DNA of 64,000 bases from a bacterium (GTDB lineage Bacteria; Zhuqueibacterota; Zhuqueibacteria; Residuimicrobiales; Krinioviventaceae), in NCBI GenBank assembly GCA_963693055.1, contig OY843751.1, positions 4,352,001 through 4,416,000 on the forward strand, given 5' to 3'. The notes below the pieces were generated by a model. The model had not been told where the DNA came from, made no database searches, and worked only from the letters and a program-made list of their open reading frames with translations. Shown here piece by piece: positions 1 to 64,000 of the stretch. The position numbers were made by a program, and so were the translations under genes. How positions within the stretch are numbered: the stretch's first letter is position 1; every line of letters begins with the position of its first letter.

Positions 1-92
1 TAAAGATTTTTGTGTAAATCATGAACAAGGGTTCAATAACCCGTAGGGTTATTGAATTTCGATCGCTGATTGATTTGCACACACTTTTCCAA

Positions 93-1424
93 GGGACTGT
101 AAATTCGCTTGTGTTTTAAAAACAAATATTACATTTTATTAAATACAGGAGAATTTACCAATGAAACTTACACCTGAAATTATTAAACAACTTGAAAAAG
201 ATTTTGAAAATTGCAAGACAGCAGACGATCTGCTGGGCAAAAATGGTCTGGTCAAGAATTTGATTAAGGGCATATCAGACCAAATTATGGAAGCTGAAAT
301 GACCCAGCACTTGGGCTATGAGAGACATTCTTCAGAAGGTGATAACAGTGGCAATAGTAGAAACGGTCACAGCAGCAAAACAGTGAAGACAGATTTTGGT
401 GAAATTGACATCAAAATCCCCCGTGATCGGAATGGAGAATTTGACCCGGTACTTGTCAAAAAGCACCAGCGTGATCTGGGCAAAATAGATGAAATTATCG
501 TTGCCTTATATGCCAAAGGTCTGAGTACAAGAGACATCAAAGACCACCTGGAAACACTTTACGGCCTGGACGCTTCCCCAACATTTATTTCCAATGTTAC
601 CGAACGGGTACGCGAGCTTGTCGTTGAATGGCAGTCAAGACCGTTGGATAGCGTTTATCCTATTGTTTATTTGGATGCTATCCACTATAAGATACGTGAC
701 GAAGGGCGTATTATAAACAAGGCCGCCTATACTGTACTGGGAATCAATGGTGAAGGCTTTAAGGATTTACTTGGTATTTGGATCGACCAGTCCGAGGGCG
801 CCAATTTCTGGCTGTCTGTTTTAACCGATATACGAAACCGTGGGGTTGAAGATATTCTGATTGCATGCGTAGATGGGCTGAAAGGCTTTCCGGATGCTAT
901 TGCCAGCATTTTTCCCGATACTGAAGTCCAGCTTTGTATCATCCATCAAATCCGTAACTCGCTTCGTTATGTTGCATCAAAACATCAAAAAGAATTTATC
1001 AAAGATCTGAAGCTGGTTTATCAAAGCACAACTAAAGAAAACGCTGAACTGCAACTGGATCGCCTTGAACAAAAATGGGGGGTCAAATATCCCATTGTTA
1101 TCAATTCCTGGAGAAAAAACTGGGACAACCTGTCCAACTATTTTAAATATCCCGAAGAAATTCGGCGAATGATCTATACCACAAATAGTGTAGAGGCTCT
1201 GCACCGACAGCTTCGCAAAGTCACTAAAACCAAATCTCTGTTCCCCCACGATGATGCGTTGAAAAAAATGCTGTTTCTGGCCTACAGGGATATTGCTAAA
1301 AAATGGTCGCAGCCCATCAGAAACTGGGCCTTTGTTGTTTCTCAATTTTCTATTATATTTAAAGACAGGATGAAAATCCAAATATAGCACTACTATTCAT
1401 TTACACAAAAAAGTTTACAGTCTC
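93..1424 (+). mobile_element. IS256-family insertion sequence
   Basis: Imperfect terminal IRs: gggactgtaaattcgcttgtgt (93-114) and, reverse-complemented, gagactgtaaacttttttgtgt (1403-1424). They bracket a transposase. No clear target-site duplication. Confidence 0.9.
161..1387 (+). CDS. IS256 (Mutator-type) DDE transposase
   Basis: Motifs HLGYERH, RNG..KT, PRDRNGEF, YLDA, CVDGLKGF, QLCIIHQIRN, IYTTNSVE. Confidence 0.97.
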   Translation: MKLTPEIIKQLEKDFENCKTADDLLGKNGLVKNLIKGISDQIMEAEMTQHLGYERHSSEGDNSGNSRNGHSSKTVKTDFGEIDIKIPRDRNGEFDPVLVKKHQRDLGKIDEIIVALYAKGLSTRDIKDHLETLYGLDASPTFISNVTERVRELVVEWQSRPLDSVYPIVYLDAIHYKIRDEGRIINKAAYTVLGINGEGFKDLLGIWIDQSEGANFWLSVLTDIRNRGVEDILIACVDGLKGFPDAIASIFPDTEVQLCIIHQIRNSLRYVASKHQKEFIKDLKLVYQSTTKENAELQLDRLEQKWGVKYPIVINSWRKNWDNLSNYFKYPEEIRRMIYTTNSVEALHRQLRKVTKTKSLFPHDDALKKMLFLAYRDIAKKWSQPIRNWAFVVSQFSIIFKDRMKIQI

Positions 1425-1575
1425 TTCAAAAAATCTTTATATATAATATTCAAGTACTCACTTAATCCAACAAGAGCAATGTCTATATTCATTCTCAACT
1501 ATTTACAACCTAAAAAATATTATAAGGTTGGTAACTCAAATTTAACTAATTAAATTAAATAAAAATATATAGTCA

Positions 1576-3129
1576 CTAATCATTTTTAAGAATAGTTGTT
1601 CCAAGAAATTGCTTATCATTTAAAATATCCTTTATTAACATAACAATACTTTCCAATGTATTATTATCTAAAGCAAGCCCACCTTTTAAACTATTATTTT
1701 CAGAAATCAATAAATATCCATTTCCAACTTTATCTTTACCAATATTATTTGGATTAGCAATCCAATAATTTGTATGTTTTAACAACTCTTTTAATAAATT
1801 ATCTTTTAATGTTACATATTTAATATTTTCGCCAATATTTTTTTTAGTCAATTTTCGCATCCGTTTTGCAAGTTCTAATAGCTTTTTATAATCATTTTCA
1901 TTATTTAAAAAAAACAAATAATGAGAATTTTTCGTAGAAATATTATAGAACATTGCATTAAAAAAATCTTGATCTTTATTTCTTAAAAAGTTAGGCAATA
2001 ATATCCAAAATTCTTTCAATTCTGGAAATGTACGTTCCCACTTCGCAATTTCAGACATAGGTGTAATTTTTAAAATATTTTGTGTTTTAATATATTTCAA
2101 AATACTTTCATAATTTATATTAGTTTTGCCAAGCTGTTTAGCTGTAGTAATAATTAACTGAGCTTTTATTTGATTTTTATAAAATTCATGCAAATTATCA
2201 AATTTGTTTTCAGACAATTCATAATCAGAAATATTTTTCAAAAACTTTTCCACGTTCTTATTTTTTGTACTAAAAAAATCTGGTGAAATATTTAAACAAA
2301 GCTGCAAATAATCAGCTAACAACAATGATTCATCAGGATTTTCCTTTTTACCTATCACAACATTTTCATCAACTTCTAAATTTAAATCTGTATGAATTAT
2401 TGTAAATCGCTGACTTTCATTTTGAAGTCCAATTTTTTCGATAATTGAGTTTTTCAAATTAAACTCTTGATCATCTAGCAACTCTGGCAATCTAGTTAAA
2501 ACTGGAATTATGTCAATTGGTTTTGTTTCATCAGGTTTAGAAACATTTCTAATACAATTAACTATTATTTTTGTTCCGTCAATATTTTCAGTATTATTCA
2601 TAAATAATACTACAACTTTATCTGCTAGTAATGAAGTCGCTACACCACCAATTTCAGTAATACCGGTCCTTGAATCGATTAATAAAATATCAGGATGATA
2701 TTTTTTTTCAATCATTCCTTTTAAATTTAAGAAAAAAGAAATTCCTTCTAAATCATGGTTATGATAAAATTTTTTATGCCAATCTAATTTAGATAATTTT
2801 TGCAAATAATCACTTTCTAAAGGATTTCCTGCAGGTAATAAATGAATTGAGCCACATTTTGATGTATTTTTATTTATTTCAATCACATAACGATTCAAAG
2901 CATTATCAACACTTTTATATTTAAACCAATAATAAATAAAATCAATTAACCCTTTTTTCATTTCTTCTTTATTTGTTAAAGCAAACTTGTAATGCTGACC
3001 AGGTGCTTCTAAATCTAAGTCTAAAACAAAAACATTTAAACCTATCATGGAATAAAAATTTGCCACATTCGCAACTGCTAAGGATCTTCCAACCCCACCT
3101 TTATATGAATAAAATGTTACTGTTTCCAT
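1576..3129 (-). CDS. ParA/MinD-like ATPase, KGGVGR variant, with an uncharacterised C-terminal domain
   Basis: TFYSYKGGVGRS deviant Walker A, DLDLEAPG, LIDSRTG; the ~230-aa C-terminal part is not recognised. Confidence 0.85.
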   Translation of the reverse strand: METVTFYSYKGGVGRSLAVANVANFYSMIGLNVFVLDLDLEAPGQHYKFALTNKEEMKKGLIDFIYYWFKYKSVDNALNRYVIEINKNTSKCGSIHLLPAGNPLESDYLQKLSKLDWHKKFYHNHDLEGISFFLNLKGMIEKKYHPDILLIDSRTGITEIGGVATSLLADKVVVLFMNNTENIDGTKIIVNCIRNVSKPDETKPIDIIPVLTRLPELLDDQEFNLKNSIIEKIGLQNESQRFTIIHTDLNLEVDENVVIGKKENPDESLLLADYLQLCLNISPDFFSTKNKNVEKFLKNISDYELSENKFDNLHEFYKNQIKAQLIITTAKQLGKTNINYESILKYIKTQNILKITPMSEIAKWERTFPELKEFWILLPNFLRNKDQDFFNAMFYNISTKNSHYLFFLNNENDYKKLLELAKRMRKLTKKNIGENIKYVTLKDNLLKELLKHTNYWIANPNNIGKDKVGNGYLLISENNSLKGGLALDNNTLESIVMLIKDILNDKQFLGTTILKND

Positions 3130-3141
3130 ATTTTCCTCTAT

Positions 3142-3615
3142 TTAATCTATTTTTTCACAAAAAAAACTTTTATTCCAATTTGATTTCATATAAAAATTTA
3201 AAGTTTTTTCATCAACAAATTGAAAAATATTCTCTTCATCTTGAAAAGAATCATTGTCTATACGTTTTTCCAAATTAAATGGCAAAAATTTGATTTTATT
3301 CATCTTAATAAACTCAATAAATTTTTTACTTGTACTATCTAAAAAAATAAACTTTGTTGAAATATCTGAATTAAAATCTTCAATCGATTTTTTAGTATTG
3401 AAGTGATAAAGTCTTCCTTCAAAATGAAGTAAAATTGTTCTCCATTTTTGAAAAAGAGTATACACACATTTATAATCAGAAATATCATGTGTTTTCATCA
3501 TAAAATCTTGTAGTTCATTTAGGTATTTAATAATACTTTCGGCTGGTAAATTATCCGTTTCAAAAAGAGAGTTTTCTAATATTTCGTCCTGCAACTTGAA
3601 TTCATCGATTTTCAT
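3142..3615 (-). CDS. hypothetical protein, possibly related to the ATPase C-terminal domain
   Basis: 157-aa ORF overlapping the upstream gene by 4 nt (ATGA) and ending 12 nt before the ATPase. Confidence 0.7.
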   Translation of the reverse strand: MKIDEFKLQDEILENSLFETDNLPAESIIKYLNELQDFMMKTHDISDYKCVYTLFQKWRTILLHFEGRLYHFNTKKSIEDFNSDISTKFIFLDSTSKKFIEFIKMNKIKFLPFNLEKRIDNDSFQDEENIFQFVDEKTLNFYMKSNWNKSFFCEKID

Positions 3616-4223
3616 AAAACTCTTTCTATACTATTCTTTAGTTCAGTATGCAAGTAATCCAAAATGGGTGCTGTATTAATAATTGATTTATCAGCAGCAT
3701 TTAAGATTGTTTTAATTTTGGTTTCAATAATTGCTACATATGGAGTAAATGTTTTTCCATAATTCTGATTATTATCCATTTGCACTATTTTTTTAAAAAC
3801 TTTTTTTAACTCATTCAATTCATTATACATTTCATTATAAAACAAATCAATTTTCTCTAAATTTTCTCTAATTGCATATGTGAAATATTGGACTTTACTT
3901 TCTTCAAAAACAATTTGAATCTTGTTTGGATTACATTCTTTTATAAAACTGTTATAATAATCCAACAATCTTTCCACTTTTTTATGTTTAATCGTAATAT
4001 CCGTAATATCAAGAATACTATTAACAATTTCTTCAATATTAATTTTCGAAAAATCTTCACAACCATTATGTATTGTTTTAGCATCTTTTAACATTTGATA
4101 CACAATATCAATTTTTAATAATTGACCATTCATCTGTATTAGGACATCTTCATGTTTTGAATCTTTGTTGAAGCTTTGATACACACTCATCGCACTTAAA
4201 ATAACCGATACAAGTTCTAACAT
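3612..4223 (-). CDS. hypothetical alpha-helical protein with a hydrophobic N-terminus
   Basis: 203-aa ORF with GGAGG RBS before the ATG; first gene of the AT-rich operon. Confidence 0.75.
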   Translation of the reverse strand: MLELVSVILSAMSVYQSFNKDSKHEDVLIQMNGQLLKIDIVYQMLKDAKTIHNGCEDFSKINIEEIVNSILDITDITIKHKKVERLLDYYNSFIKECNPNKIQIVFEESKVQYFTYAIRENLEKIDLFYNEMYNELNELKKVFKKIVQMDNNQNYGKTFTPYVAIIETKIKTILNAADKSIINTAPILDYLHTELKNSIERVL

Positions 4224-4375
4224 CTAAACCTCCCAACCATTCTAATTAGAAATATAATTATTAAAAAAATATATCAATACATAGTAATGCAACGAATTGA
4301 TTTTACATATTTCATTAATATGCAAAAAGTCTAAAATTTTATAATTTATGAACAGCTTTACAACAAATATAGGTT

Positions 4376-5587
4376 GAAACCTCTGAAATATTATTAGAAT
4401 CAAAGGTAATAATTTACTAATTTGCTGTATGATAAAAAAAACTGGAGTTTTACATGGGTCGCAATAGAATAAACAATGAAGACTTGTTTACCACAGCAGC
4501 AAATGAAAATTTCAAAAAGCATATAAAAACCCAAAGCAAACAAGCTCTGGAAATTATCAAAGAAAAAATTGATTGGCAAAATTTACTTGAACCCATTGAA
4601 GAACGTATTGAACAATCAAAAACCAGAAAATCAAATGCAGGCAAGCCGTCATTTGATTTGTTAGTTATTGTTCGTTGTTTTTTATTACAACGTATCTATG
4701 GTTTATCCGATCCTCGCCTGGAAGAAGAGATTGCGGATCGACGTAGTTTTCAATTGTTTCTGGAACTGACCAGTGCGGATGCAATCCCTGACGAAACCAC
4801 TATCTGCCGATATCGTGAACTATTTGCCCGTCTTGGTCTTGATAAAATACTGTTCCGGCAATTCAACAAACAGCTTGAAAAAATGGGTCTGATCGTTGGC
4901 AAAGGAACACTTGTTGATGCAACTATAAAACAAGCACAAGCGAAACCAGGAAGCAAGCGTGATCGTGATGCAGATTTCACAAAGAAACGTGGCAAAACGC
5001 ATTATGGCTACAAAGGCCATATTGGTACAGATTTGGACAGTGATATTATTCATTCTGTAGAGTTTACCAGCGCAAGTATTCACGACACAAATCTTTTTCC
5101 GGATCTGATAACAGAAAAAGAAAATGCGGTGTTCGCAGATAAAGGTTACACGAACAAAGCCCGCAAGTGCAACCTGCGAGGCAAAGGAGTCTATTGCGGC
5201 ATTCTTGATAAAGGATATAGAAACCGAAATTTGACATCAAAGCAGGTAAAAAGAAATAAGCAATTATCTAAAGTTCGGAATGCAGTTGAAAGACCGTTTG
5301 CCTTTATGAAGCAAGTATTAGATTATGATCGGTGCAGTTATTATGATATGGGCCGAAATCGTTTTGAATTTGTGATTGCAGCATGGGTTTATAATATCAG
5401 GCGTATGGTTACATTAACCACTTGAGCCATTTCGTAGGTATATAACCTATGTATTAGAGTAATGATAGTAAATTTTGTCAAAGAACAATTTTAAATGTTA
5501 TAGATTTTATAAATATTTCATTCTCTTTGGAAAATTGAACTCAATTTATTAGTTCAATATGAAAAAATCCAATATTTCAGATGTTTC
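4376..5587 (+). mobile_element. IS5-family insertion sequence
   Basis: 17-bp IRs gaaacctctgaaatatt (4376-4392) and aatatttcagatgtttc (5571-5587), one mismatch; 5-bp direct repeat aggtt at 4371-4375 and 5588-5592. Confidence 0.93.
4454..5425 (+). CDS. IS5-family transposase
   Basis: Motifs LSD..LEE...DR, PDETTI, VDAT, YGYKGH, ADKGY, R..VERPF. Confidence 0.96.
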   Translation: MGRNRINNEDLFTTAANENFKKHIKTQSKQALEIIKEKIDWQNLLEPIEERIEQSKTRKSNAGKPSFDLLVIVRCFLLQRIYGLSDPRLEEEIADRRSFQLFLELTSADAIPDETTICRYRELFARLGLDKILFRQFNKQLEKMGLIVGKGTLVDATIKQAQAKPGSKRDRDADFTKKRGKTHYGYKGHIGTDLDSDIIHSVEFTSASIHDTNLFPDLITEKENAVFADKGYTNKARKCNLRGKGVYCGILDKGYRNRNLTSKQVKRNKQLSKVRNAVERPFAFMKQVLDYDRCSYYDMGRNRFEFVIAAWVYNIRRMVTLTT

Positions 5588-5846
5588 AGGTTGTTAATTT
5601 ATTTTTAATTACATGTAAAACTTTAACAATCAAAATCAACATTTTTGTAATATTAATATAATCCCAAGACCCCTTTGCCCCCAAAGGCCCCTTACATTCT
5701 TGTAATTCAATTTACAATTATTTACAAAAATGTCAAGTGTAAAATTACATTTTCTGTACTTTTTTTCACAGATTTTTACGCAAATAGAGGAGATATTGGA
5801 TATTTATAAAGATGTTTGTTGCAGTTTTTGCACAGATTGTTGACAA

Positions 5847-6755
5847 TTAGTCACATATGAGTCCCAGCAGCGTTTCCGCCACATCCACAATACTCTTTAC
5901 CGGATTGCCGAATTTTTCTTTGCCCGACCCAAATGCCAATGTCATGGCAGGATTTCGGGTGTGCCCCTTGAATGATAGATCTTCAATATTGCCGTGGTCG
6001 CTGGTGAGCAGTACCAGTGTCTCGTCCAGATTTACGGTTTTTAGAATGGCCCCAAGAAACGCTTCCAGTTTTACGATCTCGTTCCTGGCGCGCTCCATTT
6101 CTTTGCTATGACCGGCAAAATCGGTTTGAAAATATTCAAACAACGCCAGATCATACGCCCGGCTCTGTTTCCCAATGATCTCCCCCGCCTTTTTCGGAGA
6201 TACCACCGGTGCGTCAAATCCTTTTTCGCGCAGAGCGTCTCCGCTCATATCCTGATATACACTGCGCTCCGCCCAGATATCCTCGATGCCGAAAAACTTT
6301 TGTCCCGCAAAATAGTTCATACACGACGTAACGGACAAGTGCCGGATGATCTCGTCCGGTTCAAAATCAAAGAATGGCGGACGGAAAGCGTTCAAAAACG
6401 CGACCTTTTTCCCCTTGTCCACCAGTTTTTTAAAAATGGAGTGCTCTTTAATCACCTCGCGCAATTGCGCGTTGGGACGGTGATTGAGGTGTCTCCCCAG
6501 CAGTTTACTGGCATTAACACCGGTAAACAGCGATGTCTGCCCGGTTGCGCTCTGCGGCAGCAGGGGCATATCCAGATTGGCATCCAGTCCCAGTGCAATG
6601 CCGTCATGCGGCAGGGATTTGGGATACTGTTGATCAAGCGTATTGTTGAAAAACCGCCATTGCGGGTCCGCACAGGGATTGATTTCGGGATCGTTTTCGC
6701 CAATACCAATACCGTCAACAAACAGAAAAAGAATATGTTTAGGAGATTTTAACAT
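5847..6755 (-). CDS. alkaline-phosphatase-superfamily metalloenzyme (phosphoglycerate mutase/phosphopentomutase-like)
   Basis: FVDGIG, PQSATGQT, D.AGH, TSDHGNIED, HT metal-binding motifs. Confidence 0.85.
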   Translation of the reverse strand: MLKSPKHILFLFVDGIGIGENDPEINPCADPQWRFFNNTLDQQYPKSLPHDGIALGLDANLDMPLLPQSATGQTSLFTGVNASKLLGRHLNHRPNAQLREVIKEHSIFKKLVDKGKKVAFLNAFRPPFFDFEPDEIIRHLSVTSCMNYFAGQKFFGIEDIWAERSVYQDMSGDALREKGFDAPVVSPKKAGEIIGKQSRAYDLALFEYFQTDFAGHSKEMERARNEIVKLEAFLGAILKTVNLDETLVLLTSDHGNIEDLSFKGHTRNPAMTLAFGSGKEKFGNPVKSIVDVAETLLGLICD

Positions 6756-6867
6756 AAATTCACATTTTCAAATCAAAACAACAAAACGCAAAGGATGCAG
6801 TCAAGTTAGAATTGTATACACGCAATCATCTCTGCCAAAAAAATCATTTTATATATCATCATGGATA

Positions 6868-7428
6868 TTAATAGTCAGATTGGGGAGCAGTTGAACTGAC
6901 ACATAATTTTTCATATAAAAATTCCGGTGCAAAATCAGCTCCATTTGGCCAGACAATTGTTCTTAATTCCTGATCAAGTTTAAATTTTTTAAAATAAGAT
7001 ATATCATTCAAGGGAGCAAAAATATCCCCATCCAGTTCATCTTTTAGGTCAATATGGCCACTCACGCCATCTTGAAAAGAAATATTCAATATATGTTCTT
7101 TAACATACTCTACTTTGGTAATTCTAGGTATCATATGACTACTCCAATGGTGCATTTTTTTCAAGCGGTTTTTTCTGCTTAGCAAGCTGCTGACACATAA
7201 TTTTTCATATAAAAATTCCGGTGCAAAATCAGCTCCATTTGGCCAGACAATTGTTCTTAATTCCTGATCAAGTTTAAATTTTTTAAAATAAGATATATCA
7301 TTCAAGGGAGCAAAAATATCCCCATCCAGTTCATCTTTTAGGTCAATATGGCCACTCACGCCATCTTGAAAAGAAATATTCAATATATGTTCTTTAACAT
7401 ACTCTACTTTGGTAATTCTAGGTATCAT
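6868..7428 (-). CDS. DUF2442 antitoxin-like protein, present as an in-frame tandem double
   Basis: Two identical MIPRITKV...WPNGADFAPEFLY units; ATG at 7428 just after the DUF4160 stop. Confidence 0.8.
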   Translation of the reverse strand: MIPRITKVEYVKEHILNISFQDGVSGHIDLKDELDGDIFAPLNDISYFKKFKLDQELRTIVWPNGADFAPEFLYEKLCVSSLLSRKNRLKKMHHWSSHMIPRITKVEYVKEHILNISFQDGVSGHIDLKDELDGDIFAPLNDISYFKKFKLDQELRTIVWPNGADFAPEFLYEKLCVSSTAPQSDY

Positions 7429-7483
7429 ATGACTACTCCAATGGTGCATTTTTTTCAAGCGGTTTTTTCTGCTTAGCAAGCTG
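6896..7483. repeat. apparently exact 294-bp tandem duplication (6896-7189 and 7190-7483)
   Basis: Read directly: ctgacacataatttt...cttagcaagctg occurs twice in tandem. Confidence 0.95.
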
Positions 7484-7689
7484 CCAGTAAACCAGCAATT
7501 CTTTCTTATTAAGCTCCATCCACTCTAATACAAGACCTAATGCACATTTTGGAAACCGACCGTTTATTACTCCAGTTTCTATCTCTATGGTAATATCATA
7601 TTCGCCATACACGCATGAAAATGTGCCGGAGCATGGTCCTTGTAATACATAGCTATAACAATTCCTAAAAACCGGGATATTTCAGGCAT
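7433..7689 (-). pseudogene. DUF4160 toxin-like gene with a -1 frameshift
   Basis: MPEISRFLGIVIAMYYKDHAPAHFHA, then a frameshift near 7612, then YGEYDITIEIETG...LEWMELNKKELLVYW...PLE*. Span is 257 nt, one base short of an intact frame. Confidence 0.85.
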
Positions 7690-7758
7690 TGCCAATCCTT
7701 TCAAAAAAAATCAATCGAATACTTTTGTATTACAAATAAAAGCAAAAAAAACCAAAGC

Positions 7759-7808
7759 CCGGTTCCTGAGTGATCCGTCCGCAGCATGCGGGCGGATTGT
7801 ATCGAAAG
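7759..7808 (+). repeat. REP-like palindromic element (CGGTnnCTGAGTG-hairpin-GTATCGAA family), copy 1
   Basis: Shares flanking motifs with 48488-48534 and 51492-51544; lies just past the 3' end of a gene. Confidence 0.65.
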
Positions 7809-7829
7809 ATTAGGGCCTAATTAACCATA

Positions 7830-9458
7830 TCAATAATACTTGTCTAACACCGCACCGCGATAATAATGCGTCAATATCTGCTGTGCGGATTTGCCTTCTT
7901 CTGCCATCATGGCCGCACCAATCTGGCACATGCCTACTCCGTGTCCCCAACCCGCGCCGGTAAATACAAATTCTTCGGGGAAACCGTTCACGTCCCCAAT
8001 CTTGTCCACAACAAAACAGGCGCTGTACAAGGCGGTTGACGACAATGCCCTGCGGATGTTCAGCTCTTTTCGCACATTGATCTTGCCCGCCGCACCACGG
8101 ATCTCGATCTCAATCAGTCGTCCCGATACACCTCGTTCAACCGGAACAATATCAACCAGCGTACCAATATCATGATACTTGTTACGGATGATATTCTCCA
8201 ACTCTAACCGGGAATATCGCTGCTGCCAGCGATAATATTTCACACTGTATTTTGAATAATCCGGGGTGCCGTGGCTTTCCGCATTACAGTTGACCTTGGG
8301 CGAGCTTTCTACCCATCGTCTTACACTCTCTTCCGTAGACAGATCAAACGAAACCGGCAGATCTCGTGATTCAGGATCGTCCAGTACGCCTCGTAAATAG
8401 GGTAACGATTCACCCATCCATACATTCTCGGTGTTTTCCGTGTGTCCGCCACAAACCGCGGAATAGGGAGTTGTGCACAAACTTCCATTATAAACCAGCA
8501 CCTCGCCCTGTGTCTCACTGATTGCCTTGCGTATGCGATCATTACTTCGTCCCGCACCCACAAACGCCTGGCTATATACATCATCCGTTACATCATAGGG
8601 TTTATCACGATAGCGGCTGCCAAAATTGTACAGAAAAAAAGTACGGGCTGCAACTGCCTGCGCTTTAAGTGCTTCAAGCGGAAATGTGGGAATCATTTCA
8701 CCGGGCAATACCCCTTCAAGATAAGATTCCAGACTTAATACATTAATCACAAACAGCTTCCCATTGGGACCAATCATCAGTTCCAATTCACCGCCATACT
8801 TGCGGGTTTCTTCTCGTGAGTAATGGAACCCCTCTCCAACCTTGACAGCTTGCAGATTAACCAACGCTCCGGAAATCCGCAGTGCGCTTTGAATAACCAA
8901 CTCTTTACCGGACTCGGATTTTAAATGAATCTCACCACCCGGATCGCCATCAGGCCGACTAATTACTAAGGCATTGCGCAATGCCGGATTCTGTCTTTTA
9001 TATTGCTCGGCTTGTTCCTGTGTACTAAATTTTTGTTTCAGCAATACCAGGTATCGTCTTTTATCAACCAATACCTTTTTGTCCATATTCAACACATCAC
9101 CGCTGGTAATCTTTTCAACATCCAAATTCTGGGAACGCGCTTCCTGAACGCCTGCATCAGCGGCAGTTTCCTTACTGCTCGATGTATATTGGATTCGATA
9201 AACAGATGGGGCCGGAGAGCCATTCACCAAGGTTGCCCGCCATACTTCACCCTTGTTCATCCGGTACATTTTCCCGTTTCCGTCTGCAATAACAAACGGA
9301 CCTTCGGGTTCAAAAGCAATTTCAGATTTATCTTCAAGCAGTCCCACCCGCACAACCGGTCCTGTGGTTTGAATCGCAGGGCCATAATAGACACCCGCGC
9401 ATGAGAATAATAAAACCATGCTCACAAGAACAGTTGATATACTGACGATTCGTTTCAT
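7830..9458 (-). CDS. SpoIID/LytB-domain lipoprotein (peptidoglycan lytic transglycosylase), possible SPOR-like insert
   Basis: Lipobox LFSC; LESYL.GV.P.EM, EALKAQAVAART, GAGWGHGVGMCQIGA. Confidence 0.92.
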   Translation of the reverse strand: MKRIVSISTVLVSMVLLFSCAGVYYGPAIQTTGPVVRVGLLEDKSEIAFEPEGPFVIADGNGKMYRMNKGEVWRATLVNGSPAPSVYRIQYTSSSKETAADAGVQEARSQNLDVEKITSGDVLNMDKKVLVDKRRYLVLLKQKFSTQEQAEQYKRQNPALRNALVISRPDGDPGGEIHLKSESGKELVIQSALRISGALVNLQAVKVGEGFHYSREETRKYGGELELMIGPNGKLFVINVLSLESYLEGVLPGEMIPTFPLEALKAQAVAARTFFLYNFGSRYRDKPYDVTDDVYSQAFVGAGRSNDRIRKAISETQGEVLVYNGSLCTTPYSAVCGGHTENTENVWMGESLPYLRGVLDDPESRDLPVSFDLSTEESVRRWVESSPKVNCNAESHGTPDYSKYSVKYYRWQQRYSRLELENIIRNKYHDIGTLVDIVPVERGVSGRLIEIEIRGAAGKINVRKELNIRRALSSTALYSACFVVDKIGDVNGFPEEFVFTGAGWGHGVGMCQIGAAMMAEEGKSAQQILTHYYRGAVLDKYY

Positions 9459-9552
9459 GTATCAAATCCTTTAATACGTAAAAAAACGCGCGTTTTTACA
9501 GACACGCGCGCTATCATATCAAATTAATTGTACTACCCGGTCGTTAAATACT

Positions 9553-10455
9553 TTATCGACCATCATATCCAAATTCTTTGAGAAACGTATCCTTTTTGCG
9601 CCATTTCTCTCGCACTGCCACCCACAACTCGAGGAAAACCGGCCTCCCTATAAATTCTTCTATTGCAATCCTCGCATCCTGGCCCAGGGATTTTAACGCT
9701 TTGCCGCCCTTGCCAATAATAATACCTTTTTGTGAAGCTCGCTCTACCACGATTCTGGCCTTAATCACATCTTTGCGCCCCTCTTTTTCCACAAACTCGT
9801 CAATCACTACTGCCGTGGAATAGGGAATCTCGTCACCATATTGCTGAAAAATCTTTTCGCGAATAATCTCGCTTACAAAAAAGCGTTCAGGATGTTCGGT
9901 AACCTGATCATCAGGATAAAAAGGAAAACCTTCCGGTAAATATTTCAATATGGTCTTTTCAAGGTCTTCCACATTATCACCCGTCAGAGCAGAAATGGGT
10001 ACAATATCTTTAAAACTAAAGATATCTTTATACTCATCAATCAATGGTAAAACTTCCTGGGGCTGGGTGCGGTCCATTTTATTGATCACCAGCAAAACAG
10101 GTTTTTCAATTGATTTCAAATAACTGAGTATCTCTAAATCACGGTCTTTGGGTTTTCTTCCCGCTTCAATCAGAAACAATACCAGGTCCGCATCCCTGGT
10201 TGCATTATGTGCGGATTTGACCATATAATCGTGCAGTTTGTATTTGGGCTCCATTAATCCCGGGGTATCCAGAAATACAATCTGACAACCCGGTTTGGAT
10301 AAAATACCCAAAATACGGTGCCGTGTGGTTTGGGGTTTAGCTGTAGTAATAGACAGCTTGAATTGCAGTAAATGGTTAGTCAGGGTAGATTTACCCACAT
10401 TGGGTTGCCCCACAACCGCAACATAACCCGCTTTAAAAACATTTTCATTCATCAT
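9553..10455 (-). CDS. era: GTPase Era
   Basis: GQPNVGKST, QTTR, DTPG, NKMD, KH domain GIIIGKGG. Confidence 0.97.
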   Translation of the reverse strand: MMNENVFKAGYVAVVGQPNVGKSTLTNHLLQFKLSITTAKPQTTRHRILGILSKPGCQIVFLDTPGLMEPKYKLHDYMVKSAHNATRDADLVLFLIEAGRKPKDRDLEILSYLKSIEKPVLLVINKMDRTQPQEVLPLIDEYKDIFSFKDIVPISALTGDNVEDLEKTILKYLPEGFPFYPDDQVTEHPERFFVSEIIREKIFQQYGDEIPYSTAVVIDEFVEKEGRKDVIKARIVVERASQKGIIIGKGGKALKSLGQDARIAIEEFIGRPVFLELWVAVREKWRKKDTFLKEFGYDGR

Positions 10456-10910
10456 TAAATATAAGCATCCAGTGTGTGATATTCGTCAAGTTTGTCCAGC
10501 AGGTCTTTTCCATCAGTAAGCTTTAAATTATGATTTTGACATCCATTCCGGGCGCAGGCTTCCACACGTCCTCCATGCGGAAGATAAACACCGCACATAC
10601 TTGAACCGCATTCATCGCACACAACATGGTCCAGAATCAGTGTGGTGCCGCAAGTAGGACAAAAGAATTCTACCGTTTCACCATCCGGGATGTCAATCTC
10701 GGACACATTTTTAAAACTCCCATAAACAGGATCAAGATGGATCATACCCGCTACATCTTTGTATTTGACCTTGACAGTAATTGAGGCATATCCATTTATC
10801 AAATGGTCCGTATCCATCAGGTTGTGCCGGTTTGGGCACATTGCATGTTGAATTCGCAGCGATTTACTGGGAATCTCGATGGTTATTTTTTCCTTTTCTC
10901 TATGAACCAT
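10455..10910 (-). CDS. Cys-rich hypothetical protein (zinc-ribbon-like)
   Basis: CPNRH, CPTC, CDEC, CARNGC; translationally coupled to era. Confidence 0.75.
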   Translation of the reverse strand: MVHREKEKITIEIPSKSLRIQHAMCPNRHNLMDTDHLINGYASITVKVKYKDVAGMIHLDPVYGSFKNVSEIDIPDGETVEFFCPTCGTTLILDHVVCDECGSSMCGVYLPHGGRVEACARNGCQNHNLKLTDGKDLLDKLDEYHTLDAYI

Positions 10911-10914
10911 AATT

Positions 10915-12273
10915 TCACCTCAGGTGTTCTCGGGTTTCTTTAATTATTATTCCACTCAAAGCCAGCAAACCAATCAAGTTCGGGATTGCCATCAAACCAT
11001 TCATAATATCGGCAAACGTCCAAACCAGGTTTACTTTGGTAATAACAGCGCCAACAAATACCATAATACTAAACAAAATACGATAAGGCATTACAGACCG
11101 GGCGCCAAGTAAATATTCAAATGATTTCTCACCATAATAACTCCACCCTAATATAGTGGAATAGGCGAAAAAAACCAAACCAAAAGCAACTATCATACCG
11201 CCAAACTTTCCGGGCAGTGCAGAACTAAAAGCCATTGAAGTCAGTTCAGCTCCGGTAGCACCGCTCGTCCAGGTGCCGCTTGAAAGGATCACAAAACCGG
11301 TAAGCGAACAGACGATAATGGTATCAATAAAAGTCTGAGTCATGGATACCAGCGCCTGATTCACAGGAGTTTTCGTCTGGGCTGCCGCGGCCGCAATTGG
11401 TGCGCTACCCAATCCGGATTCGTTAGAGAATACGCCGCGTGCAACGCCCCAGCGAATAGCCTCGCGAACCATTGCGCCTGCAAAACCACCTGCAGCGGAT
11501 GCAGGTGTAAAAGCATTACCGATAACCATTGTAAAGACTGATGGTATAGCTTTATAATTAATTATTACAACAATCAAAGAACTGAGCATGTATAACAAAA
11601 TCATAAACGGAACAATCACCGCGGTCGTACGACCTATACTTTTAATACCGCCAAGCAGTACAAGTGCGGTTGCTAAAAATAAAACAATTCCCACATGATA
11701 ATGACTGATTTGTGGAAACACAGCCGTAACTGCATCTGCAACAGAATTTGACTGAACAATATTTCCTATTCCAAAGGCTGATATAGATGCAAACAGAGCA
11801 AACAATACTGCCAGCCACTTCCAGCCCAGTCCCTTTTCAATATAATACATGGGACCGCCGCGCATATTTCCGTGCTCATCCACTTCACGATACTTGACAG
11901 CCAATACGGCTTCACCATATTTGGTAGCCATACCAAAAAGGCCGGTCACCCACATCCAAAACAATGCACCGGGACCACCAGCGGTAATGGCGGTTGCCAC
12001 ACCGGCAATGTTTCCGGTACCCACGGTAGCAGCAAGTGCGGTCATTAAGGCCTGAAAATGGCTGATATCGCCTTCAGCATCTCCCTCTTCACGACGTTTG
12101 ATCAATGCCATGTGCAATGAATATTTCAAAGTCGTGAACTGGAGCCCGCCCAGACGAATAGTCAAATATATTCCCGTACCCACCAGCAAGAGAAGCATTG
12201 GAGGGCCCCAAATAAATCCGCTTACCGTTTCAAATATGGATAATAATTGTTCCTGCAAATCAAGCTCCATCAA
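10915..12273 (-). CDS. sodium:alanine/glycine symporter (AGCS family)
   Basis: [43 protein letters not shown]. Confidence 0.95.
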
Positions 12274-12281
12274 TAGCTAAA

Positions 12282-13712
12282 CTAGTAAGATTTTCCAACC
12301 AGCACACGCTGTTCAGAAGGCTTGCCGCAAACAATACATGATCCGCTTTCTTTTTCTCCATCCACAGGAATCAATCGTATTGTAGCTTTGGATGTTTCCT
12401 GAAATTTATTTTCACATTCCGCTGAACCACACCAATGCACCCAGAAAAAACCGCCCGGATCTTCGATGCGTGTTTTAAATGCTTCAAAATCATCTTCATT
12501 AAATGTATTTTCTTCACGAAATTTCTTTGCACGGTTGTACATGTCTTTTTGCATCTGTTCAAGTTCAGACTGAATATGCTCCAAAAGTCCATCTTGCGAT
12601 ACAAAGGTCTTTTCACCGGTATCTCTACGCACCATCACAACCTGGTTGTTTTCAAGATCTTTGGGGCCCATTTCAAGACGGATAGGCACACCGCGTTTTT
12701 CCCATTCATTGAATTTAAAACCGGGGCGGTATTGATCTCTGTCATCAACTTTAAAACGGATTTTACCTTTCCAATCCGCGGTCAACTCTTCAATGCGTGC
12801 TTTTAGATTGGCCATATCCTCATCAGATCGCCAGATCGGGATCAATACCACTTCAATCGGTGCCAGGCGAGGAGGAACAACAAGCCCATTGTCATCACTA
12901 TGGGTCATAATCAATGCACCAATTAATCGGGTAGATACACCCCAGCTTGTTGCATAAACATGCTGCTGCTGGCCATTCTCATCCTGAAAGGTTACATCAA
13001 ACGCTTTGGCAAAATTCTGTCCCAAATTATGTGAGGTACCTGCCTGCAGGGCTTTTTTATCCTGCATCATGGCCTCAATACAATAAGTTTCTTTGGCGCC
13101 GGCAAACTTTTCACTGTCTGTTTTAACACCAACCAATACAGGCGCTGCCAAATATTCTTCAGCAAATTCACGATACACATCGATCATTTTCAATGTTTCT
13201 TCCTGAGCTTCTGCTGCCGTTGCATGCGCAGTATGGCCTTCCTGCCATAAAAATTCAGTGGTACGTAAAAACAAACGGGTCCGCATTTCCCAGCGTACAA
13301 CATTGGCCCACTGGTTGATCAAAATTGGCAAATCACGATACGATTGTATCCATTTTTTATAGGTAGACCAAATGATGGTCTCTGAAGTTGGACGAACAAC
13401 CAGCGGCTCTTCAAGCTTTTTGCCGCCACCATGTGTTACAACTGCGGTCTCGGGGGCAAAGCCCTCAACGTGTTCTGCCTCTTTTTTCAAATAGCTTTCC
13501 GGTATAAACATGGGGAAATACGCGTTCACATGACCGGTTTCTTTGAACATTTTATCGAGCTGCGCTTGAATGTTTTCCCATAGCGCATACCCGTTGGGTT
13601 TGATCACCATACAGCCCTTGACAGCGGAATGTTCTGCCAGGTCTGCGGCTTGAATAACATCAAGATACCATCGCGAATAATCTTCTGATCGTTTGGTTAA
13701 ACCTTTTGCCAT
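12282..13712 (-). CDS. proS: proline--tRNA ligase, archaeal/eukaryotic type
   Basis: [36 protein letters not shown]-terminal Zn domain ending KSY. Confidence 0.97.
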
Positions 13713-13743
13713 AATACATCTTCCTGATTTCTGTATATATTAA

Positions 13744-14604
13744 CTATTCCTGATTACAATGATCTATAACGCGTTTTGCATTCACATAGCATAAATTCTG
13801 ATCTTGAATGCCTTCAAAACAATACAATTCTCGAAATGTTTGAATGCGGCCATTATGCTTTTCAATCACATCCACCAAAGCGCCATGCGGACAATGCAGG
13901 CATGTATCACTTTGATTCTCAAAACGGGTAGCCGTTTGCCGTGCTACCAATGCACGGCTGTTGTTCCAGGTTTGCTTACCGGATCTGTACTCAAAATCTA
14001 CATGCCAGATCTTGTCGAACAATATTCTACCCTTGTCCAGAGTAAACTTGCCTTTGGCTTCAAACTGGTCACCGGCAGCAAATCTTAACCGGTCTTGCTG
14101 GCCCGGAGAAATATGAACATAAAAAAAGTCATCAATTCCGGTTTGGCCAATAAATCCATTTTGAATGATCAGCAGATAGCCATCAAGTCGAATCTGGCCA
14201 CCTTTACCATAAACCTGTTTCTTGAATCTGGGTTTAATTGTCACAATTTCACACCAGATATCCATTTCACGATTCTGGTATTCGTTCACCCAGTCATTAA
14301 ACTCTTCAACCTCTTGCAAAAACAACTCAAACTCTTGTTTCTCTACTTTGATGCGAGGTTGATAGTTTATTTTTTCATCCTCATAGTGCGCGCAGCCTTC
14401 ACACAATCTTCCAACATAATTATAACCGCGTACACAAGATTTTCCACGGTCCTTGAGTCTGCACGACCATTTAAAAATAATACAGCCCTGGGGATAACAT
14501 TTTTTCTGCTGCATAACATGATACGCTGAGACCCGATGTTCAAAACGCTCATGTCCTTTGTAATTACATATAAATATATCAGTTCGTTTTAATGGATTTC
14601 TCAT
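13744..14604 (-). CDS. Cys-rich hypothetical protein with a central beta-rich (OB-fold-like) segment
   Basis: Cys/His clusters at both termini (CNY..H, CYP.GC, CEGC.H, CLHC, LYC). Confidence 0.7.
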   Translation of the reverse strand: MRNPLKRTDIFICNYKGHERFEHRVSAYHVMQQKKCYPQGCIIFKWSCRLKDRGKSCVRGYNYVGRLCEGCAHYEDEKINYQPRIKVEKQEFELFLQEVEEFNDWVNEYQNREMDIWCEIVTIKPRFKKQVYGKGGQIRLDGYLLIIQNGFIGQTGIDDFFYVHISPGQQDRLRFAAGDQFEAKGKFTLDKGRILFDKIWHVDFEYRSGKQTWNNSRALVARQTATRFENQSDTCLHCPHGALVDVIEKHNGRIQTFRELYCFEGIQDQNLCYVNAKRVIDHCNQE

Positions 14605-14737
14605 AAACGCTCATAAAAATATTAAATAATATAATTACACTGGTATTGATAAGCAAGAAAATAATATGGGATTTACGGCATGCAATGAATTGGATATATT
14701 TCAGAATAATTAAAAAAAAGGCGCTTAAAAAAACGCC

Positions 14738-15226
14738 TTATTCTTTTTCTAATTCGAGAGAATCAGCTATATCGATAGGTGGACGTGTGGGTACGTCTCT
14801 GCCCTCAAGGTAGATTTTCTTTTTGTATAAAATACTAAAATTCTCAATATCATTTTGATCCACAAAAATAAATGGGGTGATCTGGTTTTTCCCTGGTTTG
14901 AAATGCATTCCCCCCACATTCACTTCTTTGATATCCACGCCGGCATTTACCAGATCTACAATTGTTTTCGGTGAATCAACCAGCATTAAAACACGCTCCT
15001 GCACAAATTCATTTGCATTCAAAGCATTTATGGTTTCTTCAAGCGTTAAAACAGATGCTGCAATTTCCGGGGGAACTGCAGACAAGTAAATTTTCCGCTG
15101 CCAATCGGAATTTGCGACTTCATCGCTGCACAATAAAATCCGTTGCGGTTTCAAAACATCTCTCCAGCCAACAACGACCTGGCCGTGAATCAGTCGGTCA
15201 TCAATTCTTACCTGTACCAGTGGCAT
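14738..15226 (-). CDS. PTS mannose/sorbose-family EIIB
   Basis: RIDDRLIHGQV, NVGGMH. Confidence 0.95.
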   Translation of the reverse strand: MPLVQVRIDDRLIHGQVVVGWRDVLKPQRILLCSDEVANSDWQRKIYLSAVPPEIAASVLTLEETINALNANEFVQERVLMLVDSPKTIVDLVNAGVDIKEVNVGGMHFKPGKNQITPFIFVDQNDIENFSILYKKKIYLEGRDVPTRPPIDIADSLELEKE

Positions 15227-15260
15227 TACTTACTCTCCATATTCTGTTTATTTTTCATTA

Positions 15261-15647
15261 TTATTTCAATGTTGTTATACCGCGCAATCCATCATTTATT
15301 ATCTCTTCTACCAGTTCATCCAGAGAATAAGTTTCTCGTTTGGTAACAAAAGATAATATCATGGGTAAATTCACGCCGGAAACAACCCGAACATTCTGAT
15401 AATTCATTGCAATACCTGCTGAAACATTCCAGGTACTGCCACCTTTAAGGCAAGCCATAATAACCAGGCCATCCTGTTGCTCGTGTGGTGCTTTGACAAT
15501 TGCCAACAGTCGGTGATTAATTTCTTCCAATGTCATATCGGTCACTGAAAGTGCGTGCAAGCCTTCGTCCATTCCAATAATATTACGGACCGCTTCTATC
15601 AACGCGCTTCCCATGGGTCCATGTGTAATTAATGCTGCATGTTTCAT
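15261..15647 (-). CDS. PTS mannose-family EIIA
   Basis: LITHG, GGS, SGVNLPM. Confidence 0.9.
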   Translation of the reverse strand: MKHAALITHGPMGSALIEAVRNIIGMDEGLHALSVTDMTLEEINHRLLAIVKAPHEQQDGLVIMACLKGGSTWNVSAGIAMNYQNVRVVSGVNLPMILSFVTKRETYSLDELVEEIINDGLRGITTLK

Positions 15648-15655
15648 AATTTAAT

Positions 15656-16633
15656 CTAACTCCGGTTTTGGTTTTGCATCTTTTGGATCAATCGCTCATT
15701 AAATTCCTTGGCCGGATGCTCGCCATGTTGCTTGAGTTGGTGATTCATTGCTACGACTTCTGCTATTACCGTAATATTCTTACCCGGAAAGATTGGAAGC
15801 TCTACAAGAGGCAGTTCAACATCAAGAATTTTTACGGTCTTGTCTTCTACTCCTGAACGTTCGTATTCGCGGTTTTCATCCCATAATTCCAGTTTAATTA
15901 CCACATCAATATTTTTATTACCGCGAATCCCTCTAATGCCAAACATTCTGCGCACATCAATAATACCCAAACCACGTATTTCCATATGGTGGGTCAATAT
16001 TTCACTTGGGGCTCCCTGCAATACATTTGTAGCCATTTTGGTAATGTACACAGCATCATCTGCCACAAGCTGGTGCCCGCGTTCAATCAGGTCAAGCGTC
16101 AACTCGCTCTTTCCAATAGCACTGGGACCGGTTATCAGCATACCTACGCCATATACATCGATCAAAGATCCATGCACCAATATATATGGGGCAAATGTGC
16201 GATTAAGATATTCACTGAGATAATACGTAACAGTAGTCGTACTAAGGGGGGTTGAAAATATGGTTATGGCATTGTTATTGGCTATTTCTACAAGTTCATC
16301 CGGAATGCGGTTGTCGTTGGTTACAATAATACAGGGCAAATCAAAGCCCAAAACTGTGGATATAGCGTGCATTCTGGCTTCTCCGTGCAGGGTATTTAAA
16401 TACCCAATCTCTGTATTCCCCATAATCTGGAGTCGCCAATATGTAAAAACTTCAACAAAGCCGCTAAGAGCTAATCCCGGTCTGTGTAGTTCCTGCTCTT
16501 TGATTTTTCGAATAAAACTGGCTTCGTTATTAATGATTGATAATGATAATTTTTCTGAATTATCAAGATACAACTCTTCAACTGTAATAAAAGGCCTGAC
16601 TTTGGGTTCACTATCAAGAATGGAATCAATCAA
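15656..16633 (-). CDS. hprK: HPr kinase/phosphorylase
   Basis: RPGLAL.G, HG.L.DVYGVG, GPSAIGKSE, LVADD, MEIRGLGII. Confidence 0.96.
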   Translation of the reverse strand: MIDSILDSEPKVRPFITVEELYLDNSEKLSLSIINNEASFIRKIKEQELHRPGLALSGFVEVFTYWRLQIMGNTEIGYLNTLHGEARMHAISTVLGFDLPCIIVTNDNRIPDELVEIANNNAITIFSTPLSTTTVTYYLSEYLNRTFAPYILVHGSLIDVYGVGMLITGPSAIGKSELTLDLIERGHQLVADDAVYITKMATNVLQGAPSEILTHHMEIRGLGIIDVRRMFGIRGIRGNKNIDVVIKLELWDENREYERSGVEDKTVKILDVELPLVELPIFPGKNITVIAEVVAMNHQLKQHGEHPAKEFNERLIQKMQNQNRS

Positions 16634-16684
16634 CGCTTGTACATCTCCATTTAAAATGTGCTTTATTCAGCCGGGCGTAAACGC

Positions 16685-16714
16685 CCCTGGCAAAGACCCT
16701 GGTCTTTGCCAGGG
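16685..16714 (-). terminator. 14-bp-stem hairpin between hpf and hprK
   Basis: ccctggcaaagacc-ct-ggtctttgccaggg; no strong U-tract, so it may be an RNA-stability hairpin. Confidence 0.5.
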
Positions 16715-16719
16715 TATCA

Positions 16720-17040
16720 TTATTCTTCAAACTTTTCTACAATTTTCTCTTTGTCAAAATGCCTGGTTTTTTCTTTATATTTTACAATGTTCCGTTCAAG
16801 GGTATCCACCGCCAGTGTTATGGATTTATACATATCCTCGCTGCGGGTCACTACCGGTATACGGGTGCCGTACACCTTGGCAATTATTTCAGCAACTTGC
16901 TCCTGCTTAATATAATCCAAAATTATTTCTACATCAAGTATTCCGTCATAATACTTTTTTAATCTCGTAACTTCTTCAGTCGCGAATTCTTTTAATCGGT
17001 CCGATGGCTTAAAATGCCTGGCAGTGAAAGAAACTCTCAT
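16720..17040 (-). CDS. hpf: ribosome hibernation promoting factor, short form
   Basis: MRVSFTARHF, SEDMYKSI..AV..LER. Confidence 0.9.
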   Translation of the reverse strand: MRVSFTARHFKPSDRLKEFATEEVTRLKKYYDGILDVEIILDYIKQEQVAEIIAKVYGTRIPVVTRSEDMYKSITLAVDTLERNIVKYKEKTRHFDKEKIVEKFEE

Positions 17041-17115
17041 ATGTTACCTCCTTAATTTAATATAAATAATCAAAAAAAACAAATTGCCAGACGATTCAAA
17101 TCCTCCTATTTTAAT

Positions 17116-18051
17116 TTATTTTTCATTAGCCCTGGGATGGGCCTGCTTATAGATACGTTTCAAATGTTCGGCTGAAACATGTGTGTAAATCTCTGTAGTC
17201 CCTAAATTTGCATGGCCCAACAATTCTTTAACAGACATTAAATCTGCTCCTGAATCTAACAAGTGGGTTGCAAATGTATGCCGCAATGAATGCGGATGCG
17301 CTTTTTCTGTATCTGCTACTTTTTTAATATAATTTTGAACAATTGTTGCGACTTGCTGTCTGGTAAATGGCTCCTTTTCCTCTTTAACAAATAAATAGCG
17401 GTTATATTCCGGCTTTACAGACGCTTGCACTTCAATTTGCTGTAAATACCGGCGTATATCCTCAATTACTATACCGGGCAGGGGTAAAACTCTTTTTTTA
17501 TTACCTTTACCTAATACGGTGAGTGTGCCGTTATTCAAGTTCACATCACTTGTTTTGATATTGATCAACTCACTTACGCGGATGCCTGTAGCATAAAACA
17601 ACTCTAGTATCAAATAATCCCGCAATCCCTCAAAAGTTTCAACATCCGGTAAACTCAACAATGCCTTTATTTCCGATTTTGTCATAAATGATGGCAGCTT
17701 TTTATCCAGCTTGGGAGAAGCAATGTTAGCAACAGGATTTGCCTCAAGCACTCCCTTTCTAACCAAATACCGGGAAAACATCCGTAACGCGGAAAGTTTT
17801 CTGCTGGTACTACGTGCCGTATATTTTTCTTTCAATAATTCAGACAAAAAACCCCGTACCACAGACTTGGTCAAGTGATCTGTTGCAAAAAGTTCGTCCG
17901 TTTGATAACGCTTCTTTAAAAAACTGACATAATGATTCAAATCACGTCTATATGCTGCAATTGTATTTGCAGAACTGCGTCTTTCAACTTCAAGGTGTTG
18001 TAAAAATTGCGGGATCCAGTTTTCTAATTTTTCTTTTTCCATCGTCATCAC
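17116..18051 (-). CDS. xerC: tyrosine recombinase XerC
   Basis: S.NT..AY.RD, YATGIRVSEL, GKG.K.R, HPHSLRHTFATHLL, LLGH....TTEIYTH; follows topA. Confidence 0.9.
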   Translation of the reverse strand: MMTMEKEKLENWIPQFLQHLEVERRSSANTIAAYRRDLNHYVSFLKKRYQTDELFATDHLTKSVVRGFLSELLKEKYTARSTSRKLSALRMFSRYLVRKGVLEANPVANIASPKLDKKLPSFMTKSEIKALLSLPDVETFEGLRDYLILELFYATGIRVSELINIKTSDVNLNNGTLTVLGKGNKKRVLPLPGIVIEDIRRYLQQIEVQASVKPEYNRYLFVKEEKEPFTRQQVATIVQNYIKKVADTEKAHPHSLRHTFATHLLDSGADLMSVKELLGHANLGTTEIYTHVSAEHLKRIYKQAHPRANEK

Positions 18052-20231
18052 TTTTCGCTGATCACCGAAATAAACTGGTCATCGTATAGATGATTACATT
18101 TAGGGCATTGATAGCCTTTGTGGTCCTCTGTCAAATCGTGTTCGACAAGATACCGGTTGCCGCAATTACGGCACAACATATTTACCGGTTTTTTCCACGC
18201 GGCAAAAGAACAATCAGGATACCTGCTGCATCCGTAAAACAATCGTCCTTTTGATTGCCTTTCTACTACTTTGCCGTCACATCCGTCAACAGGGCAAGAG
18301 ATGTTGAGTGTGTAGGCTTTGGTAAAATCACATTTAGGATACCGGGTGCAAGCCAGAAACCTTCCATATTGTCCCTCTCTGACTGTTAGCGGTGCTCCAC
18401 AGATCTCACATATTTCTTTTTCTTCTTTATTATCAGCCTTATATATATAAACGCAGCTTGCAGGGTAATGTTCACAAATTATTTTATTATCGTCACCGTG
18501 TAGCAATTTGCCTCCGCACAACGGACAAGCACTTTTCCCATCTGCGCCAATTGTTACAGGGGCTTGAACAGAACCACCATGTTCAAAAAGTTTACTGTAA
18601 CTGTTTATAAACACCTCTATTGTTTGTTTACCAGACGCCACAGTTCGGATCGAATTATCCAGCTGCAAAACTATACCGGTATTGATATAGCCTGAATACT
18701 TTAATAACAAGGCATTTATGGCATAAAATCCCTTCGCTGAAGGATAAAGTCCGGATCTCTTTCGTTCAAGCATTTGAATTGCAAAAAGCATGCCCGAATG
18801 ATATAAATATTCATAAATAGAACCTGTCCCGGATGCCAGCCACAAGTGCAGCATTTCAGGCTCTGAATATCTATTTGATATTTCGGATTGATGGGTTTGA
18901 ATGTCAAAATCTACAACCTCAAGCTCCTTACCCGTGTTCCAGGTATCTGGTATTTTTACAACCTCACGAACATTAGATTTTTCAGGAAGAACCTGTCGAA
19001 AGCCCCGAAACAGGTCTGTTTCATACTCGTACTCGCAAATACAAGGGTCTTCTTTATCATCACTGACAGAGATTGTAGTAATCTCTGAAACGGATTTTGA
19101 CATTTGTGAAGCAATATAACGATGCCAAATCATAGAATAGATGTCATATTGCTGCTCGGTAAGGTGCTTTTTCAGTTTGCGTGGAGTCATCCGCAAATCA
19201 AGGGGACGTATAGCTTCCCCTTCCGGATGATGACGGTTTTGCTTATATGCGCTTTGCGGTAGGTAATCTGTTCCATAATTGTTATAAATATATTCCCGAA
19301 GCTCTGCAATACTTTCGGGCTTTACAAAATCGGAAACTGAAAGATAATACGTTATCAAGCTAATGGGCTCATCGCCCCCCATTCTCACACCTTTGTACAA
19401 TTTATCAAGAATCTTGACGCTATGGGCTACAGAGTGCTTGAAAAACTCCTGGGCATCTGCCAACAAGGTCTGCGTTGTATAGGGCTTTGGGGGTGGTGTT
19501 TGGTTTTGCCGGGTTTGAATATTTCGGATCTTAAACTCACCATTCTTGACTTGTGATACCATGGCTTTTGCAAGCTGTACATTTCGCACATCCTGCTCTT
19601 CTTTACCAATTTTAACAATCTGAAAATCTAGATTCTTTTTCCCTCTGACCTTGAAACGTACTGAAATTTGATAATGGCGGTGTACCTTTTCGCTTTCAAC
19701 CTCGGTCTCTTTTTCATATAAAAAGCGTAAAAGCAGGGCCTGCTTAATGTGGGTAAGCTCTTTTATCCCCTTAACGGCTTTTATTTTTAAAAACTCGTTG
19801 TGCAATAAACGGTTTGCCCAATAATCCGCGCATTCCGCATAAAACAAATCCGGAGTTACTGCTTTGATCTTTTTCAATTCATTGTTCAAAAACAGGGCCG
19901 TATTCTGATACATTTTGACTCTGACGATCTTTTTATAAGTACCGTCAAACAATAACGCAAGTAATCCCGCTAAAAAATCACTATCATTCCCAGGATCCAC
20001 AACCAGAACAATTGTATGAAAAGCTTGAGCAAAATCAAAAAGGGGGTTGAATATATCTAATGCCGATTCAAGCAACCGGACGGATGAATTCGAAAAATCA
20101 ACATTCTGTTGAATAAATTCATTACGATTTATTTTTTTCAAAAACTTGTAATCTTGAAAAACCGTAAATCCATTTATTGTCAACAGATCATAGCGATTTT
20201 TAGAATCAACTACAACAAGCGTTTTTTGCAT
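18048..20231 (-). CDS. degenerate DNA topoisomerase IA (TopA-like) with C-terminal zinc ribbons, probably catalytically impaired
   Basis: Collinear with TopA (PP.PYTT.TL, LY.G, LITY, EAIRP, IW.R..ASQM, GRFL.C.RYP.C) but most catalytic motifs are substituted. Confidence 0.85.
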   Translation of the reverse strand: MQKTLVVVDSKNRYDLLTINGFTVFQDYKFLKKINRNEFIQQNVDFSNSSVRLLESALDIFNPLFDFAQAFHTIVLVVDPGNDSDFLAGLLALLFDGTYKKIVRVKMYQNTALFLNNELKKIKAVTPDLFYAECADYWANRLLHNEFLKIKAVKGIKELTHIKQALLLRFLYEKETEVESEKVHRHYQISVRFKVRGKKNLDFQIVKIGKEEQDVRNVQLAKAMVSQVKNGEFKIRNIQTRQNQTPPPKPYTTQTLLADAQEFFKHSVAHSVKILDKLYKGVRMGGDEPISLITYYLSVSDFVKPESIAELREYIYNNYGTDYLPQSAYKQNRHHPEGEAIRPLDLRMTPRKLKKHLTEQQYDIYSMIWHRYIASQMSKSVSEITTISVSDDKEDPCICEYEYETDLFRGFRQVLPEKSNVREVVKIPDTWNTGKELEVVDFDIQTHQSEISNRYSEPEMLHLWLASGTGSIYEYLYHSGMLFAIQMLERKRSGLYPSAKGFYAINALLLKYSGYINTGIVLQLDNSIRTVASGKQTIEVFINSYSKLFEHGGSVQAPVTIGADGKSACPLCGGKLLHGDDNKIICEHYPASCVYIYKADNKEEKEICEICGAPLTVREGQYGRFLACTRYPKCDFTKAYTLNISCPVDGCDGKVVERQSKGRLFYGCSRYPDCSFAAWKKPVNMLCRNCGNRYLVEHDLTEDHKGYQCPKCNHLYDDQFISVISEK

Positions 20232-20271
20232 AAATATCCCTAAGAGCCTAAAAGGGGGATTTCAGGAGAAA

Positions 20272-20739
20272 TCAGTGTGGCAGCATGTTGGAATTAAACT
20301 GGAAATAACCATCAGAAGCACTGTTTTCAAAATCCAATACTACCGCGGCAATTAAATCCTGCATTTCTTTAACATCAATACTTGCAAGTTGTAAACTTAC
20401 TGCGCGCTCTATGATCAGCTCCATCATATCGTCAGTAACCAGTTCCAGTTCACGTAATTGAAACAGGTACCCATACGCCTCGGGAGAGATTATCTCTTTT
20501 TCAATCTCATTCAACTCTCTCCAGATCGGCCGGGGAATATCCGAAGGATGCCCTTTTATGATCCGGTCTATACTTTCCCCATGGTTTAACAACCAGGACA
20601 TGGCCGTAGAGATTTCTTCATCACTAAAGCCCTGTTCCGATAATATATCTAAAATCAATTGTAAGTCTATTTCTCCAAAAGCGTTGTCACGAATCTCTTT
20701 CATCACAAAACTCAGGATATCCAAAAACCTTTTGTTCAT
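20272..20739 (-). CDS. smg: Smg/DUF494 family protein
   Basis: L..QGFS.EEI..A..WL, R.L...E, E.IIERA; upstream of topA as is usual. Confidence 0.85.
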   Translation of the reverse strand: MNKRFLDILSFVMKEIRDNAFGEIDLQLILDILSEQGFSDEEISTAMSWLLNHGESIDRIIKGHPSDIPRPIWRELNEIEKEIISPEAYGYLFQLRELELVTDDMMELIIERAVSLQLASIDVKEMQDLIAAVVLDFENSASDGYFQFNSNMLPH

Positions 20740-20910
20740 CCAGGTTCACTCCGCGTGCTTGTTTCATTATCCGAATATACAATTTTTTCATACAAATGCA
20801 AGTGATTGTTCTGGCTTTTTTTTATCAATAACAGAACCATCACAAGCAATCGCACGAAAACAATATTTCAATCTTGTCCTTTGTGTATTTCTAACACAAA
20901 TTTATTCTCA

Positions 20911-23900
20911 TTAATTGCCTTTGCCACAGCAATTTTTATATTTTTTTCCACTTCCACAGGGACAAGGCTCGTTTCTACCAACTTTATTGGTATTAATCAC
21001 CTGACGTTGCTTTCCTGCCGGACGTCCCGGTGTGGGCTGGGCCTGTGCTTTACCTTTTGGTGGAGCCATTACCTGTTTAAACAGTTCTACCTGAGAATGA
21101 GAAGTAGATACCTTTTGCGGTTCAGAACGTCTCATTTCCCGCTCTTCAAGCTCACCGCCAACATCCAGTACGCGGAAAAGAGTGCTTACAATATCTCTGT
21201 TTGTACTGTCAATCATTTTCACAAACATTTTATAAGCTTCACTCTTGTACTCGATCAATGGATCTTTTTGTCCGTAACCACGCAAACCAATACCTTCACG
21301 CAGCTCATCAACACCACTCAAATGCTGACGCCAGTTTTCATCGATTTTTTCAAGGATATAATACCGCTCGTATCTGGCTACCATAGATTCGCCAATCTCA
21401 TCCACACGGCGGCGGTAAATGCTTTGCGCCCAACTACTCAGCGTATTCATCACCGTATTGGGATCCATTGCCTCACCGCTTTCATCATGCAGGCGTGGTG
21501 ATTGTCTGAATACCAGACGGCATTCCGATTCCAAACGACGAATCTGGGTTGCATCAAGATCGTCATTATTACCCAGCACACCGCTAATCATTTGATAGAT
21601 TGTATCATCAATCATGGTTAATACAGAATCAAAAACAATATCTGTACTAAGCCGCTCCTGATGGTAACGCTCAACCCGGTCTGCATAGGTCTTGTAGAAA
21701 CTTAAACCCCATGCAACCAGTTCTTCACGATAAGAGTTTAATGCTTCACGCTCACGAGATGCCGGTAGAATCTTGTCCGGTTTACCCATAAACATATTCT
21801 GAAAACTTGATGCCAGCAATTGTTGTGTTGATTCGGCATCTTTATTTTCTTTGATTACATTTTCAAACCGTGCTATAATTGAAGATTCTATCAATTCTTC
21901 AATGGATGTATTGGCAAGCAACAATTGGTTATATACGGTAATATTTTCTCGCAAGTGTTCCAAATAGGTATTTCTTGCCCACCGCATTGTCTGGCTAACA
22001 AGGTCAGGCCAGTCTTTTAATGCCTCAGCAGGTTTAAATGCTTCTCCAAATACACTCTGCAAAAACTCTGCCTGTTTTTCTTCCAGTTCCAAAACATCAC
22101 GGCTATGATATGCCGATGCCTGTATAAAACTATGTTCAACCACTGCATTAATATATTGTACAGATGAAAAATAACCCAGAATTCGGTTCCGGTACAACAT
22201 TTCATCTTTACCAGCAATTGCCAGGCCGTCAAGCCATTCCTGAACTTTTTTTATAACTTTTTCACGTCGAATGGTGCGCATTTCATTTTCACCAATGGGA
22301 GGACGCTGCATAAATATCTTTTCCAGATCACTCAAAAAGTTTTCCGAATTCCAGGTTGCCGCTGGCGCGTCAATTGGTAAATGACGGTTAACCAAACCAT
22401 TTACATAAATTTCCAGAAAAGTGTTCAACGGAATGGTTTTAAAAAGAATACTATCTATTGCTTTTTGCCCGTTTTCTACCTGAGAATTATAAACAGATGC
22501 AGCCCATTCTTTTAACCTTGATTCAAAAACATCAGCAGTATCAATATTGCTATTCTCAAGCCAATCTGGTTTCTGCTCAAAAATACGCTCCATCTCATAA
22601 CCAATGCCCGAGATATTCCATTTTGAAATATCTCGGGTACCAGCGTTATGCAGTCTTATTTTCAACAATACCAGCTCATCTATAATATCTTGAATATTAC
22701 AATACCCGGTAATACGGTGACGCTCCTGCATTTGATAGAGGTGGCGCTGTTCTTTCAACTTTTCATCAACCCAGGTTCTCAAAGTCTCCCGAACACCACT
22801 AACATCCTGGCTTTCAAGTTCAGATTTGGTAAAATCAGGTTCTGCACCAAAATACCGTTTCAGATTTTCAAACAATTCATCCAGTTTCCAGGTTGAACGA
22901 TCATCTTCTTCATCAATAAAGCGTTTGATCTTGGCTTCTACAAAATCTTCCGGCTGTGCAAAACCCAGCAGGTTTTGTCGTCGTTTATATATAATCTTTC
23001 TTTGTTCATTCAATACGTCATCATAATCCAGCAAATGCTTACGAATTTCAAAGTTGCGTTCTTCAACTTTTTTCTGAGCGCGTTCAATGGATTTTGTGAT
23101 CATAGAGTGCTCAATGCGCTCTCCCTCATCCATACTGCCTAAACGACTCATAATATTTGTAATGCGGTCAGAACCAAACAGACGCATGAGATCATCTTCC
23201 AATGACAGATAAAAACGTGAAGAACCCGGATCTCCCTGACGTCCCGCACGACCACGTAACTGCCGGTCAATTCGGCGGGCTTCATGCTTTTCAGAACCAA
23301 TGATCTGTAAACCACCTTTTTCAATTACATCTCTGGTAAGCTTGATATCCGTACCACGACCCGCCATATTGGTCGCAATGGTTATGGATCCCGGTAGACC
23401 TGCTTTGGCAACAATTTCAGCTTCGTTTTTATGATATTTGGCATTCAATACCGTATGAAAGCGTCCCGATTCCAGCTCTTTGGTAACATCACCCTTTTTC
23501 AGCCAGTTGGCAACAGGAATACCGCGCTGGGTAAACAAATTACTCAGATGCTGAGAAACATCAACGGAAACCGTACCAATCAGAACCGGTAGTCCTTTTT
23601 CATGATACTCTATGGTATCTTTAATGATTGCATCATACTTTTCAGCCTTTGTTCGATAGATCACATCATTCATATCATCACGAATAACCGGCCTATTGGT
23701 TGGCGCAACAATAACATCCAGGTTGTAGGTACTGTAAAATTCCTGCGCTTCTGTTTCGGCAGTACCAGTCATACCTGCCAGTTTATTATATAATCTAAAG
23801 AAATTCTGCAATGTAATGGTAGCCAGTGTCTGGCTTTCTGCCTGCACTTCTACACCTTCTTTAGCTTCCAACGCTTCATGCAAACCGTCACTAAAACGGC

Positions 23901-26900
23901 GTCCCGGCATTAAACGACCGGTAAACTGATCAACAATCATAACCGCTTTATTACCACGTTTTGCACCGGTACGTCTTAATTCATTGTCTTCCACTGCCTT
24001 GACCACATACTCGACATCATTATGATACAATGTATATGCCCGCAGCAACTGGGATATATTTTGCACGCGTTCTTCCACGTGGTTATAATCCTGCCAGATC
24101 TTGTCTCGCTGTTGTTCCAGCATTACCCGTGGACGACGTTCAAAATGGATACGGAACCAGTGTTCAATCTCTTCATTACGCATTACAAAATTCGGCATAT
24201 GTGCGTTAGACAGCAATTCAGTCATCTCGCGATCATCCAAAACAATATGACGTGAACGTAAATGCGTTTTTTCTTTTGGAAGCAAGCCTTGCAGCTCTGC
24301 CCGACTGCCGGCTTTTTTGGTACTTAGCTGCATAATCTCATCACGAAAACTCTGATACTCGTCCCGGTAATTGAAATAAGGTAATCCGCCAATCAACAAA
24401 GTACGGGCAGCTTTTTCAATGCCTTTGGGTATTTTATTTTCATCCAAAACAAACAATGCATCAACATCCACATTCGGATCGCTTGCAGCTTCTTTTAATT
24501 TATCTACAACCTGACTGCGCTCAAAAAACAGACCCTGCAAATTCTTGCGGCCGTTTTCAGTCAATCCTGTAATATTGACAGTCTTAAAAACGGGGTCCTC
24601 CGGATGCAAGGTACCACTAAACTGGAAATACCTGCGAAGCCAGCGCTGGCGCTCTGTAAGGGTTTGATCAGTATCTGCCAGGTTTGTAAAAATCATCTGT
24701 ATCGTTTCATTGAGGCGCTCAACCTCTTCAAACCGACGTGAAGCACTGATAATCTCTGCAGGCAAGTTGAATTTATCCTGCAGATGTGCATCCAGCTTTA
24801 GCTTGTTAGACAGTTCATTTTTACCGGTATCACGGCTCCAGGATTTAATTTCTTTATCTACATCGGCAAAATTCGCGCCCATCAAGCGTTCCAATTCAGC
24901 GTCTGCCAATCCGGCCACATGTCCATTCGCTTCAGTTTTAAAAATAGCCTCGGGCTTGTCTTTATAATCACCCAGATGTTTTTCAAAGTGACGTATTACG
25001 GTTTTACTTTCACTACTGAAATTTGAAAGGCATTCAACACCCAGGGAGGTTATATCAAACCTGCCGGTTTCCATAACATAAAAATCATTATTTTTAGGAT
25101 CTTCAAGGGTTTGAATATGTTCATAAAGTGCTGTTACATCTCTATCCATATCTTCTACAGCAAGAACATGAGCAGAATAATCATAATCTGCCTGGTTCAA
25201 AGTATCATCCAACTGCTTTTGGATCTGCTGGTCACGTTCTTCAACCAGGGTTCTGTCAGGCAGTACATACAGATCAGGATTACCACCAAGCAGAGCAATA
25301 CGGCCTTTTTCAGTAATTTGATTTAAAACAGCGCCATTGTCTTTTAACTCGAAATATTCCTGCTTGATATTTTCAATAGAGGTTAAATCTTGCGTTGAGG
25401 CAGGATTAAGAAGCGCAATCAATCCATTAACAGTAGGCAGCAGCATAGGATCGCCAGATTTTTGCATAGCCAATACCGCCAGTTTACCTTCTTGGGTCAA
25501 ACCGGTAATTGCGCCAAACTGTTTTTCAGTTTCAAAAAAGACGTCGGTTAATTCTCTTCTTCTGTCAACAAGCGGACGCTTCATAACCGGTTCAGCATCT
25601 ACGTCTGCTTCTTCTCGCACCATATCTAAAAGCTTTACAAAAGCATCTACAATAGCTTCATCATATTTACCGTTTGCATTGGATTTCAGAAAATCAATTC
25701 CCGTAGATGACATGCTGTTTACAGCCCTGTCCATCTTTTTGGTCATACCATAAAACTGCCGCCATACAGAGGCCTTGTCACCTTTATTATTTTGCAAACG
25801 AGTATTAATTTCTTCAGGTAAATTATTCAATTGAAGAGAAAGCTGCTCAATGGGTTCAAATTCAGACTCGGTAACCCCGGATTGTATACCAATAAGCGCG
25901 GCTTTACCCGCAAGAGTCAATCCGTTACAGGTACCGGTAATGGAATCATGTGTAAAATAGATGGAACGGTTCTTTTGCTCGCTGATTTTCTCAAGCGTTG
26001 CGCTCAATACATCCAGTTTTTGAATTTTATGAACAATATCCTGGTCGCGGCCGCCCGAGAGGAAAATACGTCCCTTTTCGGTAATATCTATAACATGGCT
26101 CTTTTCATCAATGGTGAAATACAAATCCGCATCAACTTCACCCATTTGCTTGTTTACTTCATATTGGCCCTGAATTCGTTCAATCAATTTCTTGACCCAA
26201 AATTCCGAAGTCAGCAGTTCCAACAGTTCTTTGTTTTTAGGATCTCCACGATGGACCTGAAGAATTTTGATTCCTGCTTGTTCTTCATCGTTCTCGAGCA
26301 ACTCTTTGCCTTCACGCAACAGTTGTTGCACCAGCTCGTTCTGTCGTTTAGCCAGGTTCTCTACAGTGGGTTTTAATTCTTTATAAATATTCTTGGGTGC
26401 TCCAACAGCTCCCGATATAATCAATGGTGTTCTGGCTTCATCAATCAAAACACTGTCCACTTCATCTACAATTGCGTAATGTAAGGGTCGCTGCACAACA
26501 GACCAAACATCCTGAGACATATTATCACGCAAATAATCAAATCCAAATTCGTTATTGGTACCATACGTAATATCCGCATGATAAGCCGCGCGGCGTTCTT
26601 CTGGAGATTGATCTCCAAAAATTGCAGCTACCGTTAATCCCAAAAACTTGTAAATTTCGCCCATCCATTCACAGTCACGTTGGGCCAGATAATCATTAAC
26701 AGTGATAAGATGCACACCCTTGCCTTCTAACGCATTCAGATACAAAGGCATAGAGGCTACAAGGGTTTTACCTTCACCTGTTGCCATTTCAGCAATTTTC
26801 CCATCATGCAGTATCATACCACCCAATATCTGCACATCATAAGGAATCATGTCCCATTCTATTTCCTGCCCGCGAACCATCCATTTTTTACCGCGCAACC

Positions 26901-27141
26901 GTCTACAGGTATCTTTAACAACGGCAAAAGCTTCGGGTAAAATATCATCAAGGGTTTCCCCCATACGTAATCTATATTTAAACTCGTTGGTTTTCGCTTT
27001 TAATTCATCATCAGATAGATGCTCATATTCTTTTGCATAGTCATTCACCGTAGCAACTAATGGCTCTAACCGTTTAACTTCACGTTCGGTGCTTGTGCCT
27101 CCCATAACTTTGGAAAGCATTTTTTCAATAGACTTTAACAT
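20911..27141 (-). CDS. secA: preprotein translocase ATPase SecA, greatly enlarged (2076 aa) by repeated PPXD and HWD modules
   Basis: [64 protein letters not shown]-terminal [13 protein letters not shown]. Confidence 0.97.
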
Positions 27142-27308
27142 TTACAAAATCCTCGTTTATCAAATCTATAAATAATTATACCGGCAATACTTATATGTAT
27201 ACAAACAACACAAGTTTCAAATTTAATGGATTTTAGGCTAAAAATCCAGCAAATTAATTACGCCGGTATTATTTAAATTGGCTGTTATCAAATTAGAGCA
27301 TGGTGGGG

Positions 27309-27815
27309 TTAAGCGGGTAAATCCTGTTTGTCCAGGCATCCTCTACCGGTTTTTTGAATTTTATTGTTCTTTTTCAAACTTTCATAAACAGCATCCAAAA
27401 TCCCGTTAATAAAACCACCGCTCTTGTCCGTACTATACAACTTGGACAGTTCAATCGCTTCATCAATGGAAACTTTGGGGGGGATATCATTAAAATTCAT
27501 AAACTCACAGATCGCAATACGCATAATAATGCGATCAATAATAGCAATACGCTCGAACTTCCAATTGGTAGAATGGTCTCTAATGTTTTGGTCCAAAACT
27601 TCCCTTTGATCAAAAGTTTGACGAATCAATTGTTTTGTAAACTGGGTAATTGTATTATCTACAACATCTTTGCCCAAAACCAGGGTCAAAACCTGTAAAA
27701 CAGAATTACCAGAGAGTTCCAGTGCATATAAACCCTGTAAAGCTGTCTCTCTGGCTTTTCTACGACTTGCGGGGGGTGAAATTAATTCAATTTCATCATT
27801 ATTTTCAATAAACAT
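27309..27815 (-). CDS. nusB: transcription antitermination factor NusB
   Basis: RRKARE.ALQ.LY, NW..ER...IDR, VSIDEAIEL.K, FINGILD; start uncertain. Confidence 0.95.
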   Translation of the reverse strand: MFIENNDEIELISPPASRRKARETALQGLYALELSGNSVLQVLTLVLGKDVVDNTITQFTKQLIRQTFDQREVLDQNIRDHSTNWKFERIAIIDRIIMRIAICEFMNFNDIPPKVSIDEAIELSKLYSTDKSGGFINGILDAVYESLKKNNKIQKTGRGCLDKQDLPA

Positions 27816-27832
27816 GGTATAAAAGAACACCT

Positions 27833-28762
27833 TTATAAAGTTATAAAATCATGCCAATTGTAAATATCATCACACTCGCCGTTGATATATTCAAAATAGC
27901 GTTTCTGTATCTTTTCAGTAATTTCTCCCCTGCTTCCACTGCCAACGGTAATTCTATCAACAGAACGGACCGGGGTAATTTCTGCGGCAGTACCGGAGAA
28001 GAATATTTCATCAGCAAGGTACAGCATTTCACGAGGTATTTTGGTTTCCACTACAGGAATATCCAATTCTTTTGCAATGGTAAATACACAATCGCGGGTA
28101 ATACCCAACAAAATGCTAGAGTGTATTGCCGGAGTATAAATCACGCCATCACGGATCACATAAACGTTTTCTCCGCTGCCCTCACTTACATAACCCTGAA
28201 CATCAAGCCCAATACCTTCAGAAAAACCGGCCTGGGTTGCTTCGGTTTTAATCAGTTGAGAGTTCATATAATTAGAACCAGCCTTGGCCATAGAAGGCAT
28301 TGTGTTGGGTGCCAGTCGGTTCCAGCTCGAAACAGCAACATCCACACCATTAACAATAGCGTCTTCTCCCAGATAACGTCCCCAATTCAGGCCGCCTATT
28401 ATCACTTCTACCGGGCACTTGGAAGCATCCACACCCAGACTGTGATATCCACGGTAAACAAGCGGACGTACATAAGCAGATTCAAATTTATTTACTTTGA
28501 TAGTTTCTTTACATGCCTCTACAATTTCTTCTTGTGAAAAGGGAATAGGCATACGATATATTTTTGCAGAATCAAACAATCGTCTGATATGTTCTTTTAA
28601 TCTAAAAATACTGGGACCGTTTGGTGTCTTGTAACAACGCATGCCTTCAAAAACACTGGTTCCATAATGCAGAACATGAGACATAACATGGACATTTGCA
28701 TCTTTCCACGCAACAAACTCACCATTCATCCATATTTTGCCCTGTTCATCTCTGGGATCCAT
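27833..28762 (-). CDS. ilvE: branched-chain amino acid aminotransferase
   Basis: HVLHYGTSVFEG.R, AKAGSNY, EGSGEN, LGITR, GTAAE. Confidence 0.96.
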   Translation of the reverse strand: MDPRDEQGKIWMNGEFVAWKDANVHVMSHVLHYGTSVFEGMRCYKTPNGPSIFRLKEHIRRLFDSAKIYRMPIPFSQEEIVEACKETIKVNKFESAYVRPLVYRGYHSLGVDASKCPVEVIIGGLNWGRYLGEDAIVNGVDVAVSSWNRLAPNTMPSMAKAGSNYMNSQLIKTEATQAGFSEGIGLDVQGYVSEGSGENVYVIRDGVIYTPAIHSSILLGITRDCVFTIAKELDIPVVETKIPREMLYLADEIFFSGTAAEITPVRSVDRITVGSGSRGEITEKIQKRYFEYINGECDDIYNWHDFITL

Positions 28763-28780
28763 AATACCCTCCTAAAAAAA

Positions 28781-30508
28781 TCATCTTAAATCTTTAGCTC
28801 TTAATTGTATGGTTTTTCGCCCCATATATTCATTTTCTTCTATAACATACGCCAGATCAAGATTGCCGTCACCGGGAGATACTCTGTAAAACAGATCACC
28901 CATATTAAATCCTATAACATCTAAAACCTTGCCGTTCTGGCGGACCCTGAATTTCAGGTGGTTTCTGCCAACAATCAGTGGACTACCCACTACCTGCAAC
29001 TGCCGTGAAACGAATATAGGACGCATATTATGTGGTCCAAATGGAGCAAATTTTTTCAACATATTTACAAAACTATCATCAATTTGGTCCAAAGTCAACT
29101 CTGCATCTATAGACAATTTGGGAATAAGTAATTCTTCAGTAATTTTACTTCTTGCAATTTCCTCAAATCGGTCAATAAACACTTGTAAATTCTCTTCTTT
29201 GATCGATAAACCGGCAGCATATTTATGTCCGCCATAGCCGATCAATAAATCCTCGCATTCCTGCAAAGATTCATACAGATCAAAGCCCTGAATACTTCGG
29301 GCAGATGCTTTGCCCACACCTTCTTCAATAGATATCAATATGGTTGGACGATAATATTTCTCAACAATTCTTGAAGCAACTATACCAATAACACCGGTAT
29401 GCCAATTCTGTTTATGCAATACAAGTGAATGGGTTTTTCCATTTCTAAAAAGTTTGTCTGCTTGAAATAATGCTTCGTTAAAGGTCTCTTCATCCACAGT
29501 TTTACGATGTCGGTTTTCAGACTCTATAACCTGGGCAATTTGGGTTGCCTCATTTTCATCAACTGTGGTCAACAGCTTGACTGCACGTTCAGCGTCACCC
29601 ATTCTGCCAACTGCGTTTAAACGGGGAGCAATAATGAACACAATCTGACCAGTTCCAATATCTTTGCCCAGCAATCCGGCAGCTTGAATGAGTGTGCGTA
29701 GTCCAACATTCTCGCTTTCATTCAACTTTTCCAGACCAATCTTGACAAATATACGATTTTCATCAATCAACGGAACGATATCCGCAGCTGTACCAATGGC
29801 TACCAGTTCAATATACTGCTCAAGAATAGACATGTCTATTTCCATGCGCATCAACAGACCCTGAGCAACCTTGTAAGCCACACCTACACCGGCAAGTTCT
29901 TTAAATGGATAAGTAGAGTCACTACGTTTGGGATCAATCACAGCAACCGCGTTTGGCAGATCAGCGCCCGGTTCATGGTGATCAGTAACAATCACATCAA
30001 TGCTGTGCGTTTGGGCTGCATCAATTTGCTCATGACCGGTTATACCACAATCTACAGTTACAATTAGGTTTACACCCAGTTCAAGCGCAAATTTGATGCC
30101 CTTTTCAGACAATCCATACCCTTCAATCTGACGATCAGGGATATAATAATGTACATCTGCCCCCAGCTCTTCAAGCAATAAATAGAGAAAAGATACAGAA
30201 GTAATACCGTCTACATCATAATCCCCATAAATCAAAATCCTTTCGTTGCTTAAAATGGCACGACGTAATCTTTCAACCCCCAAATGCATATCATTCAACA
30301 AAAACGGATCGTACAACTGGTCCAAAGTCGATTGAAAAAACTTTTTGGCACTTTCAATTGTATGCACACCACGTCGAATTAAAATTTGGGCAATGATTGC
30401 AGGCAGCTCGGTCTTTGCGGCCAAATCATAAACAAGCTCCCTGTTTTCATCTTCCAAAACAATCCATTTTAGGTCCATAAACAAGCTCCGGGATTTATCA
30501 AATATCAT
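28781..30508 (-). CDS. recJ: single-stranded DNA exonuclease RecJ
   Basis: YGDYDVDG, VDCG, TDHH, GT.AD.VPL, PRLNA.GR, GGH..AAG. Confidence 0.96.
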   Translation of the reverse strand: MIFDKSRSLFMDLKWIVLEDENRELVYDLAAKTELPAIIAQILIRRGVHTIESAKKFFQSTLDQLYDPFLLNDMHLGVERLRRAILSNERILIYGDYDVDGITSVSFLYLLLEELGADVHYYIPDRQIEGYGLSEKGIKFALELGVNLIVTVDCGITGHEQIDAAQTHSIDVIVTDHHEPGADLPNAVAVIDPKRSDSTYPFKELAGVGVAYKVAQGLLMRMEIDMSILEQYIELVAIGTAADIVPLIDENRIFVKIGLEKLNESENVGLRTLIQAAGLLGKDIGTGQIVFIIAPRLNAVGRMGDAERAVKLLTTVDENEATQIAQVIESENRHRKTVDEETFNEALFQADKLFRNGKTHSLVLHKQNWHTGVIGIVASRIVEKYYRPTILISIEEGVGKASARSIQGFDLYESLQECEDLLIGYGGHKYAAGLSIKEENLQVFIDRFEEIARSKITEELLIPKLSIDAELTLDQIDDSFVNMLKKFAPFGPHNMRPIFVSRQLQVVGSPLIVGRNHLKFRVRQNGKVLDVIGFNMGDLFYRVSPGDGNLDLAYVIEENEYMGRKTIQLRAKDLR

Positions 30509-30527
30509 TCATATACAAATCATATAA

Positions 30528-30884
30528 TACAAAGCAGGTCATAAGCCGAATTCTGTTATCCGCAAATGCGGATCGATGATCATTTATCTGGGATGGCGAT
30601 TGCCCGCCACCTCAAGCGACCTACCCGAGAGTCAAACGAGACGGGCCGCCTCTTCTCTCCTATTTGGTCTTGCTCCGAATGGGGTTTACCCTGCCCCCGA
30701 TGTCACCAACGGGGCGGTGAGCTCTTACCTCGCCATTTCACCTTTGCCCCAAAGGGCTGTATATTTTCTGTGGCACTTTCCCTGCTTCACAACAGGTCCG
30801 CGTTACGGACCATTCTGCCCTGTGGAGTTCGGACTTTCCTCATCCCGCAAAATTGCGGAACGCGATCACCTGCCCTGCTTTGTA
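30528..30884 (-). ncRNA. rnpB: RNase P RNA (type A)
   Basis: Minus strand reads GAGGAAAGUCCGAACUCC ... AGUGCCACAGAAA ... GAGCAAGACCAAAUAGG ... ACAGAAUUCGGCUUAU; P1 ends tacaaagcagg and cctgctttgta pair. Confidence 0.97.
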
Positions 30885-30935
30885 TATTAAAATAACAAAT
30901 TACACCAATTTTCAAAGCATATAATTAGCTATTTT

Positions 30936-31685
30936 CTAATTATTTACAGATTGTTCCTCGGCTTCTGGTTTTTTGTTCTTTTCCATATCCCACACCATTA
31001 TTCTACCGCAAACTTCACAATAGTACAATGTATCCATCAACCGAATCTCCAAACCTCGCTGCGGCGGTATACGAGAAGAGCACTCTCTGCATGCACCATC
31101 TTCCAGATAAGATAATGCTCTGCCTCCCCGGTTCACCCGGATACGATCATAAGTATTCAACAAGGGTTTGGATATACCCTTTGACAATTCTTCCCGCTCA
31201 ACCAACAATACGTCTTCTTCTTCTTTGGTTTTTTCCAACATCACTTCAAGGTTCTTTTGTTTATCTACAAACTGTGCTTCCTGTTCCTCAAGTTTTTGGG
31301 TGGTTTCTGTAATTTTCTCTCCCAAAGAGGTCAATGCTTCATCTAGTTCCAATATTTCATATTCATGTTCTTCAATATTTTTTTCACAATTCTCAATTTC
31401 TAATGTCATTGCATCATATTCTTTATTATTTTTCACTTGATATAATTGATCCTGATATTTTTTCAATTTTCCATTCAGCAGCTCAACCTCACCCTCTATC
31501 TGGTGCTTGCGGGTTTCTTTTTCCTTTTTATCAATATTCAACTGATCCAGCAAAAGACGTATACCTTCTATCTCACTTTTCAATTCATTTACTTTTTGAG
31601 GTAAATCTCCTCTTGCTTCCTCCAATGTCTGCAATTTTATATCTACTACCTGCAGGACCATTAATTTTTCCAGGATTTTACGCAA
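30936..31685 (-). CDS. coiled-coil plus C4 zinc-ribbon protein (DUF164/CT398-like)
   Basis: LQ.VD, long coiled coil, NNKEY..., CREC...CEVCGRI; adjacent to rnpB. Confidence 0.9.
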   Translation of the reverse strand: MRKILEKLMVLQVVDIKLQTLEEARGDLPQKVNELKSEIEGIRLLLDQLNIDKKEKETRKHQIEGEVELLNGKLKKYQDQLYQVKNNKEYDAMTLEIENCEKNIEEHEYEILELDEALTSLGEKITETTQKLEEQEAQFVDKQKNLEVMLEKTKEEEDVLLVEREELSKGISKPLLNTYDRIRVNRGGRALSYLEDGACRECSSRIPPQRGLEIRLMDTLYYCEVCGRIMVWDMEKNKKPEAEEQSVNN

Positions 31686-31734
31686 TTTAAATTCTCCTTT
31701 TCACGATTATCATATGTTTGTTACGGGCCATAAC

Positions 31735-31770
31735 AAAAAAAAAGTGCACCCAGAATCTGGATGCACTTTT
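31735..31770 (-). terminator. intrinsic terminator
   Basis: Minus strand aaaagtgcatccagattctgggtgcac followed by a long T run. Confidence 0.65.
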
Positions 31771-31942
31771 AATATATTGTCAACTGTACAAATTTTTTTA
31801 TTTGACTAATGCGTTGATCACTCTCAAAATCTTTTATTATCATTTTCCTATCCAAAGAACCTCATATAACATTTTATGCATTAAAGTAAAATAATAATAA
31901 ATTTTAAAAGAATCAAGAAAAAATCTCAAAAGTATCAATTAA

Positions 31943-33079
31943 TTACCATAATTGATATTGACCGTCTTTGATTATAACTTCTTTCTTGTTCTGTGAGTAC
32001 TCATAGTCAACATGTGTAACACGTACACGCGGTTGTGTTTCCGGTAGATATATTCGGTCAATATGCACAACAGCTTCAGGTGAACTGAATTGTTCAGGAC
32101 CTATTATTCCTCCAAAATGATCACTGCGACCAAAGGCAATATGGAATCCCAATTTTTCATCCAGCAAAACCTGCCCTATAGGATGAATATCAAAATCCGC
32201 AATAATCCCGAATCCAAGTTCTGCAACGTTTGCATATGCCGGTTCTGATCTTACATAATCCCATTCCTGCATACTTTTAGGACCATCTGACAAAACTTTG
32301 GTTATCTTGTTCTGTCGTATACGGTAAATTACAACTTCATCACCAAATTGTACCGGCAAATACCCCTGACTTTGACTCACCTTACCCAAGCCACCTTCAT
32401 AAGGTACAATATATGTCTCGCCACTGGGTAAATTACCAGCTGTTCCCCTTTCAGGAAACCGTCCACTACTCACGTGCGCTGTTCTTTGAAATAAATCAAA
32501 AGATACCTTGTACTTTTCTTTATCATCAACAACAAATTCAGCATTTACCTTGTCAGCAAAATCAAGTTTTTGTTTCAATAATTGCAGACGCTCATTTACT
32601 ACATTAAAATCAATGCGTAATGCGGGAATCATATCCGCGGTAAAACCCGGCATAGTAGCAGCACGGAAATTGTACTTTTTAGCGGCAACTTTTAACGGTG
32701 CAGTTGCAGAATATTGTGTTAATGCAATAAACAATTGTGTATCTGCAAAATAACCAGTTAAATTTTTTGATTCTTTTGGCAAGTCAGAAGCTTTATCAGG
32801 AAGCTTGCCGTTTAATTGATACACTTTTTCTGGCAAATCAGCATTGTTTGATCCAACATCCGGATACGCTACCAGATCAACAGCTTCTACCCCAAGCTTG
32901 TCCAAATTCTCAGACAGTAAGGCATACCAGTCAAAAGCTATTTTCCTTCTATCATTCCATGCCGGATTGTCCTGCCCAGACTTGGGAATATCTACCAATA
33001 TTGCTAATTTCTTATCCCCCTCTAACCTCGGAAAACAAAAGTTCAATAATTGAACCAGTTCCAAACCTGACAACTTCAT
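31943..33079 (-). CDS. M29-like (thermophilic metalloprotease family) aminopeptidase
   Basis: NLPSGETY, AELGFG, LDEK.GFHIAFG, HID. Confidence 0.75.
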   Translation of the reverse strand: MKLSGLELVQLLNFCFPRLEGDKKLAILVDIPKSGQDNPAWNDRRKIAFDWYALLSENLDKLGVEAVDLVAYPDVGSNNADLPEKVYQLNGKLPDKASDLPKESKNLTGYFADTQLFIALTQYSATAPLKVAAKKYNFRAATMPGFTADMIPALRIDFNVVNERLQLLKQKLDFADKVNAEFVVDDKEKYKVSFDLFQRTAHVSSGRFPERGTAGNLPSGETYIVPYEGGLGKVSQSQGYLPVQFGDEVVIYRIRQNKITKVLSDGPKSMQEWDYVRSEPAYANVAELGFGIIADFDIHPIGQVLLDEKLGFHIAFGRSDHFGGIIGPEQFSSPEAVVHIDRIYLPETQPRVRVTHVDYEYSQNKKEVIIKDGQYQLW

Positions 33080-33256
33080 AAAATACGCCCTCTAACCCTT
33101 TTTCATTAAATTTACCTATTTAATGAATATTATTCAAGTCTTAACTGATTTAATTTAATATTTTTTATTATGATACAATTATTAGAAACGTGAAACACAT
33201 GGCATTTTCTAACGTAAACTTTGCTTGCAGGGTAATAATTTTATATTAAATTATAA

Positions 33257-34609
33257 TTGGAAATGAAAACATGGTATCGATTGATGAATATACATACACA
33301 GGTTAAAAAGATTTTTGTTGGTCTTTATTTCACATTGCTGATGAGTACTGTCACTCTCTATTCGCAATCGGCAAAACCTCCTCAAGCTCTTATAATTGAA
33401 AAAATAGAAATTGAAGGAAATAACAAAACAAAGCCATATGTAATTGAAAAATATATATCATTAAAACCCGGTAACGAGCTTGTCCCTTCTGAGCTGCTTG
33501 AAAACACACTTTTATTACAACAAACAGAACTTTTCAAAGATGTGGATATCTATACCCGGCCAGGTTCAAAAAAAGGCCTGGTGATTGTAGTTATAGAAAT
33601 TATTGAAAACAAATGGCCAACGTATCGATTTGAAGGTGGCCATGGCGATCTGAATGGCTGGTACCTCTCTCCAATTATTTTCAGAATGGATAATTTTTTT
33701 GGTCATGGTAACTATTTCAGTTATACATGGAAGCTGGGTAACCGTGTAACAGGCAACTATTTTGATATCAAAGAACCCAACCTTTTCAACTCTAAAGCCT
33801 ACATTGGCTTTCAGTTTTTTGGTGAACATCAGGATTATTTGCACTATATAGCGAACAAAGATACAATCGAAACAGTTTTTTCAAAAGGAATCCGGATAAA
33901 ACTCGGTGCAAATACAGGAATGCTTAAACATACATTCCTCGGTTATCGACTGGTAGGATACAGGCCCAAAAAGGTCAAAGAACTTGAACCATTACTGCAA
34001 GATGATTATGAAAACCGGGTAGTAGGCGCCTTGTCAACAGGGCTGATAACAGATACTCGCGACAATACAGCATTCCCAACAAGCGGAATTTGGGGAGCAG
34101 TAACAGGAGAAGTTGCATTAAAATATTTAGGCAGTAACACCATTTTCCCTAAACTTTTATTTGATTTTAGAACTTATAAAGAATTTGCCAGCAAACCTGT
34201 TTATGCATTCCATATCAAAGGCGGCATAATGGGAAACAAGGCCCCATACTATGAAAGATTCTATCTGGGCGGTGCATCTTCCCTTAGAGGGTTTTCCTTT
34301 AGCCGTTTAACCCCTCCGGGCTGGGGAACAAAACAGCTCATCATTCAGAATGAATTCCGGTTTCCCATTGGTAACCCCGAAACCGATTCACCCGGCTATA
34401 AACATACCCTTGTATTATTTTATGATGCCGGAGGTATATGGATGTCAGACCAGATACCCATCTTGTTTGATCTCTACCATACTATTGGTGCTGGTTATCG
34501 TCTAAAACTCCCTGTGTTTGATATTTTACGGTTTGACATTGCACATCCATTAAACAATATTGAAAACGATTTATTAGAATTTCACATATCATTGGGACAA
34601 ACTTTTTAA
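33257..34609 (+). CDS. Omp85/BamA-TamA family outer-membrane protein with a single POTRA domain
   Basis: IEIEGNNKTK POTRA; FYLGGASSLRGF; GAGYRL; C-terminal LGQTF; start uncertain. Confidence 0.88.
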   Translation: MEMKTWYRLMNIHTQVKKIFVGLYFTLLMSTVTLYSQSAKPPQALIIEKIEIEGNNKTKPYVIEKYISLKPGNELVPSELLENTLLLQQTELFKDVDIYTRPGSKKGLVIVVIEIIENKWPTYRFEGGHGDLNGWYLSPIIFRMDNFFGHGNYFSYTWKLGNRVTGNYFDIKEPNLFNSKAYIGFQFFGEHQDYLHYIANKDTIETVFSKGIRIKLGANTGMLKHTFLGYRLVGYRPKKVKELEPLLQDDYENRVVGALSTGLITDTRDNTAFPTSGIWGAVTGEVALKYLGSNTIFPKLLFDFRTYKEFASKPVYAFHIKGGIMGNKAPYYERFYLGGASSLRGFSFSRLTPPGWGTKQLIIQNEFRFPIGNPETDSPGYKHTLVLFYDAGGIWMSDQIPILFDLYHTIGAGYRLKLPVFDILRFDIAHPLNNIENDLLEFHISLGQTF

Positions 34610-34630
34610 GAAATCAGAGTTTCATACAAA

Positions 34631-35326
34631 ATGTTCAAGATACAGACAAAAACATATGCAGTAATTATTATGGTGTTGGTCATTTTCAACATCAGTTATG
34701 CTGCCGATAACGAAATAGAGATAGAAAATATCACTCCCTCATTTCAGAATGATAGTCTGTATATTACTGCGCAATTTTCAAATCTTTTCTCAAATAAAAA
34801 CCTGAGCACTTTACAAAGTGGATTACAATCTCTGATTAAAATCGATCTGGAATTATTAGAACATGGCGGTAACGAAAATCTTATTTCCGGCACGTCTACG
34901 CTTGCGGAAATTGAAATAGGCATGAGCCTGATGTATAACATTTGGGACGAGGTATATTATATTACCGATCAAAACAACAAGCGCTCATTTTCATCAATAG
35001 ATGATTTTATTAAAAATGCGTCTACACTACAAAATCTGCCGCTTTTAAATCAGTCATTGCTGAAATCCAACGCACGCTATTCAGTCAGAATTATGATTCA
35101 ATTCTTTCCCATTTCTGAACAACAAAAAGACAAAGTTGAAGCATGGTTAAGGAATCCCAATAAAACCAAATATACATTGGCTTCAGACGAAAGGGCAAAC
35201 CGGTTTCAACTCACATCCGGTAAAATGGTCTCACTCTTTTTGGGAGGCAAAAGCAGACCCAAAAACAGTTCAAAATGGTACTCATCCGATGTTTTTAATA
35301 TCACTCAATTAACAGGGCAAAATTAA
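34631..35326 (+). CDS. exported DUF4390-like protein
   Basis: Signal peptide; LQSG, L.YNIW...Y; directly upstream of an NtrY-like kinase. Confidence 0.65.
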   Translation: MFKIQTKTYAVIIMVLVIFNISYAADNEIEIENITPSFQNDSLYITAQFSNLFSNKNLSTLQSGLQSLIKIDLELLEHGGNENLISGTSTLAEIEIGMSLMYNIWDEVYYITDQNNKRSFSSIDDFIKNASTLQNLPLLNQSLLKSNARYSVRIMIQFFPISEQQKDKVEAWLRNPNKTKYTLASDERANRFQLTSGKMVSLFLGGKSRPKNSSKWYSSDVFNITQLTGQN

Positions 35327-37146
35327 TGATTCATATCCGTGTAAAATTTATACTGATCTTGCTGTTTTCAATACTGTTACCAATAGCACCATCTTATTTT
35401 TTGGTAAATGGATTGATAAAACAAGGGTTGGAAATCGGATTAAATAAAAACGTTGAAACCGCGCTCGAAAATGCATCAGATTTTTCAAAACAATTATACG
35501 CCAAGCACAAACAGGATACAGGCAATTTACTTGAAGAATTAAAATCAACCACTGTTATTTCTCAACTCGTACAAAACCAGCTGAGTGACCAACAAATTGA
35601 AAAATTGAAATTATTTGACATATTTCAGTTAAACCTCTACAACCAAAAATCTGAAATAATTACAGAATATACCATATCCAATACCGATTCTCTCCCCCTT
35701 CCCAAACCATCATCGCTGGATATTGACAATTTCATTAAAGAAAACCATAATGGCTTTTACAATGTAAGTGATCCCAGATTTATCATAGCCTATGCACCAG
35801 TCAAGCTGAATGACGGGGCAGGCCTTTTGGTTGCAACACGAGTTATGCCGCAAAGCTTTGCCCAGTCAGCAAGGCATATTGTTGAAGTAAATCAAATGTT
35901 TAAACGTCTCGACTTTATCAGCAACGATATTAAACGCGGTCTGTTATTAACATACCTGACTGTATATTTACCCATCACCATTCTTTCTTTGATTGTGGGT
36001 TACAATTTTACCCGCCGTATTACTTCTCCCCTGCTCGAGCTTGTTAAAGGTACACAAATTGTTGCCGCAGGCAACTGGGATTATCGTGTCAAGGTTACCT
36101 CAAGAGATGAAGTAGGGCAGCTTGAAGAAGCGTTCAACTCTATGATCCAGACAATCAAAGAAAAACAGAAACAGGCAAAAGAGCAGGAAAAACAGCGACT
36201 AAAAATTGAAGAAGAAAACCTGCGCAAAACCCGTATTCTAGAACTTTCTCGTTTAAAGTCCAAAGCTTTGGTTGAAGAAAACAAACGCAAAACCCTCGAA
36301 CTGGAAAAAGCCCAGGAACTGGAAAAAGCCTACAAAGCTCTTGAAGACTCGCACCGCGAACTTCGGGAAACTCAGGCTCAACTCATACAATCCGGTAAAA
36401 TGGCATCTCTGGGTAATCTTGCAGCCGGTGTTGCTCATGAAATAAATAATCCCCTGGGCGCAATTCATAGCGCCGCAGATGTTTCACAACGCGCCATTCA
36501 GCGTATTTTACCCATGCTTGAATCGGGAGAATCTCTTGCCGAAATCATGGCAAGCAAATCTTTTAATCAATCGGTTGATATTCTCAAAGGCAATACCCAA
36601 CTCATTCTCGAAGCCAGTAACCGGGTGGTCACAATTATCAAGAGCCTGAAAACCTTTGCCCGCCTTGACGAAGCCGATTTTAAAAATGCAGACATCCATG
36701 AAGGACTTGACAGTACATTAATGCTGTTGCATCATGAAATGAAGAACCATATAACCGTGGAAAAAGACTATGCTGACCTCCCGCTTGTGCCCTGCTATCC
36801 CAACGAGTTGAACCAGGTATTTATGAATATACTAGCCAACGCTACACAAGCCATTAAAGAGAACGGAAACATACAAATACAAACGCAAAAAGACGATTTT
36901 TGGGTACATATTAAAATCAAAGATAGCGGTGTAGGTATTCCACATGAAAACCTGGCCAAAATTTTTGATCCCGGCTTTACAACCAAAGGTGTAGGCGTAG
37001 GTACCGGGCTTGGCTTATCCATTAGCTATAATATTATAGAAAAACACCATGGTAGAATCAGGGTTGAAAGTGAACCCAATAAAGGCACAGAATTCATGAT
37101 CGATCTTCCACTAAACCACTCTAAAATGCACAAGAAAACGAACTAA
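35326..37146 (+). CDS. HAMP-containing sensor histidine kinase (NtrY/NtrB-like)
   Basis: Two TM helices, HAMP (DEVGQL..AFN), AHEINNPL, QVFMNILANA, DSG.GI, FTTK, GTGLGL. Confidence 0.95.
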   Translation: MIHIRVKFILILLFSILLPIAPSYFLVNGLIKQGLEIGLNKNVETALENASDFSKQLYAKHKQDTGNLLEELKSTTVISQLVQNQLSDQQIEKLKLFDIFQLNLYNQKSEIITEYTISNTDSLPLPKPSSLDIDNFIKENHNGFYNVSDPRFIIAYAPVKLNDGAGLLVATRVMPQSFAQSARHIVEVNQMFKRLDFISNDIKRGLLLTYLTVYLPITILSLIVGYNFTRRITSPLLELVKGTQIVAAGNWDYRVKVTSRDEVGQLEEAFNSMIQTIKEKQKQAKEQEKQRLKIEEENLRKTRILELSRLKSKALVEENKRKTLELEKAQELEKAYKALEDSHRELRETQAQLIQSGKMASLGNLAAGVAHEINNPLGAIHSAADVSQRAIQRILPMLESGESLAEIMASKSFNQSVDILKGNTQLILEASNRVVTIIKSLKTFARLDEADFKNADIHEGLDSTLMLLHHEMKNHITVEKDYADLPLVPCYPNELNQVFMNILANATQAIKENGNIQIQTQKDDFWVHIKIKDSGVGIPHENLAKIFDPGFTTKGVGVGTGLGLSISYNIIEKHHGRIRVESEPNKGTEFMIDLPLNHSKMHKKTN

Positions 37147-37210
37147 TGTTTAAATGATTTCTGCCGATACTTATTAAAGTAAAAAAGGGTAACAATTGGG
37201 AGTGAAAACA

Positions 37211-37594
37211 ATGAACAAAATCTTGATAGTAGATGACCAGGAGGAAATTCAGCAACTGCTTTCTGACGCACTGTCTGATCAGGGATACAATGTAACTTGT
37301 GAATCTGATGGCGAAGCTGCCCTTGCAAGGCTCCAAAAAGATGATTTCCATGTCTTTTTTCTTGATCTGCAATTACCGGGTATCAATGGTCTTGATCTGT
37401 GCCGCCAAATTCGTAAAGATAAAATTGCCGAATGCATTTATGCCATGACCGGCTTTACTTCGGTATATGATTTTCTTGAATGCCGTAAAGCGGGGTTCGA
37501 CGACTATTTTGTAAAACCTTTGGATATAAGATTGGTCCTGAAAGCTGCTGATGAAGGATTTGAAAAATTATTACGCTGGACGAAAAGCATGTAA
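37211..37594 (+). CDS. single-domain response regulator
   Basis: ILIVDD, FLDLQLPG, AMTG, KP. Confidence 0.93.
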   Translation: MNKILIVDDQEEIQQLLSDALSDQGYNVTCESDGEAALARLQKDDFHVFFLDLQLPGINGLDLCRQIRKDKIAECIYAMTGFTSVYDFLECRKAGFDDYFVKPLDIRLVLKAADEGFEKLLRWTKSM

Positions 37595-38234
37595 ATCTTT
37601 AGTTCCCATTGTAATTACATTTATACTGGTTCTTTTCTCAGATTGTAAAAAAGCAGAAAAAATCATTCAACCACAATTTAATATCTCAATGCAATCACCT
37701 GATCATATTAGGTTGTGGAAACTTGCATATTTCAATACCGGAGACTTTGCTGTATCAGACAGTTTATTTATACTAAAAGCATCAAACAGCTTGACCGGTA
37801 TTGTATGGCAGGGTGAATTCCCCAAAATAAATTACGAATTTACCTGTCAGGCAATGCGTGTAAATGGGAATGACTTTTTTGCCGGAATCTCTTTTCCCGT
37901 AAAAAACAATTTCTGTACATGGATTAATGGTGGATGGGGTGGTACTGTTGTGGGCCTGAGTAATGTTGACTGGTCTCCCGCGTCTGAAAATTTAACAACA
38001 ACACATATTGAATTTCAAAATAACAACTGGTATGCATTAAAACTGCAAGTGACAGCAACCCAAATTACCGCCTGGATTGATAAGGAGCAGGTAATTGAGC
38101 TAAAATATACCAATCACTCACTATCTCTGCATTCATATATGGAAACTCTAAATACGCTGTCGCTGGCAAGCTGGCAGACAACAGCGTATTTTAAAAATAT
38201 TAAACTGGTTTCAATCCCTGCCGATTCGTTATGA
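37551..38234 (+). CDS. DUF1080 (3-keto-disaccharide hydrolase-like) family protein
   Basis: NYE....AMRV.G.DFF, GGWGGTVVGLS, WY; start uncertain. Confidence 0.75.
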   Translation: MKDLKNYYAGRKACKSLVPIVITFILVLFSDCKKAEKIIQPQFNISMQSPDHIRLWKLAYFNTGDFAVSDSLFILKASNSLTGIVWQGEFPKINYEFTCQAMRVNGNDFFAGISFPVKNNFCTWINGGWGGTVVGLSNVDWSPASENLTTTHIEFQNNNWYALKLQVTATQITAWIDKEQVIELKYTNHSLSLHSYMETLNTLSLASWQTTAYFKNIKLVSIPADSL

Positions 38235-39653
38235 CCGCTCAAGCAGTTTTGCCAGCATCTTGTTCGCAACTTTGGGATTACTCAAAACATCTGGTCCGGA
38301 AATACAACCACCTTCACATGCCATCACTTCTACAAAATTACAATCACAACCAGATTTGGACATCTTTTTCAACTCACGTAAACTCTTTTTTGTCAAACCA
38401 TCTATCAGATAATCTTGAACCTCAACCTTGCCATCGACTCCATGCTTGAGTGCATTGGTAACACCACCACTGGCGGGGAATCCTCTGCCTTCTCTTGACG
38501 GAACGTGCTCAATTTCTACATCATCACATTTTTGCACATCAATATCCGCTGCAACAAACAAAGATCCCAGTTCTTCTATGGTTAGCACATAATCCACAAA
38601 ATCATCTTCAATGGCCTCATTCCGCTTTGCAACACAAGGTCCTATAAACACGCGCTTTGCATCAGGATATTTTTCCATTGCTATTTGTCCGGTATAATGC
38701 ATAGGCGTTGGTGTGTCAGAAACATATTCAGACAACTCGGGAAAATGTTTTTTAACAGATTCCGTATAAGCCGGACAGCAAGAGGTTGTCATAAACTTTT
38801 CATTCTTTTCCATTCGTTCTATAAACTCTGCGGCTTCGTGTTCAGCGGTCATGTCTGCACCCAGAGCGACTTCAATCACATGATCAAAACCCAGAGTTTT
38901 TAAAGCACTGACAATTTTTTCCAGTTCCGCTGAAAACTGTCCAACTATTGCAGGAGCAATCATGGCTACCATTTTTTGTTCTGACAACAAAAGTTTTAAT
39001 ACATCGACCAACTGAGAACGCTCCATAATCGCGCCAAACGGACATTCGCGCATACACTTGCCGCAAAATGTACATTTATCATAATCAATCTGTTCCTTGC
39101 CGTCATCATCTTTGGTAATAGCACCAACCGGGCAAGCTTCCTCACAGGGAACCGGCATATAAATAATTGCGTGATAAGGACATTCTTTTAAACACATGCC
39201 ACAGTTTACACAAAGCTCGGGATCAATTTTAGCCTGCCCATTAACCATTTTAATTGCGTTTTTCTTGCAATTCATCATACAGGGACGTGCCATACACCCC
39301 TGACACGCATTGGTAACAAAATAACTGGTTTGAACACAGGCACTGCAAGCTTCGTCAATTACCGTTAAAATAGGATTTTCAATTTCGTCCCGGTCCATGG
39401 CGTCATTCGCATAAGCAGACAAAGTCTTTAACTCGTCTGTTTCTTCTTCCACCCGATGTCCCATCAGAGCCATCAAACGGTACTTGATCACTGCCCTGTC
39501 TTTATGAATACAACAACGTACTGATTTACTGCGTTTGGGAAACATGTCCAGGGGAATTCTATTTATATCATCAATATTGCCTGCCATAATTAATTTGGCA
39601 AGCTTTATCATCAAATCGCGCCTTATAAGCGTAGCATTGTTCACATAATTCAT
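38229..39653 (-). CDS. monomeric [FeFe]-hydrogenase (HfsD-like, probably group B)
   Basis: H-cluster motifs TTSCCPAY, GPCVAKRNE, EVMACEGGCISG plus several 4Fe-4S motifs. Confidence 0.9.
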   Translation of the reverse strand: MNYVNNATLIRRDLMIKLAKLIMAGNIDDINRIPLDMFPKRSKSVRCCIHKDRAVIKYRLMALMGHRVEEETDELKTLSAYANDAMDRDEIENPILTVIDEACSACVQTSYFVTNACQGCMARPCMMNCKKNAIKMVNGQAKIDPELCVNCGMCLKECPYHAIIYMPVPCEEACPVGAITKDDDGKEQIDYDKCTFCGKCMRECPFGAIMERSQLVDVLKLLLSEQKMVAMIAPAIVGQFSAELEKIVSALKTLGFDHVIEVALGADMTAEHEAAEFIERMEKNEKFMTTSCCPAYTESVKKHFPELSEYVSDTPTPMHYTGQIAMEKYPDAKRVFIGPCVAKRNEAIEDDFVDYVLTIEELGSLFVAADIDVQKCDDVEIEHVPSREGRGFPASGGVTNALKHGVDGKVEVQDYLIDGLTKKSLRELKKMSKSGCDCNFVEVMACEGGCISGPDVLSNPKVANKMLAKLLERS

Positions 39654-39663
39654 AATTATATCC

Positions 39664-39921
39664 TTATTCCTTTTCAAAAAGCCGGGTAATATAATCAATC
39701 ACTTTGGGAATATTGGCCTCACTAATCACATGCCCATTTACCACAACAAAGGGAGATTTCCCTTTTTCTATATCTTTACAATAATCCAAACAACCGGTTC
39801 CTTCAATTTGCACACGGTCCGCATACATTTCCGGCAAATGATCGTCAAGGGTTAGCAATTCTGAACCTCCCATTACAAAACAGGCGGTTCCTGTACAAAT
39901 TACAACTTTTATCTTTTCCAT
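39664..39921 (-). CDS. NuoE-like (thioredoxin-like 2Fe-2S) small protein
   Basis: ICTGTAC...CLDYC. Confidence 0.85.
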   Translation of the reverse strand: MEKIKVVICTGTACFVMGGSELLTLDDHLPEMYADRVQIEGTGCLDYCKDIEKGKSPFVVVNGHVISEANIPKVIDYITRLFEKE

Positions 39922-39934
39922 TTTTCCTCTTCTC

Positions 39935-41122
39935 TTAGATAAATTGCAGCCGGGTTTCTTTTAAGTGCTTTTCTTCCAACAGCTTGCGTATTTGTTTAAT
40001 AATATTACGGCGGATCTCAAGTTCAACCGGTACATTGGGATCCTGATGCGCGTCATTGATCTTGGTTCCTACCACAAAATGTATTATGTCGCTATTTAAA
40101 AACAAGTCTACCAATCGTGTAGCACCATTGGGCTTTACAGGATTCGGATGCAGGTCCTTTTCAAGCAATTCAGTCACTTTAGCCATGGTAATTGTACCCT
40201 CGGTCACAAGATCAACACCCTGCATCTCTGATATGGGTGGTACATCCGGTGAAATATCTTTCAAGTTCACCCTAACATCACGACCCAGCTCACGCGCAAG
40301 AATCTTGGTAGTGGTACCACCACAAATCACTTTTTTCCCTCTAAATGAATCCATAATTTCTGCAAGTTCTTTGTCTTTTTTCGGATCAATAGGCGGTCCG
40401 GTCATTACCAATAACTCTCGCGGTTCACGAACATGGATAACACCACAGGTTATATCATCGGAGGCTTTGTATTGATCATTCGCATATGCTTTTTGCACAA
40501 TCCGGTTTGCAAGATCACGCGCTGAAATTTCCATATCCTGTTCAAACAAACCACCAATAAACTCCTGAACTGCATTTTCACCCCATCCTAATGGATACGG
40601 CCGTGTACCCATTCCAGACTGGGTTACTCCATCGGAGAATAATATAATGCAGTCACCCATCTCTGCCTGAAAATTGGAAAAATGCAAAAAATCCTTTTTA
40701 TGTTCACGCTCACCCAACTCTATGGTTGATTTTGATACCGGAAAAATCTTATTATTGCGCACAAGAATAAAAGACGGATTGTCATATTCCACTATACGGG
40801 TTTGCATACCTTCATCAATATCCACAATAGAAAATGTGGAATAGCTAATCTTGCGGGTTTTACATACCGGTAGGGTTTTCATAATAACCTGCGCGGTCTT
40901 TTCAATATCGAATCGATTAGAAATATAATTCAACGCCATTGTGGTTGTCAGTGTAGATAATACATTGGCCTTTATACCACTACCAAGCCCGTCGGATAAA
41001 ACAGATATAGTTCTCCGCTCTTCTTTGTACTTGCGGGACATGAACGTATCGCCGCCAACAATTTGATTTTCTTTGAACTTTTGATAATAGTCCACTTCTA
41101 TAAAAGGTCTTTTAGCCGGCAT
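39935..41122 (-). CDS. SpoIIE/PP2C-family Ser/Thr phosphatase (HfsC-like)
   Basis: GGD, LSDGLGSG, FSDGV, DDIT. Confidence 0.9.
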   Translation of the reverse strand: MPAKRPFIEVDYYQKFKENQIVGGDTFMSRKYKEERRTISVLSDGLGSGIKANVLSTLTTTMALNYISNRFDIEKTAQVIMKTLPVCKTRKISYSTFSIVDIDEGMQTRIVEYDNPSFILVRNNKIFPVSKSTIELGEREHKKDFLHFSNFQAEMGDCIILFSDGVTQSGMGTRPYPLGWGENAVQEFIGGLFEQDMEISARDLANRIVQKAYANDQYKASDDITCGVIHVREPRELLVMTGPPIDPKKDKELAEIMDSFRGKKVICGGTTTKILARELGRDVRVNLKDISPDVPPISEMQGVDLVTEGTITMAKVTELLEKDLHPNPVKPNGATRLVDLFLNSDIIHFVVGTKINDAHQDPNVPVELEIRRNIIKQIRKLLEEKHLKETRLQFI

Positions 41123-42845
41123 TTTCATCTCTTCGAATTGTCGTGTTTGAATAAGAACCAATTATAGAATCAAGTATCACTTCTGTTTCTGATGCGTTTT
41201 CACCCAACAGATAGGCAATCTTTTGTACGGTTGCCAAATTATTTTCAATAACCTGACGGGCCCGGTTTATAATCTGTTCTTTTTGTATAGCCGGTTCTGT
41301 TACATCCTGAAAAATACCGCCAATGATACGATTCGGTTCTATACTGAACAAGGTCAAATTGAATATTGAATTCTCATGCCGTATATCAAGATTTAGCTTT
41401 TCAATACCATCATCCAAAACATTTTTAAAATAATGGGTAAAAGGAATAATCTTTTCAAGACTTGCACCTTCAAGGCCGGGTTTGGCATCATATATATCTT
41501 CAACATCTTTGCCCAATAATCGTGCAAAGTTTTGGTTACATTCTACAATCCTTAAATCTTTGTCAACAATAACAACACCAGAGGGCATAGAGCTCAATAA
41601 CGCGTTTGCCTTTTTATGCGCCAGTTTACGCATATATGAAACACACATGCCTAGTTCGGCCTTACCATCCAGCATGGCAATTGCAAAATCCCGGCAGGTA
41701 TCGTATCCGCAGCCACCACAATTCAACTCGTCTTTTTCCTTAATTTTACCAACTGTCAGCAAGGCATCACGAATTAAAAACTCGTCATACTTTTCCTGCA
41801 CCTTGCCGCTAATGTTTTGGGGATTATGAATATTCAAACTGGGTCTTTTGGGAATATCTGCAACAGAATACTCTGCATTCTGCAAAACTTCATATCGTTT
41901 GGTGATAATTGATTTTTTTTCCGTTATTTGTGGACCGTTCACGCACCCACCTTCACAAGCCAACATTTCAACAAACACACTCTTTTCTAGTTTCATGGAT
42001 TTCAGATCGGTTAATGCATCTCTCAGATTATCCAATCCCGAGAATGCCATAAAACATGCATCTGCTTGTGCACAGTTTGCTTTAATTCCTGCCAGCATTC
42101 CACCATCAACAGGATACAGGCTGCCCTCTTTAGCAGCTTCTGGAATAAAATGATCTTCTGCTGTGGGTTCAAGATCGCTCAGAATAATTTCTTCTTTCTC
42201 AAACCAGGTTTTCAAATTTTCAAAACTGATGGCAACATCCAACAGTTCATTAAAAGTATCGGATTCGAATTTTTTAGAAATACAAGGTCCCGCAAATACA
42301 ACAGCAATATCATTGCCATAATTTTCTTTTAATAAAGTAGCATGGGCCAGTAATGGAGAATGCAGTTCCGTTACATTATCTGCAAATTCAGGATAATATT
42401 TTTTCACAAGCTGAACAACAGTAGGGCATGCAGATGAAAACATTAAACGGGGTTTACTCTTTTCAATAATATCTGCCACATGCGCAGATACTTCCTGAGC
42501 GCCTAACGCAGTTTCAGACACGCCAAAGAATCCTAATTTTTTGAGGCCATGTATCAACCTGGCCGAGCCCACATTATTAAACTCGTTAATAAAAGATGGT
42601 GCCAGAGACAGAATAACTTTATCTTTCATGCTAAGCAGTCGCTTAACCCGGCCAACATCATCTCTAACCCGCTTTGCCCCAACCGGACATACTTGCACAC
42701 ACTTGCCGCATAAAACACACAACTCTTGAATGACAGAAGCGCTGCCATTCTCCACCTGAATCGCTTTATTCGAGCAGGCACGCACGCATTTATAACAATC
42801 CTGACACTCGGCCTGTTCTGTATATATAGGGAAATAAGGATTCAT
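41112..42845 (-). CDS. putative sensory [FeFe]-hydrogenase with Fe-S and PAS domains (HfsB/HydS-like, group C)
   Basis: Variant P1 SSACP, GPCISKK.E, EMLACEGGC.NG, LNCGGCGY..C, C-terminal PAS. Confidence 0.9.
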   Translation of the reverse strand: MNPYFPIYTEQAECQDCYKCVRACSNKAIQVENGSASVIQELCVLCGKCVQVCPVGAKRVRDDVGRVKRLLSMKDKVILSLAPSFINEFNNVGSARLIHGLKKLGFFGVSETALGAQEVSAHVADIIEKSKPRLMFSSACPTVVQLVKKYYPEFADNVTELHSPLLAHATLLKENYGNDIAVVFAGPCISKKFESDTFNELLDVAISFENLKTWFEKEEIILSDLEPTAEDHFIPEAAKEGSLYPVDGGMLAGIKANCAQADACFMAFSGLDNLRDALTDLKSMKLEKSVFVEMLACEGGCVNGPQITEKKSIITKRYEVLQNAEYSVADIPKRPSLNIHNPQNISGKVQEKYDEFLIRDALLTVGKIKEKDELNCGGCGYDTCRDFAIAMLDGKAELGMCVSYMRKLAHKKANALLSSMPSGVVIVDKDLRIVECNQNFARLLGKDVEDIYDAKPGLEGASLEKIIPFTHYFKNVLDDGIEKLNLDIRHENSIFNLTLFSIEPNRIIGGIFQDVTEPAIQKEQIINRARQVIENNLATVQKIAYLLGENASETEVILDSIIGSYSNTTIRRDENAG

Positions 42846-42849
42846 ATTG

Positions 42850-43104
42850 TCAATCTCTAAAATAATAATTTAATATATCAATAACAGAATTGGGATCCAC
42901 TTGTGTATATTGGTCTTTATTGATTGTAATATTGGGTCCCGATGTGCACTGGCCTTCACATAAACAGCCGCACAATTCTACATTGGCTTCTATCTGATTT
43001 TCCTGCATATAATGCTGAATAATCTCCAAACTGCGCTTGTTACCTCTGGAATAGCAAGAGCTTCCCATACAAATTCTAATTTCAGTAATATTATCTCTAC
43101 TCAT
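42850..43104 (-). CDS. NuoE-like 2Fe-2S protein (HfsA-like)
   Basis: ICMGSSC...CLCEGQC..GP. Confidence 0.87.
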   Translation of the reverse strand: MSRDNITEIRICMGSSCYSRGNKRSLEIIQHYMQENQIEANVELCGCLCEGQCTSGPNITINKDQYTQVDPNSVIDILNYYFRD

Positions 43105-43105
43105 T

Positions 43106-43747
43106 TTATCCTCTTTGCGGCCCTTCCGCATTGGCGTTAGAAAAAACGTAAAAGATTACGGTTTCCAACTCCATTTCCAAATCCACGTGATTTATATAAA
43201 TATCATCCGGTGCTCTTAATGAGATGGGAGAAAAGTTCATAACGCCTTTAATACCCGCTTTTACCAGCAAATCAAGCGTTTCCTGAGCTGCCAGCGCAGG
43301 CACAGCAAGGATTGCCAGCTTTATCTGGTTTTCACGTATAAATGACTCCATTTCGTCTACTGAATATATCGGCACAGTTGCCTCAGAATTCAGTTTATTA
43401 TCATCTGCATCAAAAGCAGCGACGATTTTGATATTTTCTTTTTCAAAACCGGTATAGTTTAACAAAGCGTTGCCAATATTGCCATTCCCTACCAAAATCA
43501 CCGGTTGCACTTTGTCTTTGCACAGCAATGTTTCAATTTCAGCCAAAAGCTCATCTATCTGGTATCCTCCTTTTTTATTGCCGGATATACCAAAAACCGA
43601 AAAGTCTTTGCGTACCTGCGCAGGATTCACACCCGCCGCATCGGCAAGATTATCAGAGAACACCTTGACTACCCCTACGGACTTTAGTCTTTTCAGGGCA
43701 CTTTTGTAACGTGACAATCGGGTCACACTGTTCTTAAATGCATACAT
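43106..43747 (-). CDS. rex: redox-sensing transcriptional repressor Rex
   Basis: RLSRY, QVRKDFS.FG..G..GGY, VG.GNIG.AL, NFSP. Confidence 0.95.
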   Translation of the reverse strand: MYAFKNSVTRLSRYKSALKRLKSVGVVKVFSDNLADAAGVNPAQVRKDFSVFGISGNKKGGYQIDELLAEIETLLCKDKVQPVILVGNGNIGNALLNYTGFEKENIKIVAAFDADDNKLNSEATVPIYSVDEMESFIRENQIKLAILAVPALAAQETLDLLVKAGIKGVMNFSPISLRAPDDIYINHVDLEMELETVIFYVFSNANAEGPQRG

Positions 43748-43796
43748 TTTCCGCCTCCAACAATTAACGGAACAAATTACATAATAAATTTCTTAT

Positions 43797-43830
43797 TGTC
43801 AAGTTTTATGTGAAAAAAATCACATAAAAC
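43797..43830 (-). promoter_or_regulatory. Rex-box-like palindrome abutting a TTGACA -35 element upstream of rex-hfs
   Basis: gttttatgtga-aaaaaa-tcacataaaac (43803-43830) resembles TTGTGAA-N4-TTCACAA; minus-strand TTGACA at 43802-43797. Confidence 0.75.
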
Positions 43831-43975
43831 TGCAAAATATTATTTCCCGGTTAATGGTAAAGTAATGTATAAGATTTGACTTGATTTTAATGTGAAAATT
43901 TAAATTCGAGATTGCTATTTTAGGAGAGTATAACTGATATCCCAAATGGAATATCAGCAGTTCAGTACAATCAAT

Positions 43976-44266
43976 TCATTCTTGATTCAAATTGTTAATT
44001 TCTTTAGCCAGTTCCATATCTTTATCTGTTACTCCCCCTTCACTATGTGTGCTTAACGTAATGGTAACCTGGTTCCAGTTGTGCAGCAAAATATCAGGAT
44101 GATGGTCTTTTTCCTCAGCCAACTCGCCAATTTTGTTCACAAATGCCAACGCTGTTTTAAAATTCTCGAGATTAAATGCTTTGGTGATAAAAGAATCATG
44201 AAATTCCCAACCGGACATTTCTTTCATGGCTTGTAATATCTGTTCATCTGACAGTAGCATTTTCAT
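43976..44266 (-). CDS. phhB: pterin-4-alpha-carbinolamine dehydratase
   Basis: AEEKDHHPDI, LSTHSEGGVT.KD. Confidence 0.92.
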   Translation of the reverse strand: MKMLLSDEQILQAMKEMSGWEFHDSFITKAFNLENFKTALAFVNKIGELAEEKDHHPDILLHNWNQVTITLSTHSEGGVTDKDMELAKEINNLNQE

Positions 44267-44417
44267 TAAACTCCTTTACTTAAAATAACACAATCCACCT
44301 TTTATCCATTCCGACTGCCTGAAACAATTCCGTATCCACTGATCAGAGAATAAAAGCATAAATCCGATTTTTCTTGATTTTCAGTTCGTGTATCCGTATT
44401 ATTAACATTGGACACAC

Positions 44418-45005
44418 TTGCAGGAAATCGTGAATACGCAAAAGACTAAACATATTCAGGGCATTGGCCCTATTCAATTTGTACGCAGTTCAAGGGCCAA
44501 ACGGGTCAACATCTCTATTCGTCCCGACCAGGGTATACGTGTAGCCGTACCTCGCGGTATTTCATTCCAACGCGCCGAGCAACTGATTGAATCCAAATAC
44601 GATTGGATAAAAAGTCACCAGGAAAAACTCAAAGCCGCAGAAAAATTTCATGACAACTTGCAACAGCAAACCCCTGCCAGCACCATGAGTGTTAGAGAAG
44701 CTAAACTGTTAATTGCAAACCGGTTGAACAAGCTCTCAGAAAGATATGGTTTTTCTTATAACCGCTTGTTTATCAGGAACCAGAAAACACGTTGGGGCAG
44801 TTGTTCATCGGTTAATAATATCAACCTGAACATCAAGATTACCAAACTGCCTCCTGAACTTATGGATTATGTTATTCTGCACGAACTGGTCCATACGCGC
44901 ATTAAAAACCACAGTAAAAACTTTTGGAACGAGCTCGATTATTACGTAGGAAATGCCAAAGCGGTTGATAAGGAACTAAAGAAATTCAAACTAGAATATT
45001 TATGA
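44418..45005 (+). CDS. YgjP/DUF45 family metal-dependent hydrolase
   Basis: R.QKTRWGSCS, DYVILHELVH, NHS..FW. Confidence 0.9.
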   Translation: MQEIVNTQKTKHIQGIGPIQFVRSSRAKRVNISIRPDQGIRVAVPRGISFQRAEQLIESKYDWIKSHQEKLKAAEKFHDNLQQQTPASTMSVREAKLLIANRLNKLSERYGFSYNRLFIRNQKTRWGSCSSVNNINLNIKITKLPPELMDYVILHELVHTRIKNHSKNFWNELDYYVGNAKAVDKELKKFKLEYL

Positions 45006-45012
45006 GTTAAAA

Positions 45013-46263
45013 ATGAATGATAAAAAAACAATAAACTCGGATCTAATTCCAGACAGACAAAAACTTGAAGATGCTTACAATGAAAACCTCGCTCTGTTTG
45101 AGATCGAACTGCGCAGGCTAACCCGAAAACTTAAAAAAAACCTTTCAGAGCACCAGACCAATGCAACAATAAAATCGCGAATCAAATCCTTTGACAGCTT
45201 TTTTGACAAGTTGTTAAATACCATACAAAATACCGGTACGAATGACATTGTTCTTACAGATATTATTGGAATTCGTATCATTACACCTTTTCTTGAAGAT
45301 CGCGATGGTGTAATCAAACTCTTGACCAATGAATTTAATGTTACCGAAATAGAAGCCAAAGGAGAAAAGCACTCTTTTAACGAGTTTGGCTATGACTCCA
45401 CCCATCTCCTGGCGGATTTGCCCGAGGGTTACCCCGCCATAAAAATGCCATATACCAAACCGGTATTTGAGATCCAGCTGCGTACCATTCTGCAGGAAGC
45501 CTGGGCAGAAGTGGAACATGAATTGATCTATAAGGCCAATTTCTCTCTATTAAACACCTCTATCCGTCGTAAACTGGCTTCGCTCAATGCAAGTCTTGCG
45601 CTTTCAGATGTTATCTTTCAGGAAATTCGCGACTATCAAAAAGAGATCCAAAATCTTGATGACAAGCGGCGCGAAATGCTTTTAAACAAGGTCAAAGAAA
45701 TCGATAAAATGCCGTTAATCGACAAAATTGCACCCAAGCAGGATCTTGAAGCGAATCTAAAAAAAGATATCAATTCCATTCAACCACAAAAAGAACTGGA
45801 TAAACTGATTTTTGAAGCACTGGATGCTCATAGCAACCAGCACTATTCTCAGGCAATTCAAATCTATTCTGAAATATTGAACCGGGAACTGGAGCCCAAA
45901 ATATCTTCAATTATTTTTAACCATCGGGGAATGGCGTATTTTGTACAATCCGAGTATGAAAGATCTATAGATGATTTCACCAATGCATTATATTTCAATC
46001 CCGAAAATTACAGGGCTTTGAACAACAGAGGCCTGGTTTACAAAATGGAATCGCAGCACGACAAGGCGCTGGCAGACTTTGAAGCTTCCATAGAGATTTT
46101 TCAAAACCAGGTAGACGGCTACTATGGATGCTCTCTCATCCATTACGATCTCGAAAATTATTCAAGCGCCATCACCTATTGCAACAAGGCGTTGAATATT
46201 AAACCAGATTTTTCACCAGCAAAACAATTAAAAAGCATCATTGCGTCTAAACTGTTTAGATAA
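45013..46263 (+). CDS. RelA/SpoT-type alarmone synthetase domain fused to TPR repeats
   Basis: RIKS..S...K, DIIGIRI, GY.S.H, EIQLRT..QEAWAEVEH..IYK; C-terminal TPRs. Confidence 0.9.
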   Translation: MNDKKTINSDLIPDRQKLEDAYNENLALFEIELRRLTRKLKKNLSEHQTNATIKSRIKSFDSFFDKLLNTIQNTGTNDIVLTDIIGIRIITPFLEDRDGVIKLLTNEFNVTEIEAKGEKHSFNEFGYDSTHLLADLPEGYPAIKMPYTKPVFEIQLRTILQEAWAEVEHELIYKANFSLLNTSIRRKLASLNASLALSDVIFQEIRDYQKEIQNLDDKRREMLLNKVKEIDKMPLIDKIAPKQDLEANLKKDINSIQPQKELDKLIFEALDAHSNQHYSQAIQIYSEILNRELEPKISSIIFNHRGMAYFVQSEYERSIDDFTNALYFNPENYRALNNRGLVYKMESQHDKALADFEASIEIFQNQVDGYYGCSLIHYDLENYSSAITYCNKALNIKPDFSPAKQLKSIIASKLFR

Positions 46264-46343
46264 TTAAAAACAATTTGAAACTTTTTGCACGTTTCTCCGT
46301 ATGTTATTTGTTGGAAAATTAATCATTAAAAATGGAGTGAAAC

Positions 46344-48377
46344 GTGAAAAAAGTATTCATGCTTCTTACACTTTTCAGCTTTATCCTGGTAGCAGGATGT
46401 ACACAATCCCCTCAGACCACAAAAGCAATTGATCCCCAAAACATGGATCTAACCGTAAAACCGGGCGACGATTTTTATCAATACGCCAACGGTAACTGGA
46501 TCAAAAACCATCCCATTCCGGATGAATACAGCCGTTACGGCGCTTTTGAGTACCTGATTGAAGAAAACTACATCAAGGTTAAGGATGTTCTTACCAGTGC
46601 TGCAGCAAATAAAGATGCGGCAGAGGGCAGCCTTGAACAAAAGATTGGTGATTTTTACAGCACAGCAATGGACACAGTCGCCATTGAAAAAGCAGGGATT
46701 TCACCATTAAAAGCAGATCTTGAGCGCATTCAGGCAATCAAAACCCCGCAGGATATTATCAAACAAATGGCCTACATGCAAACACACCAAATGTATGCAC
46801 CCTTTGTAACCGCAGCATTTCAGGATGCCAAAAACACCGAAATGGTCATCATCCAAATAATGCAGGGTGGTCTGGGTCTCCCTGACCGGGATTATTACAC
46901 AGAAAAAGACGGTCGCTCACAAGAGATCCGCAAAGAATATCTCATTCATTTGAAAAAAATGTTCATCCTTGCAGGTGATGATGAAGCAGCAGCGCAAAAA
47001 GCCGCAGATGATGTAATGGCCTTTGAAACCCGACTGGCAGAAGCATCTATGAAGCTCATCGATCGTCGAGATCCCAACAAAACGTATAACAAAATGGACC
47101 TTGAACAGCTCAAAAAATATACCGGAAAATTTGACTGGGACCTCTATTTTGATTCTATTGATATGAACAATCCGGGTGGCATGAACATTCGCCAGACCGG
47201 TTTTATCAAAGAGATGGCCAAAATGGTTTACGATACCCCGGTAGACAACTGGAAGACCTATTTCCGCTGGCACCTGCTTGATCAAAATTCTGGTTACCTG
47301 AGTGATGACTTTGTAAACCAAAATTTTGATTTCTTTGGCCGCGTGCTTTCAGGCACCAAAGCCCTGCAGCCCCGCTGGAAACGTATGCTGCAAACTACAA
47401 GTGGCGAAATGGGCGAAGCGGTGGGGCAATTGTATGTTCAAAAATACTTTCCACCCGAAGCAAAATCCCGCATGGTTGAACTGGTGGAAAATTTAAAATA
47501 TGCTCTGGGTGAACGTATTAAAACCCTGGATTGGATGAGCGACGAAACCAAAGTCAAGGCCCTGGCAAAACTGGACAAAATGGGTTATAAAATCGGGTAT
47601 CCCGATAAATGGACCGATTACAGTACATTAGAAATCAAAGATGACTCATTCTTTGCAAACACCATGCGTACCCGTCACTTTAATTTCCAATACGAAATGA
47701 ACAAGGCCGGTAAACCGGTTGACCGTACCGAATGGCACATGTCTCCGCAAACCGTAAATGCCTACTATTCACCTACCATGAACGAAGTAGTGTTCCCTGC
47801 GGCAATTTTGCAGCCGCCTTTCTTTGACATGGCAGCAGACGATGCGGTTAACTATGGTGCAATCGGTTTGGTGATTGGTCATGAGATGACCCACGGATTT
47901 GACGACAAGGGCCGCCAATACGATCTGAACGGTAACATCAATGACTGGTGGACTGAAAAAGATGGTGAACGTTTTAAAGAACGCTCACAGATCCTGGTTG
48001 ATCAGTTCAACAACATGACCGTTTTTGATTCTTTGCATGTGGATGGCAAACTCACCCTGGGTGAAAACATTGCTGATCTGGGTGGATTAAATGTATCTTA
48101 TACCGCATATCTCAAATCCCTTGAAGGTAAAGAAACTCCGGCACCTATTGATGGATTAACCGACAAGCAGCGTTTCTTTATTGGTTACGCGCAGCTCTGG
48201 CGCCAAACCATCCGCGATAAAGAACTGATGCGTCGATTAAAAGAAGATGTACACTCTCCCGGCAATTTTAGAGTAAATGGTCCCTTGACCAACATGCCCG
48301 AATTTTATGCCGCCTTTGATGTACAACCCGGCAACCCCATGTACCGCAAAGCAGAAGATCGAGCAAAGATCTGGTAA
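46344..48377 (+). CDS. M13 family metalloendopeptidase lipoprotein (PepO/neprilysin-like)
   Basis: Lipobox VAGC; PGDDFY.YANG.W, VNAYY, HEMTHGFD, GENIADLGG. Confidence 0.96.
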   Translation: MKKVFMLLTLFSFILVAGCTQSPQTTKAIDPQNMDLTVKPGDDFYQYANGNWIKNHPIPDEYSRYGAFEYLIEENYIKVKDVLTSAAANKDAAEGSLEQKIGDFYSTAMDTVAIEKAGISPLKADLERIQAIKTPQDIIKQMAYMQTHQMYAPFVTAAFQDAKNTEMVIIQIMQGGLGLPDRDYYTEKDGRSQEIRKEYLIHLKKMFILAGDDEAAAQKAADDVMAFETRLAEASMKLIDRRDPNKTYNKMDLEQLKKYTGKFDWDLYFDSIDMNNPGGMNIRQTGFIKEMAKMVYDTPVDNWKTYFRWHLLDQNSGYLSDDFVNQNFDFFGRVLSGTKALQPRWKRMLQTTSGEMGEAVGQLYVQKYFPPEAKSRMVELVENLKYALGERIKTLDWMSDETKVKALAKLDKMGYKIGYPDKWTDYSTLEIKDDSFFANTMRTRHFNFQYEMNKAGKPVDRTEWHMSPQTVNAYYSPTMNEVVFPAAILQPPFFDMAADDAVNYGAIGLVIGHEMTHGFDDKGRQYDLNGNINDWWTEKDGERFKERSQILVDQFNNMTVFDSLHVDGKLTLGENIADLGGLNVSYTAYLKSLEGKETPAPIDGLTDKQRFFIGYAQLWRQTIRDKELMRRLKEDVHSPGNFRVNGPLTNMPEFYAAFDVQPGNPMYRKAEDRAKIW

Positions 48378-48399
48378 GCTTTTTCAAGTAATCTTAAAT

Positions 48400-48443
48400 A
48401 AAAACCCCGCTTCCTGATAATATCAAGAATCGGGGTTTTTTAT
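48400..48443 (+). terminator. intrinsic terminator after the M13 peptidase
   Basis: aaaaccccg...cggggttttt hairpin followed by a T tract. Confidence 0.7.
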
Positions 48444-48487
48444 TTACAGAAGACAAATTCACATGGAAAGATAAAAAAATCCCAGAA

Positions 48488-48534
48488 CGGTCCCTGAGTG
48501 TCCCGAACTTGCTTCGGGACGTATCGAAGGGCCG
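48488..48534 (+). repeat. REP-like palindromic element, copy 2
   Basis: cggtccctgagtg-tcccgaa cttgc ttcgggac-gtatcgaagggccg. Confidence 0.65.
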
Positions 48535-48552
48535 GCATTCTAAATTTATCCT

Positions 48553-48577
48553 GGTTCCAAGGCTCTGCCTTGGAACC
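48553..48577. repeat. perfect 11-bp-stem hairpin, second REP-like type
   Basis: ggttccaaggc-tct-gccttggaacc. Confidence 0.55.
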
Positions 48578-49240
48578 CAACTTGATCGCGATGCAGATCC
48601 CTGCATCGCAGATCATCCATCCGGGACACTCGTCCCGTAACATTAAATTCTGAATCTCCTACAATATTCTGCTTACAAGATCAGAAAAGTCCTGCATAAT
48701 ATTTCACTCGGCATAAATATGCCGGGCGATCAGATTTTAAGGAGCGGGGTTTTGTTTTTTTAAATTAACAAATCACAAAAAATACGGATAAAACGAATTT
48801 GCGCGTATAAAATATGTACCTTCTGCGTCCAAAACTCCTGTTTTGTGACGCAACTAACACGCGAAACTCTGTTTCGCAATAATAAATTATCCCACACCTC
48901 AGAAAAAAAATTAGAGACTCAAAAAGTGAGTGTAATAATTCTGTGTATCTTATTACTAAACACATTTTATATTATTTTCTTGCATGTTTTTACAAAAATA
49001 TATTAATTATACTATACAAATTAAAACTGACATGGGGAATTCTGGGTGGAAATGGATACTAATTCATTACATTAAAATTCTTAATATGTTTGAAATTCTA
49101 GTGTTATTTACTATATCAGGGATACGCTAAAACCCCCAAAACTAGGATTTTTGTATCTGTTTTAAATCAAGCCTTGTGCTCCGTTTCTACGCTTCGAGTT
49201 TAACAAGTGTAAGCCCCAAATATGACTATGGAGTATTTAT

Positions 49241-51124
49241 ATGACAAATGAAGAAATTGCAAGATTTTTCAGTGAAACTGAAGTTAATCTTACAGAGAAC
49301 ACCAGATTACGTGAACCACAAATTGAAGGATATCAAGCTGTAAGAGATTTCTTTTCTAATGGAATGAGTGGACATGCAATACTCCAAATACCCGTTGGTT
49401 GTGGAAAAACAGGATTAATGAGCATTTTACCGTTTGGCTTAGCCAATGGCCGGATTCTCGTAATAACACCCAATATAGAGATAAGAAATGGTGTAACTGA
49501 TGCCTTAGATTTTAATAATAGCAGTTGCTTCTGGCGAAATGTTGATTTTTTACAAAACTTCCAAAATGGGCCATTCAGAACTGTGTTAGATAGCAGAGAC
49601 GCGAATTTACATGATTGTAACAACGCTCATTTCGTAGTTACAAATATTCATCAATTAGCAAGCTCCGCAGAAAGATGGTTACCACAATTCCCAGACAACT
49701 ATTTCGATTTAATCCTTGTAGATGAAGGTCATCATAATGTTGCAAATAGTTGGCAAAGAGTATTTGATAAATTTCCAGATGCAAAAATTGTTAGTCTTAC
49801 TGCTACACCTTTTAGGTCAGATGGTCAGATAATTAATGGGCAAAATATATATAGATATGCCTTCTCTAGAGCAATGAGAAGAGGATATATAAAACAATTA
49901 ACTTCAATTAATGCAGCTCCTTCCGAAATTTACTTTACTTATCAAGGCAATGAGCACCATCATACCCTGCAAGAAGTACTAGCTCTCCGCGAAGAAGCTT
50001 GGTTCAGAAATGGGGTTGCGCTTTCCAGAGAAACTAACATTAGCATTGTTGATGCAAGCATTCAGTGTCTACAACGGATTAGACAAACTGGTTTCAACCA
50101 CCAAATTGTTGCTGCCTGTTGCTCTATTAACCATGCACGTGAAGTTGCTTCTCTTTATAGAGAACGTGGTTTTAATGCATCACATATTTCAAGTCATATG
50201 AAAAGAGAAGAACGAGACGAGGTCATTAATAATTTACGATCAAACAGAATAGACGTAATAGTTCAAGTTCAAATATTGGGCGAAGGATTCGATCACCCTC
50301 CACTTAGTGTTGCGGCTATATTCCGTCCATTTAGAAACTTATCACCTTATGTTCAGTTTGTTGGTAGGGTCATGAGGGTTGTTCAACAGAATTCACCATA
50401 TCATCCAGACAATGAAGGAATTGTAGTATCACACATTGGGCTTCAACAAGATGAAAGATGGAATGATTTCAAACTTTTTGACAATGATGACCAGATTCTA
50501 TTTGCAGAATTACTTAATAGTGAAGAAACTGAATTAACTAATATAACTAATCCAGAAACAGAAAATAGAAATAGAGAAAGACGAAGAATTCGCCCCAATA
50601 TGACTGTAATTGATGAAGTAATTGACAGTTTCATAACTGATGATTTTCTCGATTTAAATGATCAGGGGGCAATAGATGAAGCAATTCATCAGATTGGTCA
50701 ATTATTAGGTGTTTCCGCAGAAGATCTAGGTTTAACTCGTGAAGAATTAATTGGAAGGCTTTTAGCTGCAAGGCAGAGAGCTGAATTGAAACCTCAACAA
50801 ATACCTGTTCAACCACAAGAAGCAAGAAAAGAAAGAAGACGAAGACTTAACGAAGAAACTCGCTCTGTAGCTGGTAGAATCATTCAAGCCCTTAATCTTG
50901 CACCTCAAGCTCCAAATTTAGTTCCATTGTTCCCTCAATTTGCCTCAAGAAATAATATTGGTGTAATAATTAGATTAATGCACCATTATGTTAATGAAAG
51001 AATGGGATTTGAATCTGGAATTAAGGGTGAACTATCGATTGACCAATTAGATGCTGCTATTAATATTCTTGATGATATTGGTGATCAAGTTCAGGAAGAA
51101 ATATTTACTCGTTTGAATAGGTAA
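49241..51124 (+). CDS. superfamily 2 DExH helicase (ResIII-like) with a helical C-terminal extension
   Basis: LREPQ, PVGCGKT, VDEGHH, LTATP.R.D, LGEGFD, YVQFVGRVMR. Confidence 0.92.
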   Translation: MTNEEIARFFSETEVNLTENTRLREPQIEGYQAVRDFFSNGMSGHAILQIPVGCGKTGLMSILPFGLANGRILVITPNIEIRNGVTDALDFNNSSCFWRNVDFLQNFQNGPFRTVLDSRDANLHDCNNAHFVVTNIHQLASSAERWLPQFPDNYFDLILVDEGHHNVANSWQRVFDKFPDAKIVSLTATPFRSDGQIINGQNIYRYAFSRAMRRGYIKQLTSINAAPSEIYFTYQGNEHHHTLQEVLALREEAWFRNGVALSRETNISIVDASIQCLQRIRQTGFNHQIVAACCSINHAREVASLYRERGFNASHISSHMKREERDEVINNLRSNRIDVIVQVQILGEGFDHPPLSVAAIFRPFRNLSPYVQFVGRVMRVVQQNSPYHPDNEGIVVSHIGLQQDERWNDFKLFDNDDQILFAELLNSEETELTNITNPETENRNRERRRIRPNMTVIDEVIDSFITDDFLDLNDQGAIDEAIHQIGQLLGVSAEDLGLTREELIGRLLAARQRAELKPQQIPVQPQEARKERRRRLNEETRSVAGRIIQALNLAPQAPNLVPLFPQFASRNNIGVIIRLMHHYVNERMGFESGIKGELSIDQLDAAINILDDIGDQVQEEIFTRLNR

Positions 51125-51128
51125 TAAA

Positions 51129-51347
51129 ATGTCAGCGATTAAACAAATTATTTCAACATGCTATTTCGAGTCTGCAAAAAGATTAAGACATTGTTCTAGA
51201 AACAAAAAGCATCTTATATCAAAAAATGAAAAGTGTTTTGTTGTAAAAGAGCAAATGAATAAAAAGAGCTATTGCATGGAGTGTGCATTAATTATTCTTA
51301 ATAAAGCTAAACAAGATATTAATGAGTTATACGATCAATGTGATTAG
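51129..51347 (+). CDS. small Cys/His (putative Zn-binding) protein coupled to the helicase
   Basis: 72 aa, starts 4 nt after the helicase stop; C.....H ... C ... YC..CA. Confidence 0.7.
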   Translation: MSAIKQIISTCYFESAKRLRHCSRNKKHLISKNEKCFVVKEQMNKKSYCMECALIILNKAKQDINELYDQCD

Positions 51348-51491
51348 AAGCAATTGTTAAAAATTAGTTATATATCAAACAATAGCCTAATCCAACACAA
51401 CCCCATCAGTGAAAATCCGTGTCAATCCGTGGCTAAATCAATCTTTTCCAAACAATAGGCGATGTCCAAAATATACTACTCTTGAAAAACA

Positions 51492-51544
51492 CCGGTGCTT
51501 CGATACGCTCGTCCGCTTTTAGCGGACTCGCACTCAGCAACCGG
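51492..51544 (-). repeat. REP-like palindromic element, copy 3
   Basis: Minus strand ccggttgctgagtg-cgagtccgct aaa agcggacgagc-gtatcgaagcaccgg. Confidence 0.65.
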
Positions 51545-51578
51545 CTCTTCATTTTTTTAATAATTATAAAACCGGTCC

Positions 51579-52994
<1,416 letters not shown>

Positions 52995-53126
52995 ATATAA
53001 ACTCCTTTTTTAATCATATATCTTCTTTTTAAAAATAAACATAAATCCAAAAAAAGCAATACAATAAAACAAAAAATCATGGTGATGGAATTTATGCTCT
53101 ATTCAAATTCCATATATCAAATTTTG

Positions 53127-54371
53127 TTACAGGAACAAAATCCTGCAAATAAAAAGCGCTGCCAAAACGCCCACCACATCCGCAATTAAACCTGCTGCTA
53201 CGGCAAAGCGGGTATTTTTTATATTCACCGCGCCAAAATAGACCGCAATAACATAAAATGTGGTTTCCGTACAGCCGTACAGAGTAGAGCCCAGTTTACC
53301 AATGAACGAATCCGGACCATGGGTTTGCATCAACTCGGTAACCAGTCCCAGCGTTCCGCTGCCGGACAATGGCCGCATCAGCGCAGCAGGCAAAATCTCT
53401 GCAGGCATTCCAATTAAATCCGTTAACGGAGCAAGCATCTTTACCAGTACACTCATCGCACCTGATGCCCGAAACATCCCTACAGCTACAAGTATCGCCA
53501 CCAGATATGGAATAATGCGCACCGCAACCTGGAACCCTTCTTTGGCGCCCTCAATAAACAATTCATAAATGGGAAGCTTTTTAAATATTGCAACAAAGGG
53601 GATCAGTAACAGCAACACCGGTATCACCCAATAAGAAAAAGATGTTATGCCATGCTTAAAGGCCTCAGAGTTCATGATAAACAAAAGCGCCCTGCCAATG
53701 CCGGTAAAATAAATGACTGCCCCAAAACCTGCCAGAACAGCTGCAGCAATAACATAATTCTTTAAAGCACCTATTCCCTTGCCGCTTCCCAGGTGGATGA
53801 ACAGCTTGACTACAAAAATCACTGCAAGTGTAGCCATTAATGATGAAAATATAGTCGTAAATATAATATCAACCGGATTAACGGAATCCAACCCAACCCG
53901 TACACCAATCATAGTCATGGGAATCAATGTGATACTGGCAGTATTGAGCCCCAACAGCATGATCTGCGCATTGGTAGCTGTATCTTTTATCGGATTCAAT
54001 GTCTGCAATTCTTCCATTGCTTTTATGCCGAATGGTGTGGCCGCGTTTCCCAGACCTAGCCAATTCGCGGAAAGATTCAACGTAACCGCGCCAATTGCCG
54101 GATGATCTTGCGGAACATCCGGAAAGAGGAATTTTGCAACAGGCCGAACAAGCCGTGCCAAAAAGCGAATGAATCCCGCTTCTTCAGCGATCTTCATCAT
54201 CCCCAGCCACAGGGTCATAATACCAATCAAATTAAAAGCAATGCCCACAGATGTTTCTGCACTGCTAAGCACCGTGTCTGTCAAAAGTTTCATATTGTGG
54301 GTAAATCCCGCAACTATAACCGCAACCGCAATCAATAAAAGCCAGATATAATTAAGCAAAGTGTTCTCCAT
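53127..54371 (-). CDS. fused SpmA/SpmB (nucleoside recognition gate) membrane protein
   Basis: LGLGNAATPFGIKAMEELQ, MRPLSGSG, ETTFYV.AVYFG. Confidence 0.92.
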   Translation of the reverse strand: MENTLLNYIWLLLIAVAVIVAGFTHNMKLLTDTVLSSAETSVGIAFNLIGIMTLWLGMMKIAEEAGFIRFLARLVRPVAKFLFPDVPQDHPAIGAVTLNLSANWLGLGNAATPFGIKAMEELQTLNPIKDTATNAQIMLLGLNTASITLIPMTMIGVRVGLDSVNPVDIIFTTIFSSLMATLAVIFVVKLFIHLGSGKGIGALKNYVIAAAVLAGFGAVIYFTGIGRALLFIMNSEAFKHGITSFSYWVIPVLLLLIPFVAIFKKLPIYELFIEGAKEGFQVAVRIIPYLVAILVAVGMFRASGAMSVLVKMLAPLTDLIGMPAEILPAALMRPLSGSGTLGLVTELMQTHGPDSFIGKLGSTLYGCTETTFYVIAVYFGAVNIKNTRFAVAAGLIADVVGVLAALFICRILFL

Positions 54372-54495
54372 AATTAATATTTATCCCTATTATAAAAATT
54401 TTTCACAACAAATAAAAATACTTGTTTCCTAATCGTATAGTTTGTAAATTTATTTGATAAAATTACTAAAGCCAATTTAATATGGAGGAAGAAAC

Positions 54496-54684
54496 ATGAA
54501 GGCTGTAGTTGATCCGGATCTCTGCACAGGTTGCGAATTGTGTGTAGATACATGTCCAGAAGTTTTCGAAATGGATGACGATGTAGCAAAAGTTATTGTT
54601 GACCAGGTTCCTGCTGATTCAGAAGATGGTGCACAAGAAGCTGCTGAATCTTGTCCTGCAGAAGCTATTGCTATTGAAGACTAG
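54496..54684 (+). CDS. monocluster ferredoxin
   Basis: CTGCELC...CP, CPAEAI; GGAGG RBS. Confidence 0.93.
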   Translation: MKAVVDPDLCTGCELCVDTCPEVFEMDDDVAKVIVDQVPADSEDGAQEAAESCPAEAIAIED

Positions 54685-54714
54685 TAGCACTTTTTATCTT
54701 AATACAAATGTTAT

Positions 54715-54742
54715 GGCTGGCGCTTTGCCAGCCTTTTTTTTT
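54715..54742 (+). terminator. intrinsic terminator
   Basis: ggctggc-gcttt-gccagcc followed by a T run. Confidence 0.8.
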
Positions 54743-54790
54743 ATAGGTATGCCGATATTGAAACTAAACGCAATCGGATTCCTAAAATCA

Positions 54791-54847
54791 TTGACAATTA
54801 ATCCAGTAATTATTATATTCGTGAATAAATTTGAACCGGTTTAAATT
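54791..54847 (+). promoter_or_regulatory. sigma70 promoter with a LacI-type operator
   Basis: TTGACA (54791), 17-bp spacer, TATATT (54814); near-perfect palindrome aatttgaaccggtttaaatt (54828-54847) with central CG. Confidence 0.75.
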
Positions 54848-54866
54848 CAATATATTGGAGGTTAAT

Positions 54867-55856
54867 ATGCATTTCAAGTCTGTCAAGTGGCTTGTAGTAT
54901 TTACAATTTTTATATCTTTACTTTTTATGGGTTGTGGCGGCAGCGGTAAAAAAGTAGTAACTTTGAAAATAGCGCACGGTCTGAACGAACAACACCCGGT
55001 ACACAAAGGTATGGCGTTTATGGCCCAAAAAATCTTTGAACTTTCAGACTCTACCATGGTTATGAAAATTTTCCCCAACGAACAATTGGGTAATGAAAAA
55101 GAATGTATTGAGCAGCTCCAAATCGGTAGTCTGGATATGACCAAAGTATCAAGCAGCGCGCTTGAAAGTTTTGTTCCTGAAATGGGTGTATACGCAATGC
55201 CGTTTCTGTTCCGTGATGAAGCCCACAAATGGGCAGTATTTAACGGACCCATCGGACGCGAACTGTTAGACTCTGGCGAAAGCTCTGGCCTTAAAGGTCT
55301 GGTTTATTACGATGCCGGTGCACGTAGTTTTTACACCACCAAAGCACCTATCCTGAAACCCGAAGACCTCCAGGGTCTCAAAATCCGTACACAGCAGAGC
55401 CCAATGGCTATCAAAATGATCCAGGCTCTGGGTGGTTCAGCTACCCCCATCTCATGGGGCGAGCTCTATACTTCATTACAGCAGGGTGTTGTAGACGGTG
55501 CTGAAAACAATGCGCCCAGTTTGTATACCGCAAACCATTACGAAATTGCTAAACATTACAGTCTGGATGAACATACAGCAGTACCCGATGTTGTTCTTAT
55601 CAGCACCATCACATGGAACAAACTTACTCCCGAACAACAGCAGATTGTACAAAAAGCAGCCGAACTATCTGTTGATTACCAACGTAAAGTTTGGAAAGAA
55701 TTTGTTGATTCTTGCCTGAAAGAAATGGAAGAAAAAGGCCTAAAAGTTTACCATCCTGAAAAAGGCCCCTTTATAGAAAAAGGTAAAGAACTTTGGAAAG
55801 AGTTTGACGGCACCAAAATTGGTGATTTAACCAGCAGAATTCTTGAGGTACAATAA
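54867..55856 (+). CDS. dctP: TRAP transporter solute-binding lipoprotein (DctP family, sugar acids)
   Basis: Lipobox FMGC; DL.GLKIR, E.YTSLQQGVVDGAEN; GGAGG RBS. Confidence 0.94.
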   Translation: MHFKSVKWLVVFTIFISLLFMGCGGSGKKVVTLKIAHGLNEQHPVHKGMAFMAQKIFELSDSTMVMKIFPNEQLGNEKECIEQLQIGSLDMTKVSSSALESFVPEMGVYAMPFLFRDEAHKWAVFNGPIGRELLDSGESSGLKGLVYYDAGARSFYTTKAPILKPEDLQGLKIRTQQSPMAIKMIQALGGSATPISWGELYTSLQQGVVDGAENNAPSLYTANHYEIAKHYSLDEHTAVPDVVLISTITWNKLTPEQQQIVQKAAELSVDYQRKVWKEFVDSCLKEMEEKGLKVYHPEKGPFIEKGKELWKEFDGTKIGDLTSRILEVQ

Positions 55857-56344
55857 TGCTCTTAAAATTTAAATCAGGTCTAGATAAATCTTTAGAATAT
55901 TTAACAGCAGCGTCGATGGCCATTCTGGTCATCGATGTTACCTGGCAGGTTATTACCCGTTTCATCATGAAAAATCCCAGTTCATGGACTGAAGAACTGG
56001 CAATTTATTTGATGATCTGGGTAGGACTTTTGGGCTCTGCTGTAGCGCTGCATCGTCATGCGCACCTGGGTATTGATTACTTTGTTGGCAAACTTGAGCC
56101 CAAAAAAAGACTTTATACAGAAATTTTTGTATATGCGGTTGTTACATTTTTTGCAGTAACGGTTCTATGTATAGGAGGCGTTAAGCTGGTTTCCCTCACA
56201 CTTATGAAAAACCAGATCTCCCCCGCTTTGGGAATTCAGGTAGGCTATGTATATCTGGCGGTTCCAATTGCCGGATTCTTTATTACTATATATTGCATAG
56301 AATTTTTACTCAATACTTTTAAAACGATAAAAAGCATCAACTGA
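55856..56344 (+). CDS. dctQ: TRAP small permease
   Basis: QV.TRF, WTEELA, H.GID; four TM helices. Confidence 0.92.
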   Translation: MLLKFKSGLDKSLEYLTAASMAILVIDVTWQVITRFIMKNPSSWTEELAIYLMIWVGLLGSAVALHRHAHLGIDYFVGKLEPKKRLYTEIFVYAVVTFFAVTVLCIGGVKLVSLTLMKNQISPALGIQVGYVYLAVPIAGFFITIYCIEFLLNTFKTIKSIN

Positions 56345-56372
56345 ACGAATATCTAAATATACAGGAATATTT

Positions 56373-57671
56373 ATGGACTGGCCCCTAATTACTTTATTAT
56401 TAACATTTTTGATATTACTGGTTTTAAATGTACCTATTGCGTTTTCAATCGGATTGTCCACATTATTCACCATTTTTGCGATCGGCGGACTGCCTGCATT
56501 TCAACTTGTTGCGCATTCCATTACAACGGGTATAGACAGCTTTGCTCTGCTGGCTATTCCCTTTTTCATTCTAGCCGGACAGCTCATGGGACGTGGTGGA
56601 ATTGCTCGCCGTTTAATCGACTTTGCGAATGTGCTGGTTGGTCGATTTCCGGGTGGACTTTCTTATGTGAATATCATGACATGTATGTTCTTTGGTGCAA
56701 TTTCCGGTTCTGCGGTTGCCGCGGTTTCCAGTGTGGGTGGTTTCATGATCCCGCTGATGAACAAAGAGGGTTATGATCGCGACTTTAATGCATCTGTAAC
56801 CATTACTGCTGCTACAACCGGTCTTTTAATTCCACCAAGCAACGTTATGATTGTTTACTCTTTGGCAACCGGTGGTGCGGTTTCTATTGCTGCTATCTTT
56901 TTAGCGGGTTTTCTGCCCGGCATTTTGATGGGTCTTGGCCTTATGGTTGTGAGTGGTTTTATTTCAATCAAAAAAGGTTATGGCAAAGGTGTTACCTTTG
57001 GCTTTAAAGAAAGTATTGTAAAATTCTTTGTTGCAATACCGGCACTGTTTCTGATTGTATTGGTTATGGGTGGTATTCTTGCAGGTATTTTCACTGCAAC
57101 TGAAGCTTCTGCCATTGCTGTGGTTTATGCGTTTTTCCTCTCGGTTTTTGTGTATCGTGAAGTAAAACTCAAAGATCTGCCAGACATCTTTTTGCAATCA
57201 GGTATTACCACAGCCGTGGTTATGCTGCTCATTGGAACATCTATGGCAATGTCTTGGGTACTCGCGTATCAGAGTATTCCACAAGACATTAGTTCGGGCT
57301 TGTTGAGTATTAGCAACAATCCTATCATCATTCTGTTAATCATCAACTTGTTGTTGTTGTTCGTCGGAACATTTATGGACATGACCCCGGCGGTATTGAT
57401 CTTTACACCCATCTTTTTACCCATCGTTATGAATCTGGGTGTACACCCCATTCATTTCGGTATTGTAATGATCATGAACCTTTGTATCGGTATCTGTACT
57501 CCACCGGTAGGCTCTTGTCTTTTTGTAGGATGTGGTATTGCAGAAACCACTATTACCAAAGTAATTCGCCATATATTACCATTCTTCATGGCGATGATTA
57601 TTGTATTGTTCATTGTAACGTATATACCCAAAATATCATTGCTGGTACCAAGTTGGTTCGGCTTTAAATAA
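56373..57671 (+). CDS. dctM: TRAP large permease
   Basis: LLAIPFFILAG, GAISGSAVA, LIPPS, TATEAS, TPPVG. Confidence 0.95.
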   Translation: MDWPLITLLLTFLILLVLNVPIAFSIGLSTLFTIFAIGGLPAFQLVAHSITTGIDSFALLAIPFFILAGQLMGRGGIARRLIDFANVLVGRFPGGLSYVNIMTCMFFGAISGSAVAAVSSVGGFMIPLMNKEGYDRDFNASVTITAATTGLLIPPSNVMIVYSLATGGAVSIAAIFLAGFLPGILMGLGLMVVSGFISIKKGYGKGVTFGFKESIVKFFVAIPALFLIVLVMGGILAGIFTATEASAIAVVYAFFLSVFVYREVKLKDLPDIFLQSGITTAVVMLLIGTSMAMSWVLAYQSIPQDISSGLLSISNNPIIILLIINLLLLFVGTFMDMTPAVLIFTPIFLPIVMNLGVHPIHFGIVMIMNLCIGICTPPVGSCLFVGCGIAETTITKVIRHILPFFMAMIIVLFIVTYIPKISLLVPSWFGFK

Positions 57672-57691
57672 AAAACTGACTGGTCCCTAAA

Positions 57692-58741
57692 ATGCCAATG
57701 ACTATAGGTGATATTGCAAAATTAGCAGGAGTGTCGCGGGCTACCGTTTCAGGTGTGTTAAATAACAGCCCTACGGTTAGCAAGAAAACACATGAACGGG
57801 TTATGGCGATAATCAAGGAACACAATTATCGTCCAAACGAAGTTGCCCGCGCTCTAGCTCTCAACAAAACAGGAATACTTGGACTGTTGGTAAAAGATGT
57901 ATCTAATCCGCTCTACAGCAAACTTGCCCTGGGTGTTGAAGAAATTTGTGATGAAAATGAATACAATCTGATTATCAGCAACTCTCATGTAGACTGGGAG
58001 CGACAGGTAAAAACAATCAATCTGTTAAAACGCAGACGGGTTGACGGATTAATCATTTTCCCGTTGCAAAAAGGTCATGATCCTGTTCAGATCAAAGACC
58101 TGCAAAAAGACAAGTTCCCATTTGTGCTGCTGGCTGAATTGCCAGGCATTGAAGCGGATCTTGTAAGAGTAGATGATGAAAGTGGTTCGTATCAGGCTAC
58201 ATCGCATCTATTAAAACTCGGTCGCAAACATATCGCCTACATCAGCGGTCCCGATCTTGCTCTTGCCAGTGAACGCCGCTTAAAGGGATATAAAAAAGCA
58301 TTATCACATTATGACGTACCCTTTGATGAAAAAATGATCCGAAAAGGTGGATGGCGTCTTGATGATGGCTATAATGCAGGCCTGGAATTATTGAGCTGTG
58401 ATTTTCAATGTCCGGATGCTGTATTCTGTTATAATGATTCGGTGGCTATCGGATTAATCAGGGCATTTACGGAACGCGGGAAACGTGTTCCCGAAGATGT
58501 TTCAGTAATCGGTTTTGACGACACGGGAGTAGCATCATATTTAGAAACATCTTTGACAACAGTGGCTCAACCCGCAAAGGAAATAGGCCGAAAAGCAACA
58601 GAATTGCTTTTAAAGCGTATCAAAAACCGGAACAAAACAGTTAAACCGCATAAAATTCTGATTAATACACATTTGATGGTACGTGAAACTTGCGGCGCAA
58701 ATTTAAAAGGCAGTGTTAAAGCACAGGTTCCAATAGATTAA
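57692..58741 (+). CDS. LacI-family transcriptional regulator
   Basis: TIGDIAKLAGVSRATVS, Y.PN..ARAL, GFDD, LTTV.QP. Confidence 0.96.
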   Translation: MPMTIGDIAKLAGVSRATVSGVLNNSPTVSKKTHERVMAIIKEHNYRPNEVARALALNKTGILGLLVKDVSNPLYSKLALGVEEICDENEYNLIISNSHVDWERQVKTINLLKRRRVDGLIIFPLQKGHDPVQIKDLQKDKFPFVLLAELPGIEADLVRVDDESGSYQATSHLLKLGRKHIAYISGPDLALASERRLKGYKKALSHYDVPFDEKMIRKGGWRLDDGYNAGLELLSCDFQCPDAVFCYNDSVAIGLIRAFTERGKRVPEDVSVIGFDDTGVASYLETSLTTVAQPAKEIGRKATELLLKRIKNRNKTVKPHKILINTHLMVRETCGANLKGSVKAQVPID

Positions 58742-58907
58742 TACTGTTTTGCTTGTTTGACGTTTAATTATCATTCAGTTTTTTAAATTCGGGCTTTATC
58801 GAAAATTAATGAAAACTGAATCGTTTTAAAAATATGTTATTTATATTAACAAATGCAGCAGATCAATCCAAGATTTGTTGCATCCCCGATTAGACTGGAG
58901 GTATTTA

Positions 58908-59687
58908 TTGAGTTACGTAGAAAACATGTTTAGTTTAAAAGGACAGGTTGCCGCCGTTATTGGTGGTGCAGGCGTACTTGCCGGTGAAATGGCTAACGGA
59001 CTGGCAAAAGCCGGTGCGGATGTTGCCATTCTTGACCTAAACCTTGAAAATGCAGAAAAAATGGCAGCGTCTATTCGCGAGCATGGTGTTAAATCCATCG
59101 CAATCAAGGTAGATGCTACATTAAAATCTGATCTTGAAAATGCAGAAGCACAAATTCGCAAAGAACTGGGAACCACCAGCATATTAATCAATGCGCCTGG
59201 TATCAATTCCAGCACCCCGTTTTTTGAAATTACAGAAAACGAATGGGACAAGATTATTCAAGTCAATTTAAAAAGTATTTTTATGGCTTGCCAGATTTTT
59301 GCAAAACAAATGATAGATGACAAGGTCAAAGGCAGCATTATCAATATTTCTTCTGCTTCTTCAGGCCCACCACTCTCCAAAGTTTTCACATATGGCGTAA
59401 GCAAGGCAGGAATAAATAATATGACACAATACCTTGCACGCGAATGGGCTACACAAGGTGTACGTGTAAATGCAATTGCACCCGGATTTTTTCCGGCAGA
59501 ACAAAACCGCAAGATCCTGACCCCGGAACGTACAGAATCCATTATGCGCCATACTCCAATGGACCGTTTTGGTGATGCAGAAGAGTTGGTTGGCGCTACA
59601 ATCTGGTTGTCATCTGAAAAAGCCGCATCTTTTGTTACCGGCGCGCTGATCCGCGTTGATGGTGGCTATACAGCAATGACAATATAA
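58908..59687 (+). CDS. SDR oxidoreductase (D-mannonate oxidoreductase/KduD-like)
   Basis: [33 protein letters not shown]; TTG start after GGAGG inferred. Confidence 0.88.
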
Positions 59688-59730
59688 TATTAAATTTAAC
59701 ATAAAAGTGATAGAGAAGGAGATTTACAAT

Positions 59731-61185
59731 ATGAGCAAATGTGATATCGGCCTGATTGGTTTGGCCGTTATGGGCGAAAACTTGATTTTAAATATGGAAA
59801 GCCATGGCTATTCAGTTGCAGTTTTCAACCGTACAACTAAAAAAGTTGATGATTTTATGAACGGTCGCGCCAAAGATAAAAACATCGTTGGCTGTTACAG
59901 TATTGAAGAACTGGTTTCTAACCTGAAAGCTCCTCGACGTGTTATGTTGATGGTTAAAGCCGGTAAACCGGTTGATGATTTTATTGAAATGATCATCCCC
60001 CATTTAGACAAAGGTGATATCATTATCGATGGTGGTAACAGTCATTTCCCGGACACCATTCGTCGCACCCAGTACCTCGAAGAAAAAGGCCTGCAATATA
60101 TCGGTACCGGTGTTTCCGGTGGCGAAGAAGGCGCCCTCAAAGGTCCTTCAATCATGCCCGGTGGTTCACCAGACGCATGGCCGCATGTTAAAGATATTTT
60201 CCAGGATATTTCTGCCAAAGCTATGGGTGGCGAACCTTGCTGTCAATGGGTTGGCAGCGATGGTGCAGGTCACTTTGTAAAAATGGTACACAACGGTATT
60301 GAATATGGTGACATGCAGATGATCTGTGAAGCCTACTCTTTAATGAAAAATGTTCTTGGTTTATCATATGAAGAAATGCACAAAATCTTTGATGAATGGA
60401 ACAAAGGCGAACTGGATAGCTATCTCATCGAAATTACCCGTGATATTATGGCTAAAAAAGATGAAGAAACCGGCAAAGCCATGCCAGAAGTTATTCTTGA
60501 CACTGCTGGCCAAAAAGGTACCGGAAAATGGACCAGTATTGCAGCATTGGATATAGGTATTCCCGCGCAGACTGTAGCCGAAGCTGTATTCGCACGTACC
60601 ATGAGCGCAATCAAAGAAGAACGCGTTGCCGCATCTAAAGAACTCAAAGGACCGGATGTTAAATTTGACGGCAACAAGGAAGAATTTATTGAAATGATTC
60701 GTAAAGCATTGTACGCTTCCAAGATCTGTTCCTACGCTCAGGGATATCAATTGATTAGAGCTGCAGCAGCTGAATACAACTGGGACCTGAAATATGGTGA
60801 AATCGCTCTGATGTGGCGTGAAGGTTGTATCATCCGCGCGCAATTCCTCGGAAAAATCAAAGAAGCTTTTGACAATAACCCTGAATTAGCAAACTTGCTG
60901 CTTGATCCGTACTTTAAAGGTATCATTGAAGATAATCAGAAAGCATGGAGAGCTGTTATTTCCAAAGCTGTTGAAATGGGTATTCCTGTACCTGCTTTCA
61001 GTAGCGCGTTATCTTATTTTGACGGTTACCGCAGTGACAGATTACCCGCTAATTTACTGCAGGCACAACGCGATTATTTTGGCGCTCACACCTACGAACG
61101 TGTTGATAAACCTCGCGGCGAATATTTCCATACAAACTGGACAGGCCGTGGAGGCAGCACATCAGCTTCTACTTATGTAGCCTAG
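59731..61185 (+). CDS. gnd: 6-phosphogluconate dehydrogenase (decarboxylating), paralog 2
   Basis: [39 protein letters not shown]. Confidence 0.96.
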
Positions 61186-61193
61186 TTTTTTTC

Positions 61194-61225
61194 AGACCTT
61201 TGGGTGACAAACCCAAAGGTCTTTT
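61194..61225 (+). terminator. hairpin terminator after gnd
   Basis: agacctttgggt-gacaa-acccaaaggtct followed by ttt. Confidence 0.65.
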
Positions 61226-61270
61226 ATTACAAAAGAATGATAATATCAATATTATAATTACAGGTATAAA

Positions 61271-62530
61271 ATGGTAACAGGATTCGGTTCTACAGAAAAA
61301 AAGCTCGACGTAAAACAGATACTAGATATCTGTACCGAGGGTTTCAAAAATTATGATTTAGAAAATAAAAAAATTCTTGCGGTAATTCCAGACCATTCAC
61401 GCACAGCTCCCATTGATGTTATGTTTCGTACGGTATATGGATTGCTGGCTGACAAGGTGGAATTGCTGGACTTTATTGTAGCATTGGGTACTCATCCCCC
61501 AATGACGGATGAAGCAATCAACCATCGTGTTGGCATTACCCAGGAAGAAAGAACCACAACCTATCCCAAAGCTCGCTTTTTTAATCATCACTGGAAAGAT
61601 CCCAACCAGCTTGCAGTCATTGGTACACTTTCAGAAGATAAAGTTTCTGAAATTTCAAATGGACTGTTAAAGCAAAAAGTTGACATTACCATCAACAAAA
61701 TGGTGCTGGATTACGATTATATTCTCATCATTGGTCCCACATTTCCGCACGAAGTTGTTGGATTCTCTGGTGGCACCAAATACCTGTTCCCCGGAATTGC
61801 GGGACAGGAAATTATAGACATGTTCCACTGGCTGGGTGCGCTCATTACGAATCCCAAAATTATCGGTACAAAATATACCCCGGTCCGCAAGGTGGTTGAT
61901 GAAGCAGCTAAAATGCTCCCCGTCAAACAAATTTGTGCAAGTCTGGTTGTCAAGGGATACGATCTGGCAGGCTTGTATATTGGTGATCCCAAAAAAGCAT
62001 GGGAAAATGCTTCAGACCTGTCAGACAAACTTCATATTGTATATAAAGACAAACCCTTTCATACGGTACTCTCTTGTGCGCCTGAAATGTATGATGATCT
62101 ATGGACAGGTGGCAAGTGCATGTATAAACTTGAACCTGTGGTTGCTGACGGTGGCGAATTGATCATTTATGCACCACATATCAAAAAAGTCTCTATTACC
62201 CATGGCGAGCACATTGAAAAAATCGGTTATCACGTTAGAGATTATTTTGTAAAACAGATGGAAAAATTTACAGATGTACCAGGTGGTGTAATGGCACATT
62301 CCACGCATGTTCGTGGTATTGGTACTTTTGAAGACGGTGTGGAAAAGCCAAGAATTAAAGTAACTCTTGCAACTCAAATTCCACCAGAGGTCTGTGAAAA
62401 AATCAACATGGGATATCGTGATCCCAATACTATAAATAAAAATGATTTCATGGATCGTGAAGATGAAGGCATTTTATATGTTGCCAAAGCAGGTGAAATG
62501 CTTTACAGACTCAAAGATGATCCATTTTAA
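61271..62530 (+). CDS. LarA-family (nickel-pincer) racemase/epimerase
   Basis: PDHSRT, ALGTH, NHHW, FPHEVVGFSGG.K...PG. Confidence 0.88.
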   Translation: MVTGFGSTEKKLDVKQILDICTEGFKNYDLENKKILAVIPDHSRTAPIDVMFRTVYGLLADKVELLDFIVALGTHPPMTDEAINHRVGITQEERTTTYPKARFFNHHWKDPNQLAVIGTLSEDKVSEISNGLLKQKVDITINKMVLDYDYILIIGPTFPHEVVGFSGGTKYLFPGIAGQEIIDMFHWLGALITNPKIIGTKYTPVRKVVDEAAKMLPVKQICASLVVKGYDLAGLYIGDPKKAWENASDLSDKLHIVYKDKPFHTVLSCAPEMYDDLWTGGKCMYKLEPVVADGGELIIYAPHIKKVSITHGEHIEKIGYHVRDYFVKQMEKFTDVPGGVMAHSTHVRGIGTFEDGVEKPRIKVTLATQIPPEVCEKINMGYRDPNTINKNDFMDREDEGILYVAKAGEMLYRLKDDPF

Positions 62531-62570
62531 ACAAGATAGAAAATAAATAGAAATATGTGGAGGATTTGCA

Positions 62571-63860
62571 ATGCCGGCAAATAAAAATGTGGTTGTTGCT
62601 CAATCCGGTGGTCCGTCTCCGGTTATCAATAATACCCTGCGTGGTATTATTGAAACATGTAAAATGTTTCCGGATAAATTTGAAAAAATTTACGGCGGAT
62701 GGCATGGTATTGAAGGTGTGTTAAAAGAAGAATTGTTGGATATCTCTGCCCAAAAAGAAGAAGAAATCAGCTTGCTTCGTAATACCCCCGCTGCAGGTTC
62801 TATCGGTTCCTGCCGCTATAAACTCAAAGCCCATCAGGAAGAAGATTTCGAACGGGTTGTTGAAGTTTTAAAAGCACACAATGTGGGCTATTTTTTCTAT
62901 ATCGGTGGAAACGATTCCATGGATACCGCCAACAAAATCGCCAAACTGGCCCATGAACGGGGTTTGGATTTGATCGCAATAGGTGGATCCAAAACTATTG
63001 ATAACGATGTAGGTGACTCTGAATTTAAACTGATTGATCATACACCCGGTTACGGTAGTGTTGCCAGATACTGGGCATTGAATGTTCAAAACGCAAATGA
63101 AGAAAATCTGGGTTCAAGCCCGGCAGATCCGGTACTCGTTTTACAGGCAATGGGCCGCAAAATCGGTTTTATTCCTGCTGCTGCCCGTCTCGCTGATCCT
63201 AAACGAGAAATGCCTTTGCAGATTTATATGCCAGAATCAGAATTAACACTTGATGAATTGACCGATAATGTAAACGATGAATTAAACAAAAGCGGTCGCT
63301 GCGTTGTGGTTGTAAGTGAAGGTTTGAATGTAGGTGACATTGGCGAAGTTAAAGACTCTTTTGGTCACACCGAATTCAGTTCCAGCATGTTTACTGCTCA
63401 ACAGGTAGTAGTTAACCATCTGAACAAAGTAGGTATCAAAGCCAAAGGTGCCGCGCGCGGCCAGGTTTCGGGTACTGATCAGAGAGATACAATCATCTAT
63501 GCTTCAACTGTTGATCTGGATGAATCATACAAAGTAGGACAAAATTGTGTTGTGATCGCTTTGGAACACGGTTCAGGTTACATGTCTACAATTTTGCGTA
63601 AACCCGGCCTTATTTATAATGTCGATTTTGATAAAGTTCCTCTCGATCTGGTTGCCAATTCAGAAAGAGAATTCCCCAAAGAATGGATTGCAGCAAATAA
63701 ATATGATGTAACCGATGAATTTGTCAAATACGCACGCCCATTGATTGGTGAAGATTGGGTGAGTGTACCCAAAATTAACGGATTGCAACGGTTTGCACGT
63801 TTTGAAAAAATATTTGCCGGACAAAAATTACCCAAATATGTTCCGGAAGGTGAACGTTAA
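62571..63860 (+). CDS. PfkA-superfamily kinase, PPi-dependent type
   Basis: QSGGPSPVIN, GSCR, GGNDSMDT (Asp typical of PPi users), KTIDND, MGR. Confidence 0.85.
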   Translation: MPANKNVVVAQSGGPSPVINNTLRGIIETCKMFPDKFEKIYGGWHGIEGVLKEELLDISAQKEEEISLLRNTPAAGSIGSCRYKLKAHQEEDFERVVEVLKAHNVGYFFYIGGNDSMDTANKIAKLAHERGLDLIAIGGSKTIDNDVGDSEFKLIDHTPGYGSVARYWALNVQNANEENLGSSPADPVLVLQAMGRKIGFIPAAARLADPKREMPLQIYMPESELTLDELTDNVNDELNKSGRCVVVVSEGLNVGDIGEVKDSFGHTEFSSSMFTAQQVVVNHLNKVGIKAKGAARGQVSGTDQRDTIIYASTVDLDESYKVGQNCVVIALEHGSGYMSTILRKPGLIYNVDFDKVPLDLVANSEREFPKEWIAANKYDVTDEFVKYARPLIGEDWVSVPKINGLQRFARFEKIFAGQKLPKYVPEGER

Positions 63861-63898
63861 GCAGTAATTCTAAACGATAAACAAAAGGAAAAAACCAT

Positions 63899-64000
63899 AT
63901 GTCTGATCCACAATCGGTTCTGAAAGCTATGGAACCTAAACATAAATTTCTTATCGCCATTGACTCTGATGGTTGTGCTTTTGATTCAATGGAAATTAAA
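63899..64000 (+). CDS. HAD-family hydrolase, N-terminus only (truncated by the window)
   Basis: MSDPQ...IAIDSDGCAFDSMEIK with the DxDG motif. Confidence 0.75.
   Translation, partial: MSDPQSVLKAMEPKHKFLIAIDSDGCAFDSMEIK

Follow-up and report, generated by a model that had tools for sequence, protein, structure and literature searches.

Background

Domains described as 'inactive MinD/ParA-like' were reported in conflict systems by Kaur, Burroughs, Iyer and Aravind (2020, eLife; PMC7159879), and the text of that article classes them as 'cell-division related' effectors of vWA-MoxR systems. Such domains are taken there as inactive effectors, which speaks against a switch role for an ATPase of this kind. 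The class of KGGVGR ATPases is captured computationally by the NCBIfam family NF047398 (AAA_KGGVGR) and by the PADLOC candidate model PDC-M28B. The literature searched contained no paper on PDC-M28 or on KGGVGR in this sense, and the papers searched held no bench study of a KGGVGR ATPase.

The class is numerous, with 2324 matches at E ≤ 1e-3 among 7999 candidates scored. Its members usually carry regions that resemble sensors at the C-terminus (WD40, TPR, FGE-sulfatase/lectin or PLD-like). In the phylum of the genome described here, a TIR_2 gene lies immediately upstream of the ATPase in 4 of the 6 loci examined, three of the ATPase proteins themselves carry TIR, and the neighbours include ThsA_Macro, SLATT_1, NACHT and NUDIX. 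The fusion list agrees with the generalisation made in the original prediction, that such ATPases tend to be fused to variable effector or sensor domains, and the TIR-paired loci show such domains in adjacent genes as well. One of the proteins (L041) has its KGGVGR domain N-terminal to TIR-TIR-NACHT-TPR, in the spot usually taken by effectors, an arrangement that speaks against the ATPase acting as a switch.

Here we describe a compact, intact three-gene version of these immune-linked ATPases, found in a 64,000-nucleotide stretch of a bacterial contig, hereafter the window.

Locus organization and genomic context

The features of the locus are listed in Table 1. The genes A, B and C are tightly coupled, as had been read from the open reading frames: A and B share 4 bases (ATGA), a gap of 12 bases separates B from C, and GAGG precedes the ATG of gene C. 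GGGAGG is found 5 nt 5' of the start of gene A, and a stop codon stands directly upstream of that gene. At the GC content of the trio about 9% of random codons are calculated to be stops, so that frames of 157 to 517 codons are far beyond chance, and homologues exist for all three proteins. The AT-richness noted from the letters was also reproduced, with a GC content of 0.22-0.26 over positions 1401-4400 versus 0.40-0.50 in the flanks, and a GC3 of 0.16-0.19 in the trio versus 0.40-0.55 in the adjoining genes.

Table 1. Coordinates of the three genes, their domains and the surrounding elements in the window
Feature	Position	Strand	Basis and remarks
Gene A, 203 aa	3612..4223	-	ORF listing
Gene B, 157 aa	3142..3615	-	ORF listing
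Gene C, 517 aa	1576..3129	-	ORF listing; ATPase domain, helical linker and C-terminal domain predicted to be PLD-like
ATPase domain of C, residues 1 to ~285	2275..3129	-	NF047398, PADLOC PDC-M28B
C-terminal domain of C, residues 355-517 (~160 aa)	1579..2067	-	AlphaFold2, VIA-align, Foldseek
IS256/Mutator-type IS	85..1424; transposase 161..1387	+	Pfam Transposase_mut 2.2e-120, inverted repeats; borders the islet downstream of gene C
IS5-type IS	4375..5587; transposase 4454..5425	+	Pfam DDE_Tnp_1 1.6e-27 and DUF772
AT-rich variable segment (trio, non-coding flanks, inserted IS5)	1425..5745		Comparison with sister species

The 30 neighbouring ORFs, which reach about 18 kb leftwards and about 21 kb rightwards, contained no member of the ParB, MinC or MinE families (Pfam, E ≤ 1e-5), in keeping with the earlier remark that parB and minCE are missing nearby. 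By Pfam these 30 ORFs have housekeeping functions, and PADLOC found no system in the nearest 18 kb or so of either flank; a defence-island setting was thus not borne out. That the trio lies outside a defence island speaks against a role in conflict. The ORF listing and Pfam revealed no integrase, replication or partition-site genes in the islet.

The trio was confirmed to lie between two insertion sequences. The IS256-type element has 8 more copies in the genome with 99-100% identity. The IS5-type element has 18-nt inverted repeats that are 94% complementary, is flanked by an AGGT target duplication (4371-4374 and 5588-5591) and occurs at 10 further genomic places with 96-100% identity. It sits 151 bp upstream of gene A, within an AT-rich non-coding leader, and its insertion may have severed the operon from its promoter. 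Because both elements are multi-copy at 96-100% identity, they look like recent independent insertions rather than the ends of a composite transposon.

The chromosome of a sister species (G001) is homologous up to a point 30 bases ahead of the window, and again from position 5746 onwards. In the sister species, flanks that are 91-96% identical enclose 5.4 kb (L027, 650-6096) with a GC content of 0.18-0.27. The cargo there consists of two unrelated ORFs of 673 and 1115 aa without a Pfam or PADLOC match. The C-terminal domain of gene C was found in none of the 40 relatives searched, same genus included. The low GC3, this absence and the different AT-rich cargo of the sister species together point to a foreign origin of the trio. 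Even if the copy in the window were inert, it would mark a variable chromosomal hot spot at which AT-rich cargo is swapped between sister species.

The KGGVGR ATPase domain of gene C

The N-terminal domain of gene C is, judged by its profile scores, a clear member of AAA_KGGVGR. Residues 1-192 match NF047398 with 152 bits (E 2.3e-44; curated cut-off 90), and in a six-frame search of the genome gene C was the sole copy above the cut-off, with 155 bits. Residues 7-16 read YSYKGGVGRS, and in an alignment with CapB the place of its P-loop Lys (GAGKS) is taken by R15, which upholds the reported replacement of the Walker-A Lys by Arg. The signature Lys and the Walker A' and B aspartates are kept, together with a D152-x-R-T-G motif; K10, G11-G14, R15, D37, D39, D152, R154, T155 and G156 are invariant in 5/5 full-length homologues.

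A ParA/MinD ATPase of partition or division was considered and rejected, since gene C scored 14.8 versus 180 for ParA_partition, 13.4 versus 212.9 for minD_bact and 15 versus 201.75 for minD_arch, its P-loop Lys is replaced by Arg15, and no cognate parB or minC/minE was found among the 30 neighbouring ORFs. With curated scores so far below the ParA/MinD cut-offs, the assignment to the KGGVGR type rather than to the partition or division type stands. A BY-kinase of the CapB/Wzc type was likewise rejected (TIGR01007, 20.1 versus 108.05; TIGR03029, 16.6 versus 313.8), and the similarity to CapB in the PDB is confined to residues 3-67 (E 3.7e-5). PDC-M28B matches gene C at 6.9e-31, over profile positions 129-306 of 438 only, which correspond to the ATPase core; every other KGGVGR ATPase tested also matches this model. 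Gene C showed no C-terminal membrane-targeting helix like that of MinD.

The C-terminal domain of gene C

Residues 355-517 are covered by no Pfam or NCBIfam model, and the best PDB profile match (E 0.099) is unrelated. A profile search recovered 158 representative proteins at E ≤ 1e-3. The AlphaFold2 model of the domain, with a core pLDDT of mostly 80-97, was compared with known structures by VIA-align, and the best matches were FAM83/BJ-TSA-9 (Z 10.4), Zucchini (10.1), TrmB (9.6) and NucT (9.6). The best 28 rows are all of the PLD fold (Z 10.4-5.8) and the next fold class reaches Z ≤ 5.4. Foldseek returned the same PLD-fold families with probability 0.94-1.00 and E 1e-3 to 1e-1, and TrmB and TrmBL2 are among the neighbours found by the two programs. 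The domain is therefore predicted to have the PLD-superfamily fold.

The strand of gene C equivalent to the HKD strand, an equivalence drawn from strand order and fold topology rather than from residue-level superposition, is H452-T-N454-Y-W-I-A-N459-P. In the alignment of the domain, column 452 has His in 5 of the 25 rows that are not gapped there, column 454 has D (22/58) or N (17/58) and never K, and column 459 has N in 47/58. With the strands equated by their order, no conserved His or Lys of a catalytic HxK(x)4D is found at this strand, and the PLD-like domain is predicted to be non-catalytic. Its conserved motifs are W-E, FWvxxPxF, N, YxYF, IANP and G.

Fusion partners were collected by Pfam scanning of 66 of the 150 proteins listed. 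These comprised nSTAND1 (6), HTH (5), CbiA/ParA-type (4), TIR_2 (4), Trans_reg_C (4), cyclase (3), trypsin (3), CHAT (3), caspase (2) and Lon_C (2), with one each of Metallophos, DUF676 and EAD1, and 28 proteins had no other family. Trypco1 genes lie 5' of two proteins with the domain, and one cyanobacterial homologue carries it twice, in tandem. A non-catalytic domain of the PLD fold that is common to STAND, TIR, caspase/CHAT, trypsin and cyclase proteins, and unnamed in the libraries searched, would be a new element of this locus.

Genes A and B and conservation of the trio

Neither gene A nor gene B belongs to a Pfam or NCBIfam family, and neither has a PADLOC match at E ≤ 1. Their alignments are shallow, with 17-29% identity. 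Gene B has a conserved N-terminal region of about 90 aa with the motif KW..LL.F, and BLASTP matched it to L012B (E 2e-8), L014B (2e-6) and L011B (3e-4). An HMM built without the copy in the window scores gene B at 39.3 bits, versus ≤ 10.3 in 2000 shuffles. A word-index search of 5.8 billion clusters brought the family to 5 proteins including that of the window, too few for selection for function to be assessed.

Gene A resembles the C-terminal helical module, of about 190 aa, of larger proteins in related loci. BLASTP aligned it to residues 136-330 of L014A (22% identity over 198 aa, E 6e-5), and an HMM of the three relatives scores it at 34.9 bits versus ≤ 12.3 in 2000 shuffles. AlphaFold2 modelled gene A as long helices (best pLDDT 75.7, other four models 46.7-62.2) and structure searches matched generic helical bundles only, so that the helical bundle put forward earlier is supported with moderate confidence. 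The proposed hydrophobic N-terminal helix, MLELVSVILSAMSVY, is present, and no other part of gene A is as hydrophobic; the segment is short, with only moderate hydrophobicity (Kyte-Doolittle 19-mer mean 1.15, Eisenberg 18-mer <H> 0.49). Both values are lower than is usually required of a transmembrane helix and do not suffice to call the segment transmembrane. No enzymatic domain was detected in gene A with Pfam, PADLOC or NCBIfam, and no remnant of an effector domain or pseudogene was found upstream of it. That gene A of the window has neither an enzymatic nor a clear transmembrane effector, and that the output is possibly missing, speaks against a conflict role of the trio.

The order of A-module protein, B and ATPase with the C-terminal domain, on one strand, is found in the window, in L011 (a Cyanothece MAG), in L012 and in L014. 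These are 4/4 of the loci with readable DNA upstream of the ATPase, L013 and L018 being too short, and the three genes do co-occur as a unit, as the original prediction required. In all three relatives the A module forms the C-terminal end of a longer protein, and where these carry a larger N-terminal part gene A of the window has the short hydrophobic helix. The head of L014A is PNP-nucleosidase-like (PADLOC 'Effector PN-superfamily' 5e-8, PDC-M60C 2e-9). That of L011A is TIR-like, with both DUF4062 (5e-5) and TIR_2 (2e-4) sub-threshold. L012A, a large metagenomic protein ending in the A module, is preceded by VMAP-C (1.8e-11) and MoxR-type AAA_5 (6e-9) genes. Among 400 sampled genomes of the phylum of the Cyanothece MAG there was one match beyond the MAG itself (E 2.9e-4), which has three internal stops and is regarded as spurious.

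Being homologous to the tail of effector-headed proteins, gene A looks like a docking or output module without an enzyme rather than an evident membrane effector. The membrane-targeting effector proposed for it was thus not supported, in view of this homology and of a helix below the transmembrane call. The small partner family B and the helical docking module A with organism-specific effector heads, both unnamed in the libraries searched, add to what would be new in this locus.

Interpretation

On balance, and by a cautious judgement from sequence, the trio is probably a horizontally acquired, rare three-component NTP-dependent conflict (immunity-type) module around a KGGVGR ParA-like ATPase. 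In such a module the non-catalytic PLD-like domain would be the sensing and dimerising end, as suggested by the two-lobed dimers of PLD folds and by the cyanobacterial tandem copy. Once a ligand or target is bound at that end, the ParA-like domain would tend towards its nucleotide-bound sandwich dimer, which the P-loop Arg may turn into a slow or non-hydrolysing switch. The switched-on ATPase would then make contact with B and with A's helical module and so cluster whatever sits on the N-terminus of A. In the relatives, a TIR-like or PNP-nucleosidase-like head might in this way cause abortive growth arrest; as A of the window has a short hydrophobic helix only, its output may be weak, different (membrane-directed) or lost. 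A bolder version is speculative and rather improbable: the PLD-like domain would be an unnamed, widespread immune sensor that uses its dead HKD cleft to read a ligand with a phosphate, be it a nucleotide signal or the nucleic acid of an invader, the trio a new ATP-gated defence system with swappable A heads, and the TIR or PNP head would have been replaced in the window by a short Ser-striped hydrophobic helix through which the clustered A bundle damages the membrane.

The possible loss of output leads to the reading of the trio as a decaying or incomplete passenger, a conflict cassette lacking its effector head, hit by IS and of no use to the cell. It would fit a gene A that is without the N-terminal domain its three relatives all have, the recent IS5 in the leader and the recent IS256 just downstream of C, the absence of the trio from 40/40 relatives searched and a site that behaves as a swap-in, swap-out spot. 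We nevertheless hold it unlikely, because none of the three ORFs is broken, their ribosome-binding sites are proper and their junctions coupled, gene A has a clean start marked by an SD of its own and a preceding stop, with no head-domain remnant upstream, and the conserved residues of the ATPase and PLD-like domains are all kept. If the missing output is sought within the trio, the KGGVGR ATPase itself might be the effector, a non-hydrolysing MinD/ParA mimic that jams division or segregation, with A and B as antitoxin- or chaperone-like regulators. No other protein of the trio is a candidate effector; inactive MinD/ParA-like domains are classed as cell-division related effectors in the text of Kaur et al. 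2020 (PMC7159879); the KGGVGR domain of L041 is on the N-terminal, effector side of a NACHT protein; and L012 has its B-C pair behind VMAP-C, MoxR and the large protein ending in the A module. However, the usual sensor-like C-termini and the bona fide effectors (TIR) alongside these ATPases fit a switch or scaffold better, and there is neither a MinD-type membrane-targeting helix nor, among the 30 ORFs, a ParB/MinE-type partner. We consider the ATPase quite improbable as the effector.

The housekeeping neighbourhood would also suit an accessory signalling or regulatory module, or one for maintenance of a small mobile islet, in which a ParA-like switch is combined with a ligand-binding PLD-like domain. 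TrmB and TrmBL2 are among the structural neighbours, TrmB-type regulators use a PLD-like domain beside their sugar site in a comparable way, and the C-terminal domain is also fused to HTH_XRE, Trans_reg_C and nucleotide cyclases, which are typical one-component architectures. Such a role is nonetheless very improbable, since most of the identifiable partners of the domain are of the immune or apoptosis type (nSTAND1, TIR, caspase, CHAT, trypsin with Trypco1, EAD1), the relatives of A are headed by TIR-like or PNP-nucleosidase domains, and the islet lacks integrase, replication and partition-site genes. If the preferred reading of a conflict module is correct, the locus would be a tractable system for the role of the Arg-for-Lys P-loop in a switch.

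Comparison with known systems

The domains of Kaur et al. 2020 (PMC7159879) and gene C are alike in being SIMIBI ParA/MinD-like and predicted to be catalytically impaired, the KGGVGR type being compared with them by description only. As described in that article's text, the systems also resemble the KGGVGR loci in being polymorphic conflict loci with TIR, trypsin/Trypco, caspase and EAD. They differ in that the domain is treated there as an effector and is joined either to AP-ATPases or to the vWA component. The article text, where searched, names neither a stand-alone three-gene unit nor a PLD-like domain. The ternary vWA-MoxR (VMAP) systems are approached by L012, where the B-C pair comes after VMAP-C and MoxR-type genes and the A-module protein; MoxR, vWA and VMAP genes are all absent from the islet of the window and its neighbours.

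The N-terminal 190-285 aa of gene C match both NF047398 and PDC-M28B strongly, the latter over the ATPase core only, and component A of PDC-M28 was found neither in genes A and B nor among the neighbours. From these matches the trio is not PDC-M28 and is a relative at the level of the ATPase domain only. PADLOC recognises the ATPase domain alone and no named system matching the trio was found in the literature searched, as the original prediction had it; its claim of novelty holds for the trio and fails for the ATPase class, which was already known from NCBIfam and from the PADLOC candidate model. The trio, likely a conflict-type module, would be a new variant within this computationally known class.

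The pairs of TIR and KGGVGR ATPase (L040, L041, L042 and L044) share with the trio an upstream output-type gene, translational coupling and a long variable C-terminus of the ATPase, but are without a B-family protein, an A-type helical module and the PLD-like domain, while the window is without TIR. The latter also separates it from TIR-based (Thoeris-like) defence, as none of A, B and C has a TIR match in Pfam, PADLOC or NCBIfam.

The PLD-fold domains of FAM83, MITD1 and TrmB serve as binding or assembly modules. FAM83 DUF1669, MITD1 and the C-terminal region of TrmB/TrmBL2 share the fold of the domain in gene C (Z 10.4 with rmsd 3.5 over 141 aa, 6.0 and 9.6, respectively) and likewise miss the HKD catalytic residues, but they have no detectable sequence similarity to it and conserve other motifs.

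In its layout the trio resembles the STAND/NLR-like NTPases, which combine a C-terminal modular sensor, a nucleotide-dependent oligomerisation module and swappable effectors, and the PLD-like domain is itself C-terminal in nSTAND1 proteins (6/66 scanned). The NTPase of the trio is, however, a SIMIBI ParA-like dimeriser and not a STAND AAA-type oligomeriser, and the effector arm of the trio belongs to another polypeptide, an additional small protein standing between the two. If the conflict reading is true, a SIMIBI-type dimerising switch would join the nucleotide-gated immune scaffolds, which so far are mainly STAND and AAA+.

Gene organization and composition

Genes A, B and C form a compact minus-strand trio in which C encodes a KGGVGR ATPase with a predicted C-terminal PLD-like domain. 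The original prediction had described three tightly coupled genes in AT-rich DNA between two insertion sequences (IS), and this was confirmed by the ORFs, the GC and GC3 values and the identification of both IS. The ORFs of A and B share an ATGA, and 12 bases separate B from C, with GAGG preceding the start of C. Gene A has a GGGAGG 5 nt 5' of its ATG, with a stop codon immediately before the gene. The GC content of 1401-4400 is 0.22-0.26 versus 0.40-0.50 outside, and GC3 is 0.16-0.19 in the three genes versus 0.40-0.55 in five neighbouring genes. A promoter and terminator scan (45 promoter-like sites versus 30.6 expected) was uninformative because the DNA is so AT-rich.

Features of the trio, its surroundings and the compared loci (window positions unless another sequence is named)
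Feature	Position	Strand	Description
IS256/Mutator-type element	85-1424		transposase 161..1387, Pfam 2e-120
Islet	1425..5745		AT-rich variable segment
Gene C	3129..1576	-	ORF, 517 aa
Gene B	3615..3142	-	ORF, 157 aa
Gene A	4223..3612	-	ORF, 203 aa
IS5-type element	4375-5587		18-nt inverted repeats, AGGT target duplication
Palindrome	5669-5692		G+C-rich, cccctttgcccccaaaggcccc
Segment without match in sister genome G001	~6794-7755
DUF2442 ORF	6868..7479		two identical DUF2442 copies
Tandem duplication	6896-7484		perfect, 294 bp x 2.0 (100% matches), within the DUF2442 ORF
SecA ORF	20911-27141	-	2075 aa
DUF6602 gene	L020 4026-4823 (G000:C1:4338026-4338823)	-	~14 kb left of the trio
Nested IS copies	G000:C1:5372859-5375506		IS5-type, split by IS256-type copy at 5374007-5375346
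Cargo of sister species	L027 650-6096 (G001:C2)		5.4 kb
Cyanothece homologue of C	L011 3987-6536		849 aa

ATPase domain of C

C passed the NCBIfam model NF047398 ('KGGVGR-motif variant AAA ATPase') with 152 bits versus a cut-off of 90 and fell far under the cut-offs of the ParA, MinD, BcsQ and BY-kinase models, in agreement with the earlier assignment to the KGGVGR type and not to the partition type. The PADLOC candidate PDC-M28B matched C at 6.9e-31 over the ATPase core only, and it also matched every other KGGVGR ATPase tested. In an alignment with S. aureus CapB, R15 of C takes the position of the P-loop Lys, and K10, D37, D39 and D152-x-R-T-G are invariant across five full-length homologues. 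The position of K10 is that of the 'signature' Lys of the deviant Walker A motif. As the nucleotide site is thus conserved save for the Lys-to-Arg change, we infer that the domain may be a binding-competent, slow or non-hydrolysing switch.

The family is large, with 2324 proteins at E <= 1e-3 among 7999 candidates scored. Most are of about 600 aa and differ in their C-terminal regions, among which are TPR, FGE-sulfatase, GGDEF/EAL, TIR_2 and Peptidase_C25, so the fusion to variable domains that had been claimed for this class was indeed found.

Predicted C-terminal PLD-like domain

Full-length matches to C were limited to four proteins, at 32-36% identity, and the C-terminal ~160 aa that C shares with its full-length homologues are covered by no Pfam or NCBIfam model. 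With a profile of this domain (A2), 158 representative proteins out of 1.84 billion were retrieved at E <= 1e-3, of which 56 reached E <= 1e-10; the profile found nothing meaningful among PDB sequences (best E 0.099), and the domain was not found in viral contigs. Fusion partners were counted in 66 of the 150 listed proteins, which were scanned with Pfam: nSTAND1 in 6, an HTH_XRE-type domain in 5, CbiA/ParA-type, TIR_2 and Trans_reg_C in 4 each, nucleotide cyclase, Trypsin_2 and CHAT in 3 each, Caspase and Lon_C in 2 each, and Metallophos, DUF676 and EAD1 in 1 each, with 28 of the 66 having no other family. Two metagenomic proteins with the domain are preceded by Trypco1 genes, a pairing that the text of Kaur et al. 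2020 (PMC7159879) describes for trypsin-bearing conflict proteins.

The AlphaFold2 model of the domain (58-row alignment) has a pLDDT mostly of 80-97 over the core. When it was compared with 48,161 chains by VIA-align, the top 28 rows were all of the PLD fold and the next fold class reached Z <= 5.4; the matches included FAM83/BJ-TSA-9 (Z 10.4, rmsd 3.5, 141 aa aligned), Zucchini (10.1), TrmB, NucT and bacterial PLD (9.6 each), SauUSI (9.4), Nuc (8.9), BfiI (8.4), Tdp1 (7.0) and MITD1 (6.0). Foldseek also gave the PLD fold, and ESM Atlas searches with A and this domain returned unnamed or implausible clusters only (scores <= 0.93). Conserved columns are W364 (58/58), W375, P379, F381, N396, Y406, F407, I457-A-N-P460 and G471. 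On the strand that matches HxK(x)4D by topology, His occurs in 5 of the 25 non-gap rows and Lys in none; the domain is therefore predicted to be a non-catalytic PLD-like domain. Active PLD folds act as two-lobed dimers and the Cyanothece homologue of C carries the domain twice in tandem; taken together, these points suggest that the domain functions in pairs.

Proteins A and B

Neither A nor B matched a family in Pfam, NCBIfam or PADLOC, and their relatives were recognized by gene order. In all three relatives with readable upstream DNA (the Cyanothece MAG locus L011 and the metagenomic L012 and L014), a gene of ~150-165 aa lies just upstream of the C homologue and a larger gene precedes it; the trio thus co-occurs as a unit in every locus where upstream DNA could be read. 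B and the small proteins form one family (BLASTP E 2e-8 to 3e-4), and an HMM from which the window's copy had been left out scored B at 39.3 bits versus <= 10.3 in shuffles. This family numbers five proteins in a search of 5.8 billion clusters. When 400 genomes of the Cyanothece MAG's phylum were sampled, a single B match was obtained apart from the Cyanothece genome itself, and we regard it as spurious (E 2.9e-4, three internal stops).

The larger upstream proteins have only their last ~190 aa in common with each other and with A. Homology of A was established by synteny-guided comparison only: A matched residues 136-330 of L014A, the L014 protein, at E 6e-5, an HMM built without A scored it at 34.9 bits versus <= 12.3 in shuffles, and the C-terminal motif ADK..I...AP.L is common to the alignment, while a word-index homologue search with the 203-aa protein retrieved only itself. 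The heads of the relatives differ. That of L014A matches a PADLOC PN-superfamily CBASS-type effector (5e-8) and PDC-M60C, that of L011A has sub-threshold matches to DUF4062 and TIR_2, and L012A (761 aa) is preceded by genes for VMAP-C and a MoxR-type AAA domain.

The helical bundle earlier proposed for A was obtained with AlphaFold2 as a bundle of long helices (best pLDDT 75.7, the other four models 46.7-62.2). Foldseek matches of the model (designed bundles, 4HB domains of chemoreceptors and alpha-pore-forming toxins in soluble form; E >= 0.013, TM <= 0.56) are generic, unspecific helical bundles and were not used to name a fold family. A role as membrane-targeting effector, with a hydrophobic N-terminal helix, had also been proposed; no part of A is more hydrophobic than the segment MLELVSVILSAMSVYQSF, but its values (KD19 1.15; Eisenberg <H> 0.49, muH 0.25) are weak for a membrane span.

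KGGVGR ATPases in the phylum

The NF047398 cut-off was exceeded in 11 of 167 genomes of the phylum including the window's, where it was exceeded once only; among 18 further genomes of the window's family it was exceeded in none. Context was examined at six of the eleven other places, the remaining five being ORFs of 395-459 aa of family f15, like L039. A TIR gene lies immediately upstream of the ATPase in four of the six: TIR_2, KGGVGR+WD40 and ThsA_Macro in L040; SLATT_1, TIR_2, KGGVGR+TIR+TIR+NACHT+TPR (1428 aa) and NUDIX in L041; and TIR_2 followed by KGGVGR+TIR in both L042 and L044. Partners in L043 and L039 have no assigned identity. The ATPase class thereby takes its place with immune-type systems, and the four TIR_2 and KGGVGR ATPase pairs look like undescribed TIR-based systems. 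In none of the six loci were relatives of A or B found, so that A and B go with the PLD-like subtype.

Genomic setting and exchange site

Both flanks of the islet are present in the sister species G001 at 91-96% identity, with homology ending 30 bases before the window and restarting at 5746. Between them G001 holds a different cargo with a GC of 18-27%, whose ORFs of 673 aa (hydrophobic N-terminal region) and 1115 aa (signal-peptide-like start) gave zero Pfam or PADLOC matches. A search for the C-terminal domain of C in 40 further genomes from the genus, family and order found it in none. The islet has the look of foreign DNA, and its site acts as a hot spot of cargo exchange.

The IS5-type and IS256-type elements occur at 10 and 8 further genomic places, respectively, at 96-100% identity, so both look like recent, independent insertions into AT-rich non-essential DNA. 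A composite transposon was rejected, as the two IS are of different families and the IS5-type element has its own 4-bp target duplication. Elsewhere in the genome an IS256-type copy interrupts an IS5-type copy at position ~1053-1061 of the latter, a nested insertion which shows that both were recently active. A G+C-rich palindrome stands out in the 26% GC non-coding DNA that separates the IS5-type element from the flanking metalloenzyme gene, for which it may serve as terminator.

To the left lie genes for a GH38 mannosidase, YitT, a 2-hydroxyacid dehydrogenase, a subtilase and others, and to the right those for a metalloenzyme-superfamily protein, DUF2442, SpoIID, Era, an alanine symporter, ProRS and PTS/HPr kinase, then a Phage_integrase-family recombinase, DNA topoisomerase and SecA. 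PADLOC found zero systems in this neighbourhood, its matches being generic (GTPase, subtilase, AAA lid) besides one lone NucC-like gene. This gene encodes a DUF6602 protein (Pfam 4.9e-20; PADLOC PD_DExK 5.5e-26 and NucC-type effector models) of the PD-(D/E)xK type, with no partner system visible. Given these housekeeping surroundings and zero PADLOC systems, a defence-island setting was rejected for this genome; the site is a variable hot spot. The DUF2442 ORF contains a perfect tandem duplication and lies in a segment without match in G001. The SecA ORF is about twice the usual length, with SecA_DEAD, P-loop and Wing/Scaffold domains each in two stretches; the ~600 aa between them are unmatched, with no intein or other family at E <= 1e-5.

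Proposed mechanism and alternatives

The reading that we favour, by a little over an even chance, is that C combines sensor and switch. The PLD-like pair of C would be the ligand-binding or assembly end, the ParA-like domain would act as a nucleotide-dependent dimeriser, B would serve as the cognate adaptor, and the helical module of A would be the tail by which an exchangeable output head docks; all binding and activation steps are inferred. The window's copy of the trio lacks a recognisable effector, and its role is proposed from sequence and predicted structure.

That A is headless, with only the hydrophobic segment in head position, and that the islet is interrupted by the IS5-type element 151 bp upstream of gene A would fit a trio that is an effector-less passenger damaged by IS. 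An effector-domain remnant was looked for in the DNA upstream of A and not found, and we consider this explanation unlikely. The ATPase itself could be the effector and block cell division, in line with the interpretation that Kaur et al. would give it, which we judge improbable. The text of Kaur et al. 2020 (PMC7159879) calls MinD/ParA-like domains of conflict systems 'predicted to be inactive', these being not necessarily of the KGGVGR type. Least probable, and very much so, is a signalling module outside conflict systems, a reading that the nucleotide cyclase fusions favour and the TIR, Caspase and CBASS-type associations speak against.

Relation to known systems

A literature search yielded no description of the three-gene unit, the A family, the B family or the PLD-like domain as a shared conflict-protein module, nothing relevant on KGGVGR, nothing on PDC-M28 and nothing joining ParA-like or MinD/ParA ATPases to phage defence. 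The available text of PMC8195603 and PMC10907252 holds nothing specific about ParA-like ATPases, and HKD, PLD, 'phospholipase D' and TrmB are absent from the text of Kaur et al. 2020 (PMC7159879), the source-data tables being outside that search. With PADLOC matching the ATPase core alone, the view that no named system corresponds to the trio stands. The ATPase class is already known computationally through NCBIfam, the PADLOC candidate and Kaur et al. 2020, and the Cyanothece protein, with its tandem PLD-like pair, resembles classical PLD enzymes, which are built of two lobes.

Follow-up and report, generated by a model that had tools for sequence, protein, structure and literature searches.

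SecA is an essential protein whose layout is usually regarded as near-invariant. Enlargements of housekeeping SecA that are fixed in a lineage have been published, and the accessible parts of the respective papers describe a 45-aa insert in Bacteroidetes (PMC1887533), inserts of 50 and 76 aa in thermophiles (PMC7023208) and SecA_SW rearrangements in the wing/scaffold region of Planctomycetes (PMC4452313). In these parts, the changes comprise tens of residues or are given as Pfam-level rearrangements without resolution of module copies, and none concerns a PPXD array or the KSB1 group.

The gene considered here lies in a window of 64,000 nucleotides from a complete genome of the KSB1 group (single contig, completeness 100%). 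It encodes a SecA of 2076 aa, which is about twice the usual size, as recognized in the initial annotation, and carries ~1,070 extra residues in the PPXD and the HWD. Canonical SecA proteins (B. subtilis 1tf2/1m6n, E. coli 2fsf/2vda, T. maritima 3din) share with it the domain order, motor motifs, loop arginines, finger and SEC-C, but have a single PPXD hairpin-helix and a single HWD, while the giant SecA has nine and six, respectively, at ~2.4 times the length. The long FCB-type SecA (PRK12901; ~1000–1160 aa, present in other KSB1 orders and Calditrichota) is the nearest branch to the giant form in the core tree. The two have the PPXD helical extension, the LPD loop and the gene neighbourhood in common; the long FCB-type lacks module copies and has inserts in NBD1 and the variable region that are missing from the giant form.

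Gene identity and domain organization

The open reading frame (20911..27141, minus strand) is the only secA in the genome, which also contains a single secY. Its product exceeds the curated thresholds of both SecA equivalog models, TIGR00963 (score 909, cut-off 800) and PRK12904 (973, cut-off 814). The top-scoring model is PRK12901, even though its score stays below the cut-off (1095.7 vs. 1493); the match to the giant SecA (P0001) is broken up by the inserts. The neighbourhood is syntenic across the order and with that of secA in the sister order, and this comparison revealed no genes newly gained beside secA. As judged from sequence, the frame is the housekeeping, primary SecA, as the initial annotation had considered probable, and is predicted to serve as translocation ATPase on SecYEG. 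SecA2 systems also rely on a SecA-family ATPase, from which the giant SecA differs by its SEC-C tail and by the lack of a second secA or secY; an accessory SecA2 identity was rejected, because all four SecA2 models score below cut-off, the gene is the sole copy and the SEC-C tail is present. Some database records overlook the giant form as a SecA and label it 'SEC-C domain-containing' or 'hypothetical'. The protein is organized as follows:

26407..27141 (-), NBD1, aa 1–245; Walker A at 119–126, DEVD at 226; invariant 34/34
26050..26406 (-), PPXD N-part, aa 246–364; long-type helical extension together with P0, the native hairpin-helix unit (aa ~340–364)
25318..26049 (-), PPXD insert A, aa 365–608; units P1 (394), P2 (462), P3 (534) and hairpin of P4 (595)
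25192..25317 (-), P4 helix, LPD loop and next helix, aa 609–650; core-like conservation of 82%
24118..25191 (-), PPXD insert B, aa 651–1008; units P5 (686), P6 (732), P7 (837), P8 (895) and a helical return segment
23827..24117 (-), PPXD C-part, aa 1009–1105; single C loop (R1076), PP loop (R1081) and an order-specific loop insert of ~15 aa
22957..23826 (-), NBD2 and long HSD helix, aa 1106–1395; order-specific 19-aa insert (aa ~1210–1228), short variable region
21397..22956 (-), HWD array, aa 1396–1915; six three-helix units H0–H5 with a two-unit period of ~178 aa
21157..21396 (-), two-helix finger, aa 1916–1995; loop Y1956
20911..21156 (-), C-terminal tail; SEC-C metal-binding motif at aa 2056–2074 (PF02810)

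Measured from motif to motif, the PPXD spans 840 aa, compared with 209–210 aa in three relatives of ~1000–1050 aa (two from the sister order, one from Calditrichota) and 105–124 aa in short-type SecA, and the HWD spans 585 aa compared with 146. The inserts occupy about aa 365–1008 and 1396–1915, where they had been placed from the beginning. A helix in the aa 609–650 segment is similar to the one that the PPXD core has at aa 1023–1042, and the motif positions of H0–H5 are 1413, 1503, 1592, 1681, 1767 and 1861.

Among the 34 full-length SecAs of the order, every one of 17 motif residues in NBD1 and NBD2 is invariant (34/34), and the same holds for R1076, R1081 and Y1956, the equivalents of B. 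subtilis R322, R327 and Y743 in the alignment. The C and PP loops are clamp elements seen in structures (PMC9926265). Their arginines are single-copy in the giant SecA, the copied part being the hairpin-helix located upstream. The four SEC-C cysteines are present in 33 of 34 proteins, the lone exception being cut by a contig end. At the level of the alignment, motor, clamp and finger are unaltered by the duplication, which upholds the original claim of an intact motor.

Repeat units and predicted structure of the inserts

Nine PPXD hairpin-helix units (P0–P8) and six HWD units emerged from profile comparisons with reversed controls and from AlphaFold models, the windows for the units being chosen by eye. 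An hhalign probability of at least 50% was reached by 30 of 72 ordered pairs of PPXD units and by 18 of 30 ordered pairs of HWD units, such that all nine and all six units are linked; reversed controls gave maxima of 16% (90 comparisons) and 11% (42 comparisons), respectively. The native PPXD module of 17 normal-length relatives directly matches P0, P4, P5 and P2 at 99, 96, 87 and 58%, and their native HWD module matches H0, H1, H2 and H5 at 95–97%. P1, P3, P6–P8, H3 and H4 attain 3–18% against the native modules and are connected via other units only. Taken with the controls, these links bear out the proposal that the inserts stem from diverged modules of SecA itself. The PPXD insert does not consist of copies throughout: ~100 aa past the last hairpin (aa ~915–1008) and several linkers are helical, and no module match was detected for them. 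Neither did a single-sequence BLASTP of the giant SecA against itself return a self-match, and DNA repeats are at most 28 nt long and two-copy, which together indicate that the duplications are old.

The AlphaFold models display nine β-hairpin-plus-helix units for the PPXD (mean pLDDT 81) and six three-helix wing units for the HWD (blocks mostly 80–95). The pTM of 0.61–0.62 for both models is too low to fix the overall shape of the arms, and aa 1020–1150 and parts of NBD2/HSD are of low confidence in the second model, from which NBD1 had been omitted. With the working residues of motor and clamp single and intact, the extra parts are likely fixed structural arms and not a new catalytic part.

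Pfam assigned no family to the PPXD insert at E ≤ 0.01, Foldseek with the PPXD array retrieved nothing from the PDB at E ≤ 0.001, the only matches being to SecA over ~80 columns, and a VIA structural search with the C-terminal model, which barely probed the HWD array, returned SecA and helicase NBD2 matches only. All homologues of the PPXD insert (40/40) are SecA proteins. When 1.84 billion representatives were searched with a profile of the insert, seven matched: two of the 40 homologues, two proteins of 502–625 aa whose match starts at aa ~364, and three pieces of 91–142 aa. The ESM Atlas yielded no usable match to the PPXD insert. An intein was rejected, because the inserts match SecA's own modules and contain no Hint/endonuclease domain, as was a foreign-domain fusion, since the PPXD insert is without a Pfam family and the HWD array gave SecA_SW and two sub-cut-off matches only; the initial annotation had likewise seen neither.

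Distribution, export partners and possible roles

A full SecA frame of 2060–2166 aa is present in 34 of the 43 genomes of the order and has been kept in five families, while none of 95 genomes outside the order encodes a SecA longer than 1156 aa and no intermediate forms occur in the phylum, where 130 of 133 genomes gave a match. The giant form is an order-level marker. In the core tree, a quick tree from which three Bacillota rows were left out, the giant SecAs form one clade with a support of 100 and a long stem. Lengths are nearly constant (insert A 232–252, insert B 358–382, HWD 498–506 aa). For 11 close pairs, dN/dS amounts to 0.05–0.26 in the inserts and 0.02–0.07 in the core, indicating that the inserts are maintained as folded protein, yet more loosely than the motor. 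Identity is 75–84% in core segments versus 37–43% in the arrays, where it is lowest in the middle units (27–35%) and highest at the junctions with the core. The PPXD insert has 38 invariant columns, and conserved patches or invariant residues are found in P4, aa 905–1008, the H0–H1 linker and H5. The arrays are mildly acidic, with a net charge per 100 aa of −3 to −6, and the hydrophobic fraction of the inserts, 0.39–0.43, equals that of the core.

SecY, SecD/F, YidC, SRP/FtsY and trigger factor have their ordinary lengths in three genomes of the order and two sister genomes, and co-evolved SecY loops were rejected as the cytoplasmic loops are unaltered in all five. SecB was not found in the source genome. 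It was found in none of the 29 sister genomes whose SecA is normal, and weakly in 5 of 32 genomes of the order; the giant form and the absence of SecB therefore do not go together. Also rejected was the idea that the giant SecA makes up for something that specifically this order has lost, be it SecB, SRP, trigger factor, YidC or SecDF. Cargo with Por/T9SS tails is plentiful in the order and its sisters (unscored candidates per Mb: median 39 vs. 30, overlapping ranges). The source genome contains 36 ORFs of at least 1500 aa, many of which, by eye, start like a signal peptide and end in a Por/T9SS-like tail, and sister genomes also carry cargo frames of 1390–1798 aa.

The explanation we prefer, to which we give slightly less than an even chance, is a normal motor with old arms that have become locked in at two permissive sites. 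The sole SecA would drive preproteins through an ordinary SecYEG with motor, clamp and finger unchanged, and the tandem copies of the PPXD hairpin-helix and HWD modules are predicted to fold as two large arms. The copies may have arisen once, on the stem of the order, by nested tandem duplication at two bulk-tolerant surface sites and, once diverged and mutually packed, could no longer be cleanly lost. Any effect on export would probably be indirect, with bulk and shape by the PPXD–HWD groove altering the PPXD swing or the oligomeric state of SecA, and the single repeat is likely to contribute no new binding chemistry. It argues against locked-in arms that a doubled abundant essential protein is costly and yet retained in five families. 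The invariant residues of the inserts and the core-like P4 segment fit a positive function equally well, and the repeated independent growth of two groove-bordering domains can be read as convergent adaptation.

Such a function could, though with distinctly lower probability, be that of a holdase built into SecA, or of an extended track for clients, in which repeated PPXD and HWD surfaces bind long unfolded preproteins ahead of the clamp. Both enlarged domains border the signal-sequence groove, and HWD residues are reported as client-binding in the accessible parts of two papers (PMC5963308, PMC7503281). The source genome lacks SecB, it encodes the many very long frames mentioned above, and tail-bearing candidates are somewhat denser in the order. 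Holdases are often acidic, as the arrays mildly are. However, SecB is equally missing from sisters with normal SecA, these also possess long cargo, the substrate-gripping loops are not duplicated, trigger factor and SRP are present, and the inserts are no more hydrophobic than the core. None of the tests supports the initial idea that very large exports are served by a holdase or an extended clamp. Somewhat more doubtful still is the wider notion of a chaperone arm that SecA has built for itself repeatedly. In at least six bacterial lineages, PPXD tip and HWD would have been amplified into large helical arrays holding preproteins by the clamp, with the KSB1 order as the extreme case in which both arms derive from SecA's own modules. 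If this were true, client holding would be what the wing domain, itself poorly understood, is really for.

We consider it unlikely that the arms serve as platforms on which a lineage-specific partner docks, be it a cytoplasmic protein, the ribosome, the membrane or a second SecA. The invariant residues and patches would suit such a role, as would the small conserved inserts, specific to the order, that NBD2 and the C-part of the PPXD contain, and the accessible parts of two reports describe HWD contacts to lipid and SecY in structures and modelled PPXD/HWD cross-contacts in dimers (PMC6599042, PMC7503281). On the other hand, no gene has been gained in the secA neighbourhood, the SecY loops are unaltered, and the negative net charge would disfavour direct binding to rRNA or anionic lipids. 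An artefactual or processed frame, arising from misassembly, intein-like splicing or foreign insertion, is highly improbable given the full-length frame in most genomes of the order, its synteny there, the contig from a second study (covering 21305–27994) without any indel inside the gene, and the outcome of the Pfam, Foldseek, homologue and profile searches.

Comparison with giant SecA proteins of other phyla

Our full-text literature searches, whose coverage extends to few subscription papers, yielded no account of this architecture, in line with the initial annotation; in the accessible texts, the sole exception is a remark that concerns Planctomycetes and their SecA_SW rearrangements. If all post-translational export in the order is run by a SecA with ~1,070 added residues, the PPXD swing and SecY docking must tolerate huge loads, and the proteins provide natural constructs for two questions, the role of the HWD and the holding of clients by SecA outside the clamp.

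Unrelated giant SecAs of 1560–2550 aa exist in Anaerolineae, Planctomycetota, Armatimonadota and Chitinivibrionales (Anaerolineae 2026–2037, Planctomycetota 1612, Fimbriimonadaceae 2512, Armatimonadetes 2245–2253, Chitinivibrionales 1580 aa). They resemble the KSB1 form in that the core is intact and the HWD or PPXD has gained large helical parts, and differ in that usually one of the two domains is enlarged and the inserts cannot be aligned to the KSB1 ones (among 120, E 0.014 at best for the PPXD insert). Internal repeats are present in all six other-phylum sets tested, with a second HWD copy detectable in two (76–78%); the ~62-aa repeat of Anaerolineae does not match the HWD module. HMMs of KSB1 or sister modules found few matches in the long SecAs of other phyla, and a module origin of most of those inserts is hypothetical. 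A second tree (FastTree, 13 normal-length rows) implies four changes, which is a lower bound and not the number of origins. In three other-phylum proteins (P0083, P0138, P0149), the enlargement directly follows the corresponding LPD loop. Unlike sequences at matching domains and at the LPD site suggest that the site counts more than the sequence, and the independent growth of PPXD and HWD in other phyla offers a comparative test set for the giant SecA of the KSB1 order.

Genomic setting and distribution of the giant SecA

The giant SecA is encoded by a gene with a GC content similar to that of its neighbours. The relevant features, in the window unless stated otherwise, are:

20911-27141, minus strand: secA, 2076-aa product
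18048-20231, minus strand: topA, two genes downstream of secA
G000:C1:4503291-4505933, minus strand: second topA copy in the same genome (G000)
30527-30881, minus strand: RNase P RNA class A (RF00010, 299 bits), over which short ORFs are spurious
13744-14604, minus strand: Cys-rich ORF of 286 aa, no Pfam match at E<=0.1
31943-33079, minus strand: ORF of 378 aa, no Pfam match at E<=0.1

Pfam detected all SecA domains in the protein, split by two gaps, and it scores above the TIGR00963 and PRK12904 cut-offs and below that of every SecA2 model. It is the sole SecA_DEAD protein of its genome (6.54 Mb, one contig, 100% complete), which contains one secY and gave no match in a SecB search. The closest named full-length relatives are assigned to candidate division KSB1 (L060, 68% identical, and P0017), and two further ones carry the label 'Cytophagia'. 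The gene order recJ-ilvE-nusB-secA-smg-(topA)-xerC is common to the KSB1 order of this genome (hereafter the order) and, with some losses, to other KSB1 orders with normal-length SecA (sister orders), and giant secA is therefore an inherited housekeeping gene. The initial annotation had called it probably the primary SecA, which the sole copy, the single secY and the shared synteny bear out.

An open frame of 2060-2166 aa is present in 34 of 43 order genomes (five families, G000 included). In eight, the giant frame is interrupted by contig ends or frameshifts; the halves still lie ~2.3-3 kb from each other in the broken frames of genomes G010, G015, G032 and G036, and a 1808-aa piece from genome G041 covers aa 259-2074 in the alignment. 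In the remaining genome, 78% complete, only a ~800-aa SecA of a second type is visible. A survey of the phylum (Zhuqueibacterota; 133 genomes at least 85% complete) yielded SecA matches, some of them fragments, in 95 of 97 genomes outside the order, none longer than 1156 aa. Among these genomes, intermediate-length forms were not seen and the giant form is confined to one order. In a quick core tree with three rows dropped, 17 giant rows formed a single group (SH-aLRT 100) with a long stem, adjoining sister orders and Calditrichota. A second SecA-like gene (808-934 aa) occurs in three giant-bearing genomes (G004, G010, G013), and over several KSB1 genomes (G004, G010, G013, G016, G047 and G050) such second genes measure ~790-930 aa (loci L051-L056) and lie away from the housekeeping locus.

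The neighbouring topA is degenerate across the order. Its active-site motif is altered in all six order copies compared (window translation and five loci); of 12 sister-order copies, 11 keep it intact and the twelfth has one conservative change. The window copy scores 182 against TIGR01051 (cut-off 456). Some genomes have only 477-572 aa of the syntenic gene, which is absent altogether from 10 loci. An intact topA of 883-992 aa resides elsewhere in all four order genomes tested; the sister genome G043 has the syntenic topA only. It looks as if topA was replaced order-wide and the old copy persists as a fast-evolving pseudo-enzyme.

Anatomy of the PPXD and HWD arrays

The PPXD spans 840 aa versus 209-210 in normal-length relatives, and the HWD 585 versus 146. 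Nine PPXD hairpin-helix units (P0-P8, P0 being native) and six HWD three-helix units (H0-H5) were cut from aligned sequences (34 giant, 17 normal) and compared by hhalign. Probabilities of at least 50% were reached by 30 of 72 PPXD and 18 of 30 HWD pairs, and all units are linked; reversed controls gave maxima of 16% and 11%, respectively, and PPXD-versus-HWD cross controls at most 2%. Native modules of normal relatives match P0, P4, P5, P2 and H0, H1, H2, H5 directly, and the other seven units are connected via neighbouring units only. Independently of this comparison, AlphaFold places beta-hairpins at aa 342, 396, 464, 536, 597, 688, 734, 839 and 897, with helices after each of them, and predicts six three-helix units in the HWD.

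Growth of the PPXD is nested. Insert A (aa 365-608) separates the native hairpin-helix from the LPD loop, which is therefore now borne by P4 (95% for P4 with LPD loop versus the native segment). The helix following this loop resembles the core PPXD helix (78%, reversed 0.3%), and insert B (aa 651-1008) emerges from the tip of the helical hairpin that follows the P4 LPD-loop segment. The HWD array (aa 1396-1915) has a period of two units, with 99% over 164 columns for H0-H1 versus H2-H3, 91% for H0-H1 versus H4-H5 and just 24% for H2-H3 versus H4-H5. No foreign domains were found in the inserts. The hhalign links, the low reversed controls and the AlphaFold model agree with the original proposal that the extra blocks derive from SecA's own modules and not from inteins or foreign domains.

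Two small giant-specific inserts, at aa 1049-1066 (about 23944-23997) in the second PPXD hairpin and aa 1210-1228 (about 23458-23514) in NBD2, are strongly conserved in the order. The NBD1 insert of sister orders is absent from the giant form.

Working residues and possible roles of the arrays

In structures of the engaged SecA-SecY complex, substrate is reported to be gripped by the PP loop together with two stem strands, and the C loop (R322) to couple to the NBDs (PMC9926265, PMC6599042). Alignment with B. subtilis SecA identifies R1076 and R1081 as the C loop/PP loop equivalents and Y1956 as the finger tyrosine. All three are single-copy and invariant in 34 of 34 giant sequences, in line with the motor and two-helix-finger motifs having been judged intact, and the duplicated PPXD part lies upstream of the clamp loops. 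Published work places the signal-sequence site in the PPXD-HWD groove, has the PPXD swing away from the HWD on SecY engagement and describes HWD contacts with SecY and lipid (PMC5963308, PMC7503281, PMC6599042); on these descriptions, the arrays lie next to surfaces that face the client and the membrane but do not take their place.

Core segments share on average 73-84% identity with the window protein, the P4 link 82% and the arrays 37-43%, and insert length varies by at most 24 aa within the order. For 11 pairs more than 80% identical, dN/dS is 0.02-0.07 in the core, 0.05-0.22 in the PPXD insert and 0.06-0.26 in the HWD array. The arrays are mildly acidic and their hydrophobicity is not above that of the core. 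What the analysis shows is a normal SecA core carrying two arrays that are copied from SecA's own modules and are old, fixed in the order and folded. The likeliest reading, put forward tentatively, is that the arrays would have expanded at two sites tolerant of bulk, packed and then become entrenched as structural arms that may influence export indirectly.

A client holdase, the built-in holdase or extended clamp of the initial annotation, appears somewhat less likely. All 61 genomes have Por/T9SS-tail cargo, with scored matches counted up to 78. Unscored candidates from a first look are somewhat denser in the order (median 39 per Mb, 26-61, n=32) than outside (median 30 per Mb, 17-39, n=29), which leans slightly towards a holdase, but the ranges overlap and kin genomes are not independent. 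G000 encodes 36 ORFs of at least 1500 aa. SecB was found in 0 of 29 sister genomes; weak matches occur in five of 32 order genomes, two exceeding the cut-off. Three order and two sister genomes encode SecY, SecD/F, YidC, SRP/FtsY and trigger factor at ordinary length, and the SecY loops show no inserts in the alignment. SecD frames measure ~690-715 aa in order and sisters alike (G000:C1:32326 region; genomes G040, G026, G043, G047) and are not order-specific; E. coli SecD is shorter (~600 aa). That the arms serve as a dock for a partner is less likely again. That the long ORF is an artefact is highly improbable, given the full frame in 34 of 43 order genomes and a second-study contig that spans 21305-27994 and, despite 496 differences, has no indel within secA (runs identical to the window may be the source sample itself).

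Comparison with other enlarged SecAs

Lineage-specific small SecA inserts (PMC1887533; PMC7023208) and, as a Pfam-level remark, SecA_SW rearrangements in Planctomycetes (PMC4452313) have been published. The literature searched, as far as its text was available, yielded no description of arrays of PPXD or HWD modules and did not cover KSB1 SecA, in keeping with the initial remark that no SecA of this architecture was known to have been described.

SecAs longer than 1559 aa numbered 436 among 7992 scored candidates. The 120 analysed form nine clusters and eight singletons and contain no KSB1-type SecA; a fusion protein whose partner belongs to an unrelated enzyme family is among them, as is a single plant record. 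Where spans are measurable, it is mostly the HWD (about 400-1330 aa) or the PPXD (556-874 aa) that has grown, and some proteins are also enlarged in NBD1 or the variable region. Internal repeats exceed reversed controls in all six sets tested (506 vs 4, 15 vs 3, 37 vs 0, 41 vs 1, 16 vs 0, 147 vs 0; KSB1 control 37 vs 2). Two of the six sets show a second HWD module copy (76-78%) and a third shows a weak one; the Anaerolineae set shows none.

Anaerolineae-type SecA (P0090, P0092, P0110 and relatives; about 2030-2070 aa) lacks the SEC-C tail and has a ~1320-aa HWD region containing many ~62-aa helical repeats without a match to the HWD module. Armatimonadota possess two different giant forms (P0094/P0147 and P0097/P0107), one with a ~830-aa PPXD and a ~540-aa variable region, the other 2455-2551 aa long and rich in repeats downstream of the HSD.

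In P0083 (Chitinivibrionales), P0138 and P0149 the PPXD insert begins where KSB1 insert B does, directly behind the LPD loop, yet the best E value of the KSB1 insert profile on any of the 120 is 0.014. The cores of other-phylum long SecAs fall on separate branches of a sparse tree. The giant KSB1 SecA is a real, order-wide and new variation on a known machine.

Follow-up and report, generated by a model that had tools for sequence, protein, structure and literature searches.

A housekeeping SecA of about twice normal size, with copied wing and PPXD modules, in an order of the candidate division KSB1

The housekeeping SecA of a whole KSB1 order, encoded at the ancestral secA locus, is about twice the size of a normal SecA as a result of the copying of two modules: the wing, present as six units, and a second module in the PPXD, present about nine times. 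In the 64,000-nt stretch of DNA analyzed here (the window), secA occupies positions 20911-27141 (minus strand) and encodes a product of 2,076 aa. It is the only SecA gene detected by genome search in a 6.5-Mb, single-contig, 100%-complete genome. The product scores 909 bits against the NCBIfam secA model TIGR00963 (cut-off 800) and 973 bits against PRK12904 (cut-off 814), and Pfam recognizes SecA_DEAD, SecA_PP_bind, P-loop_SecA, SecA_SW (as two stretches) and SEC-C, with the zinc-binding motif of the latter (PF02810) at 20920-20976 (-). Walker A, Walker B (DEVD), motifs V and VI and the two-helix finger are kept in all 30 giants compared, motif III and the ZnBD in 29 of the 30, and the less strict gate and PPXD loop motifs in 21 and 22, respectively. 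An accessory SecA2 identity was rejected, as the gene is the sole copy, the ZnBD is present and the NCBIfam SecA2 models all fall under their cut-offs.

The giant has the domain order of canonical SecA (E. coli 2fsf/2vda, B. subtilis 3jv2/1m6n, T. maritima 3din; TIGR00963), namely NBD1-PPXD-NBD2-HSD-HWD-two-helix finger-ZnBD, with common motor motifs and scaffold geometry. Canonical SecA, however, has one wing, and its PPXD measures 95-119 aa from landmark to landmark (in the 68 measurable of 78 background SecAs), whereas the giant has six wings and a PPXD span of 817-855 aa (27 of 30 measurable). The SecAs of the sister KSB1/Zhuqueibacterota orders (1,023-1,135 aa; FCB type, PRK12901-like) are positional orthologues of the giant and share its FCB-type helical PPXD additions. 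Their PPXD spans 199-203 aa, and their wing, from landmark to landmark, 126-129 aa in 20 of 20 sequences, compared with 560-567 aa in 28 of 30 giants (two were not measurable). The giant lacks, near its N-terminus (around aa 60), a helical insert that the sister proteins carry in NBD1, and has two short conserved insertions, in the PPXD hairpin loop (around aa 1047-1065) and in NBD2 (around aa 1212-1232).

The wing array sits between the long helix of the helical scaffold domain (22966-23109 (-), aa 1345-1392, placed by the predicted model and structural superposition) and the two-helix finger with the scaffold end (21157-21381 (-), aa 1921-1995). The wing span is 439 residues longer than in the sister proteins, corresponding to five additional units of about 88 aa. 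An initial annotation made from the DNA sequence had reported six tandem wing repeats of about 89 aa, and every motif it quoted lies within the secA reading frame. Within the product, the motifs of the six units begin at aa 1416, 1506, 1595, 1684, 1772 and 1863 (window 22896, 22626, 22359, 22092, 21828 and 21555), and their spacings of 270, 267, 267, 264 and 273 nt (88-91 aa) bear out the periodicity of about 265-270 nt given there. The motif had been described as W-led, which is true of U1-U3; the leading W is missing from U4-U6. Trp-helix motifs occur at all six claimed places, and in five units the later Trp shows conservation of 90% or more, U4 being the exception to the conservation claimed for it. 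Motifs of the R-x-R-(I/L)-x-G-(Y/F) type, of which three had been noted, were found at aa 1387, 1474 and 1651. Since five units keep the third-helix Trp and none of the six sister sequences shown in the alignment has it, the sequences suggest that all wing copies descend from one derived unit.

Are all six units indeed copies of the wing? Divergence has put the copies beyond the reach of BLAST, Pfam and DNA repeat searches: self-comparison had been expected to reveal them, but a self-BLASTP contains no internal repeat; SecA_SW, predicted to give multiple partial hits, does match more than one stretch, but two and not six; and a DNA repeat search leaves only short matches of 14-26 nt between copies. 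Profiles were therefore used, built from 40 giant sequences (16 of 56 were lost to the landmark regular expression) with unit boundaries taken from the predicted model. An earlier hhalign round set 30 giant SecAs against 20 normal SecAs of the sister orders, and there U1, U2, U3 and U6 aligned to the single sister wing at 94-96%. Controls reached at most 51.5% among 49 reversed profiles for the 40-giant set and at most 27% among 140 controls for the 30-giant set; the periodicity thus exceeds chance.

Against the single wing of the 20 sister SecAs, hhalign gives 96.4% for U1 (22720-22965, aa 1393-1474), 93.8% for U2 (22453-22719, aa 1475-1563), 93.6% for U3 (22192-22452, aa 1564-1650) and 94.9%, over 88 columns, for U6 (21382-21657, aa 1829-1920), all on the minus strand. 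U6 is the most conserved unit, with 33 residues at least 90% conserved compared with 24 in U2. In a leave-one-unit-out HMM the medians of these four units rank above all 20,913 null segments. Between units of the 40 giants, the values are 95.6% for U1-U2, 96.2% for U1-U3, 93.5% for U2-U3 and 91.7% for U2-U6. The most diverged unit, U4 (21928-22191 (-), aa 1651-1738), reaches 4.8% against the sister wing and is missed by the leave-one-out HMM, its median being attained by 1,536 of the 20,913 null segments; its assignment comes instead from a 96.6% pairing with U2 and from the predicted model, in which the helix pattern matches. U5 (21658-21927 (-), aa 1739-1828) is marginal by sequence: it aligns in register at 73% to U3 and 58% to U2, reaches 1.9% against the sister wing, and its leave-one-out median is equaled by 83 of the 20,913 null segments (top 0.4%), while its helix pattern matches that of the other units. 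The unit profile also matches the T. thermophilus wing in 2ipc (E 3.7e-10). The proposed identity of the units as diverged wing copies is thus established by sequence for four of the six; U4 is linked to them indirectly, through U2, and U5 is a probable copy.

Predicted structure points the same way. An AlphaFold2 model of aa 1345-1995 (pLDDT 89, pTM 0.82) repeats a predicted helix-helix-helix pattern six times at high pLDDT, which suggests that the wing copies form an ordered array. A VIA superposition on B. subtilis SecA (3jv2) of the modeled scaffold and two-helix finger, together with residues amounting to one wing, gives Z 19.4 and an rmsd of 2.1 Å over 177 residues, so that the modeled helical scaffold with its two-helix finger keeps canonical geometry; a Foldseek search with the whole wing model returned SecA matches only. 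The aromatic and aliphatic content of the arms does not exceed that of a normal wing, and all six units are net acidic, at -2.6 to -10.8 per 100 aa. This charge bears on the idea that the array extends the contact of SecA with the membrane surface, anchoring it or pre-positioning it at SecYEG. A single HWD does touch nanodisc lipid in a SecA-SecY structure (PMC6599042), but acidic units would be unfavorable for anionic lipid and the PPXD expansion would be left unexplained, and we regard this explanation as improbable.

The second expansion, overlooked in the initial annotation, is larger than the first. Some 655 aa are inserted in the PPXD (24097-26061 (-), aa 361-1015); they hold modules P2-P9 of a helix/β-hairpin/helix unit, assigned from the predicted model with partial sequence support, and follow the native hairpin-helix module, P1 (26053-26148 (-)). 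The model of the PPXD region (pLDDT 77, pTM 0.54) contains nine such elements, of which the first is the native one. Leave-one-out profiles support P1, P3, P4 and P5; P2 is marginal, and P6-P9, not significant in this comparison, were assigned from the model and from pairwise matches of 51-93%, where controls reach up to 72%. P5 runs on into the sequence that follows the native module in sister SecAs (95%), which indicates that four of the copies arose in place, the other four lying further along. Foldseek with the whole PPXD-region model returned nothing at E 0.001 or better, the best match of a wide VIA search (Z 6.7) lies outside the insert, and the ESM Atlas holds no usable match for either the PPXD or the wing insert. 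Predicting U2-U5 and the PPXD insert as a complex yielded a score of 0.00, which gives no verdict either way. As a separate lead, the three best structural matches to the FCB-type helical addition with which the PPXD opens (aa 260-324, window ~26170-26364), an addition that sister SecAs share, are all to the presequence receptor Tom20 (Z 6.7, rmsd 3.0 Å, 63 aligned residues), values below significance for helical bundles.

The giant architecture is a clean marker for one order. Of the order's 41 genomes, 40 carry it: 34 as an open frame of 2,060-2,166 aa, five in pieces at contig ends and one with a frame change; in the remaining genome (78% complete) only a short paralogue was seen. None of the 95 SecA_SW-bearing genomes from other orders of the phylum (97 surveyed, two having no match) encodes a giant, and each has one uninterrupted SecA_SW match. 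One close homologue and many related loci are labeled candidate division KSB1, others “uncultured Cytophagia” or “bacterium.” The locus order nusB-secA-smg-topA-xerC is common to giants and sister orders: nusB (27309-27830 (-)) marks the ancestral secA locus upstream and the DUF494 (smg-like) gene (20272-20739 (-)) marks synteny downstream, and among sister loci nusB is present in 20 of 20, topA in 19 of 20 and xerC in 18 of 20. In a first, quick tree and in a tree of core columns, the giants form one clade (SH-aLRT 100) on a long stem, within a group that includes the sister SecAs (SH-aLRT 99 for the core). The core stem branch measures 1.07 changes per column in one tree and 0.29 on trimmed columns.

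The expansion had been called old and no assembly artefact, and this has stood up: it extends over five families of the order, occurs on Logan contigs from two studies that are free of gaps within the gene, and is under purifying selection in each unit. Logan contigs reproduce the window without differences, and the contig of the second study, spanning 21305-27994, has 496 substitutions and zero gaps inside the gene. A search for RNA holders listed none. For the eight closest pairs, dN/dS is 0-0.50 in the wing units (U4 up to 0.50), 0.05-0.17 in the PPXD insert and 0-0.12 in the core; every wing unit and the PPXD insert are under purifying selection. That the giant is an error of assembly or annotation, or an accessory paralogue that does not function, could be argued from genome G010, where a frame change within the PPXD insert (L098:4828-4917) splits the gene. 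Other genes of that assembly are also in pieces, so the frame change is probably a sequencing error, and against the open frames in 34 genomes, the contig of the second study, the sole SecA and the selection throughout, this explanation has next to nothing to recommend it. Shorter SecA-like genes in G004, G010, G013 and G016 (792-924 aa) were considered as reduced giants and rejected, since they fall outside the giant clade. Those of L095, L096 and L097 (in G013, G010 and G016) encode divergent paralogues of 792-818 aa that have a hydrophobic C-terminus and no zinc-binding tail and form a long-branch clade of their own. Separately, genomes G000 and G001, of two species, differ at only 1-7 positions per 200 nt over window ~22700-23700 (aa ~1140-1480), compared with 9-27 elsewhere in the gene, and their dS is 0.02-0.03 in the scaffold helix and U1 as against 0.14-0.55 elsewhere; the stretch is likely a recent recombination tract.

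Wing amplification is not confined to this order. A single-wing-unit profile searched against 1.84 billion representatives gave 178 matches. Among them, a clade of five proteins of 1,553-1,698 aa (P0186, P0187, P0191-P0193; one member labeled Deltaproteobacteria) has 8 or 10 detected units, separated by a clean two-unit indel; a fragment, P0130, has five; and P0108 (labeled Armatimonadota) and P0196, with a span of 410 aa, have two to three. An HMM built solely from normal KSB1 wings detected 22 domains in the deltaproteobacterial group, 4 in P0130 and 4 in the Armatimonadota group, and 0 in five shuffles of each. An AU test on 30 rows, P0130 not being in the trees, rejects a single origin of the KSB1, deltaproteobacterial and Armatimonadota groups (p = 0.0009). 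The wing was amplified independently in at least three lineages, and this recurrence suggests a repeatable benefit or a tolerance. Like the giant, these proteins carry tandem wing copies between scaffold helix and two-helix finger; they differ from it in a normal short PPXD where measurable (95-102 aa), in variable copy number and in their independent origin. P0051 (interferon repeats) and P0182 proved to be false positives, and P0071 looks like a duplicated fragment. A metagenome search for deltaproteobacterial multi-wing loci returned ordinary SecAs only, which served as a background set: 50 of its 80 loci had measurable wing spans, 47 of 122-149 aa, one of 75 aa and two of 231-232 aa. Relatives of the deltaproteobacterial clade (P0194, P0195, L108 and L125) have wing spans of 231-240 aa and probably represent a two-wing stage. 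No published description of multi-wing SecAs in other lineages was found.

Do such arrays need to do anything at all? It is possible, if rather doubtful, that they are tolerated expansions that later became entrenched, at two loop-out sites (the wing and the PPXD loop) where duplication is harmless, the copies being structurally interdependent and having no new job. The recurrence of wing amplification in unrelated SecAs with differing copy numbers, and the clean presence or absence of two units within the deltaproteobacterial clade (10 vs 8), are what this would produce; many SecA2 proteins, moreover, have a shortened wing (PMC7503281), selection on the units is weaker than on the core, and no change was found in any partner. 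Yet copy number and length are fixed over five families, carrying about 1,000 additional residues imposes a permanent cost, and near-invariant polar and charged runs in U2, U6 and P5 exceed what the fold should need.

We tentatively favor a different reading, in which the arms extend the groove between PPXD and wing into a larger preprotein-holding surface, or cradle, used before translocation through SecYEG. In SecA the signal-sequence site lies between PPXD and HWD (PMC5963308), the PPXD moves towards the HWD upon ATP binding (PMC6123708), and HWD residues have been implicated in target binding (PMC7503281). Both expanded domains flank that site, which makes an enlarged holding surface the best reading of the pair. 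Old in-frame tandem duplications would have taken the wing to six units and the PPXD hairpin-helix module to about nine. The HWD is inserted in the scaffold bundle (PMC7503281), so that copies could be added without disturbing the two-helix finger: the wing is predicted to loop out from the bundle, with extra copies stacking into one ordered helical arm and the geometry of scaffold and finger staying normal despite the arms. The motor cycle would be canonical, given the intact motor motifs and the ordinary SecY, SecD, SecF, trigger factor and SRP GTPases, and the arms would act as a built-in holdase or cargo cradle.

These partners were surveyed in available genomes. SecY is present at normal length in 43 of 43 genomes (SecYEG is taken as present on the strength of SecY), SecD, SecF and trigger factor have ordinary length in 51 of 51, and in the genome of the window the SRP GTPases, including Ffh, are present and of ordinary size. 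SecB was not found in this genome or in 46 genomes of the sister orders, and weak SecB-like matches occur in three of 15 genomes of the giant-bearing order. Compensation for a lost partner was considered and rejected: trigger factor, SecD, SecF and SecY are of normal length, leaving nothing obvious to be replaced, the SRP GTPases are present, and loss of SecB is not the trigger, because sister orders lacking detectable SecB manage with a normal SecA. The same genome has 36 open reading frames of at least 1,500 aa, many of which start, by eye, with signal-peptide-like sequences. Counted for the cradle are these large open reading frames, the failure to find SecB, the sole SecA at its ancestral locus with kept motor motifs, the ordered wing model and the purifying selection. 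Counted against it are the unexceptional hydrophobicity of the arms, the sister orders' normal SecA despite their likewise having no detectable SecB, the weak SecB-like matches within the order, the normal length of the partner proteins, the looser gate and PPXD loop motifs of the giants, and the convergence between lineages, which fits an insertion-tolerant site equally well.

Alternatively, the arms might be a docking platform for a lineage-specific partner, such as a chaperone, the ribosome or an envelope complex, or might fix a SecA dimer or oligomer through cross-contacts between PPXD and wing. Such a role would be in keeping with the patches of conserved polar and charged residues in U2, U5-U6 and P5, with the modeling of a PPXD/HWD cross-interaction as a SecA dimer interface (PMC7503281) and with the long core stem branch, which is expected if contacts have changed. 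The locus, however, is identical to that of sister orders and offers no candidate partner gene, and SecY, SecD, SecF, trigger factor and Ffh are of unremarkable size; we consider a platform unlikely. More broadly, and with less than even confidence, the wing may be pictured as a repeatedly amplified module that has become a helical repeat arm in at least three lineages, to which the KSB1 order has added a PPXD arm, making its own chaperone cradle or partner platform. If this is true, nature provides a deletion series for what the wing domain does.

A literature search, covering the main text of papers open without subscription, returned no description of a six-wing or expanded-PPXD SecA, and the main text of the Zhuqueibacterota paper (PMC11683472) does not mention SecA. 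The closest published precedent is the canonical SecA of Planctomycetes with a rearranged SecA_SW (Kamneva et al., 2015; PMC4452313), which, like the giant, is a lineage-wide change of the wing-scaffold region in a canonical SecA. As described, it is a “rearrangement” at the level of Pfam in another phylum, with no account of tandem wings or PPXD expansion. Giant Omnitrophota proteins carry SecA_DEAD domains (bioRxiv 10.1101/2023.11.21.568195) and are likewise very large proteins with SecA domains from uncultured bacteria; according to that account, however, they have no wing-scaffold domain, are accessory to a normal SecA and owe their size to foreign domains, whereas the giant SecA is a housekeeping protein grown from its own modules. 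Pfam presents multi-wing SecAs only as a split SecA_SW, and they are therefore easily overlooked. The essential SecA has been treated as structurally fixed; a housekeeping form that reaches about 2,070 aa, roughly 1,100 of them in repeats derived from the two mobile domains that surround the signal-sequence groove, shows how much enlargement the SecA-SecYEG geometry can accommodate. Natural wing copy numbers of 1, about 2, 3 or more, 5, 6, 8 and 10 provide a direct test of this poorly understood domain.

Other features of the window deserve mention. The topA gene two genes downstream of secA (18048-20231 (-)) no longer carries its catalytic motifs in the giant-SecA order: DxDREGE is kept in 0 of 19 loci of that order (L053-L081) compared with 18 of 18 sister loci (L033-L052). 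A second, intact TopA of about 870-900 aa is encoded elsewhere (G000:C1:4503291-4505933), with a match over the cut-off in 25 of 31 genomes of the order. The locus copy looks like a pseudo-topoisomerase, retained or slowly decaying after its replacement, and shares lineage and locus with the SecA expansion. In the intergenic region 30566-30895, the translated open reading frames resemble the shadow that RNase P RNA genes typically leave. Finally, window 2001-4000 has a G+C content of 25%, compared with about 40% elsewhere.

Follow-up and report, generated by a model that had tools for sequence, protein, structure and literature searches.

A double-size SecA with tandem PPXD and wing modules in one order of KSB1 bacteria

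Within a 64,000-nucleotide stretch of bacterial DNA (the window), a single minus-strand open reading frame encodes a double-size SecA that almost certainly has a 9+6 architecture, with nine hairpin-helix modules in its PPXD and six wing domains where canonical SecA has one. The nine PPXD modules are the native copy (U1) and eight extra copies (U2 to U9). Both arrays are found together throughout one KSB1 order, whose bacteria are uncultured, and ancient in-gene duplications lie behind both. The initial annotation had reported about nine copies of a 'YF-x-DEK...LTExG' module, and all nine motifs lie in this one frame. The features are listed in order along the protein.

20911..27141, minus strand: secA, 2,076 amino acids; sole secA of the genome, in a normal nusB-secA-DUF494 locus
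26428..27141, minus strand: first part of NBD1, residues 1-238, with intact Walker A and DEVD; the N-terminal helical insertion seen in normal KSB1 SecA is missing
26128..26427, minus strand: PPXD, N-terminal part, residues 239-338, with the FCB-type helical insertion
26056..26127, minus strand: U1, native PPXD hairpin-helix, residues 339-362, equivalent to E. coli ~262-279
24118..26055, minus strand: PPXD insert, residues 363-1008, ~645 amino acids; U2 to U9, linkers, and a conserved terminal helical bundle
25891..25965, minus strand: U2, residues 393-417
25684..25761, minus strand: U3, residues 461-486
25468..25545, minus strand: U4, residues 533-558
25255..25362, minus strand: U5, residues 594-619, with the native FCB-type NPD-LPD loop behind it (621-629); best-conserved extra copy
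25024..25089, minus strand: U6, residues 685-706
24877..24951, minus strand: U7, residues 731-755; divergent, tied in via U4, U8, and U9
24532..24636, minus strand: U8, residues 836-870; longer hairpin loop
24388..24462, minus strand: U9, residues 894-918; divergent, tied in via U4 and U7
24118..24387, minus strand: all-helical conserved bundle ending the insert, residues 919-1008; no hairpin repeat
23842..24117, minus strand: PPXD, C-terminal part, residues 1009-1100; second hairpin with an order-specific 15-amino-acid loop (1049-1064), and the clamp loop
23107..23841, minus strand: NBD2, residues 1101-1345; conserved order-specific 19-amino-acid insertion (1209-1227)
22969..23106, minus strand: long helix of the helical scaffold, residues 1346-1391
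21382..22968, minus strand: six tandem helical-wing domains (H1 to H6), residues 1392-1920, ~88 amino acids each, built as repeated pairs
21157..21381, minus strand: two-helix finger region, residues 1921-1995
20920..20976, minus strand: SEC-C zinc motif

By every feature testable here this protein is a member of the SecA family, serving its order as the housekeeping SecA, and it is derived from the long FCB type. It scored above the curated cut-offs of TIGR00963 (909 against 800) and PRK12904 (973 against 814), and the top NCBIfam model was PRK12901 at 1,095.7 bits, short of that model's curated cut-off of 1,493. Four SecA2 models all stayed below their cut-offs and no second secA is present in the single-contig genome (G000), so an accessory SecA2 identity was rejected. 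Pfam recognized NBD1, the C-terminal half of the PPXD, NBD2, the wing/scaffold, and SEC-C. The PPXD match (PF01043, residues 1020-1092) spans model positions 52-110 only, and no significant Pfam family was found over residues 407-1019. The presence of scaffold, wing, and two-helix finger was clear from PF07516 and from superposition on the solved structure 3jv2.

Conservation was assessed in an alignment of 55 double-size SecAs, comprising 43 full-length search matches (including the query) and 12 genome loci, with three partial matches excluded. The Walker A, DEVD, helicase, finger, and zinc motifs were each kept in 53 to 55 of the 55 sequences, and the conserved clamp loop was found in all of them. 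Alignment to solved structures equates clamp-loop D1071 with E. coli D337 and K1235 of NBD2 with E. coli K482, an offset of 8 reproducing both. Each of the two short order-specific loops lies about one strand away from the D337-K482 clamp contact, which weakens the suggestion that they are located on it. In its motor, clamp loop, finger, and face toward SecY, the double-size SecA is of the standard kind.

The PPXD motifs start at residues 341, 395, 463, 535, 596, 687, 733, 838, and 896, the first at nucleotide 26121. Successive starts are 54, 68, 72, 61, 91, 46, 105, and 58 amino acids apart, in agreement with the spacing of 45 to 105 originally described. From hairpin to closing helix the PPXD segment measures 685 amino acids, compared with 69 in normal SecAs of the phylum. 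Insert length was 634 to 660 amino acids in the 26 loci measured, and in alignments to solved structures the array stands in for E. coli residues ~280-300.

Self-BLAST of the single protein returned no off-diagonal matches. Unit profiles were scanned over the whole insert (365-1008) against 100 column shuffles, ignoring rows that shared the query start (self-match tails). Among the five best distinct starts found with the native-unit profile, U6, U5, and U3 scored above all 100 shuffles, while U4 had a p value of 0.05 and U2 of 0.07; U9 was indistinguishable from shuffles with this profile (p = 0.94). The U4 profile placed U2, U9, U3, and U7 above all shuffles, with U6 at 0.02 and U8 at 0.05. 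The scan as a whole recovers all eight extra copies, five with strong signals and U7 and U9 only by way of other copies, confirming the repeats.

Comparison of the normal-SecA hairpin-helix with each unit by hhalign gave 87% for U6, 65% for U3, and 53% for U5, with weaker values for U8 (25%), U4 (24%), U7 (16%), U2 (5%), and U9 (0.6%). Similarity to the native module is therefore direct for U3, U5, and U6, borderline for U4, U8, and U2 (the last partly dependent on other copies for its link), and traceable only through other copies for U7 and U9. Units had a mean profile score of 17.5, compared with 7.4 for 12 control segments, in a test where the units had been preselected by the initial annotation and the pairs were not independent, so its p value was given no weight. 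An HMM built from 18 normal SecAs matched U1 and U5 only. The check for Pfam SecA_PP_bind suggested in the initial annotation gave no match to the extra copies when 25 inserts were examined at a threshold as loose as E ≤ 1. The identification of the protein as SecA, and of the units as PPXD hairpin-helix copies, is supported. The second native PPXD hairpin was rejected as template of the copies, having no sequence similarity to them.

At the PPXD tip, normal KSB1 SecA has a hairpin, a helix, the NPD-LPD loop, and two further helices. Extended units of the better pairs could be aligned over 45 to 64 columns, and unit 3 plus its linker aligned with the complete normal module (80%, 62 columns), so the copied piece included helices that follow the hairpin. 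The repeated unit seems to be larger than the motif, consisting of hairpin, helix, loop, and the following helix or helices. The NPDLYVLPD stretch had been read as an FCB-type loop, correctly, as the same loop occurs in normal KSB1 SecA; in the double-size protein this native loop now sits behind U5, not U1. The accompanying remark that canonical SecA has the motif once holds for sequence, but a solved PPXD structure shows two hairpins, one on either side, as described in the accessible part of PMC7503281.

Two-unit blocks also match one another: U2U3 with U4U5 (96%, 89 columns), U6U7 with U8U9 (93%, 65 columns), U3U4 with U8U9 (97%), and U1U2 with U3U4 (96%). These matches suggest block duplication, with several orders of events compatible. 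The DNA of the two arrays contains just three short two-copy repeats, which together with the blank self-BLAST indicates that the copies are old.

The 'YF-x-DEK...LTExG' pattern proved to be unevenly kept. Its aromatic pair persists in 43 to 54 of the 55 sequences across the extra copies, and a hydrophobic-T/S-x-x-G helix start in 31 to 51 of 55 for six of the eight (U7, 1/55; U9, 13/55). The DEK element, however, belongs to the native copy alone, where it occurs in 55/55 sequences, compared with 0 to 3 of 55 for each extra copy. U5 retains an EKGR sequence along with the native loop. The initial annotation had gone on to propose multiplied substrate- or partner-binding surfaces; with the DEK surface lost from the extra copies and SecA_PP_bind unmatched there, multiplication of the native surface, and with it a set of nine equal binding sites, is unsupported.

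The wing array is the second half of the expansion; it lies outside the region covered by the initial annotation, which does not mention it. The wing segment is 561 amino acids long, compared with ~122 in normal SecAs of the phylum. A profile of the normal-SecA wing matched H1, H2, H3, and H6 at 91 to 96%, while eight control segments reached at most 18%. H4 was linked via H2 (96%) and H5 via H3 (69 to 71%). As a pair, H1H2 matched H3H4 at 99% (E = 4.5e-20, 164 columns).

Structures of both expanded regions were modeled with AlphaFold2. The model of residues 241-1105 (52 rows, no templates) had a pLDDT of 81.8 and a pTM of 0.67, and that of residues 1345-2000 had values of 89.5 and 0.84. In the first model a strand-strand-helix arrangement appears at all nine motif positions and nowhere else in the insert, in line with the initial annotation. 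The PPXD core superposed on solved SecA with Z 8.1 and rmsd 3.6 over 111 residues spanning both insert ends, and the scaffold-wing-finger core on B. subtilis SecA (3jv2) with Z 18.8 and rmsd 2.1 over 175 residues. Each copy is predicted to be a hairpin plus helix and each array one ordered body; the native PPXD core and the scaffold-wing-finger core are predicted to close normally, with the arrays looped out. A Foldseek search with the PPXD model gave no match at E ≤ 0.001, the ESM Atlas search yielded no usable match, and a wide VIA search bore mainly on model residues 20-97 and 687-760, barely covering the repeat array.

Of the 43 genomes in the KSB1 order, 42 matched the insert profile, to which 25 of these 42 had contributed; the 124 genomes from the rest of the phylum gave no match. 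The one exception within the order, G016, is a 78%-complete genome that yielded no more than a short SecA-like paralogue. A full open frame of 2,060 to 2,166 amino acids is present in 34 genomes of the order; outside it, none of the 109 matches listed exceeded 1,183 amino acids. Scanning 185,579 species genomes with the pattern gave 37 loci. Against 1.84 billion representative proteins the insert profile reached 7: three giant-SecA sequences (long or N-terminal parts), P0046, and three short pieces. Homologues carry KSB1 labels wherever usefully labeled.

Copy number is fixed, with no unit lost in any of the 55 sequences. Both arrays are under purifying selection (dN/dS of 0.05 to 0.18 in seven pairs, compared with 0.02 to 0.06 in the core). 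Insert identity across the order is 43%, about 22% of array columns are strongly conserved, and several blocks of the insert (595-650, 960-1010) are near-invariant and polar. The arrays are net acidic, at about −21 and −30, and contain 17 and 14 conserved arginines.

In this order secA follows nusB and precedes DUF494/topA, as it does in 10 of 10 normal-SecA outgroup genomes checked. A FastTree analysis grouped nine giant SecAs in one clade with support of 1.0 and a long stem, outside the other KSB1 SecAs. SecA core identity to class relatives is 58%, compared with 72% among those relatives, while the corresponding SecY values are 74% and 73%. The tree position would be compatible with horizontal origin, but synteny favors descent in place.

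Other parts of the export system look ordinary. SecY, SecG, SecD/F, and YajC are present alongside the double-size SecA, and these proteins, together with YidC, Ffh/FtsY, and trigger factor, are of normal size. No co-expanded or lost Sec partner was found among SecY and SecD/F (20 genomes) or among trigger factor, SecB, SecG, Ffh/FtsY, YidC, and YajC (5 genomes each). SecY loops C4 and C5, compared in 16 of 19 loci, did not differ between sequences from the order (9) and from elsewhere (7), and no new gene was found at the secA locus. The host bacterium has no detectable SecB, and the SecB family was not found in 5 of 5 genomes tested. SecB was equally undetected in the two outgroup genomes with a normal SecA, so its absence does not explain the expansion.

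Few bacterial machines are as conserved or as thoroughly studied as SecA, whose clamp domain is believed to move through a wide arc between the wing and NBD2. In the accessible parts of PMC3685266 and PMC3518217, the signal sequence sits between PPXD and wing, the PPXD lies against the wing when idle and moves across to NBD2 on SecYEG, and a cross-link between SecA S300 and SecY loop C5 leaves transport unblocked. The accessible part of PMC7503281 describes wing contacts with SecY and lipids. By ungapped counting, E. coli S300 would map near Y1019 of the double-size protein. A supposed SecA K268 cross-link, considered as a hairpin-NBD2 contact, was dropped after the K268C found in the literature turned out to belong to SecY.

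The ATP cycle, clamp closure, and finger action of the double-size SecA would be standard, because its motor motifs are intact, SecY loops C4/C5 are unchanged, and the tested Sec parts are of normal size. The extra copies probably form two rigid outgrowths, which would make the PPXD/wing jaw larger, the PPXD array swinging together with the clamp. Such a jaw could hold a preprotein until it is passed on to SecY. The most economical function would be an extended surface for holding or gating, since both enlarged domains flank the signal-sequence groove and touch at rest. We favor this reading tentatively, as one that falls somewhat short of probable. The net acidic arrays and their ~22% of strongly conserved columns would also fit a mere scaffold, purifying selection is expected of any folded insert in an essential protein, and the unrelated PPXD inserts of similar size and wing-only growth seen elsewhere may mean that these sites merely tolerate growth. 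A bolder version, which we consider unlikely, has the nine-module PPXD arm and the six-wing arm meeting around the signal-sequence groove as a closed cage, a built-in SecB-like holdase and gate opened by the clamp swing.

Several other explanations were weighed against an enlarged jaw. There is virtually no chance that the architecture is an artefact or a foreign element (a misassembly, an intein, or a fused unrelated domain), a possibility already refuted by the multi-genome evidence. One genome (G010) does carry the gene in two overlapping frames, but long open frames in 34 genomes speak against misassembly, and the near-complete presence in the order is not the patchy distribution of a mobile insert. 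No intein, splicing/endonuclease, or other significant Pfam family was found in the insert, its GC content equals that of its flanks, its DNA holds no repeats beyond the few short ones, and its profile reaches just 7 proteins among the representatives. It is also very improbable that each copy works as a duplicate of the native PPXD surface, so that substrates or partners would find some nine equivalent sites, as a strong reading of the initial annotation would have it. Nine hairpin-helix folds are predicted, and U5 keeps EKGR and the native loop; against this, DEK is nearly absent from every extra copy, none of the 25 inserts matches SecA_PP_bind, the clamp loop and the strands linking PPXD to NBD1 were left unduplicated, and the copies have diverged among themselves far beyond orthologous positions, as the blank self-BLAST and 43% insert identity illustrate.

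A docking platform, with the arrays binding an order-specific partner or surface (a membrane complex, the ribosome, lipids, or a second SecA) rather than the preprotein, is quite unlikely. The PPXD array is rooted beside the site of the cross-link to SecY C5, SecY and lipids are both contacted by the wing (accessible parts of PMC3685266 and PMC7503281), PPXD/wing cross-contacts have been modeled for SecA dimers (accessible part of PMC7503281), and both arrays have conserved Arg-rich patches. Yet the locus has gained no gene, no tested Sec component is enlarged, and the net acidic charge disfavors broad binding to rRNA or anionic lipids. Somewhat unlikely, too, is a neutral ratchet, in which the ancestor of the order fixed duplications at two surface sites that tolerate growth; these would have become indispensable solely through co-folding with the core, bringing no new function. 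The same two sites grew independently elsewhere with different sequence (P0048-P0053 in the PPXD, P0114 in the wing), the native surface is gone from the copies, and no co-changed Sec partner was found. Fast divergence of the SecA core on the stem, with SecY unaffected, is what compensation would predict. However, an essential protein has kept ~1,080 extra residues, every unit being present in all 55 sequences, which come from five families, the several near-invariant polar blocks seem to go beyond folding needs, and both arrays occur jointly in this order.

Whatever the arrays do, a whole order relies on a sole SecA that bears ~645 extra residues on its mobile domain and has five additional wings, and models of translocation are naturally constrained by this. 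Either the clamp can still swing under so heavy a load, or its movement is less extensive, or differently organized, than is supposed. The protein marks the faces of PPXD and wing that have to be left clear for SecY and those with room for growth, preserves a stepwise block duplication well, frozen within an essential enzyme, and provides a clean marker of the order (42/43 compared with 0/124 genomes). If the closed-cage version were true, this SecA would be a self-chaperoning translocation motor, and the independent growth of both sites in other phyla would point to a general, overlooked tuning of Sec export.

No description of this double-size SecA was found in the literature covered, which did not extend to subscription papers or bioRxiv supplements. 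The word SecA is absent from the main text of the phylum paper PMC11683472, and no description of this SecA was found in the accessible parts of PMC8082313 and PMC6620043. Canonical SecAs (E. coli 2fsf/2vda/6s0k, B. subtilis 3jv2/1tf2, and T. maritima 3din) share with it the domain order NBD1-PPXD-NBD2-scaffold-wing-finger-tail, all motor motifs, and the D337 and K482 equivalents, and the predicted cores superpose. They differ from this 2,076-amino-acid protein in lacking the eight extra PPXD modules and two order-specific short loops and in having one wing instead of six. The long FCB-type SecA (PRK12901/NF009536; ~1,020 to 1,180 amino acids in normal KSB1 members) has the same PPXD helical insertion, NPD-LPD loop, and gene neighborhood, whereas the double-size SecA falls under the PRK12901 cut-off and lacks the N-terminal helical insertion.

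Expansion of these two sites has also arisen independently in other lineages. The PPXD tip is enlarged in P0048-P0054, one of them labeled Chitinivibrionales, with segments of 616 to 734 amino acids in P0048-P0053; these inserts look all-helical by sequence and match the KSB1 insert at the native loop only. Growth in the wing occurs in members of P0065-P0123, some labeled Phycisphaerae, Deltaproteobacteria, or Acidobacteria, with expansions of 376 to 800 amino acids, no PPXD array, and up to 8 wing-like copies (P0114). These other long SecAs branch apart from the giant clade, and among 77 other long SecAs examined none combined a PPXD segment of >600 amino acids with a wing of >500, save two further members of that clade. 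Giant proteins of Omnitrophota and Actinobacteria also contain SecA DEAD and PPXD domains; as described in the accessible part of bioRxiv 10.1101/2023.11.21.568195, they are without scaffold and wing, have many membrane segments, and occur alongside a normal SecA. An identity of this kind was rejected for the KSB1 protein, which, unlike those giants as described there, has a scaffold and wing, is the only SecA of its genome, and grew by copying its own parts.

The topA gene adjoining the giant secA looks degenerate, as judged from motifs found altered in sequence comparison.

Window 18048-20231, minus strand: topA adjoining secA

In the window copy and in those of several giant-SecA genomes, the TOPRIM Glu is altered, as is the motif that follows the catalytic Tyr; identity of the secA-adjacent topA to a normal KSB1 TopA is 22 to 32% in giant-SecA genomes. 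Of 35 giant loci, 8 had no detectable topA in the interval from DUF494 to xerC. The source genome has a second, 40%-identical topA on the same contig (C1:4503729-4505933). Relatives with a normal SecA mostly retain an intact topA at this locus.

Within the order, the giant secA of genome G010 is broken inside the PPXD insert, which may reflect a sequencing error or a real split; this genome consists of five contigs.

L050 (a G010 locus) 995-3409 and 3255-7229: giant secA, two overlapping frames

Four genomes of the order also carry a second, short SecA-like gene (G004:C23, G010:C5, G013:C166, and G016:C22), with frames of 795 to 934 aa and core identity of about 48 to 60%.

Elsewhere in the window, GC content falls to 25% at positions 2001-4000, compared to about 40% in the rest, and this stretch is possibly foreign DNA. 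One open reading frame had no Pfam match at an E value of ≤0.5.

Window 31943-33079, minus strand: 378-aa ORF

The best structural match of the helical insertion in the PPXD was Tom20, the mitochondrial presequence receptor (Z 6.6, rmsd 2.8, 63 residues).

Window 26170-26364, minus strand: FCB-type helical insertion in PPXD, residues 260-324

Because this Z score is middling and falls among many TPR-like matches, the modeled likeness may be simply a common helix arrangement.

Other long SecA proteins are also enlarged. The PPXD site that is expanded in giant SecA holds inserts of independent origin in P0048-P0054, P0056, and P0067, with segments of 199 to 734 aa versus 69 aa; in P0053 and P0054, the repeated piece, judged by eye, is a helical hairpin after the LPD loop, not the beta-hairpin. 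P0057 and many of P0065-P0123, from several unrelated lineages, are expanded in the wing only (376 to 800 aa), and the normal wing profile matched eight wing copies in P0114 and five in P0100.

Giant SecA also has two short, strongly conserved, order-specific loops.

Window 23950-23997, minus strand: loop in second PPXD hairpin
Window 23461-23517, minus strand: loop in NBD2

At the NBD2 site, Thermus thermophilus SecA has a longer insertion than giant SecA.

Follow-up and report, generated by a model that had tools for sequence, protein, structure and literature searches.

Several bacterial defense systems center on an SF2 helicase, and Hachiman, Druantia and Hna combine the helicase with a nuclease. 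RadD (YejH), an SF2 repair ATPase of E. coli, is reported to have Zn-binding regions (a Zn ribbon; PMC9049331) and to require RecA as a partner for its action, which involves no nuclease of its own (PMC8887467). In type III Druantia the helicase is reportedly recruited by a partner protein that processes forked DNA, and through this partner the system is switched on at forks (10.64898/2026.05.13.724313). Fingers of the PARP type act in eukaryotic repair and are reported to bind breaks sequence-independently, gripping the backbone with an Arg and stacking on exposed bases (PMC8150716). We describe here a two-gene cassette, spread over many bacterial phyla and often found among anti-virus genes, in which a helicase with a RadD-like fold is paired with a 72-residue protein carrying a predicted PARP-like finger. 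The cassette is unnamed in the libraries and papers that we searched, and we regard it as a likely candidate defense module.

The locus and its insertion site

The helicase gene occupies positions 49241-51124 and the partner gene positions 51129-51347, both on the + strand of the 64,000-nucleotide stretch analyzed here (the window). Four nucleotides separate the helicase stop codon (51124) from the partner ATG (51129), and a GGAG at 49230-49233 lies 7 nt ahead of the helicase ATG. The neighboring genes, named from their translations, encode an M13 peptidase on the left (46344-48377, + strand) and gnd on the right (51579-52994, - strand). The GC content of the helicase (36.0%) and partner (27.4%) genes is lower than that of the M13 peptidase gene (44.5%), gnd (49.2%) and the genome (39.4%), and the helicase GC3 of 21% falls within the lowest 2.2% among 872 long ORFs from the genome's first 2 Mb. 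A sequence-only reading of the window had remarked on an AT-richer two-gene unit between these neighbors, a partner beginning 4 nt downstream of the helicase, the absence of an adjacent methyltransferase, a long non-coding leader and REP-like elements on both sides, and each of these observations is borne out by the coordinates and compositions given in this section.

The gap between the M13 peptidase stop and the helicase ATG measures 863 bp. Its AT-rich distal part (48880-49240, + strand, 28.5% GC) is the leader and the likely promoter region. The gap matches neither the family's HTH nor any Rfam model, and a promoter scan returned 15 sites against 12.2 expected, so that neither a hidden RNA nor a promoter site stands out from chance. 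A terminator-like hairpin with A/T tails (48400-48440) lies 3' of the M13 peptidase gene and is followed by two REP-like palindromes (48492-48579, found at 7 and 16 genomic places), and both features are shared with a genome of the same genus (G001). Three further REP-like repeats (48580-48879; 25, 10 and 5 genomic places) and two more (51404-51545; 10 and 12 places) lie within the left and right ends, respectively, of the segment specific to our genome. The pair is thus flanked by seven palindromic repeats, five on the left and two on the right, each occurring at 5-25 genomic places as against 0 in a shuffled genome. Clusters of these palindromes also bracket ordinary genes, identifying them as general intergenic repeats and leaving REP-driven mobility of the cassette unsupported. 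The sole Y1 transposase found in the genome carries an internal stop.

The genome-specific segment covers 3.0 kb (48579-51577, 35% GC), begins where the second palindrome ends, beyond the hairpin, and stands in place of about 45 bp of G001. That genome is 90-91% identical on both flanks (window positions 42000-48566 and 51578-56000) and lacks 48579-51577; beside its roughly 45 bp at the insertion site it carries an unrelated transposase, which we take to be IS1182-like, inside the neighboring palindrome. G001 contains the repeat families and nothing of either gene. The helicase is found in 0/40 relatives and in 0/166 other genomes of the phylum (105 of all 167 being at least 90% complete). The pair is therefore not a syntenic housekeeping locus, and the proposal that it is an insertion agrees with the empty site. 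The rarity of the helicase and the base composition favor a gain in this genome, as far as can be judged from two genomes, which cannot prove direction.

An SF2 helicase and its near-obligate small partner

The 627-residue product of the first gene is an SF2 helicase/translocase in which ResIII (22-192) and Helicase_C (275-380) form two RecA-like domains. These bear the Q motif (Q27), Walker A (GCGKT, 53-57), DExH box (DEGHH, 161-165), motif III (TATP, 187-190) and motif VI (GRVMR, 375-379) of the superfamily, all intact, as the sequence-only reading had it; the four motifs that we checked across the family are intact in 154-157 of 157 full-length homologs. The core is elaborated by an inserted hairpin (219-242), a conserved acidic segment (398-418), a disordered linker (415-444) and a family-specific helical tail (454-627). 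The previously noted acidic and Arg-rich tail of about 200 residues is likewise present: residues 425-627 contain 16.7% D+E and 10.8% R, have a pI of 5.0 and are modeled as one strand plus helices. This region is Cys-free, as is the whole chain after residue 294, and this copy has no N-terminal HTH. Outside the motor, H398, G400, D417, E459, P525 and Q526 are invariant in 71/71 homologs, and R529, R535 and a basic residue at position 595 are nearly so.

In the structural model (pLDDT 81, pTM 0.79), residues 15-424 have RadD as their closest solved fold (Z 20.8, rmsd 3.7, 330 aligned; Foldseek E 1.3e-16), followed by FANCM, XPB and HsdR. No nuclease domain of the kinds found in the helicase chains of type I/III/IV restriction, Hna and Druantia E (PD-(D/E)xK, PLD, HNH) was detected: sequence matches to Pfam, NCBIfam, PADLOC and the PDB are confined to the motor. 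The tail is barely covered by the fold search, and comparing it with PDB sequences gave nothing below E 0.37. A search for longer proteins (1099-3135 aa) bearing the tail returned none, which is weak evidence, and in the ESM Atlas a helicase homolog gave generic DEAD/DEAH clusters only.

The two genes form a near-obligate pair. Contig ends truncate 10 of the 168 loci; in 153 of the other 158 the helicase is immediately followed by the partner, so that the conservation of the pair anticipated from this single locus extends to the family; three weak helicase matches (L169-L171) were left out of all counts. The genes overlap or nearly touch across loci. The five exceptions comprise a divergent upstream partner (L123), broken stubs in L126 and L128, which form one lineage with L033 in which an intact helicase stands beside a broken partner, and another small partner (phrog_12848) beside two distant helicases of 30-36% identity (L167, L168). 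A single-sequence search for the partner family returned only the query and a first GTDB scan was empty, so alignments were required. The link to the helicase is nevertheless independent of the later profile, because P0002 alone recovered 135 short ORFs in helicase loci at E<0.001. In 351 Thermodesulfobacteriota genomes the partner was matched in 8 and the helicase in 7 (2 of them seeds), always adjacent, and the eighth partner match is a deletion remnant of the pair; in 351 sampled genomes of another family the partner was found in the seed genome only. All six plasmid loci examined have the partner, with helicase identity down to 33%, one such partner being unannotated in two records. Helicase and partner distances correlate (rho 0.70), as co-transfer alone would also yield. 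One record (P0158) joins the last 75 helicase positions in-frame to the partner; it is single and N-terminally short, and may be an artefact.

The partner is a 72-residue basic protein (pI 9.1) with a predicted PARP-like zinc finger followed by an amphipathic helix (50-71). The suggestion that it is Zn-finger-like holds in a modified form: the likely Zn ligands are C22 (150/150 representatives), H28 (141/150), C49 (145/150) and C52 (138/150), and two residues of the motif first proposed, Cys36 of its 'KC' element (103/150) and His21, are less conserved. Its description as a Zn sensor is only partly sustained, since the ligand set is not universal. The 71 paired partners comprise 43 with C-H-C-C, 5 with C-C-C-C or C-C-C-H, 17 in which C49 is lost and 6 others. 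Arg20, in the loop matching the Arg grip of PARP fingers, is present in 140/150 representatives. The protein is under purifying selection, with pN/pS of 0.14 and 0.11 in two clades by a rough count.

The PARP-like fold is predicted from a model of the partner (pLDDT 92) consisting of a strand, knuckle, hairpin and long helix. PARP-1 Zn2 and Zn1 top both fold searches (VIA Z 5.6 and 5.1, the best with rmsd 3.1 over 58 aligned residues; Foldseek prob 0.98, E 0.47), these matches being weak (E>0.001, Z<8) and in the range of common small folds, with RING and C1 domains within 1 Z unit. The matches in a viral fold search were all weak and comprised three PARP-type entries besides uncharacterised small proteins. 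An hhalign comparison with 13 bacterial zf-PARP domains, drawn from 7/151 myxobacterial genomes, served as an independent test: it gives a probability of 89.7 and a score of 33.9 over 46 columns (E 1.8e-6, for one comparison), against at most 16.3 in 100 column shuffles and at most 21.8 in 100 shuffles with the ligand columns fixed. The alignment places the four ligand positions in register, with ligand types differing at two of them, and sets the conserved Arg of the partner one column away from the zf-PARP Arg. The base-stacking loop would sit on a hairpin that is both short and variable. Pfam zf-PARP (PF00645) matches 0/85 partners at E<=0.1. The partner is thus probably PARP-like and homologous to the PARP-type finger, though outside the Pfam family.

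Horizontal spread and defense-gene neighborhoods

Relatives of the helicase are numerous: of 7996 proteins scored, 3794 pass E<=0.001, the top 120 sharing at least 50% identity and nearly all being full length; at least 442 stretches in GTDB match the helicase, and the partner profile matches 623 clusters at 50% identity. A tree of 71 helicases mixes phyla, and near-identical copies occur in Thermodesulfobacteriota, Planctomycetota and Zixibacteria, in bins that may include stray contigs. The helicase is present in 52 plasmid records and 8 IMG/VR contigs, and in 0/50,697 phage genomes at E<=1e-20. The pair moves horizontally. On mobilisable enterobacterial plasmids of 5.9-6.2 kb it is the sole cargo, the other genes being rep, mob and a RelE-type pair; a blastn search with the plasmid version matched no E. 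coli genome. The rep gene of the 5.9-kb plasmid is mostly present in 101 plasmids and only 13 plasmids carry the pair, which is therefore optional cargo, and we reject a role in plasmid replication.

GTDB copies whose 5' end is complete number 64 and fall into 37 with an N-terminal MerR/Xis-like HTH, 4 with what we read from the sequence as a TPR-like extension and 23 that are bare, like the present copy. The HTH-fused copies mostly stand alone (34/37). Of the bare copies, 13/23 lie immediately behind a gene of the same direction, and in many cases that gene is the final one in an operon of type I RM or BREX. These arrangements invite the proposal that the pair is a toxin-antitoxin-like addiction or abortive-infection module, in which the helicase would injure the DNA of its host or use up ATP unless the small protein held it in check. 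The juxtaposition of a large enzyme with a tiny, tightly coupled gene, the predominance of stand-alone HTH fusions, the plasmid distribution, and the existence of one clade that dispenses with the Zn ligands, as would be expected if protein contact matters most, all accord with such a module, for which PsyrTA offers a precedent as a helicase toxin. It is less easily squared with the lineage of L033, L126 and L128, which keeps an intact helicase beside a broken partner, with the RelE-type TA pair already carried by the 5.9-kb plasmids, or with the in-frame fusion in P0158, which suits a subunit better than a labile antitoxin. We consider this account rather improbable.

To assess the genomic company of the pair, the two nearest ORFs of at least 130 aa on each side were compared with PADLOC (E<=1e-10) at 50 GTDB loci whose two flanks each reach 4 kb or more; a further 30 of 80 loci were left out on account of a flank under 4 kb or an uncalled helicase ORF. 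The same rule was applied to uvrB in 40 of the same genomes, 10 of the 50 being omitted (in 9 uvrB lay close to the start of a contig, and in 1 the match was partial). ORFs were called by a simple rule, and some are spurious in both sets. PADLOC matches were found for 57/200 neighbors of the pair, in 36/50 loci, and for 10/158 proteins around uvrB, in 9/40 loci; in the matched 40 genomes the figures are 30 beside the pair and 9 beside uvrB. When generic or partial matches (kinase, ABC, Lon, sigma-54, HTH, relaxase) are dropped by eye, 29/50 loci (24/40 matched) remain, against 2/40 for the control. Fisher p values lie between 5e-6 and 5e-8 and are overstated, as some loci are kin (L015/L017, L020/L026, L003/L072). 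The neighbors include type I/II/III RM, BREX, Hachiman, Gabija, Lamassu, Azaca, PsyrTA, Hma, pAgo and AbiE, with separate Hachiman systems adjoining the pair in L012, L025 and L070 and a separate PsyrTA in L012. Fourteen of the 50 loci have no PADLOC match. Since uvrB marks a core-genome site, the enrichment shows island residence, which is common to any mobile cargo.

The proposal of a defense module is partly supported, at the level of the family, which is patchy, mobile and enriched beside known defense genes in keeping with the general pattern of defense systems, and not by the surroundings of the copy in the window, which no defense gene adjoins; activity is deduced from company only. A position directly behind RM and BREX operons could alternatively mean that the pair is a helper of other defense systems (RM, BREX, Hma), clearing stalled translocases or mending self-inflicted cuts while giving no protection alone. 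The 13/23 bare copies noted above suit a helper; the absence of a fixed third partner does not, the commonest neighbor family (a serine recombinase, on our reading of the sequences) occurring in just 14/162 loci, nor does the stand-alone position of 34/37 HTH-fused copies, of the plasmid copies and of the present copy. We judge such a role distinctly improbable.

A mobile accessory for DNA repair or recombination, which like RadD would process breaks or branched structures in the service of its element or host, is a further alternative to defense. The fold relationship to RadD (E 3.7e-21 for the match), the reported properties of RadD and the use of PARP-type fingers in eukaryotic repair all argue for it. 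So does the presence of tRNA or tmRNA genes in 10/50 pair loci, as is seen for integrated elements, against 2/40 in the controls, which are shorter. Against it stand a RadD family score of 71.8 where the cut-off is 720, a very patchy distribution (7/351 and 1/167 genomes), neighborhoods in which most loci adjoin defense genes and not SOS or repair genes, and a plasmid replicon that does without the pair. A repair accessory is, in our view, unlikely.

Proposed mechanism and relation to known systems

We favor a role for the pair in defense against phage or other invading DNA, in which the finger marks ends or nicks of the replicating invader and the helicase dismantles them, and put the probability of this reading at roughly 0.55. 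Through its predicted PARP-like finger the small protein would recognize ends, nicks or forks in phage or plasmid DNA that is being replicated, its amphipathic helix would dock on the helicase tail, and the ATP-driven motor would in this way be loaded or activated. Once licensed, translocation would take apart intermediates of replication or recombination, the helicase itself bringing no nuclease, and so might stall either the invader or the cell. In most stand-alone copies, the N-terminal MerR/Xis-like HTH, which this copy does not have, would autoregulate the operon. We infer the sensing of DNA breaks, the protein-protein contact, the activation of the helicase and the defensive role alike. 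The absence of any detected effector domain, unlike the nuclease-bearing Hachiman, Druantia and Hna, counts against a defense function.

A broader interpretation, which we offer as tentative and somewhat doubtful, is of a nuclease-free form of bacterial immunity: invader DNA that is broken or forked would be sensed by a free-standing finger related to the nick sensor of PARP-1 and ligase III, which would in turn activate an SF2 motor. This would represent a prokaryotic use, and a possible source, of the eukaryotic break sensor, with swappable inputs in the form of the HTH, the TPR-like extension or a kinase. Should the defense reading be correct, the pair would be a compact (2.1 kb), widespread helicase module in which, there being no visible nuclease, the effector step is mechanical or cryptic, and it would connect a sensor of bacterial immunity with the PARP-type finger familiar from eukaryotic break repair. 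Natural small-plasmid versions exist in enterobacteria. A repair helper or an addiction module would be of moderate importance. The pair itself is real, conserved and mobile, and its role is probably defensive.

The cassette had been thought to match no named system, and this is consistent with the databases and literature searched. No PADLOC 2.0 (2023), NCBIfam (June 2026) or Pfam model spans either whole protein. The PADLOC matches to the helicase cover the generic motor core only (best E 1.9e-17, residues 141-381), and the partner matches none of 5027 PADLOC models. A search of the open-access full-text literature returned no description of the pair, including for six RefSeq accessions of plasmid homologs. 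Text searches of three discovery preprints likewise showed no such system: the word 'helicase' does not occur in DefensePredictor or in Darracq et al., whose Toutatis is a methyltransferase pair, and Mordret et al. set helicase candidates aside. Nor did one appear in the passages of PMC10250203 (Shango) searched. One discovery screen states that helicase-bearing candidates were excluded (10.1101/2025.01.08.631966), and this exclusion may explain how the pair was overlooked.

The relation of the partner to zf-PARP proteins (PF00645; PARP-1 Zn1/Zn2, DNA ligase III and myxobacterial zf-PARP proteins) is one of shared predicted topology and of alignment over E-x-A...R..C...I-x-K-G-E...aromatic-[C/H]-x-x-C, including the four ligand positions. 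The partner differs in its ligands, which are C-H-C-C (C-C-C-C in a side clade) in place of C-C-H-C, in its short hairpin and long C-terminal amphipathic helix, in being a single stand-alone finger tied to a helicase, and in lying below Pfam detection.

The helicase resembles RadD in having a ResIII + Helicase_C core, in which no nuclease was found and which would work with a Zn-binding element. It is, however, only ~20% identical to RadD and falls short of the cut-off of NCBIfam NF053632 by the score given above. The Zn-binding regions of RadD are in the same chain, whereas here the tail is without Cys and the finger is the product of a separate gene with another fold; moreover, RadD is core and the present helicase rare and mobile. 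On the basis of the score and the absence of Cys after residue 294, we reject an identity with RadD. PsyrTA, with its RecQ-like helicase toxin and DprA-like antitoxin, is likewise a two-gene helicase module without a restriction nuclease, but only helicase residues 294-382 match PsyrT (E 8e-8) and the partner is a 72-aa finger, not DprA.

With the helicase-centered systems Hachiman, Druantia, DISARM, Dpd, Pbe, Shango, Hna and SauUSI-type type IV restriction the pair shares an SF2 motor and residence in islands, and it differs from them in that no nuclease, PLD, DUF1998 or methyltransferase was found with it. Hachiman is rejected, as HamB is not among the PADLOC matches and HamA (DUF1837) is absent at the locus; DISARM, Dpd, Pbe, Shango and BREX are rejected because the helicase has no full-length match to DrmA/DrmD, DpdF, PbeA, SngC or BrxH, the matches being confined to the motor core (best PbeA, E 4e-16), and because the companion genes are absent. 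Type I/III/ISP restriction-modification is rejected in view of the lack of a linked methyltransferase and of any constant third gene in 162 loci. Judged from sequence, the pair belongs to none of the known systems with which we compared it and would work like a partner-licensed helicase defense system.

Plasmid-borne pairs and variant partner genes

The helicase-partner pair is the sole cargo of mobilisable enterobacterial plasmids of 5.9-6.2 kb, represented by 13 records, on which it overlaps the end of rep (for example L236:914-2918, accession NZ_CP039506, and L238:4176-6176). In an alphaproteobacterial partner clade (L012, L015, L017, L019-L028 and others) two of the four predicted zinc ligands are gone, with C49 changed to S and C52 to A, and yet purifying selection persists on these partners despite the loss. 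At one locus (L123:518-745) the partner gene lies upstream and divergent, separated from the helicase by 82 bp, an arrangement that is possibly an inversion or an assembly effect. Proteins of 180-250 aa built from tandem zf-PARP domains occur in 7 of 151 myxobacterial genomes (L242-L254).

Empty site, palindromic repeats and neighboring genes

In the same-genus genome G001, the palindrome adjoining the empty site harbors a transposase gene flanked by inverted ends (L193:8790-10390), and thus this intergenic spot has received two different insertions. Short palindromic repeats, which fall into at least seven families, form mosaic clusters throughout the window's own genome (G000, contig C1), for example at 147496-150060, 1410791-1412918 and 4201702-4201943. 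Some clusters flank single low-GC genes with signal-peptide-like starts, which in this respect are like gene cassettes. The sole Y1 transposase found in G000 has an internal stop.

The window holds two divergent gnd paralogues (51579-52994 and 59707-61185; 53% identity) 6.7 kb apart, an arrangement shared by G001. Shortly before the M13 peptidase gene lies an apparent fusion of a RelA/SpoT-like synthetase domain with TPR repeats (45013-46263, read from its translation). Translations of a gene cluster at 39935-43747 resemble a SpoIIE-like phosphatase, an FeS/PAS hydrogenase-like sensor, a small 2Fe-2S protein and the Rex repressor. In one control genome a DRT8-type reverse transcriptase (L227:8203-9735) immediately adjoins uvrB.

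Genes added or swapped beside homologous helicases

In four loci (L052:7102-7662, L057, L060 and L160) the helicase bears a helical TPR-like extension and its start is overlapped by a conserved gene of 180-190 aa, which matches neither PADLOC models nor PHROG families. At two others (L051:2751-4373 and L055) an HTH-Ser/Thr kinase gene lies immediately upstream of the helicase. Two distant helicases (30-36%) on viral-collection contigs are instead followed by phrog_12848, a protein of 102-108 aa that does not carry the zinc ligands (L167:9856-10182 and L168:9914-10222); this combination is a sister module in which the partner has been swapped.
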